A stretch of 50,966 nucleotides of DNA, counting the filler, from Stramenopiles sp. TOSAG23-3 (Eukaryota), in NCBI GenBank assembly GCA_900128585.1. It is 4 parts of 4 records of this genome, joined end to end, with 100 filler letters (N's around TTAATTAATTAA, not from the genome) between each part and the next. Parts side by side here need not be neighbours in the genome. Positions count along the whole stretch, not along the records: positions 23,591 to 46,747 come from LT642317.1; 3 more parts are not named here. One strand, written 5' to 3'. The position numbers were made by a program, and so were the translations under genes. Below the pieces are notes generated by a model. The model did no database searches. It was given only the letters and a program-made list of their open reading frames with translations, and was not told the DNA's origin. Below are positions 1-50,966 of this stretch, piece by piece (within the stretch, counting starts at the first letter, position 1; each line of letters begins with the position of its first letter).

Positions 1-598
1 CATCATCATCGTCCGCAATGTTCGATAACCGGTCGTTTACAAGGGTGGTGTTTTGTGCGTCCTCCTCCTCTTCGCCGTCGTCATCGTCCTTGTCGCCCGC
101 TGCTTCCAAGAGGGACATTCCATACATATGCCTGTCTCCAGCTTGTTCAACATCCTTGATCTCATCTGGGGTTGGTGGATGGTCGTTAGGTGGAACAACT
201 ACAGCTCTGGAAGAAGACCGGTTGGAATACCACAATTTGTGTCTGTTGTTTCCACCGCACGAAGTTGGTCTGTTACCCCCACCGTTGAACCATTTCTCGA
301 AGGCTGTCCAATTGATAGGTTTGGGTTCAGAACCGATTTGGTACATGGTAACACCCTCCTCCAGTAACGGCTCCGGTGACGGCTCCGCTTGCGGAGATCC
401 ATTGTTATTCTTACTCGACAACATGGATTTCAAGCCCACCCTAAATTGCGCTCTGCTTTTGCCACTAGTTGTTCGTCTAAATGGTGAAGAGGAAGATCCC
501 TCGGCCCTCCTTTTCATCGCGTCCTCGGTATTCAGTCTTTCTCCAGCCACCAAATACAGCGACAGTGCCACGCATAAATAAACAGCGAAAACCTTCAT
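1..598 (-). CDS. Secreted protein of unknown function, 3'-partial (runs off the window)
   Basis: Missing from the ORF track because no stop lies in the window. Manual translation from ATG at 598 gives MKVFAVYLCVALSLYLVAG (signal-peptide-like), then ERLNTEDAMKRRAEG...DKDDDDGEEEEDAQ, open to base 1. Confidence 0.75.
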   Translation of the reverse strand, partial: MKVFAVYLCVALSLYLVAGERLNTEDAMKRRAEGSSSSPFRRTTSGKSRAQFRVGLKSMLSSKNNNGSPQAEPSPEPLLEEGVTMYQIGSEPKPINWTAFEKWFNGGGNRPTSCGGNNRHKLWYSNRSSSRAVVVPPNDHPPTPDEIKDVEQAGDRHMYGMSLLEAAGDKDDDDGEEEEDAQNTTLVNDRLSNIADDDD

Positions 599-1414
599 CG
601 TGACACAGCAATTGCTTGGTGCTGATTACGGGCCTTTCGTGCTTCTTACAGATCCTTTAGTGCAGGTTTAGGGGTTTGGACACCACTGGAAACAATTTCT
701 GTGCGTTGGTGGACTCACGACAAACAAACAACAAAACGGGACTTCCTATTACAGTTGTTATAATTGAAAGCTTTAATATGCTTGTGCTTACTAAACCCTT
801 CTTCAGTTTCTCCTTGCTATTCTCTCTGTACTATTTTACACAGTATTATTATATATTCTACTGCTGTAACATAAGAATACAATGGAATAATTAAATTAGA
901 CGACTATTTCTTTCAATTGCCCCCCCACTTCTTCCAGTACAAAATCCACATTTTTATGTCATTCACCTTCCTCGTTTAGAAATTCTATTCTATTGTACAT
1001 AGTGGGTGTAGTGTAATAAATATCTCAGTTTCTTTTTCCCCTTGCTATGATATTATACTGATGATACATAGACACTAATAATAGATCTAATATAAATTAG
1101 ACCAAAATACGCCAAAACTGAATCCAACAATATATTATACTAAATTCTTGTAGTTTTCTGACCTCTTTGTTCCTAATTAATTAACCATCCATAAAAGAGA
1201 GTCAGTCCGCCGCACCACCACCCCCTCTTCGCAGCTTTTTTAAATTTAAAATCTGAAATCATCCCTTGTCTCTCTCTCCCTCTCGATCACGATGGTTGGA
1301 TCCCGGTTCCCATTTCCAAGTTTTTGTAGTAGATTCGCTTTTTAGTTTGTTTTCTTACGATATTGCAACAAACGTTGGTTAACGAAATACCTATTTCAAA
1401 AGCTAGGATACAAA

Positions 1415-3128
1415 ATGGAACGTGGCCTTCTGGAGCTGGCCCTTCTTGCACTCGTCGTTGTGAATGCTTGCTCCTTCGTGAGAGCCCACGGCGCGGGGCC
1501 CCCAAATGTTGTTTTCATTGTCGTCGACGACCTTGGGTGGGATGATGTTGGATTCAGAAACAATGGTGAGATACATACCCCTAATATTGACAAGCTAGCA
1601 ATGGAAGGGGTTGTGCTCGACCAGTACTACGTCCAAGATGTTTGCAGCCCTTCTCGTGCGACCTTCATGACTGGCCGTTACCCAATACACAATTCAATAG
1701 TTGATTGGATTCCGCCGGCCAGCTCCTACGGGTTGCCTCTGAACGAAACCACAATGGCGCAGAAGTTTAAAGAGGCCGGTTACATGTCCCACGCTACTGG
1801 AAAGTGGCACCTAGGATTTTATAAGTGGGAGCATACGCCGACGTTTCGAGGGTTCGACTCGTTCAAAGGTTTTTATTCAGGGGGGGAAGATTATTTCTCG
1901 CACGTGGCCAACGGTGCGTACGATTTCCGAACGGACAGCCGTCCCGATTGTGGAAAAGGTTGCAGTGCCCTCAATACAGGAGACCAGGGTCGGTATTCGA
2001 CTACTGTGTTTTCAGAAGAGGCTGTTCGCATTGTAAACTCCCACAAAAAAACGAGGCCACTCTTTTTGTACCTGGCCTATCAAGGCGTTCACTCCCCAGT
2101 AAGTAAAATTAGGAATAAACGTTACCATGACTTTTCTCGTCCTGACAAAAAATTCTTCTCCCGTGCATCTGCAGCCTCAAGTCCCAGAAGAATACACTAA
2201 GCCTTACAGAACAAGCATCCAAGATCCGAAAAGAAGAACCTTTGCGGGGATGCTGTCCGCAGTAGACGAGGGCATTGGCAACGTGACAAAGGCTTTAAAA
2301 TCTCGCGGGATGTACGAGAACACTCTTGTCATATTCAGTAAGTACATCTAGAAATTTGCACCGTGCGTGTCAATTTAACTAACAATAATCCAACTTTTTC
2401 TTTTAACTGCAGCAACCGACAATGGTGGACCAACGACCACTATCGACGGTGTCGGGGCCAGAAATTGGCCACTGAAAGGGGGGAAACATTCTATTTGGGA
2501 AGGCGGCACAAGAGGGACCGGCGTAATTAGTGGTGCAGGGATTCCAAAGTCCAGGAGAGCGCCCGTCTATTCCGGTCTCATGCACGGTGCAGACTGGCTG
2601 CCAACGTTAGCGGATGTTGCAGGGTTTAACCTTAAAGGAACCCTTCCCCTCGATGGAGTCTCTCAGTGGAACGCAATAACAATGAACGTTTCGTCCCTTC
2701 GTACGTCCTTTGTTTATGGCAATGCAACAGACAAATGCTCCTGGCCAAACTTGAGAGATTCGAATGGCACGGTCAATGATGCTGAACTAGGGTGTGGGTT
2801 TGGGATTCGTGTGGGCGAATGGAAGTTAATTCGTGGGTATGGTGGTGCACCGGATACTTACTGCAACTCCACTAGCTCGACACCGCAATGTTTGCCTATA
2901 AAAATCCGTCATCAGTGCCCAAACGGCCATTGCCTATACAACGTAGTCCATGATCCCTTGGAAAAGGATGAAATTGGCTCTGCACATGCTGATGTGCTTC
3001 AACGTTTGAAGGAACGGATGGATAATTTGTTGAAAGATTACCACCAGGCTGAGTTTGACAAGACTTGTCCGCCCCAGGCCTTTGGCGTGAATGAAAAAGT
3101 TGGCAAATTTTGGAAGCCCTGGTGCTGA
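1415..3128 (+). CDS. Secreted formylglycine-dependent (S1) sulfatase, arylsulfatase B-like; 3 exons: 1415-2098, 2175-2337, 2413-3128
   Basis: Signal peptide; motifs PNVVFIVVDDLGWDD, CSPSRATFMTGRY, GKWHLG. Removing GTAAGT...CAG introns at 2099-2174 and 2338-2412 restores VHSP-PQVPEEY and IFTTDNGG...NWPLKGGKHSIWEGG in one frame. Confidence 0.93.
2099..2174 (+). other. Spliceosomal intron 1 (76 nt, phase 0)
   Basis: GTAAGT donor, CTGAC branch-like site, pyrimidine tract, TGCAG acceptor; restores the reading frame. Confidence 0.88.
2338..2412 (+). other. Spliceosomal intron 2 (75 nt, phase 1)
   Basis: GTAAGT donor, ACTAAC branch site, T-tract, TGCAG acceptor; restores the sulfatase TTDNGG motif. 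Confidence 0.9.
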
Positions 3129-3241
3129 GAAAGAAAAAGAGAACTTGCCCTTCTCTGGTTTGTAATTTACATACTTTGTAATTCTTATTTAACACAAAAT
3201 CTACGAAATACTCTTGTAACGAATTTCAATTTTTTTAAATT

Positions 3242-4930
3242 TTAAACAAAGGCCTTGTCCCCATGTTTTATTTCATGGTTTGGAATTCCGTTAATTTTCA
3301 AAAAATCAGCGTTGCGATAACCGCTTTCGTCGTGACTGGGATCCGGTTGAAGCAAATTGCTGCATGTGCTCTGTGTGATCGGGGACGGAAATTTAGGGCA
3401 GCTGCGTGGGTCATTTCGCAACGGGGGGACGTCTCCCGTTTTCAGAAGCCACCCCATAAGGTGTTCTTTTAACTCTTGCCGAAGGGTGGCGTACCTGTCC
3501 TCATAAATCACATTTTGTAGCTCACGTGGGTCCTTAACGAGATCATATAGCTCGGATATACCATAACCCTCAGGTCTATACACAAGTTTGGCTGTCAAGT
3601 TTCGCACCATGACCCACTTTGGTGATCCTTTCCCGTCGTCGCTCATTTCTTCCTGGGCTCTTGGCCAATACAACCCCTGGGGATTGTTTGGAACGTGATC
3701 ACTTCCCCCTGGAAACAATTCGGAGTGGAAAAGAAATCCCCCTTCGCTGTATACGAATCTGGAATGGTCGCCGTCTTCCCCATGAAGCACGGTCGGCAAC
3801 AGACTTTCGGCAAACCTGACGAAATCATTTTTGACACTCGCCAATTGCAGCATAGTCTCCATTATGTCAGCAGTTTGCACGGGTGCTTCTGAAACGACGC
3901 CCCTTTTTCCCCCAGGCACACGGATAGCCATTGGGACACGAGTAAGGACGTCGTCTGCTCCCCCGGGCCATTTCTCCACAAGCCCGAAATCACCTGCAAA
4001 ATCCCCGTGATCCGAGCTGACAAACACTGCCGTGCGATCAAGAACATCCGAACTCTCTAGCCCGTCCAGGAGAACCCCGAAAGTATAATCGGTATAGTGT
4101 ATCATCTCCAAGTAAGACTTTTGGATTTTGTACATGGTGTCCTCTGAGAGTCCCGTCAAATTACGGTAATGCCGGATTCCTATTTTTTCAGAGTGGTACT
4201 TGGGCTTGTTGCTTAAATTCCACGGGCGAAGCTTTACGTGATTCTTTACCTCGTCTTCCGACCATAGATTCTGAAACCCCTGAGGTGTCCCATACGGAGG
4301 ATGAGCGCCTCGAGTCGGTAAAAAAATTGCAAACGGTTCTGGGGGGGAATTTTGCATGAACTCTACGGCCTTCTTTACTGCACGCAAGTCGCCGCTGTGG
4401 GCCGTATCGTTTCCTTCCGATGTGCCGCCGGTAAACAGCATGCTCCAATACCCAGACTCGTTGAACTTGAACGCGTTGCTTCCAGAATCGTACCCAATGT
4501 CTTGTTCCCATGCGGACACGCTCAAATTGAACGCTGTTGCCGACAGCGCGTCGTTTTTTCCGTACCACTGTACATGATAACCACTCTCTTTCAGCAATCG
4601 CCAGTAATTCTCTTCGTACGCTCGGATCAAATGAATTTGAGTCCGGTGACCAAGAACGTGCATATACCTCCCCGTCATCATCGTCGCACGACTCGGAGAG
4701 CATTGTGTATGCATCACATGGGCCTGTTCGAAGCGAGTCCCACTCTTTGCGAAGCGGTCAAAATTTGGAGTCACGTTCGGGACCGTGTTTCCATAGGAAT
4801 TGAATGACTCGGCCCTAAGTGTGTCCGGGAAGAAGAACAGCAAGTTAGGCCGAGAGTCTTTCTCCGCGCCTAACGCGGACGCTAGAGAAAAGGTGGCCAG
4901 CAGAACGAGAGCAAAGTCGAAGTGCGGCAT
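3242..4930 (-). CDS. Secreted S1 sulfatase (choline-sulfatase-like), intronless
   Basis: Signal peptide; motifs PNLLFFFPDTLRA, QCSPSRATMMTGRY, SSDHGDFAGDFGLVEK, ELYDLVKDPRELQN. Confidence 0.92.
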   Translation of the reverse strand: MPHFDFALVLLATFSLASALGAEKDSRPNLLFFFPDTLRAESFNSYGNTVPNVTPNFDRFAKSGTRFEQAHVMHTQCSPSRATMMTGRYMHVLGHRTQIHLIRAYEENYWRLLKESGYHVQWYGKNDALSATAFNLSVSAWEQDIGYDSGSNAFKFNESGYWSMLFTGGTSEGNDTAHSGDLRAVKKAVEFMQNSPPEPFAIFLPTRGAHPPYGTPQGFQNLWSEDEVKNHVKLRPWNLSNKPKYHSEKIGIRHYRNLTGLSEDTMYKIQKSYLEMIHYTDYTFGVLLDGLESSDVLDRTAVFVSSDHGDFAGDFGLVEKWPGGADDVLTRVPMAIRVPGGKRGVVSEAPVQTADIMETMLQLASVKNDFVRFAESLLPTVLHGEDGDHSRFVYSEGGFLFHSELFPGGSDHVPNNPQGLYWPRAQEEMSDDGKGSPKWVMVRNLTAKLVYRPEGYGISELYDLVKDPRELQNVIYEDRYATLRQELKEHLMGWLLKTGDVPPLRNDPRSCPKFPSPITQSTCSNLLQPDPSHDESGYRNADFLKINGIPNHEIKHGDKAFV

Positions 4931-5532
4931 GACGTAGAAAGCGATCGTGGTTTTTTGTGGTATTTTTTAGGAAATGCAAGGGAAGCAATGTTCTTTCCGA
5001 AAATAATTATTACCTACCTGAACATTCAGTCAGCACGTTGTTCATAAACGACTCGATTGTTTTGATAGATTCTAAATTATTAGTCGTTTTCATCTGAATG
5101 CTTCTTCCCCCTCGACGACGATGAGGAGGAGATATACTATTATTATTATTTATATACTACATACATTACGACTAAGTTATAAAAAAATCCGGTGTTGTGG
5201 GGGATAAAAAAATCCGGTTGTTGGGGATAAGGTTATAAGGTTTATAAATAAACGATGAGATGGTGTTTTGAATAATATAATACTGTGTGGCTGTTATAAT
5301 ATTTCATCGAGTCAGCAACCAAATTCCAAATTTAGAGATAATAATATTTTGGTAAGAGAGAGAAGAAGCAAAAAGTTTTGGGGAGCTGTGTGAATAATCA
5401 AATCCAACCCTAGTACGACCCACCATTAAGATTTCAAAATGTACAATTTTATCCTCATGTTTTACTTCGTATTGCTCCTACCTGGTATTCAACTACTGTA
5501 CTGGAGTGCGCGCAGCTGATATGACGGTCCAT

Positions 5533-8229
5533 TTATTTGTTTCCTTTCTTCTTTTTCTTCTTCAGCGCCCCGTGTCCACCAGTAACGTGCCCCTTTTCAA
5601 GGTCATGGTGCACCCCGCCTTTCCCTGTGTGCACTGCGCTTTGTCCAATTTTGACGTCAGACCCGCGCGCGCACCAGAGCTTAAAGAGTCCGCAGCAGCA
5701 TACCCAGTACGTTATCAGCCCTAGAATACATCCCAGGAGTGGCCCGCAGTTCCCGTACTCTTCGTGCACGTGCAATGACAGGTCGCTCATTCCGGTGGTA
5801 CGGAAGCACACGTCCACTCCATCGAAATATTTGAGAAAATCTTCGAAACTCATCCAAAATATTCCATCATCTTCATTTTTTCTATCTGGCCTAAGAAGTA
5901 GCCTTACCTTTATTTCCTTGTCCCACAACGGGGAATGATCGGACCAATCGCCTTTCCATTCAAACTTTCCCCATGGGTTTCGAAGGCAGAGAAGCCTGTG
6001 GCGGCCAATTTGTCGCACTTTTATGATACTGTACGCATGACCGGGAACTATTCCTCCATCTTTGTCCTCCGGTCGGCCCTCCTTTCGAGTATTGTCTACC
6101 CCGTGCGAACCAGCGGACAATATGCACTGGCTGTGGTCGTACTTCAAGAGCAATTTAAAAAATATAGAATCATTTTCCTTTTGCAGTTGGGAATGGGAAA
6201 AGAATGAACAGGAATCAGTGCCTTCTTTCTCCTCGTCGATTCTTAGTTCGAACGGTTCCCATTGCTTTGCTTTGTTGTCTCGGTGCCATTTGACCACGGG
6301 GTCGCCTGTCATAACATGCAGCCCCCACAGCGAATACCCCCCTTCTAAACTCCCATAGCTCCCGCACAGTTTGGCAAATGCTTTTTCCAGCAGCATTGTC
6401 CATAACTCGCCCCCTCTCGGGTTGGGTTTGGTAAACATGGGCGTTGGGTTTTCCTTGCTGGTGCAAGGAAATCGATCGTCTATCGTAACGTGCACGAAGT
6501 CGTTTACGGATGGGTTGAACAGTCTAATGGTGTACTTTCCTCGGTGGGAAAACACCTTTTCAGAAAACAGATTTTCGATCAAACCTGGAAATTCCGCCAT
6601 GCATGCGATGGCACTCAGCAACCAACAATCCCCAAGCATTCCTTGGCAAATGTCGCTGGGGGTGACACCATCTTGAAACAAGTGAGCGTGCCCCCCCTTT
6701 CGCTCGTTTGCTTCAATTTTACCGTCCCCGTTGACGTCCTCTAAAGGAGCCAGAATATCGTTGCCACGGACCCAAAATACAGCTTGACCTTTGGCCTCGT
6801 ATTCCCCCAAGCTGCTGGCATCGGCAGGAAACTCAGAATCTTTGTACAGTATGCAACTGCCAAATATTCGGTTTGCCCCCCAGCAGCAGCACCGGAAAAC
6901 GTACACCCACAAACAAGGAAACACGTAAATTCGCAGGCTGTGAATGATCAAGAGAAAAGGGGTCATAAGAATATTCAACAGGCATAACCCTACGGACAAG
7001 CGATCGGAACAGAACAGCCCTGACGTCCCCTGTTTCCCCCGTTGGACCAAGCCGTGGGGGCCGAAATTCAAGGCTTTGGGGTCGACCGGCTTGATCGGCT
7101 TTCTCTTTTTCCTCTGTTTCTTCTTCGGCTTTTTTTTGTCCCGCAATACCAACTGTTTGGATTCTGCGTTGTTACCACTGTTTACTGACGATTTTGAGAC
7201 CGCAAAGTACTGGGAGGTACTAGTGTTCTCAGACTGCACGTCGCCTTGGTCACTATTTGAAACTTCCCCCGACCGTCCTGCCTGGTGCTGCGACACAAAC
7301 TCGCCAAACAAGCTACAGACTCTCTTCAACTGTTCGACTTCACTTTGTAAAGAGTTGTACTGAATTTGTAAAACATGCACGTCTTTTTGTAATGTTGGCT
7401 GTGCCAGCAGGGCAGCTGTCTCGTCGCCGCCCCCGCTGCCGTTTGCGCTCCTTTGGACGAGCATGAGGGGTTTCGCGTCGTCCTCATCATCGCTTGCACT
7501 CTCTTGCACAAGCTGCGCAGTTGCTTCGTCTTCTGCATTGTCCCTAATATCTATAACTTTTTGTTCCATTTCGTCCCCGGAGGAGGAGGTGTCTTCATCC
7601 TCACTTGCCTCCGCAAGCTTTGAGCTTTCCGTTGGCATTTCGATAGTGTATTTTCTGGGCTGTTTTTCTTCTTTTTTCTCTATATCTGGGGCACCCGAAG
7701 CACTATCTGTAGAGTCGCTATCGTCCGAGCTTAGGTCCAGCTCGGGCTCGCTCTTTTCTACAACAGCAGGTTTCCGTTGTACGGGGAGAGTGTGAATTTC
7801 CTTTTCAACAACTTTCTCGACGTCCCCATCCTCAAACCTTACCTTGTACACGCCTTTGAATTCGTCAAACGACAATATTTCAGCCTTTTCAAAAAGATCC
7901 TCGTCGTCATCGCTTTCTGCATTGTCGATGTTGACATGAATTCCTGCTTCGTATTTCTGACTATATGGTCTGAAAAACGTTATTACCAAAGGCCTTTCGG
8001 ACTCGGCCTTGACGTAGTTCACAAAATCGTCGTAGTGCAAAGCATGAATGTCGTGCACCCCCACTTTCAATATTACATCCCCATGAGCAACTGTGTTTTT
8101 CCCGTAAACTTCAGAATTTTCCAAAACACTATCTACTTCTACCCCAACCTTTCCGTCCTCTCTGTCGGCAACGCACAAACCGAGGGACTGCTCCTTGAAC
8201 GTTACCCGGTACTGGTGCTTCTTCGGCAT
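5533..8229 (-). CDS. Atypical calpain (CysPc) with N-terminal PDZ domain, Tudor-like segment, coiled coil and Cys-rich hydrophobic segments
   Basis: Catalytic triad motifs QGMLGDCW, GHAYS, RNPWG, plus LLEKAFAKLCGSY; N-terminal SLGL...GDVILKVG...RPLVITF is PDZ-like. Confidence 0.92.
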   Translation of the reverse strand: MPKKHQYRVTFKEQSLGLCVADREDGKVGVEVDSVLENSEVYGKNTVAHGDVILKVGVHDIHALHYDDFVNYVKAESERPLVITFFRPYSQKYEAGIHVNIDNAESDDDEDLFEKAEILSFDEFKGVYKVRFEDGDVEKVVEKEIHTLPVQRKPAVVEKSEPELDLSSDDSDSTDSASGAPDIEKKEEKQPRKYTIEMPTESSKLAEASEDEDTSSSGDEMEQKVIDIRDNAEDEATAQLVQESASDDEDDAKPLMLVQRSANGSGGGDETAALLAQPTLQKDVHVLQIQYNSLQSEVEQLKRVCSLFGEFVSQHQAGRSGEVSNSDQGDVQSENTSTSQYFAVSKSSVNSGNNAESKQLVLRDKKKPKKKQRKKRKPIKPVDPKALNFGPHGLVQRGKQGTSGLFCSDRLSVGLCLLNILMTPFLLIIHSLRIYVFPCLWVYVFRCCCWGANRIFGSCILYKDSEFPADASSLGEYEAKGQAVFWVRGNDILAPLEDVNGDGKIEANERKGGHAHLFQDGVTPSDICQGMLGDCWLLSAIACMAEFPGLIENLFSEKVFSHRGKYTIRLFNPSVNDFVHVTIDDRFPCTSKENPTPMFTKPNPRGGELWTMLLEKAFAKLCGSYGSLEGGYSLWGLHVMTGDPVVKWHRDNKAKQWEPFELRIDEEKEGTDSCSFFSHSQLQKENDSIFFKLLLKYDHSQCILSAGSHGVDNTRKEGRPEDKDGGIVPGHAYSIIKVRQIGRHRLLCLRNPWGKFEWKGDWSDHSPLWDKEIKVRLLLRPDRKNEDDGIFWMSFEDFLKYFDGVDVCFRTTGMSDLSLHVHEEYGNCGPLLGCILGLITYWVCCCGLFKLWCARGSDVKIGQSAVHTGKGGVHHDLEKGHVTGGHGALKKKKKKGNK

Positions 8230-8352
8230 TCTGCTTCAGAACCTTAACGAAACGTCTACTGATTGTTGAATAAAATCGTCGAATGGGTTCAAACTGAAAC
8301 CCCTCTATTGATTTTGTTTGTCGATGCCTCTCTTTTTGGTAAATAAACGAAC

Positions 8353-8423
<71 letters not shown>
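8353..8423. repeat. (AAAG)n microsatellite
   Basis: About 17-18 perfect AAAG units upstream of the calpain. Confidence 0.95.
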
Positions 8424-9126
8424 ACCAAACGCCGCCGGTGCCCACATTTCTCTATTCAATGAAGCTCTGGAGAGAGGAGACAAAAAAATAACGGCTGAGG
8501 TTGAAGAATACAATTGTTTTATACTTATATAATTGGAATAATACCCTATTATATCTATATGGTATAATAATTTATTTCACTCCGTGGAATTGACAGACGA
8601 TAGATTAAACGTTTGGGCCAGACCCTGAGGATAAATAGTGTTAGGAGTAGGGTATGATAAGTTGACAGACGTGTGATTTATTATCTAATTGCCTCATTAA
8701 GTATTTTTAATATACCTTTAATGTTAAATATATTATGTATTATATATATATACCTTAAGCTATACTTTAATTTATCGAGACCGATTTTATTATGAAGTTT
8801 TCGTTTAATTTATTAGGTCATATTTAATACATAATTTGCTCTATTTCTTTTCTTGTTCTATTAAACAAAATGTGTTAGTTCAATATAAGTAAGTAATTGA
8901 ATTTTTTAAACTTTTTTAATCATTATATCCATCATTCCAAAACAAAAACTTCTTCTGGTAGATAAAATTGGAATGAATATGATTCTTTTCCCAAGAATTG
9001 GTTTCTAAAACGTTTGAATTGTTTTGTTTTTCTTTAAAGAAAAGTGCAAGTTCTCTCTGCACCGTGATTGTACAGTGTAGGTTTAAACAGATAATAAGAA
9101 ATACATAGTTTTCAAGAAGAACCACA

Positions 9127-9606
9127 ATGAATGTTCAGAAGGCATGCTTCGTGGCGCTTTTGGTAGTGCAACTATTGGTGCTGGCCACTGCGCTTAATCC
9201 TGATTTTAGCATGGCCATAAAAAGTGGCCCGATAACTTGTGATAGTGACAAAGATTGCGGTATCCATGGGTCGTGTATGTCCGTCTCGAAAGAGGAACAT
9301 GGAGCAAAACACTGCGTTTGTGAAGAACCGTACATTAGTACCGTGGATGGCCAGGTACACAAGCCCTGCTCTTATAAGGGTACGTCGGCGATGGATATCT
9401 TTTGGTTAAGTCTTTTCTTTGGGTGGACCGGAGTCGACTGGTTTATTCTAGGAAGAAACGGCACGAACTGTGCGTACGTATGGATCGGTGTAGCAAAACT
9501 CCTTTCCCTCGGGGGGTTCGGGGTTTGGTGGGCATCCGATTGCGTAAGAATATTGGAACGAAACTTTAATGACGGTAACGGGATGCCACTGTATTACGAG
9601 ACTTAA
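9127..9606 (+). CDS. TM2-domain membrane protein with signal peptide and EGF-like Cys domain
   Basis: LSLFFGWTGVDWFILG...GVAKLLSLGGFGVWW matches the TM2 pattern; CDSDKDCGIHGSC...CVCEEPY is EGF-like. Confidence 0.85.
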   Translation: MNVQKACFVALLVVQLLVLATALNPDFSMAIKSGPITCDSDKDCGIHGSCMSVSKEEHGAKHCVCEEPYISTVDGQVHKPCSYKGTSAMDIFWLSLFFGWTGVDWFILGRNGTNCAYVWIGVAKLLSLGGFGVWWASDCVRILERNFNDGNGMPLYYET

Positions 9607-9995
9607 AAAATGTGATGGAGATCAAGTGACTAAAAGTGTAAAATGATTCACACACTCTAAAAATCTTTGTGTTCTTCTACGTGTGCAGCTAATACGCTCA
9701 GGGCGCTTTAATTCCAAGATGAAGTAGAAGTATTGTGTTATCTGTTATCTTGTGACACATTTACACCAATTCGTTAAAACAAAATTTATTATCATTAAGG
9801 TAATTCTTTTAAAACAAAAAATTGGCTGTTATTGAAAATATTACAAAATATCTATATATAATTTGTTTTTCAACTAAGAACATTGTTTTTTTCAACTAAG
9901 AACTCATACTATATATAAAAGTTAGTATGTAATTTGTTTTTTTCAACTAAAAAGACCTCTTTCTCCTCCCCGCGCTCTCTTCTTTCACAAAGTTA

Positions 9996-11192
9996 CTATG
10001 AAATTCTGCGCTTTGACGAGTCTTTTACGCAAAACTTTCCTTTTTTATACCCGACGATGGAGAAAAGGGCAACAACAAAAACAACCAACAAGAAAGGAAA
10101 ACTGTGAGACGAAACTGCAGCATCTGTGTCACTGTCCGACAGTATACTATTCGCATAATCCCAATAAGCCTCGTTCGAAAGGCCTCCCCCTTCCCCAAAA
10201 TTAAACGTGGCAACCGGCCTCTCGTTACGGACGGCTTGCGGGGAAACTCCAGCCAAGTCTCGCTTCATAAGCCCTAGAATGGAAACGTAGTGAGTGTGCA
10301 TATCGAACTGATCGCCCCATGTACCATCTGCGTTCTGGCTGTTGAGAAGAACACTTTTGCTTTGTTCTAATAGGTTGGGAGAAGGCGCGCGCCCACCTTC
10401 AAGGGGGTTCTCTTTTACCCCAGCAACATCTAGCGCATCCAGTATCTCTCCCACGAGTTCGAAATCATTAAAATGTGTGGCTACCTCCAATGTCTGAAAC
10501 AAGTAATTAAATTCTCCTTCTAAACTTTTTGTAGACACACGCGTAAGCCCAAATTCCCCAGTCACATAAACAATATGAAGCACCATCATGGTGTTGGATT
10601 TCGACATCATGTACTCGTTCGCGCCCATCCCCGTGCTTGGCAGCCTGTACGGTCGCAAATGTTTCACCAAGCCCAAAATACGCTCGTGCTCCCATGCTGG
10701 ACCAAGCCGCAAACCAATGCGTTTCGCAGCCCACGTGATGACAAGCAAAAAATCCATTGAACCTGAGGGAATGTCCTCATAAATGCCCTGGTCGTGCCAT
10801 GGTGCCATTTCTTTCAGCCCGCGTACCACAGCTTTCTCCAGTACACGATAATTTACCTCGTAGTCAGTACTGTCTGCGGTGGACGGTGCTGGCGCGCCAA
10901 GGGGTACCTGCAGGCCGTACCGTTTTGCGTTGAACAACGTGAGGACCAAACTGATAGAACACTGAGAGTTGCCCTTATTAACACACTTGCTCAAGTCCTT
11001 TAAATCATGTTTCAGTCCGTTAATGATTCCCTCCGACCGCATCATCGAGAGAGCATACTTCCGGCGCCTTGGAAAAGTACCAATATTCCACCAGGCGCTC
11101 AATATGTCCGAGAAATGGGCTTCCAAACACTCCTCATTTAGAGTGCAATCTTCCAAAAACGAAAGCGCCTTCTCGACCGCCTTTTGTGACAT
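9996..11192 (-). CDS. Uncharacterised alpha-helical protein (DUF6895/terpene-cyclase-fold-like motifs) with C-terminal TM anchor
   Basis: 398-aa ORF; motifs HIVYVTGEFG, ELVGEILDAL, SQNADGTWG (QW-like), HTHYVSILGL; TM FPFLLVVFVVALFSIVGY followed by a basic tail. Family call is from pattern recall only. Confidence 0.6.
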   Translation of the reverse strand: MSQKAVEKALSFLEDCTLNEECLEAHFSDILSAWWNIGTFPRRRKYALSMMRSEGIINGLKHDLKDLSKCVNKGNSQCSISLVLTLFNAKRYGLQVPLGAPAPSTADSTDYEVNYRVLEKAVVRGLKEMAPWHDQGIYEDIPSGSMDFLLVITWAAKRIGLRLGPAWEHERILGLVKHLRPYRLPSTGMGANEYMMSKSNTMMVLHIVYVTGEFGLTRVSTKSLEGEFNYLFQTLEVATHFNDFELVGEILDALDVAGVKENPLEGGRAPSPNLLEQSKSVLLNSQNADGTWGDQFDMHTHYVSILGLMKRDLAGVSPQAVRNERPVATFNFGEGGGLSNEAYWDYANSILSDSDTDAAVSSHSFPFLLVVFVVALFSIVGYKKGKFCVKDSSKRRIS

Positions 11193-11802
11193 ATTTCCCT
11201 CGTGTATTGCTAATAATTATATATCGTTAAAGTTAAACGTTAAACGAAGATACAGAACGAAACCCATTTACCATTATTTCTGAAATCAACAGGTATTGAA
11301 ATTTGATGTTTATTTTATATTGCACAAATGATCTGTGTTCTTCTATTATTATAATAATAAAACCACACACACCGCCGGTCGGTATTTTATAATTTAAATT
11401 ACCGCGACGATCTTTTCTGTGAAATATGGGAGAAAGGAAGAAGGAAGAGAGCGAGAAGAAGAGAACGAAAGGAAGAAGAAAGGAAGAAGAAGTTGGAAGA
11501 TTAAATATTATTATTATTATATAAAAATTGATGGAGGAAGAAGAAGAAGAAGGAAGTTGTCTCACATCTTCTTTTCTTCTTCTCTGCTTCTTCTTCTATT
11601 ACCAGCTCGATAATATAATAATATTTTTATATATATCGTATAATTATATCATCAACATAATAAATACAAGCAAAATCGATAAAAGATCAAATAAATTGAT
11701 GCATTAAGACATACGTATTTATGTGCACTTAGAGAATCTGCGTCGTTTTGTATAGGAAGGCACCGTTGAAGGGCTCTAGCTAAAAAAAAAATATTGCCGG
11801 AT

Positions 11803-12651
11803 ATGAACAACACACAATTGAGTGGAAGCGCCGCGGCGGGCGACGAGTCCCGTGAGCGTTTGGTACAAACAGATAGAGCGGGGCCGAGCCCGCGTCGGGT
11901 GGCGAAAAAGACCAAGGGGATGGCAAACAATACGACGGTGCTGTGGGCACTGATCATTCTCGTCGGGATTGTAACAGTTGCCCAGTACATCGCTGCGGCT
12001 TATAGCAAAAGTCTGGCCCTTACAGCGGACGCAATCCAAAATACTGTGGACCTGACGACCTATATTGCTAACTTATACGTAGAATATGTAGTGCTTGAGA
12101 ACCTGGGGGAACACAGTTGGAGAGTAGATCGGCTCAATATTGCATCGGCAATTTTTTCATTGATCGGCCTTGCCGGGGTTGGAATATACATACTAGGGCA
12201 CGCCCTTTACCGAATGAATCGTCCGTCCCACGTGGAAGCTACCACAATTGACGCTACACTACTGCTCGGGTTCACGCTCGTTGGGCTAATGTGCGACATC
12301 GGCTCATTGGTCATTTTTAGCGTGTTTGCCCAAACAACTTTGGAAGATGGCCGAAAGAACGTGAACATGATATCTGCAATGGCTCACGTAGTTACTGATT
12401 TTATTCGGTCCCTCTTCGTTGCTGGTGGGGCTCTTTTGATATATTTTCAGCAAACAAAGATTATAAATTGGAACGTCAAGGAAGATCAAATGGACGCCAT
12501 CCTGTCGCTGTTGATAGTCGCGTGTATATTCTCTGCGTCGTTCTTTTTGCTACGAGAAATTCTGCACCTCGCAAAACATGGCGACCACAGAATTAAACTT
12601 TTGCGGTGCCAGGCCGAGAAGAAAGAGGGGAGGATGGACGTGGAGATATAG
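11803..12651 (+). CDS. Cation diffusion facilitator (CDF/ZnT) metal transporter lacking the C-terminal cytosolic domain
   Basis: Six hydrophobic segments; SLALTADA signature; NMISAMAHVVTD (HxxxD). First in-frame ATG is at 11803. Confidence 0.85.
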   Translation: MNNTQLSGSAAAGDESRERLVQTDRAGPSPRRVAKKTKGMANNTTVLWALIILVGIVTVAQYIAAAYSKSLALTADAIQNTVDLTTYIANLYVEYVVLENLGEHSWRVDRLNIASAIFSLIGLAGVGIYILGHALYRMNRPSHVEATTIDATLLLGFTLVGLMCDIGSLVIFSVFAQTTLEDGRKNVNMISAMAHVVTDFIRSLFVAGGALLIYFQQTKIINWNVKEDQMDAILSLLIVACIFSASFFLLREILHLAKHGDHRIKLLRCQAEKKEGRMDVEI

Positions 12652-12779
12652 GAGAGAGAAATAAGCCTTGACTTAATCTTAGGGGGGGGGGTTTTAATGG
12701 AATTAAAGAAAACTTTACTTCGTATTCATTCCTATCATATGGAAAAAAAACAAGAATACGATATTTAAAATTCTTAACA

Positions 12780-13454
12780 CTACAATAAATTTTTTTTCGC
12801 CATGAGCCCGTGCAGCACTACTAATGAAGATATTGAGCCTAATATCCCAGTCGCGCCGTCGGTAAAACCAAACCCAAACCCATTTTTCAGTGCCACCAAT
12901 ATCATACAAAAACGGTGCACCATGTCCCTTTTTAATTCCATCAATTTATTGGCGACGTCGTCGCGGCGATTTGTAACCCCTGCGCTCATGGAATTGTCTT
13001 GAATGTTTGAGATCGCCAAATAACTGAGAGCGAAATAAAATGAATAACCAATACCACGAAATTTCCAGGCTATTTTCTTGAAAAATTTTTCGTGCGGAGT
13101 TACGCTACTAAACAACTTCAACTTGGCGATCCACAACATATGATCGCCTATGTACCAGAGTGCGACCGCGTAACCTGCCAGCATTTTCAAGTAGTCTTCC
13201 TTCTTCGTGTCACTTCCACTTGTACCTATTCCAGCCGCCGCTTTACTGCCTTTCTTCATTTCTGGGATAAACTTTCCTAACCGAAACACTTTCCGTGCCA
13301 TGCTGAAATTTTTTTCCACTATTTCACAGCTGTTCGAGACAAATGGCATAGAGTTTAATGTGTAATATTTCACCGCACGGCCACCATATTGGAGCAGTTT
13401 CGTTATCTTGTCCCGGCCACCCAAATCTTTCAACAGGACGGTAAGCGAGTCCAT
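12780..13454 (-). CDS. PEX11: Peroxisomal biogenesis factor 11
   Basis: GRDKITKLLQY and SMARKVFRLGKFI motifs; C-terminal GILGSISSLV; 224 aa. Confidence 0.9.
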   Translation of the reverse strand: MDSLTVLLKDLGGRDKITKLLQYGGRAVKYYTLNSMPFVSNSCEIVEKNFSMARKVFRLGKFIPEMKKGSKAAAGIGTSGSDTKKEDYLKMLAGYAVALWYIGDHMLWIAKLKLFSSVTPHEKFFKKIAWKFRGIGYSFYFALSYLAISNIQDNSMSAGVTNRRDDVANKLMELKRDMVHRFCMILVALKNGFGFGFTDGATGILGSISSLVVLHGLMAKKNLL

Positions 13455-14751
13455 TTGTAAACGCTAAGTCCTGTGGGCTGGGGGTAAACGTATTAAATAC
13501 AATAATTATAATCCACAACCTACTTCCTTGGGAGCGTTTGTTCGTTTTAAAACCTTTCAACGTGTACGTTCATTAATTCTTCTCTGATCTTTTCTATGAT
13601 GATGAGGAGTTTCTTTGTGTAAAATAATAATAGAATAGAAAAAAAAGGAAGAAGAAAGAGATGGATGATGATGATGCCATGATGATTTTATTTTTTTGAT
13701 TCTTTTGTTGTTGTGTGTTCTTGTTGTTGGGTCGCCTATTTTTTATTCGTTGTTGATGTGTCATGTAATTAATACTAATATTTATTACCTTGAATAATAA
13801 TAATATAATAAAATAATAAAATTACTCAAAGTATGGTACGGTAGTGTGACTACGATTCCTTCCGGCTAATTAGACTAAGGAAGCGTAGGAGTTATTACGA
13901 TGCCAAGGCTCCAAAACAGGACGACTCCAAGCAAAAGCAAAAAAAGAATGATGTATTTTTATTTATTGGATTTATGCTCTGTGTATTATGTAGTTATGGA
14001 TTATATTCTAAAATAATATACAGTTTCTTCTTCTTCATTTTAATTATTTTTTCAATTCATTTCTCCTCCTGCTGAGGTCTGAGGCTAGACTACGAGTCCT
14101 CGTATACTCGTATACGAGTATCAGTTTCGGATTTTACTACAGCTCTCTCTCTCTCTTCTTGGACGACTCCTCGTCTCCTCGTACTCGTACTGGTAGTTAT
14201 AAGAAATAAGAAGAGGAGGAGATATATTATTATTATTAGTCTAGTAAGTCTATTATAATTATTCGTCTAAATTATAATACCTGCAGCACATTATTTTTAT
14301 AATGTACCGTAGCAGGGCAACAGAAGGGGAATTTTATGAAAACCACAAAGTAAAAAGAAGAGAAGAAGGTTTCATTTTTTTTTGTTGCATTTTTTTGTTG
14401 CATTTTTTTTTTATTATAATAATAATAATAATAGATCTATTATTAGATCTACGTAGTCGACTACTGCTGTCTTAATATTATTATTTATTATTATTTTTTC
14501 TTCTTCTTTTTTTTTGAAAAGAACAAGCAATGAAAACATTTAAATAATACGAATGCATTTCGTGATTATAATCGGATCACTCTCTCTCCACAATTTCACC
14601 TTTTTGAATTCCCTGTCCTTTCCGTGTCGATTTTCAGCAGTTGCTTGTCGAAGACAGACGATCCAACATCGGCCGATCTGCGCTTGAAAACATAAACGGC
14701 CAACAGAGCAAGAGGTATTTTTCGGTGCCCTTCGACCCCTTTCGTCAGGAA

Positions 14752-17700
14752 ATGGCCGTCAGAGTGTATGCCTCTTTCCTTTTTCTGATTGTAGCGCCAT
14801 TGTTCCTCAACGCTTGTGCGCGACCGTACACATCCTCAAATGGACGCCACTGTCTCCAAGGTCGTGCGCGAAAAATGTGGTCCGACGGTGAATTCTCAGG
14901 GTACGGGGACACGAACCGCACTGAAGCTGTGTGCAAAGCTGAGTGCGACAAGTACCCGGATGAGTGCGCTGGGTTTGACTACTATCGCCCTACCGGATCT
15001 TGCTTGTTTCGCGGGGGCAAACTGCCCGACTTGTACGAAGCGAGCAAGGAGGGCTTGTATAGGCGAGGGAATTGCTCGAATTCAGACGATTTTCACCACG
15101 CACTTCTTCCTGCCGCCATCGGAGGGACCTGTAAAACCATTGGAAAGGTTGTAGAAAGCATCGCCCGGATAAAAAACTTTCCGATAGCAGCCTGCCAACC
15201 CACAGACGGTTCGTTCGTTTTATTTTCTGGTACCGTGTGCAACGTAGATGGGGGGATATTGTGGGATAGTATGACTGTCGTCCAGGACCGCCTGGTTGGA
15301 AAAACCAGCAAAGACTGCACTTTTACAAGGGCTGAGGCAGAAGCAAACGGGAATTTGGATAAGCTGAAATTTTTTGGCCAGTGTGGGGAAGCGCCAGAAG
15401 CCCTGGAAACAGGTGGCCCTTTCCTGTCGGGACTGTCGGGCGGGGGGGGGTTTGGTCCATTCTTTGGTTATGTGGGCCATTATTTGCTCAAGGGTGAAAC
15501 GAAATGCGAAGTTTCGTTAAGCAAACGACAGTGTCGTCTGTTCGCTAAGTTGAGAGGGTTCCAGTTCAGTTTGAGCGGACAAAATTACAATAACCCTGAA
15601 GGGCAAGATGCGAAGTTTCAACAAAACATTCCAACGCTTCCATCCGGGTGCTACATTAACGAAGGAACAGTCGAGTGGAATAGAAACGATAACGCTCACA
15701 CATGCTACAACACGCATTCCGATGACGATAGCAGTACCATCGCGTGTGTCTGCGCTGTCCCCGTGCCCTCAAGTGCATGCTCCCTAAATTGCCCTGAAAC
15801 GAAGTTAGAACAGATCTCTTTAGATGGAGATTGTGGCGATGGGGATCTGGATGATAGCAATCGTCAAGAATTTTTGATTCCGAATACCCCCACTCACCCT
15901 GGTACGTTGGAAGGTGCTCGCGGCATGTGTGCGAAATTCTGCTCAAAGCTAGAGAAACAAAGCTGGGAAAGGGAGAAATGCAAATATTTTTCTGTGAGCT
16001 CGAATTTATTAGATGGTGCAGAGGATAAGTGCTACCAAGAGTTTCTCCCGGATGACTGCCTGTCTTACGAGCAGAACACCAACTCAAAACAAACTTATAA
16101 ATTGGGACCATGGCCCCACTGTTCTGTAAATAGAGCTTTTGGAGGTGTCGCGATTGATTATGAAAGCCAGTGGTCAACCCATGTAGCTACTCCATTTTAC
16201 GAAATTCCGTCCAGTGCGTGGAAACAAGTTACCATAGAATCATCCAACCTAGCGTGCAAACTAATTGGGGGGCACTTGGGCTCTACGGGCGCGTGGAGCA
16301 GCACCACTTCGCTACAATTCAGGTTCCTGGGAAGGAGCCTGGTTCGATGCGACATTACTATACCATACACATTCGTCGGAATAAAAGGCTCAATCGCCGT
16401 GACAAGTGTTGGGGCTTCCAGTGTAGGTGTGGAAGGCCTTTCTGGGTGGGGGATGGCTGCCGCCTACCAGTCGAGCGCAGCAGACGGTATGCCTTGCCCA
16501 TATGGCTATGCTCCAGTTACAAACAACAAAGACTGTGGCCTTGCGGCATCCCAGCTGCAAAAAACGTTTTCCACTGCCGCCGATGATACAAAAATACACG
16601 GCTGTTTCCTGGACACGGATGTTTACTTCAACAGCTTGGGCTTCGATGGGCCCTCTCAAACTGGAAAGCGTGTTTGTGCGAGCATTGCTGTCCCTACACC
16701 ATCGTCCATTTCCCTTGGGAATCATATAAGGCCGATTTTGAGAACGGACAGCACGACCACGATTTCTTCTTCCTCTACGCTTTCCTACGGAACGTCTGAG
16801 GGTCTGGGTTCATCGTCAGTTATTCGCATTGAAACTTCCCAGAGTACTGGCAGTGCTAATGATTTTGACGTAACGGTAAATTTAGAAGTATTGGTTCACG
16901 GAGAAAGTGGTGGTGAGCTGCCTTCTCCCCGTCACTCTCACTCACTGTTCATAGACAACGACTTTGAGAGAAACGAAATCCATGATCAAAAGCCTATTGT
17001 ATACATGTATGGTGGACGGCAAGGGAACGCCATCAGTGGCGACCTTTACGCAGTAAATGTTAGTAGCATGGCATGGACACGGCCCACCGTAGTGGACAAT
17101 GGGCAGCAACCAGGCCCTACTTACGGCCATCGCGTTATTGGTTACAAAAACTCGATGATTTCCTTCGGAGGATGTTGCCACGACAAGCAAGCACACAATG
17201 AGGTTTATTCGTTAGACCTGGACTCGATGACTTGGACCCGATTGACCGTTGGTGGATCAGCTCCCGACCCCCGAATGTACCACTCGTTCGTTAGGTGGGA
17301 AGATTCGGCGTACGTGTTCGGGGGGGTCGTTGGCTCGAATCCCAAATTAGTAGCGGCTGCTCCTTGTGCACGCCATGGTAAACGAATGAACATAATTAAA
17401 GCAGCAACAATCCCGACCTCTCCCTCTGTACTATTACCGTTTGTTGTGGACAACAAAGAGCCGACCCGCACTGCACTAACGTATGAAACGTGGATACGAA
17501 CGCCTGAAACGTTTCTCTCTTCCGCCGCGCTTGAAATAATTGGGGGTAATAGCAATAACCCTGATCACGGGTGGTACCTTAAAACAGATGCATCTTGCGG
17601 CGGTGGTTTTTGTCAATATTTAGGACAAAGTAACTTTTTTGGGTCTACTCCTGTCGACGAAGGCGTTTGGTACCACCTCGCTGTTACGATGTCCGAAGGA

Positions 17701-20700
17701 TTTGAAGTTACTTACTACCTTAATGGACAAATAGACGCATCAAAAAATCTTGCGCCTGACTTTTGCATACATCAGACGTATGTTCTTGCTCCTACCAGTT
17801 ACCCCTGCCCCGACGGGTACGTGCAGGTGAGTGATAAGGATGTGTGCAACAATGCTGCGGGTGAACTCCTGCCTGGCCAATTCAATGGGGTTCTCTCCAA
17901 CATATTAGATCACGTCGCGGGGTGCATCACGTACTTAGACGGGTCTACAAAGAAGATAATGTTCAATGAGCCGACAGAACCAGGAGGCACCGGTGGTGAG
18001 AAAGTGTGCGAGCCAAAACCTTACAGAACTGTCGAAAATGGGAATCCTTGCCCGCACGGTTACAAACAAGAGGACGATCTGGATAAGTGCAAGGTCGCCT
18101 GTGGCGAACTTTCGTCTGGACCTTGCACGTTCTCGGAAACATTCACCCACGATCACCACCCTGGTTGTATCGTTGATAGCACCGATGCCGTACAGTTTAA
18201 CCTGGGTGGGACGAATCTTCCTACAACACAGGGCAAAAGAATTTGCAAGCCCTGCATAGCAAATTTTGTGCCTTCCCTCGGAGATAGGATCGCGCAGGGC
18301 ATTCCAGGTGGTCGGCTTTACAATTTTAGATTATGGAAGCGAGCCCTAACCCAGGCGGAAATACGGAGAAACAGCATGTCGCGGTCTTTTGAGATAATAG
18401 CCCCGCCGTATGGCCCCATCGTTTGGCTTCCATTTCACGACAACGTCCTGGAGGTTATCAACAATCAGGCAATCACGTATACTGGAAATGCTGTTGCGAT
18501 TGGGACGATCGACGTGGGGGCCCTCTCTGAGCGAAGTTTAAAGGCACTCATCGACGTGTTCGATGATTCGTCTCTAGATTGCACGATTTCGTGCGTGGAC
18601 GACGCTCTGTGTTTTGATGCGTTTCCATGGAAAACTGGCAAGATGACTTGGGGGCAATTTAAGACCGAGGCTTCAAATCGCGAAGGCCGGCTGCCTACAT
18701 TGAAAGAGGGGAGGTCTTTGAGTGCAGACGATCCTCTATTGTCCGACATTTGGATTGCTGTCCAAAATCACGCTGCCCCAGGGGGAAAGGACTGGATGCA
18801 GCTTTCGGTCCGAAACAGTAGATTTCAACATGGGGTGTCCTATTTTGAAACATTTGGATCTTACCCGTCTTGGGGAGACGACTCCAAGGCGGTTTTTACT
18901 CCCAGAAGCAAATATTTTGCCTTCGTTCCTGTGAACGAAAACAAAAACATGCAGAATTTGTTCAGGCTGGACCTTCAAAATTACAAATGGAAGCCCAGCC
19001 CGTTCGCCGAAAATATTCCCCCTTCGCCCATTCAAAGCATCGTGAGCCGTGTCCTCACCTTGTCTAACGTGGCAAAATACGGGGCAGGGGATGTAGTCGT
19101 TGTTTCCTTGCAATACGAACCACCTGCGGACTCTACGTGTGAAGCGGAGTTTGGTGGAGAAAACAAGAACGGTATGTTTACTATTTTGAAGGTAGACGGG
19201 AGCACCAATACGATAGAGTTGAGCGAAAGTCTGACTGATATGGACAGCTCGGGCCATGTCAACGATGGGTGCAGCTTGTCCCGGCTGAATGTAGTAAAGC
19301 CAAGAAATATCCCTTTCAAAGCCATTGTAAACATTGTCGACAAAGCAATATTTATAGCGTCTGCCACAGGCTACAATGTTGGTGACCGCGTGACTATTGG
19401 GTACCAACTCGATCTGCAGTCGCGGAAATGCCAAGCAGTGGGATCCTACACAGTTTCAAAAGTAGACAGTAGCAGTAGCCCGGCAACCCTAACAGTCGAG
19501 GAGACGATCGCTGGTGGAGACTTTGATAATAGTAATAACACAAACGTGAACAACGGGTGCCGCCTGGGGCGATATGTTCCTGTAAAACTATTGCAGTGGA
19601 CAGAAGTATCCATAAGCGACGAGTTTAAACCGTCCCCTCGGCACGGGCACTCTGCTGTTGTGAATCATGGTACTATGTACGTTTTTGGAGGCTACGATGG
19701 AAAACAGTACTTGAACGATGTCCAAACCATTGATTTAGAAGCTGTGGCTAACCCTAATGTTATTCAAAACAAATGGAGAGCAGGGGTGTCTCGTCAAGTA
19801 TCTGGGAGATTCCTTTACCTGCGTTCAACCAAGAACACATCATTGACCGTTTCAGAAATCCAAGTGATCAATTACTACGGCGAAAACATAGCGGTAGGAG
19901 TTTCTTGCAATGAGGGTGTTGACTGCTTGTTACATGGTAGTGGAACCGGAGCCCAAACTCCAAACCCAAGCAACAAGATAAAAGATGGTGACATTCCTTC
20001 AAGAGTCCACTCCGCGGGCGCGGGGGGGTTCAAAGCGTACAGCTTGAAAACGAGCAGTGCAGGAAATACAAACGATGATAATTGGCTTCGAATAGAATTT
20101 CTAAACAAATTCACAGACTCATTGATTCACAAAATAAAGATTTGGACCAGCAGTGACCTCGCTGAAAAAACCCAGCTGTTGAATGCGAGGCTGTACATAA
20201 CGGATGAGGCCATGACAACGTACGGAGACCCGTCGACGTATTCTTTAAAGTGGGTACTAAATGGAACAAATTATCAGGAATACGTTGTCGGCGGCAATCT
20301 TGGGAATCCCAGGGACCAATTTGAGCACGTGTGTGCAAGTAGAAAGGCCGATTCGGACTGCACCGTTTTGTCTGCTGCTCCAAACAGTTTTTACAGACGC
20401 CTGGACACGGCAATGGAAGATTGCTTGAGCTTGCCAAGCAATGAAAGTGCTCTTGTATGCAATGCGATTCTTGAGGAGAAATTAAACGACTTTCCCCAGT
20501 TTAAACACCAATTTTCGTTTCTTCACTGTCCCCAAGTCCCCGCTTGCAACGGAGCCTACGACGCTAGCGGGAAGTCGCTGTTTTGGCTGTTGAGAGCTCG
20601 TCAAGAACCATTACCCCGGAGTAACCATTCTGCGGTGATCCAGAACGGGGCGATGTATGTTTTTGGTGGCTGGAACGGCGCCAATATATTTGACGATACA

Positions 20701-23025
20701 TGGATATTTGATACTTCCTCCCATAAGTGGAGCGAGATTACGTCCATTCCTAAGCGTCCATCTCCGCGATTTGCGCATGCATCAATATTACTGTTCGGGC
20801 GCATGGTCACATTTGGTGGGTTGAGTAGCCCGCAGGATCCAGATTTGTTTGCCGACACCAATAGCCTGTGCACATCTACTCACAGATGTTCGTTAGCAAG
20901 CAGCATCGTCTCCGATCCCCCGGGGAATGAGAGAATTGGCATGTATTACGTCGACGAAGGATCGCTCTGTTGGCCAACCAAACTAAATCCGAACAATTTT
21001 TGGACGGGCGTTCCTGCTGCGTGGAAGGGTCGCGTAGCTCTCTGGAATAAGAAAAAGGAAATGGGTCCCTCAAAGCAGTTTACAATAGTGCCAAAGCAAG
21101 CCTCGATCGTCGGTGTAATCTCCTCACAAGAAGCATCTAAAGCAGGGTTTGACTTCACCGATGACAATTTTAACAGTGACAATGAATTGTATTATCATCA
21201 CCGACACGTTGACAACACGCTTTCGTCTATTTACGGAGAAACGACACAATTTTGGAAAGAAAAAGACAACAACGAGTACTCTGTCACCCTAAGTTTTCAA
21301 GGGCGGAACATTCGCGGCTACAAGAACACGGCGGTCCATGCTCCCGTTGAATACTATTATGGCAGGATAGAGGGAAATATCGGCAAACTGGCCCTTGCAG
21401 GTAATGGTTTGTACGACTTGCTTCTTTCGCAAGATGGGACAGAAATCAAGTTAACAAAAGATAGTACTACAATAACATGGGAGAAATACGAAGGCGAAAG
21501 CTTTAGCGATCAAAAAAAATGGGTCGAATCAACCATTACTACTTTAAAGCATGACAACCTTGAAGATAGCGCAGGAGTCGCCGTAAAGGTGTATACGTCG
21601 CGCGTGCTGGCAGGAGTGCCGGTCGTCCTTCGAACGAGGGAATCTTGGAAGGGAACGGTTTCGATCGAACCATTACCCGTCCACCATGCATCTGCTTGCA
21701 ACGAATGTGTAGAAACAAATGATATTCACCAAATGCGCCTCTACTCGACTTCGGGATGTGAGGCCAACTGCGTTGGCTGCACTAGTCACGAAACGTGTAT
21801 TGTCTGCCGGGAAGAATTCTATCTAATAAATGGAAACTGCTTTCCGCGGGACGTTTGCCCGTACGGGACACAACGCCAAGAGGATGGCATGCTACCGGAA
21901 CGTGTGTGCTTAACGTGTGGGAATGGGTTCTCGTATTGCACCGGCTTTGATAGCTACCTTCGCCCAGGGAACAATGAACCCAGTTACAACGATTTTGTCT
22001 CGGGTACACACTTGATGTCCTCTGGAGAAACAGAGTTTCAAGTCTCCCAGGGTCTTGTGCTCGGCCAAGTGAAGATGTTTGCGAATTTTAATGTAACTTT
22101 TCAGTTGCGCCCCGGTACAGCATCGCGGGATATCTGGAGTGAAATCCTGAGATTTTCGAGCAATCCCCACGGAGATTGCTGCGAGTACGGGGACATTCAC
22201 GTAGGCGTCTACTTTGCTCCTTCGTCGCTCGATGTCAAAATTGTAATTGGTAACACGCTGAATGGACACTTCCATGTCATTATAACAGCAGCGGACAGCC
22301 AACTTTCTGCAGATACATGGAGCCGTGTCCAGATCGTCGCAAGGGGCAATAAATATTTCTTGCAGCTGGGATCAAACGAAACTCACATTGTGACAAATAA
22401 CATACACAAACGTCCTGCCCCTTCGAAGATGACAACTGTGTATGCAAGCCGTGATCCAACCTCCCTGTACAGCAGTCCGCCGGGGAATCGCATCAGCAAT
22501 CGTGTCTATGGGTTCTTTTACCCGTTCACGCAGATACCTACCATGGGGACAGCGTTTGCGAAGAAAAAAATTGGGCAGACAGAACTGTACTCTGAATTCA
22601 GAATCAGAATTAAAATAAGGTTTACTGAGGCTACCGTCACTAACACTGACATTGCGTACTTCAGTAGCAGCGATAGTGGGACGGGAGATTACTACCCCAA
22701 AATATATGTTAAAGATAATGAAGTTTGTGCCAAAATGAAGGATAACGCTGCACTTTGTGATGACGCCAACCATCAAAGTCGAAGTCACAATAAAGAAGAA
22801 TGGCATGCTTGGGAATATACCGTGAAAGCGGGCGTGCAAACTCTTCGGGGGGACAGCACGTACAAAACAGCCGATAACTTAGGTGACACTAGCTCCATCG
22901 TAAGCAGGCCCGGCTACGTGTTTGTGGCAGCTGCTTCAAACATTATGCCAAAGGACTTGCAGTATGAACCTTTGAATTATGCCGCTGATGCGAAGATAAA
23001 GGATTTGTGGTACAATCCGTTGTAG
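14752..23025 (+). CDS. Giant secreted multidomain protein (~2,757 aa): PAN/apple, Cys-rich repeats, six Kelch repeats, LamG, C-type-lectin-like, discoidin-like, furin-like and C-terminal lectin-like domains
   Basis: Uninterrupted ORF; the ATG at 14752 gives signal peptide MAVRVYASFLFLIVAPLFLNACA. Kelch PSPRxxH...MYVFGG motifs; LamG WYHLAVT...YLNG...RLWKRALT; furin-like CEANCVGC...CIVC. No TM segment seen. Confidence 0.9.
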   Translation: MAVRVYASFLFLIVAPLFLNACARPYTSSNGRHCLQGRARKMWSDGEFSGYGDTNRTEAVCKAECDKYPDECAGFDYYRPTGSCLFRGGKLPDLYEASKEGLYRRGNCSNSDDFHHALLPAAIGGTCKTIGKVVESIARIKNFPIAACQPTDGSFVLFSGTVCNVDGGILWDSMTVVQDRLVGKTSKDCTFTRAEAEANGNLDKLKFFGQCGEAPEALETGGPFLSGLSGGGGFGPFFGYVGHYLLKGETKCEVSLSKRQCRLFAKLRGFQFSLSGQNYNNPEGQDAKFQQNIPTLPSGCYINEGTVEWNRNDNAHTCYNTHSDDDSSTIACVCAVPVPSSACSLNCPETKLEQISLDGDCGDGDLDDSNRQEFLIPNTPTHPGTLEGARGMCAKFCSKLEKQSWEREKCKYFSVSSNLLDGAEDKCYQEFLPDDCLSYEQNTNSKQTYKLGPWPHCSVNRAFGGVAIDYESQWSTHVATPFYEIPSSAWKQVTIESSNLACKLIGGHLGSTGAWSSTTSLQFRFLGRSLVRCDITIPYTFVGIKGSIAVTSVGASSVGVEGLSGWGMAAAYQSSAADGMPCPYGYAPVTNNKDCGLAASQLQKTFSTAADDTKIHGCFLDTDVYFNSLGFDGPSQTGKRVCASIAVPTPSSISLGNHIRPILRTDSTTTISSSSTLSYGTSEGLGSSSVIRIETSQSTGSANDFDVTVNLEVLVHGESGGELPSPRHSHSLFIDNDFERNEIHDQKPIVYMYGGRQGNAISGDLYAVNVSSMAWTRPTVVDNGQQPGPTYGHRVIGYKNSMISFGGCCHDKQAHNEVYSLDLDSMTWTRLTVGGSAPDPRMYHSFVRWEDSAYVFGGVVGSNPKLVAAAPCARHGKRMNIIKAATIPTSPSVLLPFVVDNKEPTRTALTYETWIRTPETFLSSAALEIIGGNSNNPDHGWYLKTDASCGGGFCQYLGQSNFFGSTPVDEGVWYHLAVTMSEGFEVTYYLNGQIDASKNLAPDFCIHQTYVLAPTSYPCPDGYVQVSDKDVCNNAAGELLPGQFNGVLSNILDHVAGCITYLDGSTKKIMFNEPTEPGGTGGEKVCEPKPYRTVENGNPCPHGYKQEDDLDKCKVACGELSSGPCTFSETFTHDHHPGCIVDSTDAVQFNLGGTNLPTTQGKRICKPCIANFVPSLGDRIAQGIPGGRLYNFRLWKRALTQAEIRRNSMSRSFEIIAPPYGPIVWLPFHDNVLEVINNQAITYTGNAVAIGTIDVGALSERSLKALIDVFDDSSLDCTISCVDDALCFDAFPWKTGKMTWGQFKTEASNREGRLPTLKEGRSLSADDPLLSDIWIAVQNHAAPGGKDWMQLSVRNSRFQHGVSYFETFGSYPSWGDDSKAVFTPRSKYFAFVPVNENKNMQNLFRLDLQNYKWKPSPFAENIPPSPIQSIVSRVLTLSNVAKYGAGDVVVVSLQYEPPADSTCEAEFGGENKNGMFTILKVDGSTNTIELSESLTDMDSSGHVNDGCSLSRLNVVKPRNIPFKAIVNIVDKAIFIASATGYNVGDRVTIGYQLDLQSRKCQAVGSYTVSKVDSSSSPATLTVEETIAGGDFDNSNNTNVNNGCRLGRYVPVKLLQWTEVSISDEFKPSPRHGHSAVVNHGTMYVFGGYDGKQYLNDVQTIDLEAVANPNVIQNKWRAGVSRQVSGRFLYLRSTKNTSLTVSEIQVINYYGENIAVGVSCNEGVDCLLHGSGTGAQTPNPSNKIKDGDIPSRVHSAGAGGFKAYSLKTSSAGNTNDDNWLRIEFLNKFTDSLIHKIKIWTSSDLAEKTQLLNARLYITDEAMTTYGDPSTYSLKWVLNGTNYQEYVVGGNLGNPRDQFEHVCASRKADSDCTVLSAAPNSFYRRLDTAMEDCLSLPSNESALVCNAILEEKLNDFPQFKHQFSFLHCPQVPACNGAYDASGKSLFWLLRARQEPLPRSNHSAVIQNGAMYVFGGWNGANIFDDTWIFDTSSHKWSEITSIPKRPSPRFAHASILLFGRMVTFGGLSSPQDPDLFADTNSLCTSTHRCSLASSIVSDPPGNERIGMYYVDEGSLCWPTKLNPNNFWTGVPAAWKGRVALWNKKKEMGPSKQFTIVPKQASIVGVISSQEASKAGFDFTDDNFNSDNELYYHHRHVDNTLSSIYGETTQFWKEKDNNEYSVTLSFQGRNIRGYKNTAVHAPVEYYYGRIEGNIGKLALAGNGLYDLLLSQDGTEIKLTKDSTTITWEKYEGESFSDQKKWVESTITTLKHDNLEDSAGVAVKVYTSRVLAGVPVVLRTRESWKGTVSIEPLPVHHASACNECVETNDIHQMRLYSTSGCEANCVGCTSHETCIVCREEFYLINGNCFPRDVCPYGTQRQEDGMLPERVCLTCGNGFSYCTGFDSYLRPGNNEPSYNDFVSGTHLMSSGETEFQVSQGLVLGQVKMFANFNVTFQLRPGTASRDIWSEILRFSSNPHGDCCEYGDIHVGVYFAPSSLDVKIVIGNTLNGHFHVIITAADSQLSADTWSRVQIVARGNKYFLQLGSNETHIVTNNIHKRPAPSKMTTVYASRDPTSLYSSPPGNRISNRVYGFFYPFTQIPTMGTAFAKKKIGQTELYSEFRIRIKIRFTEATVTNTDIAYFSSSDSGTGDYYPKIYVKDNEVCAKMKDNAALCDDANHQSRSHNKEEWHAWEYTVKAGVQTLRGDSTYKTADNLGDTSSIVSRPGYVFVAAASNIMPKDLQYEPLNYAADAKIKDLWYNPL

Positions 23026-23204
23026 TTTTTTTAGAACCGCTAATATAATAGTAATTATAAAAAATGTTTAGTAAACACTCATCCTAATAAACACATCACA
23101 CGTATAGTATGTAAAGATATTAATACTTCACTTCGACGACTAAAATAATATTGGGACTGCTGTTTTTTCCTCGTTGTCCTGTACCAGGTATAATATAATT
23201 TTAA

Positions 23205-23260
23205 TATTATACCAGGTACCTGTACCGGGTACCTGTACCTACCTGGTACCTGGTATAATA
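23205..23260. repeat. 16-bp perfect inverted repeat in a GGTACC-rich tract
   Basis: TATTATACCAGGTACC (23205-23220) and GGTACCTGGTATAATA (23245-23260). Confidence 0.85.
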
Positions 23261-23490
23261 CCAGGTTCCGTGACCGTAGTATTAAATATGATAAAATATT
23301 AAAGATTTTTTTTTTTATTGCTCCTCTCCTATTGCCTTCGTCTCCTCCGTCCTCCTTCACGCTCTACGCTCTACGCTCTACCACACAACGTTTAATAGAT
23401 TTAGCTACCTACCATATCATTGAACGTTATTACCTTGAAACAGCGAATTTAATCTCCCAAGCCAATAAATTGGTAATATTCACCTATATA

Positions 23491-23590
23491 NNNNNNNNNN
23501 NNNNNNNNNNNNNNNNNNNNNNNNNNNNNNNNNNTTAATTAATTAANNNNNNNNNNNNNNNNNNNNNNNNNNNNNNNNNNNNNNNNNNNN
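23491..23590. other. Assembly gap with artificial linker
   Basis: 44 N + TTAATTAATTAA (stops in all six frames) + 44 N. Confidence 0.97.
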
Positions 23591-23852
23591 GTATTTGTTT
23601 TGGGCAGACGGAGCACGTACTGTTTAAGTAGACATCCATACCTATATAAACCCATTATTATTAAAAAAAACATTTTTTTAAATATAAATGCTATTCTGAT
23701 GTTATTTAATGGCTGTCACGGTAAGACGGAGGATGCGGAGGAAAAGATTGTTCCATTGAATGAAGTATCCGATTCGGACACAACTGTTTCCGAAGATAGT
23801 TTCGTAAACCTAACACTTTCTTAAAACGAAGCATTTTTAAAGATATTTTTTA

Positions 23853-24447
23853 ACGCTTCGTCTGCATGCACGATGACGGAGTTGACGAAAGCATGCGGGG
23901 GGCGAAGCTCTGGCGCTGCTGCTGCGAAGGATGTTTCAGTCTACCTAACCAACGAGGGCTTGAGGAGTGACTTTGCTTCGAGCGAAGACGTCAAGGATGC
24001 GAACGCGACGGCGGAAGCGGCTATGACTGCGAGCCTTCCTGTGCCCGACGGCGAGTGGCGCGGATTCTATCCCTTTAGCAAGCCGAACCCGCAAGCAAAT
24101 CCAGAATGCTACACGTGGACCAATGGAAAATGGCGGTGTTATCGCGGCGGCTCGGAGGGGTACGGTACTGTTCAGCTCACGATGCAGAACGGCAAGATTG
24201 CGACCTCCAAGTGGAACGAGACGGGCAGCGTGTGCAACTGCGGGCAGTGCGTTATCTGGAGCGACGGTGGATGCTGGGTGCATGTTGACGTGCTCCCCGA
24301 CTTCGACTACCGCATCCACCAGGGCAACAAGTGCAAGTCTTACGCTTCGTCGGCATGCACGATGACGGAGTTTAATAAAGCATGCGGGGGGGAAAGCTCT
24401 GGCGCTGCTGCTGCTGTGAAGGATGTTTCAGTCAACCTAACCAACGA
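23853..24447 (+). repeat. ~100-bp imperfect direct repeats (23853-23955 and 24342-24447) flanking a 386-bp GC-rich insert
   Basis: Both copies read ACGCTTCGTCxGCATGCACGATGACGGAGTT...AAGGATGTTTCAGTCxACCTAACCAACGA. Confidence 0.93.
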
Positions 24448-25243
24448 CACGTTGATTGAAGCGATGATGATTTTTCATTGCGAGGGCGAGGAGGCGTGCG
24501 TTGGCTTGTTTCCGGAGTTGCTGAAGGTGAACAAACTCGAGCTCAATAACAATCACATCGTGGACGTGGCACCACTGGCAACGCTCGTTAATCTCACGAA
24601 GCTCTGGCTCAATAATAATCAAATCGTGGACGTGATACCACTGGCAACGCTCGTTAATCTCAATAATCTCGACCTTTGTTGGAATCGAATCGTGGACGTG
24701 ACACCACTGGCAACGCTCGTAAATCTCACGAAGCTCTGGCTCAATAATAATAAAATCGTGGACGTCGCCCCACTGGCAACGCTTGTTAATCTTACAGAGC
24801 TCCAACTCGTAGGTAATCAAATCGTGGACGTGACACCACTGGCAACGCTCGTTAATCTCACGTATCTCGAACTTTGTAATAATAAAATCGTGGACGTGGC
24901 ACCACTGGCAGAGCTCGTTAATCTCACGGTGCTCTTGCTCAATGGAAATCAAATCGTGGACGTGGCACCATTGGCAGGGCTCGTTAATCTCAAGGAGCTC
25001 CACCTCGACAGAAATCCAATCGTGGACACGAGCCCCCTTCGTTCACTACCAAAAAGCACGAAGATTACAGGTGTTGTTGTGCGTTGTCGTTGTTGTGGTT
25101 GTTTGTGCGATCCTTGTACTCCCCAAAAAATGATCTGCTGGGTGGCGATTGGTGTCGGTGGTTCTGCGATTTGGGCTGCAGCTTTTTTTGCAGGCTATTT
25201 TTTCGTTTGTTTTTTTTTTGCATTTTGTTGGATCGCTCCGTAA
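23873..25243 (+). CDS. Internalin/SDS22-type LRR protein (8 x 22-aa repeats) with an inserted N-terminal Cys/Trp domain and a Cys-rich C-terminal TM anchor; start uncertain
   Basis: Repeats of LxxLxLxxNxIVDVxPLAxLVN; tail RCRCCGCLCDPC plus a hydrophobic segment. An in-frame upstream leader from ATG 23699 is cut by TAA at 23822. Confidence 0.82.
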   Translation: MTELTKACGGRSSGAAAAKDVSVYLTNEGLRSDFASSEDVKDANATAEAAMTASLPVPDGEWRGFYPFSKPNPQANPECYTWTNGKWRCYRGGSEGYGTVQLTMQNGKIATSKWNETGSVCNCGQCVIWSDGGCWVHVDVLPDFDYRIHQGNKCKSYASSACTMTEFNKACGGESSGAAAAVKDVSVNLTNDTLIEAMMIFHCEGEEACVGLFPELLKVNKLELNNNHIVDVAPLATLVNLTKLWLNNNQIVDVIPLATLVNLNNLDLCWNRIVDVTPLATLVNLTKLWLNNNKIVDVAPLATLVNLTELQLVGNQIVDVTPLATLVNLTYLELCNNKIVDVAPLAELVNLTVLLLNGNQIVDVAPLAGLVNLKELHLDRNPIVDTSPLRSLPKSTKITGVVVRCRCCGCLCDPCTPQKMICWVAIGVGGSAIWAAAFFAGYFFVCFFFAFCWIAP

Positions 25244-25366
25244 CCAGAGAATACGATGGTAAGTACATAGAGTTATGGTTAGGGTCCAAGTTAGTCTTAC
25301 CCAATCATTTTAGTTAACATTCGGATAGGGTTCTGATTAGGGTTGGTTAATCCCAGGTTCCAAATA

Positions 25367-25597
25367 AAAAAAATATTTTTTTAAATATTAATGCTATTCT
25401 GATGTTAATTAATGGCTGTCACGGGAAGACGGAGGACGCGGAGGAAAAGATTGTTCCATTGAATGAAGTATCCGATTAAGACACAACTGTTTCCCAAGAT
25501 AGTTCAGTAAACCTAACACTTTCTTCAAACGAAGCATTTTTAAAGCCATTTTTTTACGCTTCGTCGGCATGAAAATAATAAAGCATGCGGGGGGGGG
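25367..25597 (+). repeat. Second copy of the ~230-bp LRR leader segment (first copy at ~23663-23902)
   Basis: Colinear near-identity: ATGCTATTCTGATGTTA...GAGGAAAAGATTGTTCCATTGAATGAAGTATCCGAT...GTAAACCTAACACTTTCT...AAAGCATGCGGGGGG. Confidence 0.93.
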
Positions 25598-25638
25598 TTT
25601 GGTCTTTTCTGTTATTCTGTTAGTCAAGAAAATTTAAT

Positions 25639-27137
25639 TTGATATGCCTGATAAGACAAGACATCAGAGTTGCGAAGAGGGAACGACGAAGGGTGGCACG
25701 GCAGGCAGCGGTGGCAACGGGGCGTTGGAGAGCGCCACGAGCGCCACGAGCTCCAAGACCACCACCAGCTCCAAGACCACCTGGTCACCTCTATGGTCAG
25801 AAAATCGTCGACTTGTCACCACGGGTGGCAGGGCTTGTCCATGTCACGGAGCTCCACCTCGAACATAATCAAATCGTGGACGTGACGCCACTGGCAGGGC
25901 TCGTTAATCTCACGTCGCTCCACTTCAATGATAATCAAATCGTGGACGTGTCACCACTTGCAGAGCTCGTTAATCTCACGACGCTCAACCTCCGAAAAAA
26001 TCAAATCGTGGACGTGACGCCACTGGCAAAGCTCGTTAATCTCACGTGGCTCCACCTGCCTTATAATCAAATCGTGGACGTGGGACCACTGGCAGGGCTC
26101 GTTAATCTCACGGAGCTCAACCTCCGTGAAAATCAAATCGTGGACACGAGCCCCCTTCGTTCATTACCAAAAAGCACGAAGATTACAGGTGTTGTTGTTG
26201 TGCATGGTGATGATTGTTGTACCAATGTTAAGAAGCTCAGCTTCTGTAGCAATCATATCGTGAACGTGGCACCACTGGCAGGGCTCGCTCATCTCACGCA
26301 TCTCAACCTCAATACAAATCAAATCGTGGACGTGGGACCATTGGCAGAGCTCGTTAATCTCACCACGCTCGACCTCAGGTCTAATAAAATCGTGGACGTG
26401 GCACCAGTGGCAGGGCTCGTTAATCTCACCACGCTCGACCTCAGGTCTAATAAAATCGTGGACGTGGCGCTGACCCCACTGGCAACGCTCGTCACTGCCT
26501 CGGATATAATCAAATCGCGGACGTGACGCCACTGGCAGGGCTCGTTAATCTCAGGAAGCTCTACCTGCGTAGTGATCAAATCGTGGACGTGGCACCACTG
26601 GCAACGCTCGTTAATCTCACGTATCTGAGCCTCAATGATCAAATCGTCGACGTGGCACCACTGGCAGCGCTCGTTAATCTCAAGTGGCTCTACCTCCAAG
26701 ACAATAAAATCGTGGACGTGACACCACTGGCAGGGCTCGTTAATCTCACGTCGCTCGGACTCAATGCAAATCAAATCAAGGACGTGGCACCACTGGCAGG
26801 GCTCGTTAATCTCACGTCGCTCGGACTCAATGCAAATCAAATCGTGGACGTGGAATCACTGGGAGGGCTTGTTAATCTCCAGAGTCTCACTCTCCAACAT
26901 AATCGAATCGTGGACGTGGCACCACTGGCAGGGCTCGTTAATCTCGAGCAGCTCAGGCTCCGTGGAAATAAAATCCAGGACGTGGCACCACTGGCAGGGC
27001 TCGTTCATCTCGAGCAGCTCGAACTCCATGGAAATCCAATTGTGGACGCGAGACCGCTTTATTCACTACAAAAAAAAGGCACACAGATTACACCAAAGAG
27101 ACTTGTTGAGCGTGGCGGTTGCTGTACCATTGTTTAA
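25639..27137 (+). pseudogene. Second LRR locus (~19 repeats, two fused arrays) ending in CaaX motif GGCCTIV; frameshifted near 26495, no in-frame ATG
   Basis: ORFs 25639-26526 and 26523-27137 carry the same 66-bp units in different frames; a truncated unit (GTCACTGCCTCGGATATAAT) marks the shift. Confidence 0.78.
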
Positions 27138-27156
27138 AGTTTAACCTGGTCCTTTA

Positions 27157-27605
27157 TCAGGAAAATAAATCAACCCTACAGTTTGGACATGTGGAGTTTC
27201 GCTCCAACCAAGGGTCGATGCACGCTTGGTGGAAGCAGTGGTTGACGGTTTCACTACAAGGCAGTCTTCTAAACGAGTCTCCGTTCTTAATGGTTTCCTG
27301 ACAAATGGAACACTCGCCAATGACTCCCTCTGCTTTGTAGACTGGTATGGTATTGACCGGGTTGGGTTGCCGTTGATTGATCCACTATAGCGTTTCTCCG
27401 CCTGGGCTGTCCAAAGTGTGTGTTGCCTCCACGGATTGCATCGATCATGCGCTGGTGAAATTCTCCCATTGCGTCTGGTAACGCCACGGTGTATCTATTA
27501 TTATTTCCTACTTCGGTAAATGTGCTCCGACATCTTTATCAAGTTGTCGTTATCGATGGTACCGTCTTGAATGAGCTTCTCAAACAAAATGTTGACTGGC
27601 TTCAT
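27157..27605 (-). pseudogene. RING-H2 (C3H2C3) E3-ligase-like gene, ~148 aa, with two +1 frameshifts
   Basis: Manual translation: MKPVNILFEKLIQDG...IYRS / GNNNRYTVALPDAMGEF...RRRNAIVDQSTATQ / PVNTIPVYKAEGVIGECSICQETIKNGDSFRRLPCSETVNHCFHQACIDPWLERNSTCPNCRVDLFS*. Extra bases lie near 27510 and 27360. Confidence 0.85.
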
Positions 27606-28046
27606 TTATGTAATTTAACTACTAATTTATAGTACAATGATCTGCTTCTACTGGCCAGTATTCCTTCTACAACATTTTAAGTTTGGTTTGATGCTGTACT
27701 TATATATCATTATAATATATTTATGAAGTATGATGTACTCCTCCCCGCCCCCGCCCCTGCGCACCAACTTATTATGATATTACCAAGTATTATCAAAGAA
27801 GAAGAAGGAAGATAGAAGAAGGAGGAATAATTATTATTATTAAAAAAAAAAAAATTATTATTATTTTTTGAGCTTGTATATAATAATATAACTACATTTA
27901 AAAAAATAGACAATATTATTTATAACTCTAAATTATTTGTATACTTATACTTTAAAGTTGAAAAGAGAAAAAGAAGGAAAAGGCAACTGATTTGCAGTAA
28001 CTCAGACGTATCGAGGCCCCCATTGTTTACATGCATCTGAAATAAA

Positions 28047-29149
28047 ATGTACTCCCAAATGTTACGTGGTCTTTCGGGTAGGCTTCTCCCGAGAAACAGG
28101 CGGCTTCGTTTTGCTTCTGCGGTTGCTGGAGCGACGGTTGCCGGGCTAACCACTACCTTCATCGCAAACGCCAAGGGGGGGGGGGGGGGGGGGGCGTGCC
28201 CACGTTCGAGTTAGGCAAAACGCGATATACACAGGAAACGTTTGAAGGCCGTCTGAAGACTATTTTAAATCAAATTGACCCTCGCACCCTGCTTATATCC
28301 GACGAAGAACTTGCCAGTGCCCAAACACTGCTACAGCGTTTCAAGGATAGTGAAATAAAGCCGTCGGAGCATGTGACAGACGAAGACTTGTGGACCGCAA
28401 AGGCAACGGTCGATGCGATTATTCACGCACCAACGGGGGAGAAAATGTTTGGCCCAGGCCGCATGTCGGCATTTGTACTAATGAACACTCCCACCCTTAT
28501 CGGAATGTTGGTTCACGGTCCCACGAGCACTGCGGCAGGAATGTTTTGGCAGGTAATGAATCAAAGCTATAACGTTATGAACAACTACGTAAACCGCGCA
28601 GGCCGAGAAGTAGATAATGCCTCCATACTACGGTCGTATGCGATGGGCGTGAGTGTAGCATGCGGTCTTGTCTTTGCCTCAAACAAAATTCTTGCACGAA
28701 ACCCAGCATTAAAGCGGTTTGGAATTTTAATTCCCTACCTTGCTGTGTGCGCTGCGGGGTCATGCAACATTGGTTTCACCCGGATGGACGAGATACAAAA
28801 CGGTGTGAATGTTTGCACCGCAGATGGCGAGAGCGTTGGTACCTCGGTAGCCGCTGGAAGGCTTGCAGTAGGACAAACCATCTTGACGCGAGGCCTGGGG
28901 CTACCGATCGTCCCCATGTTACTTCCACCACTGATTATGAAAGCAGCTGCTCTTAACCCTGGTGGCGCCGCGCTAATGCTGGAAATTTCAGTAATCACGA
29001 TGTGCATGAGCTGTGCACTGCCTGCAGCGCTAGCGATCTTGCCTCAGCGCATGGAGTTGAAGACGGGCAGTTTGGAAGAGCAGTTCCAAGATTTGAAAGA
29101 TAAGGACGGGAATCGTATACAGTTCCTCTACGCAGAAAAAGGTCTGTAA
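28047..29149 (+). CDS. SFXN: Sideroflexin (mitochondrial tricarboxylate/serine carrier family); N-terminal presequence is out of frame across a G20 run
   Basis: Motifs RYTQETFEGR, IDPRTLL, GRMSAF, FWQVMNQSYNVMNNYVNR, ALAILPQ and terminal KGL. ATG 28047 gives an Arg-rich MYSQMLRGLSGRLLPRNRRLRFAS; G run at 28175-28194. Confidence 0.88.
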
Positions 29150-29242
29150 AAGTAAATAGATGCAGCGAGTGTTAGAGGAAAAAAGGTAAAAATTACTCGT
29201 ACATATTCCTGTTAAAAGTTTAGTGTAAAATTCGCAATTTTT

Positions 29243-30703
29243 TTAACGCAACCTGCTGTTCGACGTCCCGTTTCCTTCGTCCCCATTGACACTATCGTCA
29301 ATGTGCTTTATCTTATTCGACAGATCTGCCAACGTTGGTTGGGTTAGAGGGTCAGGGTTGGTTGCATTCCCATCGGAGTTTGTTCTTGGAACATGAGCCG
29401 GGGGTCTATTTGGTCGTGATGGGGTGTTGCGAAATGAGCGAGACGGGGCAGTCGTATCCGATCGCGTTGCACCACCGCCATTTCCCCCAGCTTCAGTCTT
29501 GTTTGTTAAGGTTTGAACGGCGTCTAGGTGAGTTGGAGCTCTGTCTGGGCGAGTTGGGGCTGCCGTATCAGGGCGGGCTGGGGCAGTCATCTCCGATCGC
29601 GTTGCACCGCCGCCATTTCTCCCAGCTACAGTCTTGTTTGTCGAGGTTTGAACGGCTTCGGGGCGAGCTGGAGCTGGCGCATCAGGGCGGACTGGGGCAC
29701 TTACCTGTGGCCGAGTGGCACCGCCGTGCCCTTCGGTCGTTTTGTTCGAGTCCGGTTTTACTGGGTTTACCGCGTCTGGTCGCTCAGGCGCCGGTGTGTC
29801 CGGCCGTGCTGGGGTTGGGGGGTCAGGGCGTGTTGAACCGCTTGTTTCGTTTTCTCCCGTCTTGTTTACCGACGGCGGGACTGGATTCACCACATTTGGT
29901 CGGTCGGGCGTGGGCTTATCAGGCTGCGCTGGAGTCGGAATTGTAGGGCGTGAAGCGCCCTTGCATGACCTTCGTGCGGGCGTTTTGCACTGTCTTTTCT
30001 CTCCACGGGCTCGTTTTATGTAGTCGCCGATGTCTTTGTTTCTTAGGGCATATGCATACTCGTCCGCGGTGCCATGCAATGATTTTAACTCTAGATCGGC
30101 ACAGTAAGCGACCAGTAGTTTAACTGAATCCAGCAGCCCCATGGCGCCTGCCAACATAAGAGGGGTTAACCGCAAATCACTCTGTGCATTGATGTTAGCC
30201 CCATGGTTAATCAGAGCTTCCAAAATCTGGTTCTTTCCTCGATTAGCCGCCCACATAATCGGCGTCCAACCCGATTTATCCCTGTACCCATCGACATTTA
30301 CGTCTTGGTGCTGACACAAAAACTTGTCAATTGTATCTACCGTGGACGTTCGGCTTATGAAGTAAACCTTCCGCTCCGGCGAAACTTTCTCGTCGTTGAT
30401 GTGGTGCTTGTGCATATGATACAAGACTTTGTGGTTGGCGCTATGTAAAATGTCTATCAGTTCCCCTTCATGTGGCCTTTCTAGTTTTGCAATGCCGTAT
30501 TCATCTACTTCGTGCATTTTTGCTAGCCCCAAATGGTGTTTCAGGTCCGCTGTATCTTCCGTTTGGTGTTTAATATAGGGGTGCCTTGGGTACTTCTTCG
30601 GCGGCGCATGGTTCCTAAGCAAGGCGCTGCTTCCCTCCACTGAGCAACGCATTAACTGAACGAACATCACCATCATGAAATATAGTACCATAGTGCAACC
30701 CAT
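29243..30703 (-). CDS. Ankyrin-repeat protein with signal peptide and Pro/Thr-rich repetitive tail
   Basis: GWTPIMWAANRG...LINHGANINAQ and LTPLMLAGAMG ankyrin motifs; hydrophobic N-terminus from ATG 30703; four tail repeats each containing NKT. Confidence 0.85.
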   Translation of the reverse strand: MGCTMVLYFMMVMFVQLMRCSVEGSSALLRNHAPPKKYPRHPYIKHQTEDTADLKHHLGLAKMHEVDEYGIAKLERPHEGELIDILHSANHKVLYHMHKHHINDEKVSPERKVYFISRTSTVDTIDKFLCQHQDVNVDGYRDKSGWTPIMWAANRGKNQILEALINHGANINAQSDLRLTPLMLAGAMGLLDSVKLLVAYCADLELKSLHGTADEYAYALRNKDIGDYIKRARGEKRQCKTPARRSCKGASRPTIPTPAQPDKPTPDRPNVVNPVPPSVNKTGENETSGSTRPDPPTPARPDTPAPERPDAVNPVKPDSNKTTEGHGGATRPQVSAPVRPDAPAPARPEAVQTSTNKTVAGRNGGGATRSEMTAPARPDTAAPTRPDRAPTHLDAVQTLTNKTEAGGNGGGATRSDTTAPSRSFRNTPSRPNRPPAHVPRTNSDGNATNPDPLTQPTLADLSNKIKHIDDSVNGDEGNGTSNSRLR

Positions 30704-31386
30704 GAACAACACTTCCTTCCAGTTCAATTCTCCGAAATTATTCTTTCAAAGCTGAAATCCCTCTAAATATATATACCCGCCTCTATCTCTCTCTCCCTAT
30801 CTCTCTCTAAGAAATTGATTGAATGAACCAATATAAACCGATTCATTTCCCGTCATTACATGCAATCATTGATCATTGGTCATTACGCTTTTTCATTCAC
30901 TTTTTTTAAAAAAATTATAATTTTTTATTAATAATAATTTAAATTATATTATTGTGTTGTTGCCCCCCCCCCCTTCTTTTCCTTTACACTAAATAACCCA
31001 AGTAAAACGCCGCCTCCTTTCACGTAAGGTATTTAAATACAATATAGCATGGTGATAACACCATTTCAGATTGCCGTAGTAAGTATCATGGTGAAAAACA
31101 ATATTTGTGATTCAATAAAAAATATTATAATACTCCTTAATTCTTAAAATAAAAATATATGACCATTTCGTAGTATTAAATATAATTAATATTAATAATA
31201 CCAAACAAGTAATATCAAATAATGGGGAACATTTTGCATTTTACATTTTACATTTTTCATTTTACATACATATTACAATTTTTGGTTTGAAAATTGTGTG
31301 TGAAATTCAGAAAAGAAGGCCAGTATAGTGTAGCGTGGATCTCCGCACCATATTACCTCTCTATCCCAACATCGTACCAAACGATC

Positions 31387-32364
31387 ATGAAGAGTGTTTT
31401 TGTCGTTGTTTTTTTGCTTGTTTCAAGCGTTGCTTTTTCTGTAGCGAACGTGGAGGAAAGCTTCGATGAGGAGATTGCAGGGCTCCAGGATGGGGGCGTA
31501 GGGCATAGTGAGAAAAAGACCAGGGAAAAGATGGTCACTATCGGAGATGAAAAATTTGGTGGCGCTCCGTATACTGGATGGGAAGCGGGAGACCCAGAAT
31601 CTCTCATGGCAGCAGCCGAGGCCATGGGAAGGCATCACTCGGTCCCAATCCCCCACCCCAAAGAGAGAGGGAGAAAGTTCACGTACTGGAATGTCCTTCT
31701 TGACAGCTCCGAAGAGATTACGTTTCGCTTGGATAAGATCCTGTCGTTTTACAACGAAGAAATCGTCGGTGCAGACGGCGAATCCGACTCCAATTTTGTT
31801 GAAGTGCTGAAGAATATTCAAGGACGGATTTTGGACTTAAAGCTAGCCTTTACAAAATCAGAGTGGCCAGAGTTTTTAGTGTGGAGCACGGCCAACCGTT
31901 TGCAACAAAAATCCATCCGGTTTGAGCCTGCCGACGAAACGGTGCCCTTGGTGCATCGCGGATTCGACGTATGGGACTTTTTTGTGACGGACATTGTCGG
32001 CAAGAGCTGCAATTGGGACAATTTTCCTATTAAAATTGACCAATTGCTGTTCTTGGAGCTCTACTGCAAGAAGTATACGGATATCGTGAAAGACAGCTCG
32101 ACGAAAACGTACGACTGCCAGTCGTTCAAATTCCAAGAAACGCTCCGCATAGAAGCTGTCGCATTTTCCCTACCAGTGCATGCTACGCACGGAGTGAAGA
32201 ACCTGCTAAAAGCCATGAACGAAGATCTCCCCACCGATGATAGGATCCACCTGTTTACGTCAGGCTATCAACATATCACGCGATGGGACACTTTGGAAGA
32301 CGGTGTCATCGCGAATTTGGCGCATTCCAAGAGGGCTCGAGAATTGTTTCATGGGGATTTGTGA
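31387..32364 (+). CDS. Uncharacterised secretory-pathway protein with C-terminal HGDL (ER-retention-like)
   Basis: Signal peptide MKSVFVVVFLLVSSVAFS from ATG 31387; protein ends ELFHGDL*. Confidence 0.78.
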   Translation: MKSVFVVVFLLVSSVAFSVANVEESFDEEIAGLQDGGVGHSEKKTREKMVTIGDEKFGGAPYTGWEAGDPESLMAAAEAMGRHHSVPIPHPKERGRKFTYWNVLLDSSEEITFRLDKILSFYNEEIVGADGESDSNFVEVLKNIQGRILDLKLAFTKSEWPEFLVWSTANRLQQKSIRFEPADETVPLVHRGFDVWDFFVTDIVGKSCNWDNFPIKIDQLLFLELYCKKYTDIVKDSSTKTYDCQSFKFQETLRIEAVAFSLPVHATHGVKNLLKAMNEDLPTDDRIHLFTSGYQHITRWDTLEDGVIANLAHSKRARELFHGDL

Positions 32365-32623
32365 GCACCACGGAGAAAAAATATATTTTGTGTAGGGGAA
32401 TGGAACCTGGAAATCAATGAAAACATGCTCCTGCTCGCATGGTCGGGGTTAGAAAGGCATCAACATTAAGTGCACCACCTCTTAAAATTTAAAAGAAGAG
32501 GCCCTGATGATACTTCCAGTATCATATGATAAAAATAATTTTTTACAAAAGCACCGGCGGTTCGTAAAAAAACACTATTTTCAGACGAAAAATTTACTTA
32601 ATATGTCCCCTAATTTTGCTTCC

Positions 32624-33013
32624 CTACTGCATCGCTGCGGCCTGGGCCTGCATCTTTTCTTGGAGGGCGCGCTGCATGCCCATGATTTTGGCAGAAAGAT
32701 CCTGGGCATTTTTAGTTTTTGTTGCTACTAGGTTATCCACTCGCTTCACGTCTTTTTCAATGTATTCCAACCTCTTTGCTACGTTGTCCTTTGCGGCGCT
32801 AAATTCTTGAAGGACAAGTACTGGACCAACCATTTTATAGATTTTGGCACTGTCATCCAATATGTCCATCTCTGCCTTCACCATGTTGTTTTCATTTAAC
32901 TGCGACGTGAGCGTTTGGTGCTTAGCTTGCAATTGGGCTATTTCTTTTTCCATGTCTCTCATAATTTTCACCTCGGCCTCAATTTCCGGGGATACGGCTT
33001 GGTTGCTTGCCAT
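32624..33013 (-). CDS. PFDN6: Prefoldin subunit 6 (beta type)
   Basis: QLNENNMVKAE...IYKMVGPVLV.QE...AKDNVAKRLEYI; 129 aa. Confidence 0.93.
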   Translation of the reverse strand: MASNQAVSPEIEAEVKIMRDMEKEIAQLQAKHQTLTSQLNENNMVKAEMDILDDSAKIYKMVGPVLVLQEFSAAKDNVAKRLEYIEKDVKRVDNLVATKTKNAQDLSAKIMGMQRALQEKMQAQAAAMQ

Positions 33014-33822
33014 GGTCGTCTTGTCTGGTATTTATTTGTTTACTTCGCTACGGTCGGTCGGTAATAATTCAACAAAAAGTTCCTTTTTCTTCTTCTATCT
33101 TTGAAAGTAAACGATGGAACGTATCGTCCGAAATCTTACCTATCGAAGAACACTTGTTCCGTCTACAATGAAACTAAAATCAATTCATTAGATTGAATAT
33201 TAATATTAAATTCAATTAGTCTTCTTCTTCTTCTTCTCATTTATTATTATTTTTTATAATAATAATAATTGTTTTTATGCTGTTGTGTTGCTGCTTCTCC
33301 TCTTCCTTCTTCTTCTTTCTTGTTTGTTTGTTGTTGTTGTTGAAATAATAATATATCTAAAATAAAACATATTTTATTATTATTATGAAATTGAAATGTT
33401 GGTTTCAACTTTCTTCTATTTTCTCCTTATCTACTTGTTTCTCTGATGTTGTAAGTAGTCTATCCATTGGGCATTTTAGTTTTTAAAATATCGAATTTCC
33501 TTTTCTTTCTTCTTTTCTTCGATTATTTATTGCTTTCTTGATTTTAATATAAGAAGCTAATATGAACACAACATCGCAACGCAATTCTTTTTGAATGGTT
33601 GTGGGATTGTAAAAGAAGATAGCATAGGATCAAATACTTCCTTCCTTCCTTCATCACTACTATTTTCGAATTAGCACTTGATATTATATACATTACATAG
33701 CATTAATGCTATGATAATGTATTTATAAATATAAGTTAATATTAGGGTTTTTAAAATTCTTTTTCTTTTTCATTATTCCGTTGAGGTAAATATACTATAA
33801 TAAGTGAGGGTTGAACTGCAAT

Positions 33823-34138
33823 GCAAGAGAGAGAAGAGAGAGAGAGAGAGAGAAGAAGAGAGACTAGAAGAGATGATTACATTAGTCGTTCTATAATTTA
33901 GAGAACGAGAGAACGAGAGAACGAGAGAACGAGAAGAGAAGAAGGAAGAAACGAGACGAGCTGGCTGATTTTTGTAAACCGATGATCATTGTTGTTATTA
34001 ATTAGTCTAGTATTTTATAGACGATTAGTTATTTATTGCTTAAAATACTAACCATTTATCTATCAAATGACGACAACCTTCCTTCCTTCCAGTTTATCTC
34101 CTCCTTCCCAAGCCCCCCCCCCCCCCCCCCCCCCCCCC
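33823..34138. repeat. GA-rich microsatellites, (GAGAACGA)4 and a C26 homopolymer
   Basis: Seen directly: GA tract ~33825-33860, 8-mer repeats 33901-33933, poly-C 34113-34138. Confidence 0.9.
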
Positions 34139-34514
34139 ACCCACACAAGACAAGGCAAGCAGGCCTCTGTCGTTTTGCTACCGTTACTCTTGAACTCCTC
34201 CAACACATACACACAACAAGAACACAAGCTGGGCTGAATATGTTTTATTCCACCAGTCGTCCTGCTGCTGTTGTTAATAATAGAGACTAATAATAATAAT
34301 AATAAATAAGAAGAAGAAGGGACGAATAATTGTTGTTAATTTAGGTGGGGGGAGTGTACATTATAATATCAATGCCAGGGTTGGTCGCCATTGATGAGTG
34401 ATCAAGTAAGAAAGAAATTGAAAAGCCAAAACCACCATTCGTTCTTTCTTGACCATTATTTTTTAGCGTTAGCCGTTGCAATACGTTAATAGACTGGCAG
34501 CAGTCGAAAGAATA

Positions 34515-35273
34515 ATGTCACTGGAGAGCTCTTTGGAGCTTTTGAAGGAAGCACTCTCCCGTTACCAAGCGTTGAACTACCTTTCGAAGAAAGATGTGAA
34601 CTACCAAAAGCCAGGGGTGGCGAAGCCGACAATGACGCATGCAAAAGAGGTGGAATTGTATTTAAATATTGCGGAGTGTAAGCGCCTCATGGCCACCCAA
34701 ATACCTGAAAATGATATAGAAAAAAAGGTAGAACTTTTGAAGGAAGCCGCGAACGACGTACACTGTGGGCACCTGATTTCGAAAAAGTTACCCGTGGAAA
34801 CAGATAGGGACAAAAAAATAGGGAAACGGACAGAAGCTCGGGTAATGGAACATTTTGGAAAAGTTTACGCGACCGCAGACCTCTACTTTGCGGGTAAGAC
34901 GTCGTACAAAATGGCCACCTCCTTGTACAAAGAGATCCATGACAGCGAAGGCCAAGCGTCGGTTTTAGTAAAGCAAACAAAACTCGAACTAGAACACGAC
35001 AGGGTCGGCGTTATATTGGAGAAGATGAAAGTGCTAAAGGAACAAGGCAACCTGGAAGAGCAACAACTGCGAAATGTATTTAACAAGCACGACGTAGATG
35101 GGAGTGGAGAAATAGACGTAGAAGAGTTTAAAGGCCTGGCAACAGACTTAGGCACGGTCCCAGAATTGACGGACGAAGAAGTCGCAGAGGCAGTTTCACA
35201 GATTGATAAATCCAATGATGCAGAATTTTCTTTCGAGGAGTTGTGGACCTGGTGGATCCAAGACAAATTGTAA
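34515..35273 (+). CDS. EF-hand pair protein with helical (TPR-like) N-terminal region
   Basis: Loops DVDGSGEIDVEE and DKSNDAEFSFEE; first ATG at 34515. Confidence 0.85.
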   Translation: MSLESSLELLKEALSRYQALNYLSKKDVNYQKPGVAKPTMTHAKEVELYLNIAECKRLMATQIPENDIEKKVELLKEAANDVHCGHLISKKLPVETDRDKKIGKRTEARVMEHFGKVYATADLYFAGKTSYKMATSLYKEIHDSEGQASVLVKQTKLELEHDRVGVILEKMKVLKEQGNLEEQQLRNVFNKHDVDGSGEIDVEEFKGLATDLGTVPELTDEEVAEAVSQIDKSNDAEFSFEELWTWWIQDKL

Positions 35274-35947
35274 AACGGAACGGCGGGACACGACACGAGT
35301 GGGTCGAAACGAGATGATGCAATATCTCGTTCTACTTTATAATTTTAAAGCACATTTATTAAATTTCTCTTTTAATTTTTTAATAAATAAAATAATTTTT
35401 AATCTTTTTTTTAAATATTATAACAGCCAATTTTCTTGTTTTTAAATATTATTTCTTCTCATCAGCAGAATTATTTTCAATATAATAACGCCAGCAGCGA
35501 GCAGAGAGGAGGAGAGCAGGCCATTCGTAATAACATTGGATGGCACTGAAGAGCCGTTACAGCAGCATCATTACACCATTCTTCATGTCGTCGTTATTTA
35601 TATGTTGTACGTTTTTATGTGTACGTATATTATATAGCTTTTTATAAATAAAGAACAGTGGTGTTACGACAGAAGAAGAAGTAAGAAGAAAATATGAAGA
35701 AGAGTATTTTATTTTTTTAAATAATAATACTTCTTCCTACATAATTATTATGGTAAGGATTAACTCAAGCAAGAAGAAGGGAGTGAAATAGGAGATGTTG
35801 AACGGTACCCACGGATAACAACTTGAAATGGACACCAATGTTTAAACCATTTTTCATGCAGAAACGACTAAACGACAGGGAGGTTAACCCCAGGGATTTC
35901 AAACCGCTTCTGTGCAACGCGAGAGATTATCCATTGTATAGACAGCG

Positions 35948-38900
35948 ATGAACGAGATTTACGCAGAAAAGGAAATGTTGACCCCAAGAAAAAGGTTTAT
36001 TCTGACCTTGCCTCAGATGGAGACTACCTCGAGCCCGGTCTCTCCCGAACCAGACGAGGCGGAGTCCAAAACGGGGGATAGGATGAGTATGAAGGCCATG
36101 ATGAAAATTTTAAAATTCAAGAATGTTCTTTTGAAGAAAACAAAGGAGGCACAGGTGCGACATCAGGCAATGAGAGCGGAGGCTAATAGAGCACTTTTGG
36201 CACTAAAAGTGACAAATAAGTTGAGGAAGAAAACAAAAAAACGAACGGTCTCCCAGGCTGAAAACGATTACAAATTGTCGGGCGATTTGTCGTTTTATAC
36301 GGATGAAAATATAGCAAAACGTGAACATATTTTGCAGCATATCGACGTCCAACACGCATTACTAATGTGGTGGGCAGTGGTCAAGAATAGACATAGCAAG
36401 GATCCATCTCAACCCGCATTGAACAAAATAGAATACCTTGAATTTCATTTTGCTTTATACAATGTCTTCAATAAAAGCGCAAAAAAGGACGATTCTGAAT
36501 GGCGAAAAGTTGCCGAGGAAGACTGGGACCACGACTGCAAAGAGCACGGCGCCTTCACAGAGAGTCGGTTTAAGTCGTCGCTGTTTGAACTCGCAGATAT
36601 TTGGTGCGAGACAATAACTGTGAAAGATTATGTAGATTTTATCAATTACGCAATGACTCGAATGTGCGAGTTGGACAGAGAAAACAGCCAGGTCAATATT
36701 CTCAATAGAGACAATTCTCAAATACGAGTCCCTTCGTATTTGCACGGCATAGTTTCCTCATTTGCAGACACAATCGAAAGAGAGGACAGTACCACAACAG
36801 AATCGCTAGGGGACCGATTATACACCGGGTTGCAGAACATGCAATTAGAAGATATGAAAATAGAATTTTTGCGCGCAGCAGAATCAGGAAATGCGCTGGG
36901 CCTGGCTGAATTTCACAGCGTTTTGGTGGAGCGGCTTGGGATACATATCAGCGAGGAGGAAGCGAACAGACTCTTTGCTTTGTGTGATGTAGACGACAGC
37001 AAATCAATCGATTTTAGAGAATTTTTAGTTGCTGCACAAGTGCTTATGCACAATTACAAACCTGAAACCTATGACAAAAGCACTGTGCTGCAAAATGCGT
37101 TCGATATTTACAAAGTTGAAGATCCAGGGGTCATATCAACCGGCAACTTCTTGACAGTAATGGACATGTGCGGACTAGGGGACGAACAATACAAACAAAG
37201 TGGCAATCCGGAAGCTGGTCCGTCACCAGGTGCACGCCCAGTATACAGCGACCGTGTTAACATGACGCAATTTTCGCAATTGTCTTCCAGCCCGAAGTCA
37301 ATTTTGGCGGAGATACGCAGAAGCAGTTTGGGGATTATATTTGTTCCGGAACAGGCCAGTACGTTTAAGTTGAAGGAGCCTCTAAAAGATCCTGGAGAAG
37401 AAGATGAGGTTGCGAGGGCGAAAGTCTCGCATCAAGACGATTCTGGCTTGAAGATCAAACCGCTTAGCAGATTTGAAAAGCTGCACTATGGCATAGCCTT
37501 ACGTGGCAAGTCACGGTCGCGGAGGGGCTTAACCAATAGCGAAGTCATGGAAGAGCTTCGAAAAGTTCAAATGAAGAGGATGAATAAGCGGATGAAGCCT
37601 GCGGTCCTCCCGAACGTGCACGTGAACGAATGGACCAAATGGCACAAGCCAGGAGACCAACAATTGCTATTGAGCAACGAAGTTTGCGCCAAAGTATTGG
37701 AACGCTCAGGTTGCTCCCCGGTGGCCCTAAGCCCCTCTACGATGGAGAGGTTGCAGCGAGTAAACCAGACGCATGGCCACATTGGCCATGGTAAAGACGA
37801 CCCGAACCACCTCACTTGCACCATGATGTCTCGCCCGTTGCGAGGTGTTGGGAAAGCGGAGCAAGCCATTGGTAATAGCAAACTACAGAAAGAACGACTG
37901 GAAGAACTAAACCAAAGTTCACTGAATTGGATAACAGGGAATGTCGTACTGGACCGTGCTGTGACTTCCCCACGAATGAATACCGGGACAGACTCCATTC
38001 GCCGCCCTTTGTCTGTGTCGCTCCCGCTCAAACAACAAATGGAAAAAAAGGTGGTTTTTAGCGACGAGGAATTGTTTAACTTGGGCCAATATCTACCACA
38101 GGAGGGAAGAGGCAACACTGCCGATAGTGATGGGCTACTGAGCAGTCGGCCTGCATCCCCTACTTTAGATCTCAACATGCGCGATGGCCGCAACAATACT
38201 GGCAGTCAAAAATTTGCATACCTCCAAAAACCGAAAACGGCAGCTTTGGGGGGGAGAAATCGTAGACCAATGGACCAGTCAGCATCGGCCCCACTGCTAA
38301 TGCGGCCCAGCACTACGGTGGGAATTTCGTCTTCGGAATCAGCTAACATGCTATTGAGATCGCCGCCTACTCCATTCGCAGGCAATAGGTTCGAAGAAAC
38401 GTCTGATGCTGTTCCTTCAATCCATGCATTACCAGTTGTGAAATTTCGTTACAGTAAACCCATGTCCAAGCGCCAAAAGAAGTTTGGAAAACCTTTCAAA
38501 CTGCCAAGGCCAAAATCAAAGCGCAAGCAGCGCGAAGATGCGTCTCATATTGTAGAGGAGGCACCTGCCACCCCTCGGAAAGGGGTCAACGACTGCAACC
38601 AATTTATTGTTGCTAGTCGGACGCTTTCCCTTCACGAAAGTGAAGTGCCAGAGGACCCTTTGGTTTGGGCAGACCCAATATGGGACCAGGACAAAAGCAA
38701 GGTAAGCATGGAGATAGTATATCGTGAGCAGATGGCCTCTAGAAGTGGGATTCGCCCTGGGACGTCGGGAAACCAGACATTGGAAGGGCCTGTGCAATCG
38801 CGAGGACTCGTTGGGACTAATGAGCCCGCCGTGTCGCACAGCGCACGGTATTCTAATTTTCAGAACGATAGGTTCGCCAGCGGCTCGCCGAGCACGCACG

Positions 38901-39055
38901 ATAAGTTACGAGCCCAGTTTCTTCGATCGAACACGCCCTTGCACGAGCGGCAAATCACTGCAATGGGCAATCTGCGAACACGGCGGCGGTCCGGCCAATT
39001 GGCCGCCATGCAATTGCCAGGAATGACATTGGCACTCGATCCCGCAAAGAATTAG
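35948..39055 (+). CDS. Large EF-hand-containing protein (1035 aa) with long disordered C-terminus
   Basis: EF loop DVDDSKSIDFRE; ordered block AEEDWDHD...FKSSLFELADIWCE; Ser/Pro/Arg-rich tail. Confidence 0.82.
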   Translation: MNEIYAEKEMLTPRKRFILTLPQMETTSSPVSPEPDEAESKTGDRMSMKAMMKILKFKNVLLKKTKEAQVRHQAMRAEANRALLALKVTNKLRKKTKKRTVSQAENDYKLSGDLSFYTDENIAKREHILQHIDVQHALLMWWAVVKNRHSKDPSQPALNKIEYLEFHFALYNVFNKSAKKDDSEWRKVAEEDWDHDCKEHGAFTESRFKSSLFELADIWCETITVKDYVDFINYAMTRMCELDRENSQVNILNRDNSQIRVPSYLHGIVSSFADTIEREDSTTTESLGDRLYTGLQNMQLEDMKIEFLRAAESGNALGLAEFHSVLVERLGIHISEEEANRLFALCDVDDSKSIDFREFLVAAQVLMHNYKPETYDKSTVLQNAFDIYKVEDPGVISTGNFLTVMDMCGLGDEQYKQSGNPEAGPSPGARPVYSDRVNMTQFSQLSSSPKSILAEIRRSSLGIIFVPEQASTFKLKEPLKDPGEEDEVARAKVSHQDDSGLKIKPLSRFEKLHYGIALRGKSRSRRGLTNSEVMEELRKVQMKRMNKRMKPAVLPNVHVNEWTKWHKPGDQQLLLSNEVCAKVLERSGCSPVALSPSTMERLQRVNQTHGHIGHGKDDPNHLTCTMMSRPLRGVGKAEQAIGNSKLQKERLEELNQSSLNWITGNVVLDRAVTSPRMNTGTDSIRRPLSVSLPLKQQMEKKVVFSDEELFNLGQYLPQEGRGNTADSDGLLSSRPASPTLDLNMRDGRNNTGSQKFAYLQKPKTAALGGRNRRPMDQSASAPLLMRPSTTVGISSSESANMLLRSPPTPFAGNRFEETSDAVPSIHALPVVKFRYSKPMSKRQKKFGKPFKLPRPKSKRKQREDASHIVEEAPATPRKGVNDCNQFIVASRTLSLHESEVPEDPLVWADPIWDQDKSKVSMEIVYREQMASRSGIRPGTSGNQTLEGPVQSRGLVGTNEPAVSHSARYSNFQNDRFASGSPSTHDKLRAQFLRSNTPLHERQITAMGNLRTRRRSGQLAAMQLPGMTLALDPAKN

Positions 39056-39375
39056 TTTAAGTTTTTATTTTTGTTTTTACGAAACACCCTTCTTCTAGAT
39101 ATATGCTTATATATGACATGATAGTCAAGACTAAATGGCAAGGGTATATTGATCACTAAAATCACAACAGTTGAGATCAGTTCGCAGTACACGAAACGAG
39201 GAAGCTAAATTTTAATTAACTCGGTCTAAATGTACAGCCAATTTTTTGTTTTTAAAAATATAACACAGGATTTGAAGTAGAGTAATTGATTTAAAATGAG
39301 AGTCTTAAAACATACTATATAATTTGTTTTTTGATTTAAGTAAACATAAAATTATTAAACAAAGTATTTGGTATT

Positions 39376-40002
39376 TTACTTTATCAGCATTAAATGTTGC
39401 AACGCTAAGTGCTCCTCTATAAACACACCATTGGTCAATAGACCGTATGTTTCAAACAGTTTCTTCAAAATATTAGGAGGGAAAAACAGGTCTACATCAC
39501 CAAGTTCCATTTTTTCGTTCTGTTGGTGGAATCTTTCTGAAAGTTTCGCCACTACTTTGCTTATCAATTCCATGGCAATGGACGGCCCCGACAAGGCGCG
39601 GTGTTCTACTTCGATAATTACACTGTCGATTCTCTGGCTCATTGCTCTCACGCCTATGCGAATGTTGTAGTCTCCGCACTGGTACTGCTTTCCTTGTATT
39701 ATCCCTTCTCTTCGGGTGCGATACCCTTTCAATCTATCGTCCATACTATTTTTCTTTAAAGTGACCATCGCGAAGTCTTTCAACAAGTACTCGAATTTAC
39801 TTGTGTTCATGTTCACTATAAACATCATGGAATCATCGTCTTCCTTGCTAGATAACAGAGATTTCGCTCTAACATCCCATTCGCCTGCAATTTCTACGTT
39901 AGGAAATAGACTCCCCACCGCCACTCCTAATTTTTCAACAACCGTGCCGGGGTCAAGCCTAGAGTTCAGTTTGAGCCTGAAGACGCGGGTAAACCCTCCC
40001 AT
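39376..40002 (-). CDS. MED20: Mediator complex subunit 20
   Basis: GKQYQCGDYNIRIG...SVIIEVEH matches the Med20 core; ATG at 40002 (MGGFTRV). Confidence 0.75.
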   Translation of the reverse strand: MGGFTRVFRLKLNSRLDPGTVVEKLGVAVGSLFPNVEIAGEWDVRAKSLLSSKEDDDSMMFIVNMNTSKFEYLLKDFAMVTLKKNSMDDRLKGYRTRREGIIQGKQYQCGDYNIRIGVRAMSQRIDSVIIEVEHRALSGPSIAMELISKVVAKLSERFHQQNEKMELGDVDLFFPPNILKKLFETYGLLTNGVFIEEHLALQHLMLIK

Positions 40003-41144
40003 TTCCCTGCAACGGACTGCGCCTCTGGTTCTCTGACCCTTCGAAATAAACAGCACGCTACAAAACCAAGCACACTTTCCAAAATTCGCGTAAAAAACGG
40101 ATCATACCCAACAACACAAAAACCACCTTTCTCTAGATAGATATCACATAAAAACATACGCAGGGTATATTCTGTCGCAATCCTTAAACATGTTACACCC
40201 AACAAAAAAAAGGACCAAGTCAGTCGTCAGCCAAAATAATAATAATAATATTTTTAAAAAAAAAATAATAAAAATTATTATTACACTCCACTCCACCACC
40301 CACCACCACACACCTCACTCCACGTTCCTTTCTTCTCCTTCCTTCTCCTTCTCCTTCCTTCTCCTTCTCCTTCTCCTTCTCCTTCCTTCCTTCCTTCCTC
40401 TTTTCTCTTCTTCTCCGTCCATCCCTATACGTAGTAATATTTTATATAGGAACTATCGAAATATTCCATAGTTAATTTATATATTAATTATAAAATAAAA
40501 ATATACTTATCCTCGTTATTATTATTATATATATATTGATATAATAGAATAGTTGATATAGGGATATCGGTTCTTTCTATTAAAATACGTAGTTAAGTTG
40601 GGTCTGCTTGAGGCATATAAATAATAAAGATAAATAATAATAATAATAAATACGGGAAATAATGAATGAGGAAGTTCAATTTGTTAAAAATATATGATTT
40701 AACATAAGAATAGTAAGGAATAAAAGGAGTCACAAAAGGTTCGTTCAAATTACTATTGGAGCAGAGAAAAGTTTAATGGATGCTGTGTATATGTTAATAC
40801 GGGATTTTTTTTTGAATGTTTTTATTTTATATTTAATATTCCCCACTGCATGCTGTGTGTTGTTGTTGTACTCCTCCTCTGGAAGAAGAAGAAAGAGAGA
40901 TCGCGGCGGCGGTGGTGGTGGTGGAGGAAGAATGGACCGACGACGTGCGTCAGTTTTTTTGGGCTTTGTTTTTATATCGGTCCGATATGTACATACAATT
41001 GATGAAAGAATGAAAAGGTTTGTTGGAAACGTTGGGATTAGAATGTATTTATGGTTTGATTGTGGATATGCACGCATACGTATTGAATAGGATATTGTGT
41101 TGTGTTTTGTAATTGGTGGCGACAATATAGCAGCAGTTGTTTTG

Positions 41145-43313
41145 ATGGTCCATCCTACCGTCAACAACGTGGACGGTGGTGGTGCCAAAGGCGTTATGGA
41201 AAGCTTTGCGGGGAACGGGACGTCACACCCAACGAACATGCAGATAGAGACAGTCTCCTTGTACTGTATTTTTGTGGTGTCATTTTTGTACTTGTGGCTC
41301 ACGATATATGCGATTCGGCAGGTCTTTGGGATAGTGTGTACAAAGGAAAAGGAAAGTTTGTCCAGCAAGTCAGTCCGGCAGAGGTACTTGACAGTTCAAT
41401 TTGCCACGGCCTTCCACGGTGCCGTCCGTTTTTGTTTATTGATTATGGCGTATTTTACCGATACGTCGAGTACGTCGACGTCTACCACCCAGCTCAGGCG
41501 CGCTGTGCTCGGTGACATCCCAGGTTTTATATTTGTCATCATTTACATGATGATTCTGAATGACGTTCACTCAAAATTTTCGAACTATTTCAACTTTACA
41601 GCGAGCAGCAACCCGAGCACCCCTTTGCTGATGGGGACACCGCAAAGCAGCAACGCAGGAAGCACGGCCAGCAGCCCGGAGAGTTCTGAGAAGTCGGGGG
41701 GCGTGTTTGATATGACGTCAAGATCCATGCGCTCAAGGGTTGGACGGCTAAAGCAGCGGCTAAAGCCGAAAATGCGAGACAGCGATACCTTGCGAATATT
41801 TTTAGTATTTGTGTTTGCCACTGCGTTGCTCTCGTGGTTAATCCTGATTGTGTTCATATCCTCCAACGACCAAGGGAACGCGTTGAACTTCGAAGGCAAA
41901 CAGCTGAATGAAATTCGGGACGGTCTATTTTTTGCGCTATTTCTTGTGGTCGTTGTTTTGGGCGTGTTCTCTTTGTACCGCATACGGTGGATCGACGACG
42001 AGGCGTACGTAGTTCGCCAGTTTGGGTTCGCTACCTCCAGCCTCAGCCTTCTCTTACACACGATCGCAATTACCTTTTTTGTTCGCTTTAGTGCGGTGTC
42101 CGTTACCATGTTTGATATGAGGGAGACGGGGCGGCCGGTACTGATCATACCGAACAGCGACGTTGTTGATTTGGTGTTTAGCGTAGTCTACTATATAGTG
42201 TGTGAACTCATATGCGCCAATGTGACTATACACGTTCTGCGCAACCGTTTGTTTACAGACGACCACGATGAAGTCCTGGAGCGCGGAGCATTGCCCGAAA
42301 ACCTTGAGATATCGCCAATGGAAATAATTGATTTGGAAGCAGTCGGGTCTGGAGGATATGGTATCGTCTACAGGGCCATTTACCGCTCGCTGCCGGTGGC
42401 GGTAAAGAAGTTTCACCCTAAATTGGGCAACGAGGTAATACCACTAAGCGTGCACACGGAGCAACGGCGACGATTTGTCCAAGAAGCGCAAATATTGTGC
42501 AAGTTGAGAAGCCCGCGGGTCGTCAACATGCTTGGGTTCACGTATTTCCCGAAAGAGAAATCGTTTGCGCTCGTGATGGAATACATAGAACGTGGTAGTT
42601 TGTTCAAAATTTTGCATGGATCGAACGTTCCTTTAAACATAGGGGGCGCAGTGATGTGCGCGGAGCGCATCGCGGAGGGGCTCGTGTTCTTGCATGCAAG
42701 CGGTATCATTCACCGTGACTTGAAGAGTGGAAACATACTTATCGACGATAGTTTCAATCCAAAAATATGCGACTTCGGTCTGTCAAAGCAGTTTCTGGAC
42801 GAAGATTCTTTCTCTTCTATGCCAAGTGCGCATGGCACGGTTTCCTGGTCGGCACCAGAGCTTTTGCTTGGCAGAGAATGTACAACAAAAGTTGATATCT
42901 ACTCCTTCGCATTTATTTTGTGGGAATTGCTCGCCCGTGCCATTCCTCACCGACGACTGCAAAATGCGGAGGTAATTTATGGGGTGTTGGGCAGAAAACA
43001 ATTACGCCCGCCTGTTCCAAACTTCCTGCGGGATCAGGAGATGGATGCAAGCGATGTTGATGGGTGGAAATTGTGCAAATCGGCAGAAGAGGATTTGTTG
43101 CAAATACTTAAGTGCGGCTGGTCCCCTGATCCTGTAAAACGCCCCAATGCGAGTCTGATGTTAGAGCAATTGCGAAAATGGAGAGAGAGTGCTCCGAAGC
43201 ACTTTTTATCCATCGAGTTGATTCGGGAGCAAGTCAAACTAGAACAGAAAAAAGCGAAAATGAAAGCAAGAATGGCTGCAAAGAAGAGTACCCCTGCAGA
43301 GGCCAAGCAATGA
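41145..43313 (+). CDS. Seven-TM (TOM1/THH1-like, GPCR-like) domain fused to a TKL protein kinase
   Basis: Seven hydrophobic segments including GDIPGFIF and YYIVCELI; kinase motifs GSGGYG, VAVKK, HRDLKSGN, DFG, GTVSWSAPE, DIYSF. Confidence 0.9.
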   Translation: MVHPTVNNVDGGGAKGVMESFAGNGTSHPTNMQIETVSLYCIFVVSFLYLWLTIYAIRQVFGIVCTKEKESLSSKSVRQRYLTVQFATAFHGAVRFCLLIMAYFTDTSSTSTSTTQLRRAVLGDIPGFIFVIIYMMILNDVHSKFSNYFNFTASSNPSTPLLMGTPQSSNAGSTASSPESSEKSGGVFDMTSRSMRSRVGRLKQRLKPKMRDSDTLRIFLVFVFATALLSWLILIVFISSNDQGNALNFEGKQLNEIRDGLFFALFLVVVVLGVFSLYRIRWIDDEAYVVRQFGFATSSLSLLLHTIAITFFVRFSAVSVTMFDMRETGRPVLIIPNSDVVDLVFSVVYYIVCELICANVTIHVLRNRLFTDDHDEVLERGALPENLEISPMEIIDLEAVGSGGYGIVYRAIYRSLPVAVKKFHPKLGNEVIPLSVHTEQRRRFVQEAQILCKLRSPRVVNMLGFTYFPKEKSFALVMEYIERGSLFKILHGSNVPLNIGGAVMCAERIAEGLVFLHASGIIHRDLKSGNILIDDSFNPKICDFGLSKQFLDEDSFSSMPSAHGTVSWSAPELLLGRECTTKVDIYSFAFILWELLARAIPHRRLQNAEVIYGVLGRKQLRPPVPNFLRDQEMDASDVDGWKLCKSAEEDLLQILKCGWSPDPVKRPNASLMLEQLRKWRESAPKHFLSIELIREQVKLEQKKAKMKARMAAKKSTPAEAKQ

Positions 43314-43522
43314 TCGTGTGGCTGCGTACGAGTTATTTATATATTAAATCTTAATTCACTCTTTTAATACGAGATCTTTAATGCTGAAAAGTAAAACAAA
43401 ACAAAGCCACCTCCATTGCACTTACCAGTAATGTACTGGGCGCATGTCATACGCATTTCGATTTTCTTTTAGAAGTAAGATTAGGCACCGCACCCCTAAT
43501 TTACTCTTGCGATTTTTACGAG

Positions 43523-45550
43523 TTACATTTGATACATCAGTTGGTGTTGGTTTCCGCTTTGGTCAGAACGTGGAAATACATTGCCTGCGCCGTATTTTCC
43601 CTGAAAATTATTGTGATGGGAAGACATCGCCACCAAAGACCCATCTGCCATGCTGGGATATGTCGTAGAGGCGGGTTGGCGATGATACTGCGAGCCAGGA
43701 TTGTCTTGGTTACCATCGTTGTACCAATTTCTTGTGCTACTGTTTTGAATCCCTGGTTGTTGCGAAAAGTGAGGGTTGGCGTTGTGTGGAGCATTTAAGT
43801 GACGCTCCCCATTTCTTGCAGCTTGATACGACAATTGAGGGCTATGGACACCTTGGTTCGCAGAGTCTTCGCTTTCAAACGTTAAATTCGGGTCTGTGTC
43901 CGGTTCCTTCTGCATATGGCGGAATGTGTGCTGGTGGATTGTGCCTTCTTGGATGTGATTCTGCAGCTGAAAATTCTCCGTATTTCTCCGCTCCAATTCT
44001 TCTTTGGTGTTCTGAAGTTCTTCCTTCAGCATAGACACCTCCTCGACTGCTCGTTTCCGAAAGTTAGCAAACGCTGCCTCCGCCCCCCTGAGTTTTTCTT
44101 CCATTGCATGCAGCGTTTGGACTGTCTGACGGTGTTCATATTGGTGGAACTCCTTTGCGCTAGTTTCCATCCGCACAGTAATTTCCAGGCGCCTTATTTT
44201 TTCGTCTCTATGGCGAAGCATTTCTTCGAACTTTTCGACAGAGTTTCTATTCCTTGGCGCCCCGCTCTCCGGGTCGTTTGCATTGCCCCCGCCAAAATGC
44301 GATGTAAATGGCGACAGGTATTGCCCAGCACCTTGTTCGCCGCCCACCCCGGAATGTAATGCTGTGTTGATAGATTGATACGATCGTAGACTTGCATCTG
44401 CCCCCTCAAGATTGCCGTTTGTAGTTTGTGCAGCATCCGCACCTTTTCCAGCCTCCTCATGATCCCTGTTGCCCCTTTCGACTTTGGCCACATCCGCTCG
44501 AGGTGATGCGAAATTGTACTTCTGGTCCGTTCCCATGTAATCCATATTGTTGTAATTCTCTGGGTTCGTTGCCGTCGCGTTGTAAGCCGCATTGTCGTTG
44601 TACAGCCCCCCGATTCCATTGTGCACAGGATCCGTACCAGTTGCAATAGAGTGTGCCAGCGTCCTTCCCGAATGGTAGCCTTCTCCCGACTCCACCCCGT
44701 TACGCATTGCGTTGGAGGAGGATTCTTGCGGGGCCAGTACCCTGTCGTGCGTAGTGCCAGAATTGCGATTGCCTGCAATAGCACTAGTGCTGTGGGAAAG
44801 CCATTCGGCGTGACTATTCTCAGCACCGTTTCCACCCGGACCGTTTGGGGACGTAGCTCCAATAGGAGCTAGCACTGCCGTTCGAACAGCGGTCTCGTTG
44901 GCCTGGCGCTCGTTGTTTGTTTGCCCTGTAAGGCCTAATACCGGCTGTTTTCCAATCGCAACGGCGCTTGCTCTCTTCGTTGGGGATACTCTCCCGTTAT
45001 CGGCCGACTGTTTCGGACGGACAGCATCGCTCCCGCCCCGACCCCCTACGGCTTTTGCTGGTCCGTTCTGTGCGTTGCCGTTCGCTGCTTGCTTGTTCGG
45101 GGGCGTTTTCCGGGACCGCCTCCTTCGTGTGCGTTTGATTGGGATCCAATTTTGCTTCTCAGCGTTCGGGCAGGTTGGCCTTGTATGACCCTTTTCCCCA
45201 CACATCCCACACTCGTACACCGATGCCTTGTAGTACCTGTTTCCCCTCTTCCTTTTCTTTTTTTGTGCTGGGGATTTCTCTTTTCCTGAGGCCGTCTTCT
45301 CTGCCGCCTTCTTGCCTTCCGTGGATTTAATCTTGCTCGAAGAAGTTTCCTCACTCCCATCGGCATTGCCAGGGCCACCATCGTTACCTGGATCGGCAGC
45401 AGCAACTGCATCTGCGGTAGAAGTTGACGGCATGGAACCCGCCGTTTCCTCCTCCTCCTGCGCCTTATTTTCCACCGTTTTCTTGCCCCGTGCTACTGGC
45501 TCCTTTGCCCCATGGGGACGGGAGCGTGGCGACCGTCGCCTGGATGACAT
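43523..45550 (-). CDS. CCHC zinc-knuckle protein with basic NLS-like tracts, disordered regions and coiled coil
   Basis: CGMCGEKGHTRPTC; KKKRKRG; heptad region near the C-terminus. ATG 45550 preferred, although the ORF extends upstream to 45712. Confidence 0.8.
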   Translation of the reverse strand: MSSRRRSPRSRPHGAKEPVARGKKTVENKAQEEEETAGSMPSTSTADAVAAADPGNDGGPGNADGSEETSSSKIKSTEGKKAAEKTASGKEKSPAQKKKRKRGNRYYKASVYECGMCGEKGHTRPTCPNAEKQNWIPIKRTRRRRSRKTPPNKQAANGNAQNGPAKAVGGRGGSDAVRPKQSADNGRVSPTKRASAVAIGKQPVLGLTGQTNNERQANETAVRTAVLAPIGATSPNGPGGNGAENSHAEWLSHSTSAIAGNRNSGTTHDRVLAPQESSSNAMRNGVESGEGYHSGRTLAHSIATGTDPVHNGIGGLYNDNAAYNATATNPENYNNMDYMGTDQKYNFASPRADVAKVERGNRDHEEAGKGADAAQTTNGNLEGADASLRSYQSINTALHSGVGGEQGAGQYLSPFTSHFGGGNANDPESGAPRNRNSVEKFEEMLRHRDEKIRRLEITVRMETSAKEFHQYEHRQTVQTLHAMEEKLRGAEAAFANFRKRAVEEVSMLKEELQNTKEELERRNTENFQLQNHIQEGTIHQHTFRHMQKEPDTDPNLTFESEDSANQGVHSPQLSYQAARNGERHLNAPHNANPHFSQQPGIQNSSTRNWYNDGNQDNPGSQYHRQPASTTYPSMADGSLVAMSSHHNNFQGKYGAGNVFPRSDQSGNQHQLMYQM

Positions 45551-45730
45551 GTTCTTCAGTGTCCGGTCCTCTTTCTTTCCGTCGCGATTGGGTTGGAACG
45601 CTTCAACAATATACTTACAGGTCGACCGAGATTGTATACAAAAACAAATAACCAAACGAAGGGTTTCTTTTCTAAAAACCTCTTGATAAAATAAAAGTGT
45701 ATGCATATGCACCTCCTCTACATATTTAGT

Positions 45731-46056
45731 TTAAGAAGAAGAAGAAATAAAAAAAAGAAGATAATATATTTTATTGGATTTATATTAACACATAATAAAT
45801 ATTATAAGAAAGAAGAAGAAGAAGAAAAGAAGAAGAAAGAAGAAGACAGTGTGGAAGAAGAAGAAGAGAGAAGAAGAAGACAGTGTGGAAGAAGAAGAAG
45901 AAGAAGAAGAAGAAGAAAGAAAAAAAAAAAAAAAAGAAAAAAAAAAAAGAATAAAAGAAAAAAAAAAAAGAAGAAGAAATAAAAGAAAGAAGAAGAAGAA
46001 AGAAAGAATAATTTTTAAAAAAGAAAGAAGAGAAAGCAGGAGCAGAGCAGGAAGAA
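45731..46056. repeat. (AAG)n / poly-A low-complexity tract with duplicated GAAGACAGTGTGGAAGAAG
   Basis: Seen directly. Confidence 0.9.
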
Positions 46057-46666
46057 CGGAGAAAATTGTCTAAATAATAAGGATTTGTTGTATGTAAAGA
46101 GAAATATGTCCGTCCTCCGTCCTCTTTTTTTTATTTATTTTAATAGTCGTTCTAGCTAATGAATTATTGATTTACTGTACCTCTGAAAAGGTGGATAAAA
46201 AATATTTTATATTTTCAATTATAATAGATTATACTTCTTATATTAATTATAATTAGAACGACTATATAAAAGAAACCAAATACATTCACATTTAAATATA
46301 CACACAACAGCTCTATTCATTAAATATAAACACCCTTAATTAATACCAATGCTATAACTATATTATTTAAAAATTAATATACTGTAACGTGTCTATCATA
46401 TATCATAATTCAGAAGAATGAAGATTAGATAGGGATATTGGATATATTAGAATATATTATTATTGTAATTATCCTATAATCATTATATAATTTAAAATAG
46501 ACAGACGCGAAGGAAAGAAAGAAAGAAAGAAAGAAAAGGAACAAACAACTTTAAAAATACCGTTACACAATAGACTGAGTACTGAGAAAATATACAAGAA
46601 AGAAAAATAGTAGAATTTTAACATCTGTTTAGCATTGTAATCAATCATCAAGCTCATCATCATCTT

Positions 46667-46670
46667 CTTT

Positions 46671-46706
<36 letters not shown>

Positions 46707-46747
46707 TGTTTCTTTGTTTCTTTGTTTCTTTGTTTCTTTGTTTCTTT
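46667..46747. repeat. (TTTC)n grading into (TTTCTTTG)n at a contig end
   Basis: Seen directly, abutting the gap. Confidence 0.92.
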
Positions 46748-46847
46748 NNNNNNNNNNNNNNNNNNNNNNNNNNNNNNNNNNNNNNNNNNNNTTAATTAAT
46801 TAANNNNNNNNNNNNNNNNNNNNNNNNNNNNNNNNNNNNNNNNNNNN
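46748..46847. other. Assembly gap with artificial linker
   Basis: 44 N + TTAATTAATTAA + 44 N. Confidence 0.97.
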
Positions 46848-46942
46848 TTACCGCAGCAGGACCCGGATTTTAGGCCACGGAGACCATTTTTTGAACCGCT
46901 GAAACGGCGGAACGATTGGCTTCGGGGGACTTGGGCGGCGCC

Positions 46943-48706
46943 ATGCGCAAACATCTTCTTGTAAGGATCTTGCGGCGTTTGGCTTCAGAACTTAACAACG
47001 CTGCCTGGCGCGTCAAGAAACGAAAATACGCCGTAATTTTGTGCGCCTGTATCGGTATCGTCCTGGTGTACTCGCTTCGAACACGAGAAATTGTGCATGA
47101 GAACGTTCTCGAAAATGTAGCGAAGTTAAACCTCGTGAATGAAATTTCGCCAGCAGCTGCTGCATCCGCAGTGAAAGTTGTGGAAGCACAAACGGTGCAG
47201 GGTACAACTCCAACGACCAAACCACCATTCGTTCCCAGCCAGACTCCTATGGTCTACGATTCCCCTGCAGGTCAATCAGGGTCAGGTACATGTGGAACGC
47301 ACAAGCTGGCCTTATCAAAATCCTCACGCCGACATTTGGAAGCAGACGTCAACTTAAATCGTGGCTTGAGTGTGCATTGGGACTTCGAAGACAAAGATAG
47401 CCACGTGTTCCAAGATAAGAGCAAGCACTCTCGTACGGCGCGCTCCAAAAAGCAAATGCATAGGGTGAGAAGGTGTGATGGCAAAGCCCTCAGCTTTAGG
47501 GGGAAGAAACAAACCGATTTTCTGGTTGCAGACAACAGCAAAGGTGCTCAAGGGTTTGATCTAGGGACATCTTTCACGTTTTCATGCTGGCTGCATTTGT
47601 CCAACAGCCCACGCGGTGAGCTGTGGCAAACCATCATGGATAACGGTGTCTCGGGTTTACATCGGCCGTCGTTCGGTATGCGTGTTTTAGGCGGGAGATT
47701 GGCGGTAGATTTTTTGAGTGCGACGGCGACCGGCTCAGTTTCGCACAATTTTCCGTACTTAGACAACGAAGGTAGCAATAGTCCTACTGCGACATCTCGT
47801 AGCGAAGTTGCCCTGAAATTTGGGGTTTGGACGCATGTCGTGTTTACGATGCATCGGACCGCAGACTCACAAATCGTCACAGTGTATTTGGATGGACAGA
47901 TTGCGTTTAAAGAACCCGTAATGGGAAACAAGCGGTGTGGCGATGCCCCTAGTAATAGTACGTGCCAGGAAATCGACCCTTTGCTGCCTAAAGGGTTACT
48001 TTGGATTGGTCGGGAGGCCCCACTACGAAACGATGGAAATGCCAGAGCATTAGACGGGGCTCTAGACGATCTCAGAATATATTCCAACCGATCATTAAGC
48101 TTGGAAGAAGTACGTGCTCTGCATGAACTCGAGAGTTGCGATTCGAGTGCAAAGGGCCTCGTGGATGAGGGGAAAGAAGGCGGCAACTTGTTGTTACAAT
48201 GGAGTTTTGAAGGCAACACGCTGAATCACGCAGATGTGATTGCTGTTCCTGCACAATCCAACTCGAACGTGCAAGGACAACTTCTACCTTTGCCAAACAA
48301 AGCAAAAATATATTACTTTCGCAAAGGACCGCCGATAAAACCGAACCCTCGTCGAGAATGTCATTCAAATGGAATCCATGGCTGTGAAGTAAGATTTCGC
48401 AAGGGAGTTCCATATGTTCGCGCCATCAGCGCTGACCGCTGTTATTTTGTATCTGGGGGATCGACGACGGATTTTGGGAAGTGGGTACGCGCAGGCAAGG
48501 GGAAAGTCAGCTGCGCAACGAACCACTTTTTTTCGAGAGAAAAAGTCGCCTGCGCGTTGGGCTTTGCAGGAAGTGTTCTTTCAGCTAATGACGCCAGAGG
48601 CACAGACGATTTGGATGGAGTTGTAGAAAAACATATGGACTGGTACAACCGCGCCGTGAAAGGGTTGGCCCGACCCGCTGGTCCTGGAGAAAGCTGGCAC
48701 ACTTGA
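46943..48706 (+). CDS. Type II membrane protein with LamG/concanavalin-A-like domain
   Basis: Basic N-terminus plus TM YAVILCACIGIVLVY; motifs SVHWDFED, FTFSCWL, WTHVVFT, VYLDGQ, DGALDDLRIYSNRSLS. ATG at 46943. Confidence 0.85.
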   Translation: MRKHLLVRILRRLASELNNAAWRVKKRKYAVILCACIGIVLVYSLRTREIVHENVLENVAKLNLVNEISPAAAASAVKVVEAQTVQGTTPTTKPPFVPSQTPMVYDSPAGQSGSGTCGTHKLALSKSSRRHLEADVNLNRGLSVHWDFEDKDSHVFQDKSKHSRTARSKKQMHRVRRCDGKALSFRGKKQTDFLVADNSKGAQGFDLGTSFTFSCWLHLSNSPRGELWQTIMDNGVSGLHRPSFGMRVLGGRLAVDFLSATATGSVSHNFPYLDNEGSNSPTATSRSEVALKFGVWTHVVFTMHRTADSQIVTVYLDGQIAFKEPVMGNKRCGDAPSNSTCQEIDPLLPKGLLWIGREAPLRNDGNARALDGALDDLRIYSNRSLSLEEVRALHELESCDSSAKGLVDEGKEGGNLLLQWSFEGNTLNHADVIAVPAQSNSNVQGQLLPLPNKAKIYYFRKGPPIKPNPRRECHSNGIHGCEVRFRKGVPYVRAISADRCYFVSGGSTTDFGKWVRAGKGKVSCATNHFFSREKVACALGFAGSVLSANDARGTDDLDGVVEKHMDWYNRAVKGLARPAGPGESWHT

Positions 48707-48857
48707 CGCGCCGTGCTTAAATGGCCCCCGTGCTACTTCTTCTGACGAGTAATGCGGAAGTGAAAAATGATTAGTTTTAATTAAAAACAAGAAAATTGGC
48801 TGTTATTTAAGTAATTAAATTTAGCTTCGTCATACCCTAATCCTAACTTGGTTCTGT

Positions 48858-48957
48858 NNNNNNNNNNNNNNNNNNNNNNNNNNNNNNNNNNNNNNNNNNN
48901 NTTAATTAATTAANNNNNNNNNNNNNNNNNNNNNNNNNNNNNNNNNNNNNNNNNNNN
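48858..48957. other. Assembly gap with artificial linker
   Basis: 44 N + TTAATTAATTAA + 44 N. Confidence 0.97.
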
Positions 48958-49312
48958 TATTCATCATTCAAACTATCATAAAATTGTTTGAGACAGTGGC
49001 TATTATTGTTTTGTTGAGGCCGGGCTCTATCCCAAAACGTATTATGATGATCATAATGACATATGATAATATATGTTACGTAAGTTTATTTATAAAAACC
49101 AAGAAAATTGGCTGTTATTTAATTTAAAACAAGAAAATTGGCTGTTATTTAAGTAATTAAATTTAATTTATAAATAGAGAATAGAGCGCGGTGAAGTTTA
49201 AAAGTCTTTAATTCTGTACTCGTACACGAAAGCAGTAATTCCTCTCCAGAGACTATGATATAGGAAATTAAAAATATACAGAAGTACTTTGTTTTTTAAT
49301 TTTTTAAACGTC

Positions 49313-50959
49313 TTAAAGAGCCAGCTTTGCAGTTTCTGTGGGTGGTAGAAATGGCGGCAGTGACTTCCCGGAGACAAACTCTGCCATCATTTTTTGTGTC
49401 ACATGAGGGCGGTTCAACGGGGCCAAGTGCCCCGATCCACGAATGCTGACGAATCGAATGTCTCCCCCGTTCCATTCTATCGTATAACCGCCCATCTGCT
49501 GCTCCCCATTTGTCGTCCATGGCCTCCACTTTTGCGTCTTTTTGAGCCCCAAGGACTTGAATAGTTCGACAAAAACGTCTTCGACGGGGGAAGTTTGAAG
49601 GCCACACGCGTCCGTATCACCTTCGTAGATCATAACACGCTTCCCCGCCTTGATCAGTTTGGCATAGATGTCTCCAACAAACGGCTGGTTGGACGAGTAG
49701 TTAAAGCCGTGGCCATTATCAAGGTTCAGAAACTTTGAACCAGGCAACGCGCCGACAGCCTTCAACGTCTCGGGGAGTGCGAACCATTCGTTCATCGCGC
49801 CGGCCAAGCACGGGGACCCTAGCCCGCTGTCGCCTTCGCCGGGCGAGACACCGCCAACATTTCCTTTCTTAAAAATGGCTTTCAATGATTGGCGCCTGTA
49901 CTTCAGGGCCCGGTTCATCCCGTGCCTGTCCAGCATCATCGCCCCGGACGGGCAAGCGTTATACAGGTTGTAGGGGAACCAGTAGCCAATTTCATCGCTC
50001 ATTTCAGAAATTAGGGCGGAGCACGCTGGCAACATTTTTTCAGTGCCCTTCAACTCTGCGTCCGAGCAAGTCGCCTGTATTTGGTTGTACAGCTCGTTCG
50101 AAAACTGCGAATGCCCATGAAAAAATTCGACGTCATAAAACGGGCCGGGGTGAACATTTGGGTACTTGAAGATCCCAACGTTGTCCAAGTCGATGCACCA
50201 GTCGACGGGCTTCCCCTCGATTTGTTTGCACCCCGTCCACCCGTCCCCAACCGCAATGCCTTGAAAATTCACCCCATCGATCGGGTCGTTCAGCATTTCC
50301 ATGGCAAACCCAGGGACGTAGATCCCCGCGTAAGATTCCCCAGTGAAATACACCGGGTTCCCTTTCAGTTCCGGAAAGATGTCAACAAAAAACGTTCGGT
50401 GCGCTTCATGGTTTGCCTTGAACACGTCCGTATCTTTCCAGGGCCCACAGCTGGTTGCCGCGCCCCCGGGGCCAGCCGCGGAGCAGAACGAGAGGCCAAT
50501 AGGCGGGGGGGAGTCGATCGCGACTATGGTGTGGGTCTGGGTCCATCGAAACGCGTTGTACACCGGCGTTGGAATACCGGTCCTGTTATAACCCTTGTCA
50601 TAGCTGAGCTCGTTCAATCGCAGCGGCCCCCACTCTTGCAACATTCCGAATAGACTGCTGGCCCCTGGCCCTCCGTTGTACCAAAAGAGGACGGGGTCGT
50701 TCGCGGGGTCTCGTTCGCTTTCGATCATAAAGTAGTGAAAGTACATGGTCCCTTCACCGCTGGGCGGCGTCCCTGCATCGATGTAACCGGTGTACCACGA
50801 CGACGGAAGCCGCTTCGGTGTGCCGTCAGGGTTCACGTAGCCTGGGAGAGAGTCTACCTTGAACTTTGCCGGCGGACTCGTCGCCTCAAGCGGTGTTGAA
50901 GCGACCGCGCCAAGCGCTGCGAGGAGGAGGGCGGCAGCGCACAATACTATTTTCCCCAT
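49313..50959 (-). CDS. Secreted/lysosomal serine carboxypeptidase, family S10
   Basis: Signal peptide; WYNGGPGASS; catalytic GESYAG (Ser), YEGDTD (Asp region), GSGHLAP (His). Confidence 0.95.
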   Translation of the reverse strand: MGKIVLCAAALLLAALGAVASTPLEATSPPAKFKVDSLPGYVNPDGTPKRLPSSWYTGYIDAGTPPSGEGTMYFHYFMIESERDPANDPVLFWYNGGPGASSLFGMLQEWGPLRLNELSYDKGYNRTGIPTPVYNAFRWTQTHTIVAIDSPPPIGLSFCSAAGPGGAATSCGPWKDTDVFKANHEAHRTFFVDIFPELKGNPVYFTGESYAGIYVPGFAMEMLNDPIDGVNFQGIAVGDGWTGCKQIEGKPVDWCIDLDNVGIFKYPNVHPGPFYDVEFFHGHSQFSNELYNQIQATCSDAELKGTEKMLPACSALISEMSDEIGYWFPYNLYNACPSGAMMLDRHGMNRALKYRRQSLKAIFKKGNVGGVSPGEGDSGLGSPCLAGAMNEWFALPETLKAVGALPGSKFLNLDNGHGFNYSSNQPFVGDIYAKLIKAGKRVMIYEGDTDACGLQTSPVEDVFVELFKSLGLKKTQKWRPWTTNGEQQMGGYTIEWNGGDIRFVSIRGSGHLAPLNRPHVTQKMMAEFVSGKSLPPFLPPTETAKLAL

Positions 50960-50966
50960 GAAGTCG

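Follow-up and report, generated by a model that had tools for sequence, protein, structure and literature searches.

We found a tandem cluster of LRR genes in which germline exchange of repeat units probably keeps the DNA framework uniform while the codons for the exposed surface diversify. The cluster lies in a 50,966-nt stretch of DNA from Stramenopiles sp. TOSAG23-3, hereafter called the window. We observed the pattern itself, unit copy-number differences, mosaic units, and an order of cassettes that is stable between near-identical genomes. The framework, invariant over approximately 40 nt, would be the site of in-register unequal crossing-over and gene conversion, which would duplicate, delete and re-assort units in the germline and over evolutionary time; the same exchange would keep the framework uniform across units and genes (concerted evolution). 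The concave-face codons 2, 3, 5, 7 and 8, together with codons 10, 15 and 19, would gain amino-acid changes much faster than the framework gains silent ones, a surface change presumably driven by selection for new binding specificities. Binding proteins are known to vary by such an evolutionary route, which involves no antibody-like gene rearrangement within cells.

The window contains 27 in-register 66-bp LRR units in three arrays of 8, 6 and 13. Their 12-nt core, ATCGTGGACGTG, occurs 27 times with 0-2 mismatches from 24557 to 27039, at a spacing of 66 nt with three exceptions (69 nt from 25804 to 25873, 59 nt from 26455 to 26514 and 63 nt from 26580 to 26643). All 27 units translate as LxxLxLxxNxIVDVxPLAxLVN. 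The arrays were also detected by TRF (period 66/132/198, scores 395-653), and three window ORFs match Pfam LRR_4 with E-values of 1.8e-33 to 7.4e-44. An earlier note on this DNA had counted about 27 such units in three arrays, a figure that core count, spacing and translation bear out. The recurring variants that it mentioned are real and could be located: TKLWLNNN recurs at 24593 and 24725, and adjacent twin units stand at 26359/26425 and 26745/26811. The features of the cluster are given below, the basis of each in brackets. L012 is a metagenome contig from an independent assembly, 99.4% identical to the window; X1 and X2 are two runs of the same organism, compared through the contigs listed for them.

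23491..23590, no strand: gap, two N runs (joints in X1 and X2; L012 ORF)
23662..23868, + strand: 5' flank of gene A (pairwise comparison with the second copy)
23873..25243, + strand: gene A, a 456-aa ORF in the window and 496 aa in L012 (ORF, Pfam LRR_4/LRR_8, family alignment)
24527..25054, + strand: array A, 8 units of 66 bp (core positions and translation)
24989-25054, + strand: C-cap unit NPIVDTSPLRSLPK, the last unit of array A
25365..25571, + strand: duplicate of that 5' flank, in front of gene B+C
25644..27137, + strand: gene B+C, one 488-aa ORF in L012 (comparison with L012)
25774..26172, + strand: array B, 6 units (core positions and translation)
26215..26229, + strand: CaaX-end relic CCTNV, in a frame that now runs on into array C (judged by the GGCCTIV* ends of the family)
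26227..27074, + strand: array C, 13 units (core positions, translation, comparison with L012)
26745..26876, + strand: twin units, TSLGLNANQ twice (comparison with L012)
27123..27134, + strand: CaaX box CTIV, immediately before the stop (sequence; same C-terminal ends in the family)

Gene A has an intact ortholog at L012:2449-3939. Its N-terminal part is an extension with a duplicated start region, followed by the family N-cap; after these stand 8 LRR units and a C-cap, and the protein closes with a Cys-rich stretch and a predicted C-terminal hydrophobic tail anchor. Gene B+C extends from a putative ATG at 25644 to a stop at 27135-27137. Array B opens with a degenerate unit and closes with a C-cap unit that hardly differs from its counterpart in gene A; array C includes an odd unit (26425-26549) and, at 26613, a unit that is one codon short. 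The CCTNV relic marks the fusion of two former gene modules, and modules are likewise joined in one ORF in L016. The duplicated 5' flanks, identical at 192/207 positions, gave a neutral measure of how old the tandem duplication of the genes is. Since their divergence (15/207) is close to the silent divergence of the framework, units and genes are either young or homogenised. A further family gene corresponds to the gap at 23491-23590: L012:1672-2148 is an ORF ending in RCRCCTIV*, and contigs of X1 and X2 join a 25096-like end, 39 nt and position 23600. At least one more gene of the family is thus hidden there, beside the two visible in the window.

Codon statistics were obtained from 18 clean internal units, with codons 2, 3, 5, 7 and 8 taken as x codons and codons 10, 15 and 19 as semi-variable. 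In these units the framework codons are near-invariant, also at silent positions, as had been claimed from the sequence at first reading. CTC is used at three Leu positions in 16/18, 18/18 and 13/18 units, and makes up only 10% of the Leu codons in a neighbouring 2794-aa ORF; Val is encoded by GTG at codons 12 and 14 and by GTT at codon 21. Since the choice of Val and Leu codons depends on position, the conservation of the framework cannot be put down to codon bias. Nei-Gojobori estimates were pS 0.104 and pN 0.040 for the framework, pN 0.615 (dN 1.29) and pS 0.415 for the x codons, and pN 0.40 versus pS 0.15 for the semi-variable codons. The five surface codons are near saturation, although their description as hypervariable fits four of them best: for codons 3, 5, 7 and 8 the difference per codon pair is 1.8-2.05 nt, near the 2.23 of random codon pairs, whereas codon 2 is less variable than the earlier note had it, being mostly Thr (13/18 units). 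At codons 10, 15 and 19 the variation lies in the first two bases. The third base is invariant at codons 10 and 19, and at codon 15 its pi is 0.31 versus 0.54 and 0.40 at the first two, which fits amino-acid-changing point substitutions on young units.

The most serious alternative is a neutral one, in which exposed positions drift unconstrained, conversion or turnover homogenises the framework, and neither selection nor a recognition repertoire is involved. We consider it unlikely, but part of the evidence speaks for it. Homogenising exchange does operate, as seen in the mosaic units and the copy-number differences. When four near-identical allelic pairs were pooled, the x codons showed 7 non-synonymous changes in about 504 sites versus 4 framework synonymous changes in about 493 sites, a ratio of 1.7 with which 1 is compatible, whereas 11 is rejected (p = 0.009); the allelic x rate is thus near the silent and non-coding rates. 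Three of the four pairs even have x codons that are more conserved than the flanks (1/249 versus 70/2474 in non-LRR DNA). Given such mixed rates, continuous strong positive selection is not demonstrated. They would be explained as well by selection in episodes, or by homogenisation of the framework together with neutral drift at positions free of constraint. Against neutrality, the pair formed by the window and L012, the only one with an x excess, shows a 4-fold excess over non-LRR DNA (6/390 versus 8/2145, Fisher p = 0.013). Furthermore, pN exceeds pS within the x codons, the semi-variable codons change at bases 1-2 more than at base 3 (two of the three with an invariant third base), and conversion tracts would need to spare the 27-nt cassettes systematically.

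The preferred reading, germline exchange of units combined with surface diversification, can be followed across the loci of the family. P0001 and L001 differ by 44 aa, that is by two units, and otherwise at only 8/380 residues. Two pairs of units have identical 27-nt cassettes, each pair with 6/39 framework nt different versus a mean of 4.8, and cassette distance shows no correlation with framework distance (r = -0.08, Mantel p = 0.71). Each lineage has its own silent variants, fixed across loci (GTG or GTC for V12, GTT or GTC for V21). We rejected a shared pool of shuffled cassettes, as 142 of the 182 family units carry distinct x-strings and the recurrences, with few exceptions, link allelic loci. 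The idea of the framework as a recombination handle consequently survives in one form, in-register exchange over evolution as seen in unit differences and mosaics, and is not supported in the other, the shuffling of a common stock. L015, a positional homolog, was compared in register and gave 24/252 for framework, 45/87 for x, 13/54 for semi-variable positions and 17/253 for the 3' flank. Units compared in register resemble each other no more than units paired at random, so that orthology of the L015 units is not established and the comparison was rejected as a direct test of accelerated change. For one L015 unit the best cassette match is found in another array (14/15 nt), marginally above chance over 216 comparisons.

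The earlier note had suggested that the frameshifted locus might be a donor reservoir, with lamprey VLRs, which are assembled from such cassettes, as a parallel. Comparison with L012 gives a different picture. There are 24 mismatches in 3861 aligned nt, and the sole difference at the level of repeats is one 66-bp unit, fewer in L012, where the TSLGLNANQ twin is a single copy (a 66-nt in-register copy-number difference). Relative to L012, five short segments are absent from the window, and this accounts for the broken appearance of arrays B and C. Gene B+C lacks 14 nt after 25668 and 25 nt after 26493; the frameshift in array C is real in the window and corresponds to the 25-nt segment present in L012. 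Three of the five missing segments (14, 18 and 102 nt) are present in contigs of X1 and X2. No indel at 26493 was found among the X1 and X2 contigs listed, which do not include contigs covering the 25-nt site. L012 has arrays B and C in a single intact ORF of 488 aa, and its gene A is intact with 496 aa, which leaves no pseudogene donor reservoir.

In lampreys, VLR genes arise by somatic assembly from incomplete donor cassettes, and their LRRNT and LRRCT modules are Cys-capped, while the TALE repeats of Xanthomonas are 33-35-residue helical DNA-binding units. The likeness of the window genes to both lies in a constant scaffold, few specificity positions and recombination-prone repeat DNA, whereas the defining features of VLR and TALE were not found in these genes, both of which are intact in L012. 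VLR-like or other programmed somatic assembly, with cassettes copied between arrays and broken arrays acting as donors, is in our view very improbable. It would account for an invariant framework flanking variable cassettes and for the apparent frameshifts of the window, and one short X2 contig, not seen in X1, differs only at the x codons of the unit at 26679. This contig is, however, flanked by framework only and is explained equally well by a paralog; other cassettes in the same framework (e.g. TDLRLDS) are loose ends in X2 and X4. The window, L012 and the X1 and X2 contigs listed have one and the same order of cassettes, where it should be borne in mind that Logan contigs drop rare variants and that those of X1 and X2 do not span whole arrays. 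ORFs broken in the window are intact in L012, with the 14-, 18- and 102-nt segments recovered in X1 and X2, and the Pfam scan of the three window ORFs matched LRR families only, with no LRRNT or LRRCT cap. Two attractive leads, the pseudogene donor reservoir and the VLR-like assembly, are corrected by these results.

It is as hard to credit a hypermutation aimed at the cassette codons, whether by a diversity-generating retroelement, by a deaminase or by something similar. The near saturation of the x codons beside almost unchanged silent sites would suit such a mechanism, but all three codon positions and all bases vary, without adenine specificity, and three of the four allelic pairs show no raised x-codon mutation. 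A Pfam scan of 23 ORFs from the window and L012 revealed neither reverse transcriptase nor template repeat. Of 22 tabulated LRR loci outside the family, two (L022 and L025) likewise combine an invariant framework with variable x codons, on DNA frameworks unlike that of the window. The recurrence of this pattern in unrelated LRR arrays points to a general outcome of repeat exchange with surface diversification and provides no evidence for a dedicated diversification machine. An assembly artefact, with the arrays a collapsed or mis-joined repeat, is the least probable explanation: the five absent segments (three contradicted by X1 and X2) and the gap at 23491-23590 speak for it, but the independently assembled L012 has the same unit order with one unit fewer, X1 and X2 contigs match unique cassettes without mismatch, and sixteen related loci have the same architecture. 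The window itself does contain errors or private deletions.

Proteins of this family consist of a helical N-cap, 5 to 13 or more 22-residue LRRs, a conserved C-cap and an anchor end, an architecture shared by the sixteen related loci, which come from other samples. The repeats belong to the 22-residue internalin/SDS22 class (Pfam LRR_4, LRR_8), whose spacing LxxLxLxxNxIxxVxxLxxLxx was found in the 27 units. A profile of the N-cap gave 20 matches in 1.84 billion representative proteins (E <= 1e-3); by this search the family appears small and lineage-restricted, with an N-cap that constitutes a family of its own. In an AlphaFold model of P0001 the LRR part has a pLDDT of 88-98 and the N-cap lies below 50. 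The beta-strands of the model are formed by x3-L4-x5, which agrees with the placement of the variable codons on the concave face. The best Foldseek matches were InlA (E = 4.9e-21, rmsd 1.5 A), the LRR domain of Chlorobium tepidum Roco and SDS22; phmmer gave 6e-85 to 5il7 and about 1e-63 to InlA. The ESM Atlas returned LRR clusters of a generic kind only. C-termini end either in a CaaX box (CTIV or CTIL, usually with another Cys before it) or in a hydrophobic tail-anchor helix. Ends of the CTIV, CTIL or CRCTIV type occur in P0001, P0035, L001, L004, L006, L009, L011, L012 (two genes), L015 and L016, and CTIV* at 27123-27137 has the Cys at -4, the two mostly aliphatic residues and the terminal X by which a CaaX box is defined. 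The family proteins have hydrophilic N-termini and no signal peptide. With a CaaX box or tail anchor at the other end, the LRRs probably face the cytosol, which does not fit the label of receptor given to them earlier. Most likely the LRR solenoid is attached to a membrane on its cytosolic side, and the proteins may be regarded as lipid- or tail-anchored binding modules.

Several known systems resemble this cluster in part. In fungal NLRs such as Podospora het-d/het-e of the NWD family, repeats have a near-identical DNA scaffold with few hypervariable surface positions, their number varies by strain, and exchange within and between paralogs leads to concerted evolution with diversifying selection (PMC1805685, PMC4986451). 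The LRR cluster is similar in its near-identical DNA, few hypervariable surface positions and repeat-number polymorphism. The fungal repeats are, however, WD40, ANK or TPR, LRR not having been found in fungal NLRs by those authors, and the window units, taken whole, do not reach the amino-acid identity of 85% that Dyrka et al. 2014 (PMC4986451) required. Fungal NLRs also combine a NACHT or NB-ARC NTPase with an N-terminal effector domain, whereas the window proteins are without an NTPase domain: no NACHT, NB-ARC, Roc or COR was detected in the Pfam scan of the three window ORFs. The LRR-ROCO genes of the brown alga Ectocarpus, a stramenopile, arise and disappear at a high rate, are under diversifying selection in their LRR and shuffle modules of one repeat each; the authors who described them raised the idea of somatic recombination (PMC3341825). 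As described there, these genes have one repeat per exon, phase-conserved introns, exon shuffling and a ROC-COR GTPase, whereas the window units are contiguous in one intronless ORF with no GTPase domain. Species-specific LRR genes of Tetrahymena are arranged in tandem, with a rapid turnover attributed to unequal crossing-over (PMC6564038). They are described as having 90-bp exons, phase-2 introns and thousands of members; here the units are 66 bp and intronless, and the family is small as far as visible.

BspA-like LRR proteins of Entamoeba histolytica also lack a signal peptide and have a C-terminal CAAX; one member is reported on the cell surface (PMC2843621), which speaks against the cytosolic placement proposed for the window proteins. 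Their repeats, described as of the TpLRR/BspA type, belong to another LRR class than the 22-residue LRRs of the window. We know of no analysis of framework versus surface codons in the Entamoeba CAAX LRR proteins. The same 22-residue class and fold are shared with Listeria internalins, C. tepidum Roco and SDS22 (PDB 2omw, 5il7, 6mky). The signal peptide, Ig-like inter-repeat region and LPXTG or GW anchor of internalins are nevertheless absent from the window proteins, as is the Roc-COR domain of C. tepidum Roco. Literature searches, supplementary files apart, yielded these analogues but nothing on the LRR family itself.

How free-living marine protists recognize viruses, prey and symbionts is little known. 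We propose, tentatively and as one of the less likely readings of the family, that it is a non-NLR recognition repertoire of an uncultured marine protist, anchored on the cytosolic face of membranes and binding viral, prey or bacterial ligands. Hypervariable solenoids would then be pinned by a prenyl group or a tail anchor, for example to the phagosome or the plasma membrane, where they would meet variable ligands from viruses, prey or intracellular bacteria without needing an attached signalling domain. New specificities would arise from framework-guided exchange of units together with selection. The family evolves in the manner of repeat receptors known from immunity and allorecognition, which makes it a concrete candidate for tests.

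The RNA runs X4 and X16 cover parts of the stretch. One polyA metatranscriptome run contains a 263-nt contig that agrees with positions 24906-25168 at every base, a hint of expression. We also noted that a sideroflexin gene neighbours the LRR cluster.

The core ATCGTGGACGTG occurs 27 times at up to two mismatches between 24557 and 27039, with a spacing of 66 nt except for three steps of irregular length (69, 59 and 63 nt). The units, each a 22-codon leucine-rich repeat (LRR), lie in gene A (23873-25243, plus strand) and in gene B+C (25644-27137, plus strand), where they form three arrays:

24527-25054, array A (gene A), 8 in-register units
25774-26172, array B (gene B+C), 6 in-register units
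26227-27074, array C (gene B+C), 13 in-register units

All units translate as L-x-x-L-x-L-x-x-N-x-I-V-D-V-x-P-L-A-x-L-V-N. Tandem Repeats Finder recovered the same arrays with periods of 66, 132 and 198, and Pfam matched LRR_4 and LRR_8, the best E-value being 7.4e-44. Codon statistics were computed on 18 clean internal units, with 14 framework codons, five x codons and three semi-variable codons.

Nei-Gojobori proportions among units, by codon class
Framework (14 codons): pS 0.104, pN 0.040
x codons (2, 3, 5, 7, 8): pS 0.415, pN 0.615 (dN 1.29)
Semi-variable codons (10, 15, 19): pS 0.15, pN 0.40

The contrast between framework and x codons is real and well above chance, and the framework described in the earlier note, invariant even at silent sites beside variable x codons, is confirmed over the 27 units and by these estimates. 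The framework codons are near-invariant throughout, with a third-position diversity that averages 0.075. For codons 3, 5, 7 and 8 the difference per pair is 1.8-2.05 nt, compared with 2.23 in random codon pairs from the neighbouring gene; the claim that all five x codons differ in almost every unit thus holds for these four and fails for codon 2, mostly Thr (13 of 18 units). At codons 10, 15 and 19 variation falls in the first two bases, the third being invariant in 10 and 19 and less variable than the others in 15, and point substitutions there alter amino acids. Codon bias as the cause of framework invariance is ruled out, because CTC fills three Leu framework positions although only 10% of the Leu codons of the neighbouring 2794-aa ORF are CTC, and because choice is position-specific: the fourth Leu position has CTG, and of the three Val positions two have GTG and one has GTT. 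Such position-specific choice indicates identity by descent or homogenisation. On the minus strand, ORFs cross the arrays at 24437-25003 (188 aa), 26164-26532 (122 aa) and 26319-26840 (173 aa), most likely by-products of the repetition of one stop-free antisense unit frame.

Scanning metagenome contigs with a family alignment gave 72 loci. One contig, L012, is 99.4% identical to the window and collinear with 23591-27523 of it, with 24 mismatches over 3861 aligned nt. It carries five segments, all coding, whose absence from the window breaks or shortens three ORFs:

102 nt, after 24513
18 nt, after 25235
14 nt, after 25668
25 nt, after 26493
47 nt, after 27380

Conversely, the window has 6 nt that L012 lacks, and precisely one additional 66-nt unit, a member of the TSLGLNANQ twin pair. 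Gene A is intact in L012 as a 496-aa ORF, and arrays B and C lie in a single intact 488-aa ORF that starts at an ATG at window position 25644 and ends in GGCCTIV*. In contigs of X1 and X2, two sequencing runs that bear the label of the same organism, both the 18-nt and the 14-nt segment are present, as is extra sequence at 24513/24514, the 102-nt site, where an environmental contig opens with codons for the missing QYG..IIKK stretch. Since restoring the segments gives the intact ORFs of L012, the frameshifts are private to the window sequence and most likely assembly errors, L012 being the sole witness at the 25-nt site. The proposed donor reservoir is not supported, as the locus bears no sign of a reservoir of pseudogenes. 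L012 holds a third family gene upstream, ending in RCRCCTIV*, at a location corresponding to the N gap 23491-23590, and X1 and X2 contigs link a family C-terminal end to position 23600. This gap hides at least 2 kb, with another family gene and a 548-aa ORF without Pfam match (L012:13-1659). The three N gaps (23491-23590, 46748-46847, 48858-48957) are identical in shape: 44 N, 12 bases, 44 N. At its N-terminus gene A is extended (23873-24361) by a stretch that is in frame and conserved in L012 and unseen in the other family members; there the start region occurs a second time (MTELTKACGG.. vs MTEFNKACGG..), around a Cys/Trp-rich segment of ~90 residues without Pfam match.

One architecture is common to loci L001-L016 and to three proteins from the first homolog search (P0001, P0020, P0035), whose remaining matches were generic, mostly bacterial, internalin-like LRR proteins. 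It consists of an N-cap (NDTLIxALFIFHxEGExACVGMFPQYG..IIKKLVE..KTG..LDNN.AEMV.KELLK, occasionally in two copies), the LRR array, a C-cap (N-P/Q-I-V-D-T-x-P-L-R-S-L-P-K-x-T-K-I-x-G-V-V-V) and a C-terminal end, which is GGCCTIV, CCTIL or CRCTIV, or else a Cys-rich stretch with a hydrophobic helix a few residues from the end. The family is narrow, since the N-cap alone matched 5 proteins in a set of 5.8 billion and its profile 20 of 1.84 billion representatives at E <= 1e-3. Under the usual definition, a Cys, two mostly aliphatic residues and X (available part of PMC2843621; enzyme contacts in PMC9141697), the terminal CTIV or CTIL reads as a CaaX box, and the fact that divergent members keep it speaks for its use. 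None of the family members inspected has a hydrophobic N-terminus. From sequence, we infer a cytosolic, membrane-anchored LRR solenoid; the available part of PMC2843621 reports one case of an Entamoeba LRR protein with CAAX at the cell surface. The arrays mark a fast-evolving, probably membrane-anchored LRR family, for which recognition is a plausible candidate role. A polyA metatranscriptome contig matching 24906-25168 exactly hints that gene A is expressed.

In array B, a relic of the box (CCTNV) is read through into array C (26215-26229). At L016:2278-4584, a multi-module relative of the B+C fusion, three complete modules of N-cap, LRR array and C-cap share one frame, interrupted by one stop codon (after position 3264), with CRCTIV at the end. 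The relic and the triple module indicate that whole modules have been joined and separated over time.

The AlphaFold model of P0001 has a pLDDT of 88-98 over the LRR part, with an N-cap that is not confident. It places a beta-strand at x3-L4-x5 of each unit and short helices at positions 15-19; among solved structures it comes nearest to internalin A (Foldseek E = 4.9e-21, rmsd 1.5 A), the Chlorobium tepidum Roco LRR and SDS22. In this model and by usual LRR geometry, x3, x5, x7 and x8 are predicted to lie on the concave face and ascending loop, in agreement with the concave position suggested for the variable codons.

In-register unit exchange is demonstrable. The window and L012 differ by one unit; P0001 and locus L001 differ by two units and otherwise at 8 of 380 residues. 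Identical 27-nt cassettes recur at 24593/24725 and 26745/26811, and in each pair 6 of the 39 following nt differ (mean 4.8). Cassette and framework distances are uncorrelated over 190 unit pairs (r = -0.08, Mantel p = 0.71), which makes the units mosaics rather than clonal 66-nt blocks. Between genes A and B+C the duplicated 5' flanks show 15 differences in 207 positions, about the silent divergence of the framework, and units and genes therefore look young or homogenised. Val12 is GTG in the window, L010, L012, L015 and L016, and GTC in L001-L009, L011, L013 and L014; Val21 is GTT in the window, L011, L012, L015 and L016, mixed in L010, and GTC in L001-L009, L013 and L014. The other framework codons are mostly identical at all family loci, a pattern that across loci points to homogenisation or separate expansion.

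The framework had been proposed as a handle for exchange that shuffles existing cassettes. Exchange and mosaic units bear out the first part; shuffling falls short, because 142 of 182 family units have distinct x-strings and cassettes are newly made, not just shuffled. Identical x-string pairs number 44 against 0.87 expected by shuffling, nearly all between allelic loci with order kept. We consider it fairly probable that the family diversifies in the germline through framework-guided unit exchange, with surface codons changing alongside. At the positional homolog L015, differences from the window are 17/253 in the 3' flank, 45/87 at x codons and 24/252 in the framework. Its cassettes thus have almost nothing in common with those of the window, and in-register units are no nearer to the window than random unit pairs, which shows that the array is renewed fast and yields no rate.

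Steady strong positive selection alone does not account for the contrast among units. Of 16 array mismatches between the window and L012, six are in x codons (all non-synonymous), five in semi-variable and five in framework codons; the eight variable codons hold 11 of 16 against 36% expected (p = 0.009), and x codons (6/390) change four-fold faster than non-LRR DNA (8/2145; p = 0.013). In the other allelic pairs L003/L005, L009/L014 and L002/L006, x codons change more slowly (1/249) than non-LRR DNA (70/2474). Over pooled allelic pairs, the ratio of x non-synonymous to framework synonymous change is 1.7, compatible with 1, and the ratio of about 11 found among units is rejected (p = 0.009). 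The case for selection is weaker than the unit comparison implies, and the contrast needs framework homogenisation, bursts of change after duplication, or both.

Somatic assembly as in lamprey VLRs, also raised in the earlier note, is not supported. Cassette order, which that note had set as a check between cells or strains, is identical in the window, L012 and the X1 and X2 contigs listed, the single repeat-level difference being the 66-nt unit absent from L012; X1 and X2 match without mismatch, in contig data that cover common sequence and that rare somatic variants may escape. One short X2 contig (26682-26702), not seen in X1, has five base differences, all in x codons of unit 26679 (LKWLYLQD to LERLYLEG), and flanks of framework only. 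It may be a paralog or a variant, and a paralog accounts for it equally well, given that loose ends in X2 and in the RNA run X4 carry other cassettes on this framework.

Of the 72 loci, 37 have at least five recognisable units, 15 from the family and 22 from unrelated LRR genes. In the former, diversity ranges from 0.15 to 0.38 at framework third positions and from 0.36 to 0.58 at x codons; in the latter, framework third positions are mostly saturated (0.31-0.64). Two unrelated arrays reach 0.18-0.19 in framework third positions and 0.47-0.61 in x diversity, and the DNA of their frameworks is quite unlike that of the family:

L022:3169-4365, framework DNA 57-62% like that of the window
L025:3127-3780, framework DNA 57-62% like that of the window

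LRR arrays thus arrive repeatedly at an invariant framework with variable x codons. The closest described mode of evolution is that of fungal NLR repeat domains, for which the available parts of PMC1805685 and PMC4986451 describe high internal conservation, concerted evolution within and between paralogs, repeat-number polymorphism and few positively selected surface positions. Protist parallels are brown-algal LRR-ROCO genes (PMC3341825) and Tetrahymena LRR genes with 90-bp exons (PMC6564038), to which the available parts of these papers ascribe exon shuffling. Unlike all three, the present family has intronless units, a private N-cap and a CaaX or tail-anchor end, and is without an NTPase or GTPase domain. 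Membership in these groups, or among internalins, VLRs or TALEs, was rejected on defining features, and a literature search, supplementary files aside, found no description of the family.

The ORF scan found no reverse transcriptase or transposase among the surrounding genes, which are ordinary, intron-poor eukaryotic genes for a sulfatase, calpain, PEX11, a Kelch/LamG giant protein, sideroflexin, an ankyrin protein, a kinase and a serine carboxypeptidase, with a RING-H2 gene just downstream. The giant protein is the single-exon 2794-aa ORF at 14641-23025, just before the gap, with Kelch propellers and a concanavalin-like (Laminin_G_3) domain. The RING-H2 gene (~27150-27620, minus strand; L012:5820-6254) is arranged tail to tail with the LRR cluster. 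L012 has it whole (144 aa, zf-RING_2 3.7e-13), whereas the absence of the 47 nt breaks it in the window; it also flanks the positional homolog L015.
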